A DNA stretch of 54,787 bases, counting the filler, from Sluysia triapertura (Eukaryota): NCBI GenBank assembly GCA_046118255.1. It is 4 parts of 4 records of this genome, joined end to end, with 100 filler letters (N's around TTAATTAATTAA, not from the genome) between each part and the next. Parts side by side here need not be neighbours in the genome. Positions count along the whole stretch, not along the records: positions 1 to 11,663 come from JBJNIA010182336.1; 3 more parts are not named here. One strand, 5' to 3'. This document shows positions 1-54,787 of the stretch, piece by piece (position 1 is the first letter of the stretch; each line of letters begins with the position of its first letter). A program made the translations under genes and the position numbers. The notes below the pieces were generated by a model that was not told where the DNA came from, searched no databases, and was given only the letters and a program-made list of their open reading frames with translations.

Positions 1-1578
1 CTTTAGTACTTATATTTTGGGTGCTCGTAGATTTCCTTTAAGTTTAAATTTAATACTTTAATTATTTTAAATGTTATTCTGATAAATATTCAAATGCTAA
101 ATGTTAATGTATTGTAAATTATAAAATGTCAGTTATTTAAATACCAAATGCCTTTAACTGGGGCAGTAGTCAGATACTAAATAACAAATAACTTTAGCGA
201 ATAACTTCAATAAATAATTGAAATCGAATACCAAATACCAAATATCGTCGATTAATAACTTGAATACCAAGTAACCTCAATAACCTGGACAACAATCGAA
301 TACCAAACACCTTCCATCAATAACTAGCTAACTTGAATAATTGAAAAGAACGCTTCAATTTATATTCGATTTTTTCCATAAATAACGACATTTTTAATTT
401 TTTTAATACAGTAATATATAGTAAAATTACTATTTTGATATTATTTCATTTACATTCTAGTTTGTTATTATTTTATTGTTTACTATTATGTTATTACTTT
501 TTGTTTTAATTTTTAATTTACATTATAACTTTGATAGTAATTTTACTATTTTTATTACTATTTTTAATGGTGTTAAATTTTAAATAATTAAACAGATAAA
601 CTTTACTATTAATAAATAATCTTTATTACATTATTATTATTATTAATACTAACAAAACATTTCAAGTTCACAATTCTTCAACATTAAAATCATTAATAAC
701 ATCGAAAATCATCAAATTTACATTTCAGAACAAATTTAATTCAAAACATCATTATAATCAAAATGGAATTTCTTTTAACATTTCCCATTTTACTAATTTC
801 TTTTTATAATTTTTATTATTTCTGTAACATTCTCAATAGTTTTACTATTTCATAAAAGAATTAACATGTTAAAAATAACTAAGTTTATGTTAAAATAAAA
901 GAAGTATTAAAAGATTTTTATTTTCAAAGAAAGTGTTAAGAAAAAGAAACAGAAATATGTACATTTATGTACTTTACTATTAGATTTTTATTTATTATTA
1001 TTATTATTATTCTCATTCTATTTTATTATTAATTTAATTATTCCTATTATTATTGTGTTATTTTTTTATTATTAGTACTATTATTATCATTAATTATTTA
1101 ATTGTATCACCACATTATTTTCATTGCCATCATCAATTATCATTTTGTCATTTTGTGTTTACTTACTTCATTGTTGCAACTGTCAATTTGGTCAGTATTT
1201 TGATTGTTTTTAAAATCTGATTTTAATTAATTTTGAATCAAATTTGCTGCTACTAGTGATTGTTATTGTATTGGCCATCCAATAACAATCACATAACGTC
1301 ACAATGTGTTCAGCGTTATATTGTAGTAACAAACATTTCTACTGGCCATCCAATAACAATCATATAATGTCAGTATATTTTGTGGGTACACAAGTGATTG
1401 GCTCAACGAATAGGTCAAAATAAAAGTTAAAAATACACTATAAAAAAGGAAAAATTTTGATAAACATGCATAAATCATTTTTAAAGTAATGTTAAAAAAA
1501 GTTGTAAAGTTTTCGATAATTATTTAAAAAGCATTTTATTGTATATTCTTTAATTAATGAAAATTGTTAGTTTTCCAG

Positions 1579-2136
1579 ATTTAACCAAATATTTAGATTT
1601 TGACATGTTAACTAAAATCATACCAAACGATTATGATAAAACTAAGTTCAGTAATTTATTAAATAATCAGAGTAACAAAAAGATAACCCGTTTCGCGAAT
1701 GTTCATCTGTCAAAGGTCCATTTAATAAATTTGTGTCAAAAACATTTAAATATGAAATCAATCATAATGACTCTGAACTGTTTACAAACCTTATAAATAT
1801 AACGATGCTCCAAATGTAATTAATTCGAATCTCAATGCATTAATTGATTCAAATATTCAAACGGCAATTGATCATAAGTCATATTGTCCAATTAATATGG
1901 AAACTAATGAAGGAAAAAGACAAGTAAATGACAAATTAAATTTTCTTAAACGTGCAATTTGTCCGTACCAATCCACATCGTCATGTAAATGTGTCATGTA
2001 TGCAGAACTTTGTCCGTATGCACATGGAATGAACGAGCTGGTACCAATCTCTGGAATGTTTAAAGAAAAATCATCTTGACTGTCGTATTGTCTTATCAGA
2101 GACTATAATAAAGTAAATTTTGTTTGTTTTAAACAT
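1579..2136 (+). pseudogene. Decayed tandem CCCH zinc-finger (TIS11/ZFP36-type) gene
   Basis: ORF 1897-2079 encodes LKRAICPYQSTSSCKCVMYAELCPYAHGMNEL, with the C-x3-H-G-x2-EL ending typical of TIS11-type fingers. That frame is open back to 1801. A broken second finger follows (FKEKSS*LSYC...; removing one T from the run near 2127-2130 gives KFCLFKH). Possible acceptor ttttccag ending 1578. Confidence 0.6.
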
Positions 2137-3038
2137 TTTTTTAAACATTTTATAACTTTTGTATTTAGAATGGCTACGTAGTTTATATAGTTATAAATAT
2201 GCAAATAAAAATAGAAATTAACTATGATAATTTACAATAGTAGTTTTAAAATTTAGTAAAATAACTTAAGTAAAGCAGGCAAATGTTTAAAGTAATTTAT
2301 TTTGTTAATTTATTTATTGCCATTTTTCTTCTAATGCCATAAAATAAAAAAGACGAACAATAACAATAAATCGAGATGTGACTGTTATATAAAACAATTA
2401 CCGTTTTTATTTAATCATAATCAGAGTTGAGATTGTTTAGATAATACATTCGGATTCATTTTTAGTTTTCGAGAGAGCCCAGAAATTTATTTTGTAATTT
2501 CATTGAGAGGATCGCTTTATCTATCTACATGAAAATATATTTTACTAATGAATTATTAGTATTTTAATAAAGCTGTATTTGACAAATATAATGTGGATGG
2601 TGAAGCACGTTAAACTTTACTACTACTACTACTATTACTACTACTACTACTATGCTATTGTTTACTTAATCTAAAAATTAGTTACTTTCTGTCAGATTTT
2701 GATGAAAAATATATCTTAACCGTCTAAAGGCCCATGCAACTTTCAGGTTACTTTTACCGAATAGTTTTAGTTATTTCACAAGATGTAATGCCTCTGAAAT
2801 GACCAATAAAAATGTTGATAAAGGTTGACGGTACCATCGACTTGAAATGTCAAAATCTAAAAAAATAATACGTCTATAAGAGGGTTAACATGCTTTTGTA
2901 GATAAGAATTATCACATCTAAAAATATAGGTTAATGTGTTGCTTATATACTTTAAAAATATGTTAACTTATTAGTAGAAAGGTACGTAGTTTCTTGGAAA
3001 AAATATTCTAATATATTAATTGCTGCATTATTATTTAG

Positions 3039-3453
3039 GCTGATTTAGTATATCAAGAACGTGTTTGTGATGACGAAATGATAATGATCAAAGAACCAAA
3101 AGTACGTAGTTCAGCTACTATTTTATTACGTGGTGCTAATGATTACTATGTAGACGAAATGGAAAGATCAATACACGATGCTTTGTGTGTAATTAAACGT
3201 GTTCTAGAAAGTAAAACTGTGGTACCTGGAGGTGGCACTTGTGAAACTGCTTTATCGGTGTTTTTGGAAAATTATTCAATAAATTTAGGTACAAAAGAAC
3301 AAATAGCAATAGCTGAATTTGCACGATCGTTATTGATAATTCCTAAACAACTGGCCGTAAATGCTTCGTTTGATTCAACAGACTTAGTGGCTAAATTAAG
3401 AGCTTTGCATCATAAAAGTCAATTGAAAGATGATGGAGATAATAATTTAAAAT
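3039..3453 (+). CDS. TCP1: T-complex protein 1 subunit alpha (CCT1), one internal exon near the C-terminus
   Basis: Acceptor ttatttag|GCT at 3038/3039, in frame with ORF 3078. Translation ADLVYQERVCDDEMIMIKEPKVRSSATILLRGANDYYVDEMERSIHDALCVIKRVLESKTVVPGGG...DSTDLVAKLRALH...NLK closely matches the CCT-alpha C-terminal third. Homology ends at a possible donor T|gtaact at 3453/3454, where WIGLDL is expected. The rest of ORF 3078-3824 is intron read-through. Confidence 0.9.
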
Positions 3454-4528
3454 GTAACTCAGATGATATTTGGAATGATTTTCCTGAAGTTCAACAAATG
3501 AATCCAATTTTACCTAACAAATTATTACACTGTTGGTTTATTAATTTGATATTGTTATTATATTTTTTACTTTGTAAATTAATACATGTTGCATTTTATT
3601 GTGTGTTCAAAATGTTTTTATTGTTAGTTAATTCGGGCCTTAAGCCCTTTTTGATGAATTTTAAAGTTGAATTAATTAGTAGTTATAGTTTAATAATTTT
3701 TAATTTTTTAAAACAAGAAAAATATAAAATTGTAAAAAGTTTAAAGACGATAAAGTCTTTAAAGACGCCCACAACACTTTATAAACTGTTTTCCATTTTT
3801 TATTTACTATGTATATTTAATTAAATATTTATATAATTTTTATTTTAATTACTTTGTATAATTATAAATTTTAACAAATTAAACTTTTAAAAAATAAATG
3901 ATAGAAAATAAAACTGCAATACAGGAAATACAGGTAAAAGCTAATATCAATAATCTGGTATGTCAATATGACAAGGATCAAACCTTCCAATTTCTGGCTA
4001 GGGTAATAATAATACAATAGAACCTAACAAGATAAAATACAACATCATTTTTAAATTTTGATTAGGTACACATATCTATGTTTCAACGCGGTACATTTTT
4101 CTTTTCTCCCTTATCCAATTAATTTTACCCATAATCCCTATTCATTCATTTATTCTTCCACTTTATTCCTTTCCTCTATCAATAATAATGTAGCTTCGAA
4201 CAAGTCCGGTTACTTACAACAGCAACATACCAGTTTCAGTAACAGTACGCAATATAATTACTATTATTTACTATTTTATCTCACAGATATATTTCTACTT
4301 TTACACTTTGTATAACTTCATACTTTATATTTTTTAGTATATTTTATTTATTTAGTAAATTCATGGAGTACGGAGCAGATGGTAATGGCAGAAAATGAAA
4401 TGCAAGTAAAATTTGAATTTTAATGTGGAATTAAATTATTTTTAATAAATGAGAAGTTATGTTGGCAATTAGGGGGGTTATGCTAAGGTTTTTCCTAACT
4501 TATTCTTATGAATAAAAGAATGTTTATA

Positions 4529-4580
4529 GTGAGTCCACCAACGTATCTAGTCTTACCTACTAGGGCTATCCGTTGGATTT
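4529..4580 (+). repeat. Conserved ~52-nt structured motif, copy A
   Basis: GTGAGTCCACCAACGTATCTAGTCTTACCTACTAGGGCTATCCGTTGGATTT; homologous to 4958-5007 (+) and 37678-37730 (-); CCAACG/CGTTGG stem. Confidence 0.85.
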
Positions 4581-4957
4581 CTTATAAGGATAATTTATAA
4601 CTACTGGAGGTTTAATTTCGCTTGTTTGCTTAAGATTTTAGATTTATATACAATTACTATATTTTATTGCAGTTCTTTTATTAAATAGAACAAAAATTCT
4701 TAATTTTTTAATTTCTAATTTTCCCAGGTTTCTAATTAAATAGAACCGTATCAATCTAAAATTTAAAACTTTTTAGAGCAATCAAAAATGCCGTTTTAAC
4801 TTAACGAAATGTTTATTAAATAAATGTTAGTTAGATACAATCAATAATAAAAATACAATAATAAATACAAAATGATTACAAAATTTATAAGATTTTCTAT
4901 CGGTGAAAATCTATGATAATATAATTGTGAAGTGAGAATAAAGCAAATGAAGATATC

Positions 4958-5007
4958 GTGAGTTCACCAACGTATTGGACTTACCAGCGAGGCCAGTCGT
5001 TGGATTT
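4958..5007 (+). repeat. Conserved ~52-nt structured motif, copy B
   Basis: GTGAGTTCACCAACGTATTGGACTTACCAGCGAGGCCAGTCGTTGGATTT. Confidence 0.85.
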
Positions 5008-6344
5008 TTACGTAAAGAAAAAGTGTTTTAATAAAGTCTCAGAACTTCTTAACTAAAAACCTGGAGGTAACTTAATATTATTTTAATCTATCCTATTAAC
5101 TTAAAAATGATTTTGCATGAATCCTGTTATAAGGATTCTTTATCTTTTAATTAAGAATTATTTTATCTTTTCAATTATATTACAACGCAACGCTTTTCTT
5201 TCGGGAAAGTTTATTATACAACAAAATATAATAATAAAATAATAATAATACAAATTTTTCACAAATTACTAATGTAAATCAAATATCAATAGAATTTTAA
5301 AAGAGATTTTTCAATGATCTATGATAAGATCATAAACATTAAAATGGATTAATTAATTTACCTATATATTACAATGATAATAAATAATATCAACCTTAAT
5401 AAAAATAATCTAACATGTACTGTTGATAGATAAAAAATCGTTTTTTCCAGAGAATTGATCAAAATTTATGTGAGCTAAATCTTCTTGAATTTTATCGTCG
5501 GGTATTACCAAAATTGATTTTCCAAGTGCTTATATTAATAATTTAAAATTTTATTGTTGTGTGATTTTGTAAAAATTATTGTCTTTATATACTTTTTTAT
5601 CTCTCAACCTTGACATATTCAATAAACAAAAAATTAAAATTAAAAATAAAGTTTAAAATTAAGAATTACTTTAAAATAATAATTAAAATATGACTTACTA
5701 TAAATTTCCAAAATAAATATCCGAAAATAAAAATTGTTAAATAAACAACAAAATTAAAATTTTTAAAAATTAATCAATAACTAAATACAAATAAATAATA
5801 CGTATAAATAACTATAAATAAGAATGTCAGATGAATATGCATAAATAAGAATGTTTGTATAAATAAGAATGTCAGATATTCATAATATTAATTTCACAAA
5901 ACTAGCGAATAAACTCAAGGTTTAATTAATGTATGCAAGTTCAAATGATAAATAATTGAACAAAATCCAACAAGGACAGATCATAAGCAATCCAAAAAAC
6001 AAATTGACGTCTGGAGCTTTAAATATTTTTAAAATAAAGTTTTTTGTGTAAATTTTTGTAAAATTTCTGATTTATATAGTTTTTTAGATGTCCTTGAAAA
6101 TGATTTGAATAAAGATTGAAGTTTTTTTAAAGAATTAATTTTAAGACGTAAAATTATTTTTATTTTAATTTAATTATTTTAATTTCTATAATTTACAATA
6201 ATAAATTAATAATAATAATACCATTAATCAATAATTTAATATATACAATTTATTTTTAGAATAATTGATTTAATAATTTATTATGTACAATAATTTTTTT
6301 AGAATTAATTTATACACACGTTTATTTTTAGATGTATTGCTTTA

Positions 6345-7330
6345 TTATGTACAATAATTTATTTTTCGAATTAATTTATACACTTTTATATTTACAGAGT
6401 AATGCAATAAAAATGACGAAATTACTACATATAGTAAGAGAATCGTAACCACTAATAGCATCATAATTTGAAGAAAGCTAGAACTTATTACAATAATTAA
6501 ATTCAGACAACGATTAAAGTAACTTTGATTAAGAATACATAAGTTCATGAATTACACAAATACTATAGGTACGTCTTTCATAAAAATATAAAACATATAC
6601 TGTAGGTGGACCCATTTCAGTAAATTAAAATTTTGATTTAAGTACGAGTAAGAAAAAATATCAAATATTTAAAATAATAGTGATTAAGATAACTTGTTCC
6701 CCTACTTTATTAATGTGGCGTTCGATTTGAAATAATATCTAGCCGCAATTTTCATTCATTTTATGATAATCTAACTCATAACAAATCTATTAGTTCAATA
6801 ACAAATACATATTCATAAAATTCGACTTTAGTCATCATCATATTACGAGTTCTCACAAAACGAAATTGTCAATAGTAATTTCTCGTCTGATCCTCAATCG
6901 ATAATAAATCCAATTTTTCATTAAAATTCTACGAATGACTACCACATTGTATACAAGAAACATGAATCTAATCATCATTCGTACTATCATTTTAAATAAT
7001 CATTAACTTCTGATTAATTTTATAAACAAATTTAAATTCTCGTTCTACAAATTCCAAATTGTTCGAAATAGTAACATCAACTTTAATATATCCGTCTCTT
7101 TCAACAACCATAATTCCAGAGTGTTTAACATTGTTTTATAAGTACTATTTCGCTTGGTCCATAGACCCTTTACTGTACACCTTTGATAAACATTTATCCT
7201 GAATAATAATAACTAATTATTCACTAACAGAAAATCAAGTAGAAAAGCATGCGTTCAGTTACAAGACTTTGACTGCAGGCGAGCTCATAAATTCTATCAT
7301 TATTGATTGTAGGTTTAAGATTAAAAAAGC
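6345..7330 (-). pseudogene. Unidentified decayed coding-like sequence (possibly 3' part of the upstream KDM1B-like locus)
   Basis: Minus-strand frames read as protein-like between scattered stops (LKPTINNDRIYELACSQSLVTERMLFYLIF; HSGIMVVERDGYIKVDVTISNNLEFVEREFKFVY; HVSCIQCGSH), with a short gttagt...ttcag intron-like segment near 7199-7228. No family recognised. Confidence 0.25.
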
Positions 7331-8156
7331 ATCACATAAATCAACATTGAAAGTAATTATTTTAGTGCCATAATTTTAGTTGTCATTAAGATTTTTGAGT
7401 ATCGTATTATTCGTGTTTGTACCGATTTAAAATTGCTCACTATATAATTCAATGTTGATAATAATCTTTCCCCAATAATTATAATATTCAATATTTAAAT
7501 ATTATTACAGTTATTCTATTAGAAAAGTCGATTAAATTCTTCTTAATAAGTTTATCAACTGATAAACTTTATTGATTTAAACTGATAACTTTATTTATAT
7601 TTCTTTAATCGTTTGCTATTATTATAAATGTTAACTTTATATTTATCAATTACATGAAAGCTTATTTTCTACGATTTTTTGCTGATTTAATTTTAAAATC
7701 TCAATTTTTACTCTAATTGAGTAATTGAACCAAATTAATCTAAATTAAGTTTTCTTTATAACTTTAGCTTAAATGCGCTACTTATACTTATTTTTCTTAA
7801 TATCTCCTTTACAACTTTTACTTGTAAATTATGATTTCAGTATTCATCTCTCTTTTTAAAATGCAAGTGTTAAGCAAATTTTTGTAAATTAGACCCTACT
7901 TCTCAGTCCCTTGTTTATTAACAAGTTTAGCTACAAGTACAATCACAAAAGGAACAAAATTTTATTTAATTCGAAGATTTTACTAAGATAGAATAACCAA
8001 TAAAAAACGAAGTTTTATTTATTTCAAAACTTTTTTACTAAAATGAGTTAATAAATAATATAATCAAATATTCAAATTTGTTTAGTTTTATGCACAAAGA
8101 TATGTAAAATATAAAAATTTTATACTATAATTCTGAATGAATAATAAATTACTTAC

Positions 8157-9956
8157 GTGCACAAAGTTATTCATATGAAAGTTGTTGAATGTTTTATAAT
8201 CTCTTGATCCAATGTTATATATGCTGCAGAATTTCAGCAACCAATTTGATCCTATAACGTCTATCGTCTTAGTGCTAGTCTTCGTTCAGTCAGTACTGTT
8301 GTGGATGTTATTGTTATGTATGTTATATAATAATGTTTTACGAATAAATTTTGAAGTAAACAAATGATTTGAACATGTAACTCTGTAACTTTGGTTCTCT
8401 TTGAGGGCTTATAAATATTGTTATGAAATTCTAGAATTAATTTTTTTATATATTGTATGTGTTTCGTTGATGAATTTAAGAAGTTAAATGTTTCAGGGTT
8501 TGGTACTTGTTTATTATGAACAACAATGGTTAAAGGTCGAATTGAATATAGGATAATATACATTCTTACAATTTTTATTAAGTGTGTTGATCTTTTGTTT
8601 TTTAGGATTTTAAATTTTTTTTTAATTATTTCTTTCGTGTAGTATAAATTTGATGGTTCCTTAAAGTTACATATATGGTTTCGAAGGGATATTAATATCT
8701 TAATTTCAAAGTAAAAGGTTATAATTGAACAACAATTATAATAAAATTTTATTTCACAAATAAAATGTTTGACTATGATTTTTAATCTAAGAATTGATTT
8801 GATGATGAGTTTTGATTTCAAATTCCTAACATCTGTTATCCATCTTTCTTTTTGTTGCATTTTTCGGATCCTATCGAACTGTTTGGTATCTAAATTATGA
8901 TCACATAAAAATAAAAACATAAAACTAACAAAATCGAATATAGTACATATTACGTTAACAAGATTGATCATTATACGTGCAATTCTACTTAATAATCTTA
9001 AGTCTGTAAAGTCACTTGGCTCATCGGAAACAATCAGAAATGAAATTTTCCATATTATTGTGAGTTGATAAACATAATTTGTAGGTCGTATTACCTTCTT
9101 CGTATTATTAAACCAGAATCTAGTACTAAAATGACATTTTTATAAAACAGAAGAATATCTTCTATAATTGTTTCAACTAAATTATTATGTTCTGTTACGA
9201 GAAAAAAATTCATGAATATACTGTCGACAGTAATGTATCTTGTTTCACCGCTATACATAACCACAAGGTCGATTGCTCCTGCAATAACGTTAATGTCAGA
9301 CATCCGTTTGAGAGAATGAAAATTTAGTAGGAATCCTTCATAAATTACAGATAACGAAAAACTTGCTGTAGTTTCAATTAGATTGATTCCACTAATGTTT
9401 AAGGCTGAATCGTTATAACATCTTAAATTAATTGAAGATTGCAAACGCAATCTAAAAACTAAAGAAAACAAAAGTATTTTTAGATTTAATTTTATATATT
9501 GAATGTTTTTATCTAGAACTATTTTACAAGGACTTTTGATATGTTTTATCACAAGATTAAATGAGACATTATCTACTTCTGTAGTCATTAATTTTATAGC
9601 TAGAATAACTTTTCTCCATTTATTACATTGACAACATCGATACCAAACAAACAACGATTTATTGTAAATGAAATCATTAACCGACCTGTTATGATGTGAC
9701 TTCGCAATCCATTCCTTTTTCGACATTGTATGTCATAAATCAAAGATGGTGTTATTATTTTCATACAATTGTTACAAATATGTTTACCATTTAAAAATTG
9801 ATACCATTTTAGATTAGAATCAGAACATTCTTTGGTAGAATGTAACAAACACATTGGAGAGCTTGAAAAACATCTGTTTTCATTGCATTGGTTAACTAAT
9901 TTCTTTTTCATAAATTCTATACTTTTGAAATTGAATTCTCGAAGTAGATAATCCAT
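8157..9956 (-). pseudogene. KDM1B: Divergent KDM1B/LSD2-like gene (C4H2C2 zinc finger, zf-CW, SWIRM-like region, degenerate amine-oxidase start), frameshifted
   Basis: ORFs 9600-10019, 9091-9726 and 8261-8971 join through 1-nt shifts near 9727 and 9106. CNENRCFSSSPMC...EC...KWYQFLNGKHICNNC aligns to LSD2 CEKAGCTATCPVC...RC...RWYHLSCGEHFCNEC. KKEW...FVWYRCCQCNKWRKV...SPCKIVLD aligns to KKIW...PYWVQCTKPECRKWRQL...DHCSLPED. IEDILLFY...GLINT aligns to the SWIRM end VERILYFMTRKGLINT. Donor gtaagt at 8156. Confidence 0.75.
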
Positions 9957-10098
9957 ATAAACGCTTTTGATAATTTTACAAATAGAATGTCTGATAAAAA
10001 ATTTTGTCTGTCTAGCCAAGAAATTTTGTGAGACTAATTTTTATTGTCTATTTTTTAATCGTGTTATGAGTTAATTTTTCTTTCTTGCTATTTTTAAT

Positions 10099-10154
10099 CC
10101 ACCCAATCAGATTACTAGTAAGTGAGATAAAAAGTGATCAGTCTGATTGGGTGG
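10099..10154. promoter_or_regulatory. Perfect 13-bp inverted repeat with two opposed CCAAT (NF-Y) boxes upstream of the KDM1B-like gene
   Basis: CCACCCAATCAGA (10099-10111) and TCTGATTGGGTGG (10142-10154), 30-bp spacer, about 140 bp upstream of the first in-frame ATG (9956). Confidence 0.5.
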
Positions 10155-11394
10155 TGTATGTTGATCAATGACATACCCCGCAATCATGCATATACTGACA
10201 ACTGACCATCATCAGGGCTGACAGCCTAATGCAAATGTAACATTGACTGTCAACACTGATGATGGCAGCAACAGTTTAACCGTCAAAATTATAGTTTATT
10301 TTTAATTCATGTTATTGAATAGCAATAATGATGATGATAATAATAATAACAATATGAATAATGATAAGAACGGTAATACTAATAACGACAAAAATATCGT
10401 TATTATTATTATTAATGAATGTAAAAGCATAAAATACATAAATATCTTTTGTACAAAATTCCACACGATCTTTTTCTTTTGTAATCTTAACTTGTTCTAA
10501 ATATGAATGAGATAAAATGGAACAAAATGATGTCATATTGTGAAGGAACAAGAGTAACTAAGTATATGAGATATCATTTGTGGTTGTTGCTTCGCAGTAT
10601 GATAATGAAGTCTTTAAAGTTATCTTAAATTTTTTTTGAAAGATGTGATGGTTTAGGTTGTAAGTGAAATGAAGAGTGTTAGAATAATTTATTAAAACTT
10701 ATTGATGGTTTATAATTTGAAAACAAGATTTATGCATTAGATTGTGCGACTTGTAACATGACATTGGTGCAACTAATCTACAATCAAAATTTATTTTAGC
10801 TCATCATTTTTTATTAGCAAAAATTGTTGAATAAATTTCGTATTATCGATTATAGAAATGTGATCGACAGCAATGAAAATGTAAATTTAATATGCGGCAG
10901 TAACACAATTTGTGTAAAGTTCGATAGAGTACTAAGGACAAAGATACAAAAAAAGATAAAGTTTTTAATTAAAACCTTATCAGAGCATTTAATTTTTATA
11001 ACAATACTTTGAGAATGATTTTAGCATTAGTAAATGGGGATCAAATTCAGTTAAAAGTTGAGCTTACAATTTTATAAAAAATCTTTCCAAACATCACGAA
11101 TAATGAATTAAAAAACTTTGTTGTTATTTATTCTTTTTGTTCTGAGTTCCTTGTCTAGTAATCGATAATGTTTTTGTTAACTGATAAAAATGCATAATCA
11201 ATAAGCTGTATGATTCAGATGCAGCTACATATATTGGCCAGGAGCCAATCAAAATCAACTAGATTTCAAGAACAATCTAGCACATTTTTTTCCTTTTTAG
11301 CAAATGTTATTTTCTGTTTTCGAAAATTAATTTCTTTTTAATTTTTTTAATAGGTTGAAGGGTGGTGATATCATTATATTTATAATCTTTTATC

Positions 11395-11600
11395 AGAGAA
11401 TTTAATATGTTTGTAATTGAATTCGTCCAAATATTTTCTGCTATTGCCAACACAACATATATGGCCTTCGTGTGCGAAGTCATATTTCAAAATTAATAAT
11501 ATTTAATATGAAACATGTGTTATCATTATTTTGAACATTAACAACACTCTCAGCATGTATGAACCTATCTTGTATCTTAATGCATGATGAAGAGCTGTGG
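11395..11600 (-). mobile_element. Polinton/Maverick (adintovirus-like) DNA polymerase B N-terminal fragment
   Basis: SSSCIKIQDRFIHAESVVNVQNNDNTCFILNI...VGNSRKYLDEFNYKHIKF resembles the remembered Polinton motif GSSYIxLPxxIxxKKAVINVxNxDNxCFxW...VSxYxxYxxELNFxGIxFP. Frameshifted. Confidence 0.55.
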
Positions 11601-11663
11601 GAAATATTTTATTGTTTAAATTAAAAATTTTATTTTTTTTCTTTTTTTTAAGAAAGTTTAAAA

Positions 11664-25458: not shown

Positions 25459-26410
25459 TAACTCAACATGTCATAGTCGCTGCACTTCGCAGTTTGTGTC
25501 ATACTTGATTCAATGAAACGCTGTCAAATCAGAATTCAGATGCATTATCATTGACATATCGTATTGGTTGTAGCCAGTCAACACTTCAAATCCAAACTTC
25601 ATGCAAACTAACTCCCTTTCTTTTCATATTTGTGTGTAAAAATTCGAAAATAAATTAAATTTATATTATTTCTTAATAAACTCGTTCCTCATTTCGATTG
25701 TGTTCTGCGATGCTAAGAGTTTCAATTGATTGTATATTATGTGGCCGTACTGTCTCGTAGATAAACCAATATCAATTTAATTTACTTAAATAAATCTCAA
25801 ATAATTTCAATATTCACTAGATCAGTATAACTTATCACAAATTTTCTTATTTTAATAATGATATTCATTCAACCCAAAAAATTACATTCTTAATTCAAAT
25901 TAATAACAATAAGTCAATAATATAATAATTACAAAATCAAGTTTCTGCTTGAACAATAATACAAGTAAACTATATGAAAATTAGCTCAATTTCAAAGTTA
26001 AAAATAATTTTTATTGCAATATTAAGACCGCAAAAATCTATCCAAAGAAACAACAAACACCAAAAATTAAAATTCCAATATGTAAAGAAATTGAAATCAA
26101 TAATAATAATATTTATAACTTGTTGAATAACTCTATTCTAACTTAATAACCAAAAAACTTTAAAGTAATTTGGGCAGAGGGTCTCCTAAAATCCAATTAA
26201 AATAAATTTAACACTAGCTTTATTGAAAAATAATAAGTAAATACTTTAAAATACTTCAAAATAATTTGGACAGGAAGTCTTACAAAAATCAAATCAAATT
26301 AATAAAACTTACTCCAAAAAATTATTCAATAATATTAATAATAAAAGAATTATAATAAAAAATTTACCATAATCATGGATCTTCCTTTAAATATGTTTTT
26401 CTTTCGCTTT

Positions 26411-26900
26411 CTTAATGGAAACTCTTCAGACATGAATCCCATAGAAAATCTGTGAGAGATTGTCAAAAGGAAAGTTTCAACCACTAGGTCAGAACATATT
26501 GAAACCCTGATAAAAGTATGGCATCACGATGATGATATCAAATATTTGTGCCAAAGTTCATCCGTGGCATGCCTTTAAGGATCAAGAAATTAATGGATAA
26601 CAAAAGAGGCCAAACAAAGTACTGATACAACAGTTTGTACATATTTGATTTGTAGTAAAATGTGTTATCACATTCTACATGAATAAAATTTCTGTATGTT
26701 TTGGATCTCAGTATTTTTATCTATTATTTTAGTTTCAGTAGAATTTTTTGGAGAAAGTAGCTATTTTCCAACATTTCGCATTTTTTATGACAACCATCAG
26801 TAAATGGCATGTATTTATACACTTCTGATTAATAGTTTCATAGTGTCCTTGAAAAATGTTGAATTTTATCACAAAAATGGTCTTTAATCTAATAATTTGT
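26411..26900 (+). mobile_element. Tc1-like transposon 3' remnant, second copy
   Basis: GNSSDMNPIENL*EIVKRKV (SPDLNPIENLW motif); clear nucleotide similarity to 11764-12130; TIR truncated. Confidence 0.85.
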
Positions 26901-27539
26901 ACACAAAATCGTGGTAGAAACAATGTTTATATCTTTATATGTTATATTTATGTGAAATAAATTTATTCAATTAGAATAATGAACCAAGTGATTGTCGCGA
27001 TTTACTACCCGTACACCCATGAAGCCAGATCCACTTGTTACTATAGAACTATTGTCGCCAACTCTTACACCGTACAAGTACTCAGTGTCACCATATTCAC
27101 AGTTCCAACCATCTCCAGACACTGGTATGCTTTCGAGAGGTTTATTAGTATGTTTTACCATTCGTAGATCCCATATCTGTTAAATAGATGAAGTAATTAT
27201 TTTTGATTTTAAAAACAGAGTACATGTGGTCTACTTTATAAGAAAATGAATTGTGATTGAATTGCAAGAAGTGACTTAAATTTCTATATCTTTTAATAAA
27301 TGTTGCAAAATTGTAGTCTTATTATCAATTCTGTGTTTTCTTATTCCGCTTATTGGGTAGTTTTAATTTTATTAGGGGAATTGCTGGTAGTCAAGATCAC
27401 ATTAAGTCAATTTGAATAAATGGAAAAGAAATGTGATAATAAATTTATTAAAGTTATCCTCAATATTCGCATTGATGACAATTCTGCATTAAGGAGAATG
27501 TGACATGTGATAATACTTACATGTCAGAAACTATTATAG

Positions 27540-27660
27540 GTTTTGTTCGGTAAACACATTTATGTATCCCAAAAAATCATGATTGGGAAAAGGTAGTTAT
27601 ATCAGTCGGTAGGAAACCTTAACTTTAAATAGCAATGGAGACCAAAAACGAGAATGACCA
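27540..27660 (+). mobile_element. Tc1-like transposase fragment
   Basis: FVR*THL...DWEKVVIS...K..NL resembles Tc1 FAxxH...DWxKVIFSDEKKFNL; very decayed. Confidence 0.35.
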
Positions 27661-28569
27661 ATAAAAATCAAATAAAAAATTTAGCTCAAAAAGTCTAGTA
27701 CAGTAAAACAAGAATAATTGTATAATTTTTCATTTTTCCAAATCTACTTCATTTATTAGCCCTTAGCAGCCACGACATTGCAATTTTTACATTACGGTCC
27801 TCTGTCGAGATAGCCCCGACGTTAATTTAACATAAACATTGAAACGTTTATGTAATCTGTCATATGTCGAAGATGGTCTGATAAGAAAATGTTTACATTT
27901 CGTATTTTTATTTGCACCGACCCGTCATTATCGTCAAGTTCGGACCACTATACTACCACTGTACTATATGCAGATTAGTTTATCGGAGTAGCGCAAGCGT
28001 AACATCACACCCTAAAGGATTACAAAAAAATAAAAAACAGGCAATTCGATATTTTATAAACTAATGTAACATATATTATTTTTTTATATTATATAGATAT
28101 TACATAAATACACAAATATAACATAAACGTAATTAAATTAATAAATAAATAATTTAAATTCGACTTGAGAGTGTTCTTTTTTGTGTTTTCGCTGGAATTA
28201 AATAGGACCTGTGGAGAATTCAATGGAAATAAAATAGGATCTCAAAGGGTTAGAAGGGTAATACAAATTTCGTGACGATAATAAAAAGATCATTATAGTA
28301 GTAAATTTAGCATGGGAAACATTCGTGAAAAATTGTTTAGTCTTGCTTACTGAATAATGAATTGATAAACCATTAGATTATTTGGTTTGTTGATTTATCA
28401 TATATAGAATATAGTTTGTCAGATTTGTCCTCAGAGCAAAAAACAAGAATTATAATGTGCATAAACTTAGAAATAAAAGCATCTGACATTGGTTAGAATA
28501 CTTATCAGACAAGCTTTTAATTTATGAATATGTTATCAGTATTAAAAATATTATTATTACTATTATGAT

Positions 28570-28658
28570 TATTAGGTTTGTGCATAAATTCGTGCGGTTT
28601 TATTTGTTGCAAAGAAAACACACCAACTTCTTGTTTTAACTGATTTGAGTTATATTCA
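28570..28658 (+). mobile_element. mariner TIR (Hsmar1/cecropia-like), truncated by an assembly gap
   Basis: TA|TTAGGTTTGTGCATAAATTCGTGCGGTTTT resembles TTAGGTTGGTGCAAAAGTAATTGCGGTT. Confidence 0.65.
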
Positions 28659-28758
28659 NNNNNNNNNNNNNNNNNNNNNNNNNNNNNNNNNNNNNNNNNN
28701 NNTTAATTAATTAANNNNNNNNNNNNNNNNNNNNNNNNNNNNNNNNNNNNNNNNNNNN
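28659..28758. other. Artificial scaffold spacer N44-TTAATTAATTAA-N44
   Basis: Linker at 28703-28714. Confidence 0.95.
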
Positions 28759-28769
28759 GTATTTAATTT

Positions 28770-28808
<39 letters not shown>

Positions 28809-31744
28809 CTTCCTTGATGTTTGGAGATCTTCTTTGGATGCGCTGTGTTACATTCATATATAAAGATTAATATATTATAACATCATTATAACCTAAGTCA
28901 ATATAAATAATCATAATCTTATAGTAGCAATTTAGTGAAATATATTCATTGATATACATTAAATTATGGACTTTAACTTTAATTTGATTTTTATACTTTA
29001 TACTGTGTTTGAGAAATTAAGGGTTTTTAAACTTGTCTACTGCATATATTACGAATTAAATTCATGTTTTCGATATTATTGTTTTTTAATTAAATTTATA
29101 GTTTTGTAATTTTAAGTCTGCCTAAAACCTGCAGAAACTTTGGTTTATTTTATTGGAAGAATCGACCCTAACGAACGAAGACAAAATTAAGTACAAATTT
29201 TATAATACAAACAAAAATATGTTAATCTAACAAAATTCAGGAATGAAATGTCGATAATTATTGTTTCGTTTCATTTGAATTTGCCTATGTTGAACAAAGA
29301 TTTTATCTGAAATTCTAGCTAGAATTCCATGCGTTCTTCGAGATACATTTAAAAAAGTACAAAAAATCGTACCATTTCAAAATATCAATATACAGACAAT
29401 TTTTAACAAATTTTTATAAACAAAATAACCGATAAGAACTATGCGACATTTTCTAGGTGAATATAGATGTTTTCTTATTGTTATAGCTTTCAGACTAAAC
29501 TTCATCTGTTTTCTATCATTTTTAAAACAAACTTTCCATTTATGAAAAACTATGACAAAATTAATTTAAAAGAAATTGAAAATTATATAATTGAAAATTG
29601 AAATTATTTATAATTATGCAATATAATTAATAAAAATAAAGAGTGACAGCGATAAGGATTTGTGATTTTAAATGTTCAGATGCATGTTATTTCTGAGTAC
29701 ATATTGTATATATTTAAATTGAATATTTGGAAATATTGTTTATTTTATTTTACTTAAATAAAGTAGATTTATCAGTGTCAAAACAAATATTTTGTGTATG
29801 ATAAAAAGTTATTAAGGTAATCACAAACAAATTAAAACGTATTTAATTAAATTATATAAAATTATATTTTATTGTAAAATTTAATTTATTTTTAGTATCG
29901 ATTTATTTTTAAGTGAACTTGTAATGAAATATTACTCTTGAAAAAAGTGACTCAATAATAACTCTTAATATAAGATAAAGATGGATTTGACAAAGTGATA
30001 ATTTTACAAGGCATTACAAATTGATTTCAATTTTTGATATTATTCATTTTTACCTTTTTATTAAGAATATTTAACATAATATTTAAATATTATTATTACT
30101 ATAAATTAATTTGCGTGGCGTTGATATCTAATATGAAATAATTACTCAATAGCGCACTGATAATTTATTATATATTTTAAGCTATCATTTATTTTGTTAT
30201 CATTTTTGTAATCAGCTTAAATTGGAAATTTTTGAAGATATTCGTATTTAATACTTTAAAACTTTATAAATATTATAAATATTGATATTTTTAAATTCTA
30301 AAATTGATATTTTATTAAATTTACAAATACATTTTCAAAAAACGTTTCAAAATAGTTATATTACTTAATCCCTTAAGGCGCACTTCTTTTGAAAAAACGT
30401 TATATCCGCTTAAGTTAATTCGAGTATGTGTGTTAATGAATTAACGAAAAATATTTTTAAATTTGCTTTATATTTTAAATAATTAATAAACAATGCAATA
30501 CATTGAAAGTAGAATGAATATTAATGTATTCATTTATATTAATTGTTTTTATTTAGTTCTTTTTTGATGTTATTTACAATAATAAGCTTTCTAGTTTTTA
30601 TTAATATTCATTAATAAGAAAATATTGCTGCTAAGAAAAATATCATTATTATTTTACCTATAAATAAAATCGTTATTTATCAATGGCTCAATATATGAAC
30701 ACATGTATGTTGTATTTATCATACGTTTTAATAAAAAATAAATTATCTTCATAAACATAAATTTAGTCTAAATTTATAAGACAATATAATAAATTAAAAA
30801 ATTTAAGATTATGAAAAGCCTAATTTCTATTAAACTACATTCTTCTATTATAAAGATAAAATAGTCATTAAAATAAATATTTCGAAGTTACATGTTGAAT
30901 GTTTTATTTACTTTTTTGATACAAATTCGTAGAAATAATTAATTAATTAATTAATTTAAATAAAACAATTATTATTTTATTATTATTTTGTACAAGCAAT
31001 TATTTTATATAATTGTTTTTAGAGTTACGATATGCGAATCACTTACTTAATGACCCAAGCATAGGATTATGATGTCTAAAGAGTATATATGTAACATTTA
31101 GTTAAATTAACATAGCATTATAAAACTGTTTTTAGTACACATTATGAGATAATAAAACAATATTACATTTTAAAATATAAGTATAACAACCATTTTTAAT
31201 TAAGTAATATGTGTCCAGAAAAAAGTATGCTATTTCTATTTTTTCAAAATTTAGGAAAGAGCGACTTTGCTTTGTAAAATTATTGACAGTTTTTCGTAGA
31301 ATATGCATGTTTTGATCAAAAATGAATTTCAAGACTTTATATAAAGGCAAACTGCTTATCATGCATTGCTAAGCAACGGAACCCTCAATTCAGTTTAAAT
31401 ATTCAAATGATTCCTCAATGTTTCTCAGAAACGATATTTGTTGTTAAATTTCAATTGAATATCAAATTTTTTATTTTTGGATTTGATACTTTTTCAAACA
31501 TTTTAATTTTTAACAATTTATAGACGGCAGTCATCTTAAAAAATGAATTATTTTAATGATAAAAATTTGTTTTTAATCATTTTTTGTCTTTTACTTTTAA
31601 TAAAATACATTTTATATGAACAATGATGAAATTATTACTAATATTTATACTTATTCGAGTGAAGACGCATATTTAAAAGAGCCACTAGTAAGAAAATTAC
31701 ATAAATTTGATTGGAAAAAGTGTGCTCCATTGGAAATAACTGCA

Positions 31745-32100
31745 CGACGCTTTCCACCTTGTATGCAGTTACGACAATAGAAAAGAAAAAAGAAGAAATG
31801 GTACAAAATTTCAATGTAATAAATGCAACGTTGGAATTTGTACCGATTTTTGTTTTAAAGAGTATCGCACTTTTAATAAGAAACATACCAAGTTTTGATA
31901 TATACCTATTCATACCATCACCGTTCATCAGATTTATTATAGAATAATTTTTTTAATAAGGTAAATTTATTTGTTTTTATTAAAATTAAAGTCATATTAT
32001 AAAATTATATTATAAAAGTTATATATTACAATTTCATAGCATGTTTTTAAAGTAAGAACTAAAACGGTCATTTGACCGGTCGTGGTACGCTCAGTTTTAA
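31745..32100 (+). mobile_element. piggyBac remnant: C-terminal Cys-rich domain and 3' terminus
   Basis: LVCSYDNRKEKRRNGTKFQCNKCNVGICTDFCFKEYRT fits the piggyBac CRD (CxxC...TxYxCxxCxVxLCxxxCFxxYH). Terminal CGGTCATTTGACCGGTCGTGGTA...TTAA at 32065-32100. Confidence 0.75.
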
Positions 32101-32272
32101 CTTAAATTATCTTAATAACTTAACTTAAACTTAAATTAACTTAAATTAAATTAATTACTTAAATCAAACACTTTATTGAAAAATTTCTCTAATTTTCTAA
32201 ATATAAAACTTAAATAATTTTAAATATTTTAAAATGATATTAAGTTAAAAAGTAAAAATTTTAGCTAAACTT

Positions 32273-32388
32273 GTACAAAATAAAATTAAGTATAAAATAA
32301 AATTAAGTACAAAATAAAATTAAGTATAAAATAAAATTAAGTACAAAATAAAATTAAGTACAAAATAAAATTAAGTATAAAATAAAAT
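32273..32388. repeat. 17-bp minisatellite (GTAYAAAATAAAATTAA) x ~7
   Basis: Direct tandem copies differing only at one C/T position. Confidence 0.9.
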
Positions 32389-32826
32389 TTAGGTTATAAT
32401 CATTGAAAAGAATAATTGTTACCAAAATTAAGTCTATGTGAAAATAATTTTTTCTAATTCCAGAAGTTTAGTTTTTGACTAAAATCAATAGATAAATCAT
32501 TGCAAAATGTGTTTTTTATAATTTTAGAATGTGAGTCTTTTCTCGTATAAAACTTAATGGCATTAATGATATTGTAAGTAATAACTCTAATTGAAAATAT
32601 AGTTAATAAAACATAATTATGAAAAGTTTCGTCAAGATTAATATTAAATAAATATATTTAAAAAATCGATTATATATAAAAAGATTTGTATTGCTAATTA
32701 ACGATACATTATATGTACATATAATAATTAGATATGGTTGGTTAATTTTTCTTTTACATTAAATTTTCCATTAAATGATATAATGCATTGATTTAATAAT
32801 TTGTTTAGTATTAAAAATATTTTGAA

Positions 32827-32877
<51 letters not shown>

Positions 32878-33008
32878 AAAATTTATAAACATATAAAAAT
32901 AATAATAAATAATTTGTTGGAACATTCAATAATCAAAATAAAAGAACTATATAAGCAAGACTTTATTTTGATTAAAATTAATAAATCAATTTTATTTTTA
33001 TGTATTAC

Positions 33009-33394
33009 CTGAACAATATTTGTTATTGGTAATGTTACCATAGCAATCGGGGAAAAGAAAGCTATAGTTGTTAATATAACCGCAACTATTGATGCTGTCG
33101 TATGTGTACAATTAATTCTGATTGGTCTAGAGCAACTAATTGTTTTTTGATTGGTTAAATTAAAACTATTATTAAATTGTGATTGATTATTTATATAAAA
33201 TGAATTAAAATTATCTTGTGGTGGTAAATGACCTGGTAAAGTAAGAAGTTGTTGTTGTTGAGGATTTTGTTGATAGCTATAATATTGAGATTGTGGTTTA
33301 TGTTTATGTCTACTATGTACATGGTGAGGTGAAGGATTATTTGAATTGTTATGTAAAATAATGTTTGTATCAGATGGAACTGTTGATGGCCATT
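33009..33394 (-). CDS. VANGL: Van Gogh/Strabismus-like planar cell polarity protein, exon with N-terminal tail and TM1
   Basis: Stop-free 386-nt exon (tttag|AA TGG ... CAG|gtaata), not in the ORF track. Translation ends LPPQDNF...INCTHTTASIVAVILTTIAFFSPIAMVTLP, matching Drosophila Vang LPQD...C...GAFFSPVAMVVMP. Downstream TM2-4 exons not found in the window. Confidence 0.7.
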
Positions 33395-34590
33395 CTAAAA
33401 ATAAAATTATAAATTATTTAATATAATTTTTTCTTTTATATTTTATATTACATAAAATTATATAATTGCCTTTTCTGTCACATTTATAAAATAAAATATT
33501 TTCACATTTACCAAAATATGAATTATAATTATAATAATAATAATTATTATTATTATTATTATTATCATTATTACTAATTAGACAGCAAAAAATATTAATA
33601 GTCATGATCATTTGAAGTTTATTTTGTTAAAATCGTTAATAATAAAAATAACGATGATAACTATTAATAATAAATTATGATCAATTGTATAAAAACTAAT
33701 ATTAAAAATATATTTAGAAAGATAAATCCAATAATAAAAAAATTAAAAAATTATAAGAACTATTTTACTCAAATTGTTGCAAATGTTTCGTTTTATATTA
33801 TCAAAATATAAATTGAGGAGAAAATTGATTAATTAAAAGATTTATCACTTTAAAGATTTATAATTTGAATTAGTTAAATAATTATATGACATTATAATGC
33901 TTTACTAAAATCCACAAAACAATGCGTAATTTCTGAAGTTAAGTAAAACAAAGAAATAATTACATTATTGACAGATTGGAAGACGGTCATTAATAAAAAT
34001 CGTTTGAGTTGTTTAGTTTTGGTTAAATATATAAATTTTTAAATATTTTTAGTTAACCAATTAATTGAGAATGTTCGAAATTTCGAATAAAATGAATATT
34101 TCAAATTATATATGTATGAGTCAGTATTTTGTAATGTTTTAAACAAAAAACCATGAGAAATATTCATTTATTTAAATTTTTCAAATATGACTAATTACAT
34201 TGTTTATGAATAATAATAATTACATTTTAGAAATAATTTTATTGGAAACTAAAATGAATACTGTGGTGGTACAGCCTCTTAGATTGCACCAACTACACCT
34301 ACTTTAATCAGGAACCACATATAATTCAGCACAAAAACCATACCTTCACACAGATACAATTTCACTTGCAATACATCACAAATTCATAACAAAACCTCTA
34401 ATATTACAGTAACATTATAAAATTTTAATATTTTTTTGTAATAGTAGAATCCGAGTAACACCTATCATTGTAACATCGGCATTGCAACACCACTCTTTTG
34501 ATGTATTTTTATTTTTTGTTTTTTGTATTCCCTGAATTTGGTGATTCAGAGATTTATCTTTATTTTTTACAAATTCGCGAAATATTAAGT

Positions 34591-35159
34591 ATGAATAGCA
34601 TAGACTATTTAAAAATTAATGTTCAAAGAAAATTAGCCAGAAAGACATATCTCAGTTGGTCCTATTTTAACTTTATACAGAGATAAAGTGCCTTGTGTAA
34701 TCATTAATAATATCGACATCGCTTGTGATATATCAGTTACTAAATCTAGTAAGAGAGCTGCTGGAAGGCATCCAACCTATGACAGAATATTACTGCCAGG
34801 AAATTGTAATAATATTCTGAACACTGATTAGGGAAGATTCTTCAGTTCTATTTGCATAAGGGTATACGACATTGTGCAAATTTTGATCGATTAAATGAAG
34901 TTATGTATCAGCCATTTAATTTATTCAAGAAAAAAATGGTTTAAGAGTGAATGGAGTTTGTGTGGACGATGATTTATTTTGGTTCTCCGATAATATTACG
35001 ACATTACTGTTGTTTAACGAAATATTTAGTAATAAAGAATATGATTATTTATAGAAAGTAATGGAAGAAATAATATTAAATATAGATGAAGTTGATTTTG
35101 AGAGACCAAGACAAAATTATGAGTATCGAGCATTAGACAAACTTCAAAAATCAATATAA
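34591..35159 (+). pseudogene. Unidentified decayed coding sequence directly upstream of the DCTN1 chimera
   Basis: Protein-like broken frames (KVPCVIINNIDIAC; YLHKGIRHCANFDRLNEVMYQPF; NGLRVNGVCVDDDLFWFSDN...EEIILNIDEVDFERPRQNYEYRALDKL). No family recognised. Confidence 0.3.
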
Positions 35160-35351
35160 AAATTATTTGTTATTGTCCAAAAATGACTAGACGAACACAA
35201 ACAGCATGGTGATTACTTTGTATGTGATAATGAATATTTTTGATTCGTTATATTAACTGGCAAGGTCATTTTTAAATATTGATACAGATATTTTTTTTAG
35301 AAAATTTGAAATCCATTTTATTGCGAACTATGTGAACTCAGAAATTTATAC

Positions 35352-36699
35352 ATGGAATATTTTAAAATAAATGACATAGTTGTATATAAAAACTTTTCAG
35401 GTGTTATTCGATACATTGGGAGGACTAAGATACCAGAAATTGGTATGGTATTGAATTGGATACACCAGATGGTAAAAACAATGGAACTGATGATAAAGAA
35501 TCGTATTTTAATTGTAAAGATAATCATGGAATTTTTTTGAAAGGAATTCGAATAGAGAAGAAGAAATCGAGAGATAATTCAAATAAGGAAAATGAAAGAG
35601 AATTGGATATTGAAAACAATCAAATGGATGGCAAAAGTGCATCTAAAATAAGAACTTCGTTGATGCCTAAGTATTCGAGATCAAGTTTGAAACCAACAAC
35701 TACGCCAAACAGATTTTCAAAAGTTATCACAAAATTGACTGAAATTGATGAACCTAGTAAATCATCTAGCATTTCAAAAATAACAAAATCGAGTCAGATT
35801 AAAGATAAAATAACGCATTCTTCAAGTCGAGTTTCAGTGACTGTGCCAAATGCGAATTTAAAATCCGAGGCAAAGGAATTGAATTCCGAAACTTTGAAGC
35901 GAGATTTAGAATATCTAAAAATTCAAAAACGAAAAGACCGCGAATCCTGGAAATCAAAAGAATTAAATTATCAACAAGAAATTGAAGAATTGAAAAGGAC
36001 TAATCAAAATTTACAAAATGATATAAGTGATATAAAGAAATTGAATGATAATGTGAAATCGCTAAACGAAGAGTTGATCATAGGGAAAGAGCGTTCTGAA
36101 AATTTGATACCAGTCGTCCAAGTAACAAAATATTTTAAGAAGGACACTTCTCCATCTCAAAGTGTACGACAAAAAATGCTAGAGTTTGAAAAATTCGAAT
36201 TGTCATCGAAACTCGATTTTGTTTATAAAATTATACCAGATGATCTCTTTCGAATAGAAGTGTACAAGAAACGTATTGATACAATCACAAATTAATGGTG
36301 CTTGTTAAAAAAGTTGATTTACTTATTGAAGAGATTCAGATTTCGAAAGGAGATCCGTCGATAATAATAATTTTATCCAATGTGGAGAATATCGGTTTTT
36401 TAAATAGAACTCGTTTCCTTTTAGAAATATTGATATCACGCGCATCTTTGATTATGCATTTTGCAACAATGGGATCTGGTCGTCATTTAGAAAGTGAACT
36501 TGCCATACCATATCGGCAATTGTTATCGAACTCCAGGTTTAGATGCTTAGATTTGTGGTATTATTTTTTAAAAGAAAAGCAAATTAAATTTATACCGAAG
36601 GACGTTTGGGATATGTTTTATGAATTTATTCAAAATACAGGTAAAAAAATGTTCAATTATCACGCGGAAGATAAGGGAAACTCTCGATTATATTTGTAA
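35352..36699 (+). pseudogene. DCTN1: Intronless chimera: shortened dynactin p150Glued (CAP-Gly, basic region, coiled coil, start of dynactin domain) fused to a DCN1 cullin-binding fragment; two 1-nt frameshifts
   Basis: GVIRYIGRT../NWYGIELDTPDGKNNGT...YFNCKDNHGIF is a CAP-Gly domain (shift ~35436). IIPDDLF.../LVKKVDLL resembles DCTN1 FMPDSFL...LICKAELI (shift ~36292). From ~36460, FATMGSGRHLESELAIPYRQLLSNSRFRCLDLWYYFLKEKQIKFIPKDVWDMFYEF...MFNY matches DCUN1D [56 protein letters not shown]...MSNY. Confidence 0.8.
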
Positions 36700-37677
36700 A
36701 GATTAAAATTAAAGGTTAAAGGTCATAAATCGATAATTTATTCATTGATAATTTATTAGTTTTTAAATTTAATAATTCTAATACATCATTCAAATTTTAA
36801 TCGTAGAAATAATCAAATTAAAGTGAGTTATCATAATATTTTTTATTAAAATTTTTATAATTTTAAGAAACTATAGTAAAATTACTTATCGTCGTTAATG
36901 ATATTTTGTTTAAAATTTTTATTTTATTTCAAACATTTAAAATTATTATTTAAAATTATATTGAAAAATCACTCAAAATTATATTATTTAAAAATTATTT
37001 TAAAAATTACTATTCTTCAAAATTATTACTCTTGTTTTAACTCTTGTCAAGGTCAATTGACCTAGTATAAATATCAATAATTCTTTTACACATTTCACAA
37101 CAAAAAAATTTCTTATCGCAAATTATTTTACCAAGTCGTTTGCAGCTTTCAGTCCGTAATTTTACTCGCTCGCTGAAGATTTAAGTTTTTTGAAATATTG
37201 TAATCTAACATTCGGTACAAATCAAGTGGAAGCTAAATTCTCAAACAATTCCTACAATTCGATTTATTTGTCGTATTTTACTCATTAGTTTTTATATCTA
37301 AGTTTCTCTCGCAATATTTAATATTGCTTCACTAAAATCCTACTCAATTTATTTGAAGTAATTCCAGCTATCGTTTATAGATAGCTTATTAAACTACTTT
37401 ATAAAATTCTTTTACATTTGATTATTTTTACAATCTTATCAAAATTATTATATTTATTGTAAAAATCATTTTTAGCATTTATTATAATATACGATCTTAA
37501 TAGAGTTTGTTCAGTTATTTAAAATTTGAATAAAAGACAGGTTCAGTGTAAGAACCTAATTAAATTTACTGACGGTTCTAGAAAAGAATCAAATTAAAAT
37601 CTTATTTAATTTAAAATTTTAGACCTTGTATTATTATAAAACAAAAGTAAAGTTTTGATCTTTTTGCACTATCAGAT

Positions 37678-37730
37678 AAATCCAACGGTTGGCCGTTAAG
37701 TCAGTAAGTCCAATACGTTGGTGGACTCAC
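37678..37730 (-). repeat. Conserved ~52-nt structured motif, copy C (in an LTR-like remnant ~37500-37770)
   Basis: Reverse complement is GTGAGTCCACCAACGTATTGGACTTACTGACTTAACGGCCAACCGTTGGATTT; downstream flank shares tagaaccgt with the flank of copy A. Confidence 0.85.
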
Positions 37731-52471: not shown

Positions 52472-52925
52472 TCAAAAATATAAATCTATAAATGAAATGA
52501 ACACTAACCAACAGTTGAGGATAGCCCAAACCAATAGCTATTTGACCTAACCAATTAATGAAAACTGATATTGTCATAGCTCCACATCTTGAATCTTGAG
52601 TAAACATTTCAGCCACTATGAACCATGGTATAGAACCAGGTCCAATTCCAAAGAATCCAACATAAGTAAAAATGAAAAGCATAGCAGTGTATATTAAAAA
52701 ATTATGATTACGGGAAAATATAAGACAAAAAGATAAGAAGAGAGCTGAAAATAACATGCCAATCAAGCCAGATAAATGAAGAGTTTTTCGACCGATGCGA
52801 TCTACAATCATAACTGAAACAAATGTAATAACTACATTCGTAAGTCCAACTCCTAAAGTAGCATAAGTGGCATGTTTTTCTGAAAATTGAGCTGCAATAA
52901 ATATTTCATCTGAGTAATTTATCAC
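49784..52925 (-). CDS. Facilitated glucose transporter (SLC2A/GLUT class I, MFS), last two exons
   Basis: Exon 52925-52509 (417 nt; VINYSDEIF, DRIGRKTL, GPGSIPWFIVAEMF, INW; tttag| and |gttagt) and terminal exon 49996-49784 (213 nt; YSFLPF...LPETKGRT...DES*), joined in phase 0. Earlier exons lie beyond the window. Confidence 0.93.
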
Positions 52926-52942
52926 CTAAACAAAAATATGTA

Positions 52943-53000
<58 letters not shown>

Positions 53001-54714
53001 GAATAATAAGAATAAGAATAATAATAATAGCTATTATGTTAATAAATGAATAAAGATTATTATGCTGCTACATTGCTAATAAAATAAATGAATTACAAGT
53101 AGTGCAAAATAGTTGAATGCATGTTGAACGAAAGTAAGGTATGCATGTGTTACAAATGTTGAAGTATGAATAAACGTATATTGAACTAATATTGTCTAAT
53201 TAATATTTAATTAAAATTGTATGTTGAATTATTCTGAATTATTAATAGGTACATAATAATAATAATAATTAATTAGAATAAATTGTTAATTAATTATTGA
53301 ATAATTTTGTTAATAGATTGTAAATAAAAATTTGTAGGATTTTAAAATAGTAATACTGATAATTTCGTGCAGGTAAATAGTATATCAATATAAGTGTAAT
53401 TTTGGTGATTTGCAACATAAATAATACTAAACTTGATCGTGATTATCAATAATGTTTGATAGATTATTTGATAGGTAATTTTGTCGATAATTCTAAACGA
53501 TATTTATTTTTAAAAGAGTGAATAATCGAGTATTTTCCTGCATAAAATATGTAAAATGAGATTTTATTTTATAAAATAAAAAATTGTGAAAAAATTTTAT
53601 GTACGGTGTGAGATCCTAATTATATTTAATACATGATTTGAACAAATTATAATTTTTTGATAGTAAGGGATTAAAAAGTAAGATTTTTAAAATTTTTAAG
53701 ATTTACTGTATCTAAGTCTCAAATATTTATGAATAACATGAGTCTTATACTCGTCTCCGCTGTTCGAGATGGAAGTGCTTTGATAAATATAACGGTTTAA
53801 ACTTTACTACTTGGGGTTTTGTTTGTTTGGGCCTTACGTTAACTAACTTTATTCTCTTAAAATTAATTTTCTCAAAACTTTGTTTTTACAAGCCCCACTT
53901 TATCAATCCTTTTAGTTTAAAAATTTTTATTTAAAAAATTTTAGTTTAAAGTTTTATTAATACAAATTTTTAAATAACACAATCGTATTAGCAAATCATA
54001 AACGTTTTATCAAAACAACAAAGTTTTACTAATAAAATAGTATTAATAAAGTAAAGCCAAAAATTACTAATGCTTACTTTCAATGGATCAATCTTCGATT
54101 TTAATTAAATACTTTTAAATGTATAACTCGTAAAACGTAAATTGTGAAATAAAATTAACAGTACAATTTTATCTCGATACACTTATAAAATTAAGTGAAA
54201 AATTTAAATCGACCTCTATTTATACTTGCTAAACTAATTTTTGGCTTATAAATAATTTCTCAAAATTATAATATCAATAATTATATACATATAGAAAGTT
54301 AACAATGATAATAAATCGTGTATAAATCCAATCATAAAGTAGTAAGTTATATAATAATTACACATGCGATAACATATCACATAAGAAGATAGTACAGAGA
54401 AAATTATTAGAGAAAATTTACAATGATAATTTTTAAATGATTTAAAATTTAATCATATAATAATTACACATGTATAGAAAATTTAAAATAATTTTACATA
54501 ATTCTTGTTTTAAGTCTTATTTCAAATAATTTTGATCGATTATAATGTTATTAAATTTTAATTTCATGTTTATAAATTTTTTTATTTCATCTTATCTCTA
54601 TAGAATTTCAATTTAAAATGGTTATTATTTTATATTAATATTACGAGTATTATATTAATATTATGTGCATTATTATTTTTATAATATGAACATTACGTTA
54701 TTGAACATTATTAC

Positions 54715-54776
<62 letters not shown>

Positions 54777-54787
54777 TAATAATAATA

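Follow-up and report, generated by a model that had tools for sequence, protein, structure and literature searches.

The locus raises the question of what a short block of sequence, which opens with a splice donor word (GTGAGT) a few nucleotides behind a poly(A) signal, is doing at several places in an animal genome. A preliminary description had proposed a covarying RNA module in LTR-like repeats, perhaps BEL/Pao LTRs, in which a poly(A) signal, a donor and a built-in U1 mimic might form a switch or a pseudoknot. We followed this up in a window of 54,787 nt, the whole stretch of DNA analysed, which consists of four parts of the Sluysia triapertura assembly GCA_046118255.1 joined with filler. 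An 18-nt pattern of the motif matched exactly at three places in the window, 4529 (+), 4958 (+) and 37730 (-), with a mean of 0.03 matches in 100 shuffles, and a further site at 45671 carried three mismatches to it. Pattern matches and a pairing check upheld all three loci and everything that had been said of their sequence. Homology among the copies, which we call A, B and C (Table 1), was limited to about 55 nt (blastn) and conservation started exactly at GTGAGT, whilst flank homology stood at background in 17 of 18 comparisons (100, 200 and 350 nt, upstream and downstream, three copies), the exception being A versus B downstream at 350 nt, where 1 of 400 controls reached the value. A covariance model built from the three copies found no fourth in the window (next E 0.16). 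The 52-nt motif is a genuine repeated sequence with unrelated flanks, present as three copies in the window, and with 17 flank comparisons lacking homology the label of LTR-like repeats is not confirmed. As far as searches by content and by sequence words show, the motif has not been described in the literature, and none of the papers listed as containing one of six 11-letter motif words is titled on such an element.

Table 1 Coordinates of the motif copies, their parts and the features around them, counted along the window.
Feature	Position	Strand	Remarks
Copy A (A-type)	4529-4580	+	pattern match, pairing table, contig depth
Copy A, S1	4529-4533/4552-4556	+	
Copy A, P1	4538-4543/4571-4576	+	
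Copy A, P2	4547-4550/4566-4569	+	
Copy A, variable loop	4557-4565	+	
Copy A, ATTT	4577-4580	+	
Copy B (B/C-type)	4958-5007	+	two near-equal folds
Copy B, S1	4958-4962/4980-4984	+	
Copy B, P1	4967-4972/4998-5003	+	
Copy B, P2	4975-4978/4993-4996	+	
Copy B, loop	4985-4992	+	
Copy C (B/C-type)	37730-37678	-	11-nt variable loop
GAATAAA of copy A	4510-4516	+	12 nt before structure
TGTGAAG..AGAATAAA	4927-4942	+	upstream of copy B; TGTGAAG common to B and C
GAATAAA of copy C	37736-37742	-	5 nt before structure, at end of decayed reading frame
First AG after copy A, candidate acceptor	4577-4588	+	GT..AG span 60 nt
Mid-copy repeat segment holding A and B	4480-5217	+	left edge near 4470-4480, right edge beyond view

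The window has a GC content of 18-33% and its gene content is that of an animal, with TCP1, a tyrosine kinase, a Strabismus-like frame, CAP-Gly and a sugar transporter (Pfam). The TCP1 piece, at most 74% identical to anything listed and with molluscs, annelids and flatworms near the top, is a lone TCP1-alpha exon (3039-3452, +; residues about 351-482), no other TCP1 exon being present in the window, and a lone Unkempt-type CCCH finger lies at 1777-2076 (+; PF25427, E 9e-5, below the cut-off). A CAP-Gly frame followed by a Cullin-binding (DCN1-type) frame at 35310-36699 (+) is apparently a chimera. Broken cysteine-rich frames at 8261-10040 (-) had no Pfam hit, and by eye they resemble the N-terminus of LSD2/KDM1B; decayed cysteine-rich frames also lie downstream and upstream of copy C (37040-37330 and 37757-38009, -). 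CCAAT-box, palindrome-rich promoter-like stretches stand ahead of decayed frames at 1256-1450 (+), 10100-10280 and 39540-39870 (-), and A/B and C are each downstream of such a stretch in the same orientation, a weak observation given 22 such boxes in the window. Two repeats were seen besides, a direct repeat of about 330 nt (11772-12118 and 26492-26899, 86-91% identity, 14.7 kb apart) and a 93-bp tandem array (44480-44950, +) with a small hairpin per unit whose letters differ between units.

Every conserved block of the motif has a partner within a single predicted pseudoknot. An H-type geometry of two interleaved stems with compatible loops, judged by the usual loop rules for pseudoknots, fits all three copies, in line with the pseudoknot option raised at the outset; the fit is one of geometry only, not proof, and ViennaRNA cannot score the knot. 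Predicted stem S1 pairs GUGAG with CUUAC over 5 bp, S2 is a 6-bp P1 stacked on a 3-4-bp P2, and loops 1 and 2 measure 4 nt and 1 nt, whilst loop 3 (8-11 nt) holds the part of the motif that varies in length. The two folds behave as they had been described: in fold 1 all pairs are standard in 3/3 copies, with one G-C/A-U swap, and fold 2 has a U-G pair in B and two mismatches in A. This swap in P2 has no counterpart in the 5' strand, so the pairing that all copies have in common is P2 and not the extended hairpin of fold 2. Contigs beyond the window copies add to this picture, as position 4569, which pairs with C4547, is G in 80 other contigs (depth 4,487 of 5,198), two other A-type variants among those listed (40 of 119) fall in loop 3, and positions 4559, 4560 and 4997, variable among the same 40 of 119, are unpaired in the fold. 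Of the covarying module once proposed, the single compensatory swap in P2 stands and statistical covariation does not, since it amounts to 1 of 14 pairs and 190 of 500 shuffles score as high; the S1 and P1 pairs are invariant (11/11), hence uninformative on this point. A sequence-free descriptor of the pseudoknot gave 19 hits in the window, namely the three copies and 16 AT-rich places (5-13 hits in shuffles), and the copies were the only hits above 27% GC.

Folding energies computed for RNA were better on the + strand in 3/3 copies (z of -2.4, -3.5 and -3.7 versus +0.3, -1.1 and -1.1), and lend support to the strand-specific RNA structure that had been suggested, whereas with DNA energies the strand bias was inconsistent, the + strand being better in two copies but not in A. 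The modelled folding favours the + strand as RNA, and the motif is probably an RNA structure of a mobile element. When pseudoknots are left aside, copy A adopts only fold 1 within 6 kcal/mol, C only fold 2 and B both, its two folds competing at -15.2 and -15.5 kcal/mol; in B and C the donor can alternatively sit in a predicted 9-bp hairpin. The 3' strand could also pair within loop 3; such a second partner is unusual for B (20 of 4000 random loops), whereas it is marginal for C (454 of 4000) and absent in A (3298 of 4000). The two competing folds that had been suggested are thus supported in copy B, but no conserved two-state switch emerges, as A and C each keep one fold.

The poly(A) word stands directly ahead of the motif in all three copies. 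GAATAAA ends 12, 15 and 5 nt before GTGAGT in A, B and C, which bears out the 5-15 nt first reported, and it is the sole 7-mer common to the three copies in 24 flanking 25-nt windows; three random windows of 25 nt share any 7-mer in 283 of 200,000 draws (0.14%), in a test made after the word had been noticed and with n = 3. Mere background, in an AT-rich window where GAATAAA occurs 35 times, was dropped as an explanation after this test, and the link between AATAAA and the motif appears non-random, being unlikely by chance. B and C also have TGTGAAG just ahead of GAATAAA, and 232 of 50,000 random windows have such a word in common. As GAATAAA is common to A, B and C, and TGTGAAG to B and C, the unit extends about 20-30 nt upstream of the motif with a loose spacer. 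Loose ends of 22 other contigs before 4529 carry AATAAA in the majority cell, at an agreement of only 0.56. Cleavage usually falls 10-30 nt behind the signal. The motif copies have CA dinucleotides at 12-25 nt from the hexamer, followed by a G/U-rich stretch.

The donor itself is mediocre. The three sites match 5, 5 and 6 of 11 donor-consensus letters, and none has G at -1; the letters directly upstream of GTGAGT are ATA, ATC and TAA, and T is the commoner letter at 4957 in the contigs over copy B. A strand able to pair with a donor consensus will always look like the 5' end of U1, so the built-in U1 mimic provides no independent evidence, and reduces to an arm that pairs with GUGAG. The first AG behind each copy gives GT..AG spans of 60, 60 (ending at 5017) and 62 nt (ending at 37669) in A, B and C, and a spread of 2 nt or less occurs in 0.7% of random triples, an observation made after the fact. 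These spans, homology that starts at GT, and a host intron of only 54 nt in the kinase gene (25093-25146) speak for the motif as the body of a structured 60-nt multiplying spliceosomal intron with GTGAGT as donor, CTTAC as branch site and the first AG as acceptor, of the Introner/ILE kind, whose members are described as multicopy introns with stable folds in the available part of PMC3609843. Two of the three acceptors are AAG, however, conservation does not reach the AG, removal leaves at most 31 open codons across the joint, and no copy lies within a recognisable coding exon or has a TSD, and we regard an intron as improbable. A CTGGAG followed by GT, a donor-like word, lies 24 and 54 nt after A and B (4603-4611 and 5060-5068, +) and is absent after C.

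Two further classes were rejected on the sequence around the donor. A flatworm SL RNA has a conserved leader ending in AUG before GU (excerpt of PMC12582326), and the upstream triplets of the motif do not read so. A frameshift or read-through pseudoknot would need a slippery heptamer or a stop at fixed spacing and a frame that stays open through the element; no heptamer lies in the 25 nt upstream (3/3 copies), stops lie at varying spacing, and the copies differ in length by 1-3 nt.

To gauge abundance, contigs of one DNA-type sequencing run were placed on 4300-5300, which covers copies A and B. Single contigs there have a depth of 11.6-16, whilst summed contig depth, which is not a copy number and comes from a run that may itself be the source of the assembly, reached 2,788-11,733 over copy A (8,323-11,733 also given) and 99,642-250,481 over copy B, and so exceeded single-copy DNA hundreds- to ten-thousand-fold. 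These values clearly mark the motif as a major, high-copy repeat, and the B type is far more abundant than the A type. At 4529 and 4580 the loose ends of 22 and 48 contigs set in, with an agreement of 0.56, which implies that elsewhere, too, the motif has differing sequence on either side. A and B sit in a mid-copy segment with a left edge near 4480, as contig depth is 12-80 at 4300-4469, about 200-740 in the stretch from A to B and 400-5,400 behind B, and one paralogous contig begins matching at 4480. At this edge lies the sole G6 run of the window, followed by TG (4472-4481, +). Behind copy B, a second high-copy module at 5082-5149 (+; depth 3,297-5,436) has a 7-bp hairpin at 5119-5138, and its 3' half resembles the 10 nt directly after copy A.

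A very high copy number for only the last 50-70 nt would fit 5' truncation of a LINE or SINE, in which case the motif would be a 3' tail recognised by a stringent reverse transcriptase and its fold would bring AAUAAA near a cleavage site after ATTT. Majority cells of the loose ends that trail the motif are rich in A (agreement 0.56 and 0.76), but no copy has a poly(A) or simple-repeat tail (0/3; A fraction 0.33-0.43 over the next 40 nt) or a TSD above chance, and the DNA upstream of A is single-copy whilst that downstream is repeated, so that such a tail seems to us very improbable.

The same asymmetry around A, unique DNA upstream and repeated DNA downstream, is what one would see if a retroelement RNA began with a self-cleaving ribozyme of an undescribed kind or with a knot that blocks exonucleases, and were set free from the upstream transcript by cleavage, either the ribozyme's own or that of the poly(A) machinery at AAUAAA. 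Blocking of exonucleases is the behaviour of xrRNAs. The sharp 5' edge with a free letter at -1 and a helix from the first nucleotide, and a compact pseudoknot with invariant unpaired letters, are consistent with this, and ribozymes at the 5' end of the flatworm element Perere-3 offer a precedent (excerpt of PMC8501958). Against it, the Rfam ribozyme models, including HDV, hammerhead, twister, pistol, hatchet and twister-sister, gave no match, and descriptors for HDV, hammerhead and twister found 0/6 strands (three copies, both strands), the HDV descriptor being our own (a nested double pseudoknot that includes P3/L3, P1.1 and a catalytic C); the earlier judgement by eye that no hammerhead, twister or HDV core is present is confirmed by both. 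The internal loop of the motif, at 2-3 x 1-2 nt, does not have the size of the 5 x 6-nt loop with a CA cleavage site given for the TS-like (lantern) ribozyme in the accessible part of PMC11620745. Furthermore, an RT or endonuclease frame is absent from the window, and sequence common to B and C occurs 30 nt upstream, which means that the 5' edge is more than a plain joint left by insertion. On balance a ribozyme or blocking knot is unlikely. In its fuller form, a new class of catalytic or exonuclease-blocking knot in thousands of copies, coupled to the poly(A) signal, would split one transcript of a gene-capturing mobile element so that the upstream part becomes an mRNA and the downstream part a protected RNA, the built-in donor acting as the switch; this, too, we consider unlikely.

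A retroviral-type setting found no support in the window. Paired or homologous LTRs around the motif were absent (18 flank comparisons, blastn), a PBS of the form CA-N0-4-TGG was found within 400 nt downstream in 0/3 copies and a purine tract of 10 or more as PPT in 0/3 (700, 370 and 700 nt upstream); one G6 run lies at 4472 near A. No reverse transcriptase, integrase or protease was found in the 17 window frames run against Pfam; these were chosen from 29 with a length of 120 aa or more, and the others were N-run, simple-repeat or shorter frames. Target-site duplications at the motif copies were not above chance (own flanks versus 344-844 of 1000 random ones). With paired repeats, PBS, PPT, TSD and a pol gene all missing from the window, an LTR setting, BEL/Pao or other, is unsupported. 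An Rfam scan of the motif, which the preliminary description had proposed, returned chance hits only and no match to a described element, and a tRNA search found none. Exact-pattern scans of viral, metagenome and GTDB collections yielded no true copy: there were 3, 0 and 8 loci in viral collections, 2 in metagenomes and 50 in GTDB genomes, of which five short-pattern loci lacked the 3' half of the motif and 0/58 gapped-pattern loci had S1 or P2, and no locus among all 63 scored above 31 bits with the model, whereas the copies used to train it reach 80-82.

The motif might instead be the right end of a Helitron2/Helentron (HLE2)-type rolling-circle transposon acting as single-stranded DNA, in which a linear repeat near the terminus precedes a hairpin that compensatory change has preserved, and a T-run closes the element. 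Right ends of about 60 bp over unrelated bodies are given as typical in the part of PMC7492417 available, and the flanks of the motif fit this. Its size and order also match published right ends, in which a linear block is followed a few nucleotides later by a hairpin and 38-60 bp on by a T-run; the Helentron 3' subTIR is placed 38-60 bp from the end, with a hairpin a few nucleotides after it and a T-rich end, in excerpts of PMC4067079 and PMC2374699. In FoHeli1/2 a hairpin with the arms AGTCC..GGACTT is followed 38-51 bp on by a terminal ATTTT, and the FoHeli2 arms resemble fold 2 (excerpt of PMC5148889). The lone TCP1 exon and the Unkempt-type finger could be captured gene pieces, and the three-mismatch 18-mer at 45671 could be placed as a left end for C, across assembly gaps, which is weak. 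Published right-end hairpins, however, are short near-perfect palindromes with 2-4-nt loops as far as PMC7492417 was available, unlike the irregular stem of the motif with its constant G-U pairs, and strand-specific folding is found only as RNA. DINE-like subTIRs keep ATACC whereas the motif reads ATACG, a comparison with the subTIR table only (parts of PMC2374699 and PMC7492417). No inverted left-end repeat, which would measure 11-15 bp, lies upstream of A or B in 4.5 kb of window, depth is higher downstream than upstream of both, and the 17 window frames scanned include no RepHel frame. AATAAA and the pairings of S1 and P1 would moreover be left unexplained by a Helentron end, and we consider one unlikely.

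The reading that we prefer, tentatively and at less than even confidence, is that the motif forms a pseudoknot in the RNA of a mobile element, directly behind the poly(A) signal, and would gate cleavage by hiding the donor. We favour donor gating as the sole reading that uses AATAAA, the start at the donor, the paired blocks and the RNA strand bias together. With the donor paired, U1 snRNP would be unable to bind and cleavage could follow at a distance of about 12-25 nt from AAUAAA. An open donor would let U1 bind and suppress cleavage, and the transcript would read on or splice. The element would then have to copy DNA beyond the cleavage site, in an LTR-like, rolling-circle or other manner. 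The sequence, spacing, high copy number and unrelated flanks are observed and the fold is predicted; transcription, cleavage, U1 control and the carrier element we infer. Several observations stand against donor gating, namely the lack of LTR, PBS, PPT, TSD and pol frame in the window, a mediocre donor, an S1 that alone is a weak hairpin (-1.4 to -1.9 kcal/mol), bistability in B only, covariation no higher than in shuffles, and the frequency of AATAAA and GAATAAA in this DNA at large. With its 52 nt and its natural variants in very many copies, the element lends itself unusually well to the study of covariation, structure and cleavage. Control of polyadenylation would make it a compact example, outside the retroviruses, of U1 control gated by structure, and cleavage or a block to exonucleases would make it a new RNA class. 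As a transposon end it would provide what the gene-capturing elements of this genome lack, an ordinary outcome if it proves to be only a Helentron end.

The nematode operon Ur element pairs with the SL2 donor. Like the motif, it is structured and lies downstream of a poly(A) signal, upstream of an acceptor (excerpt of bioRxiv 10.1101/642082), but the motif has its own cis donor and is a high-copy repeat. The closest counterpart of donor gating is the foamy virus LTR, where RNA structure masks the donor and so allows polyadenylation; there too a donor lies beside the poly(A) signal and its exposure or masking decides polyadenylation, but it is upstream of the signal, in a true LTR, and was tested experimentally (part of PMC3694450). 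In the motif the putative donor is 5-15 nt downstream of the signal, and no LTR was found. In taeniid flatworms, transcripts of the ta-TRIM LTRs undergo cleavage 12-15 nt behind the signal and solo LTRs yield short or read-through, spliced RNAs, yet these elements have paired LTRs, PBS, PPT, 4-5-bp TSDs and an AATATA signal, none of which is seen with the motif, and the accessible text names no such pseudoknot (PMC4558846). The Perere-3 twister T-variants of Schistosoma are likewise pseudoknotted RNAs in hundreds of copies tied to a mobile element (excerpt of PMC8501958), from which the motif differs in having no twister core, another topology and no RT frame downstream in the window. Finally, the ends of Helentron, HINE, DINE-1 and FoHeli elements are, in the excerpts available (PMC4067079, PMC2374699, PMC7492417, PMC5148889), similarly about 50-60 nt of linear block, hairpin and T-run shared over unrelated flanks, with a compensatory change in the stem as in the motif, which is set apart from them by its irregular stem, its constant G-U pairs, two extra long-range pairings and the AATAAA upstream.
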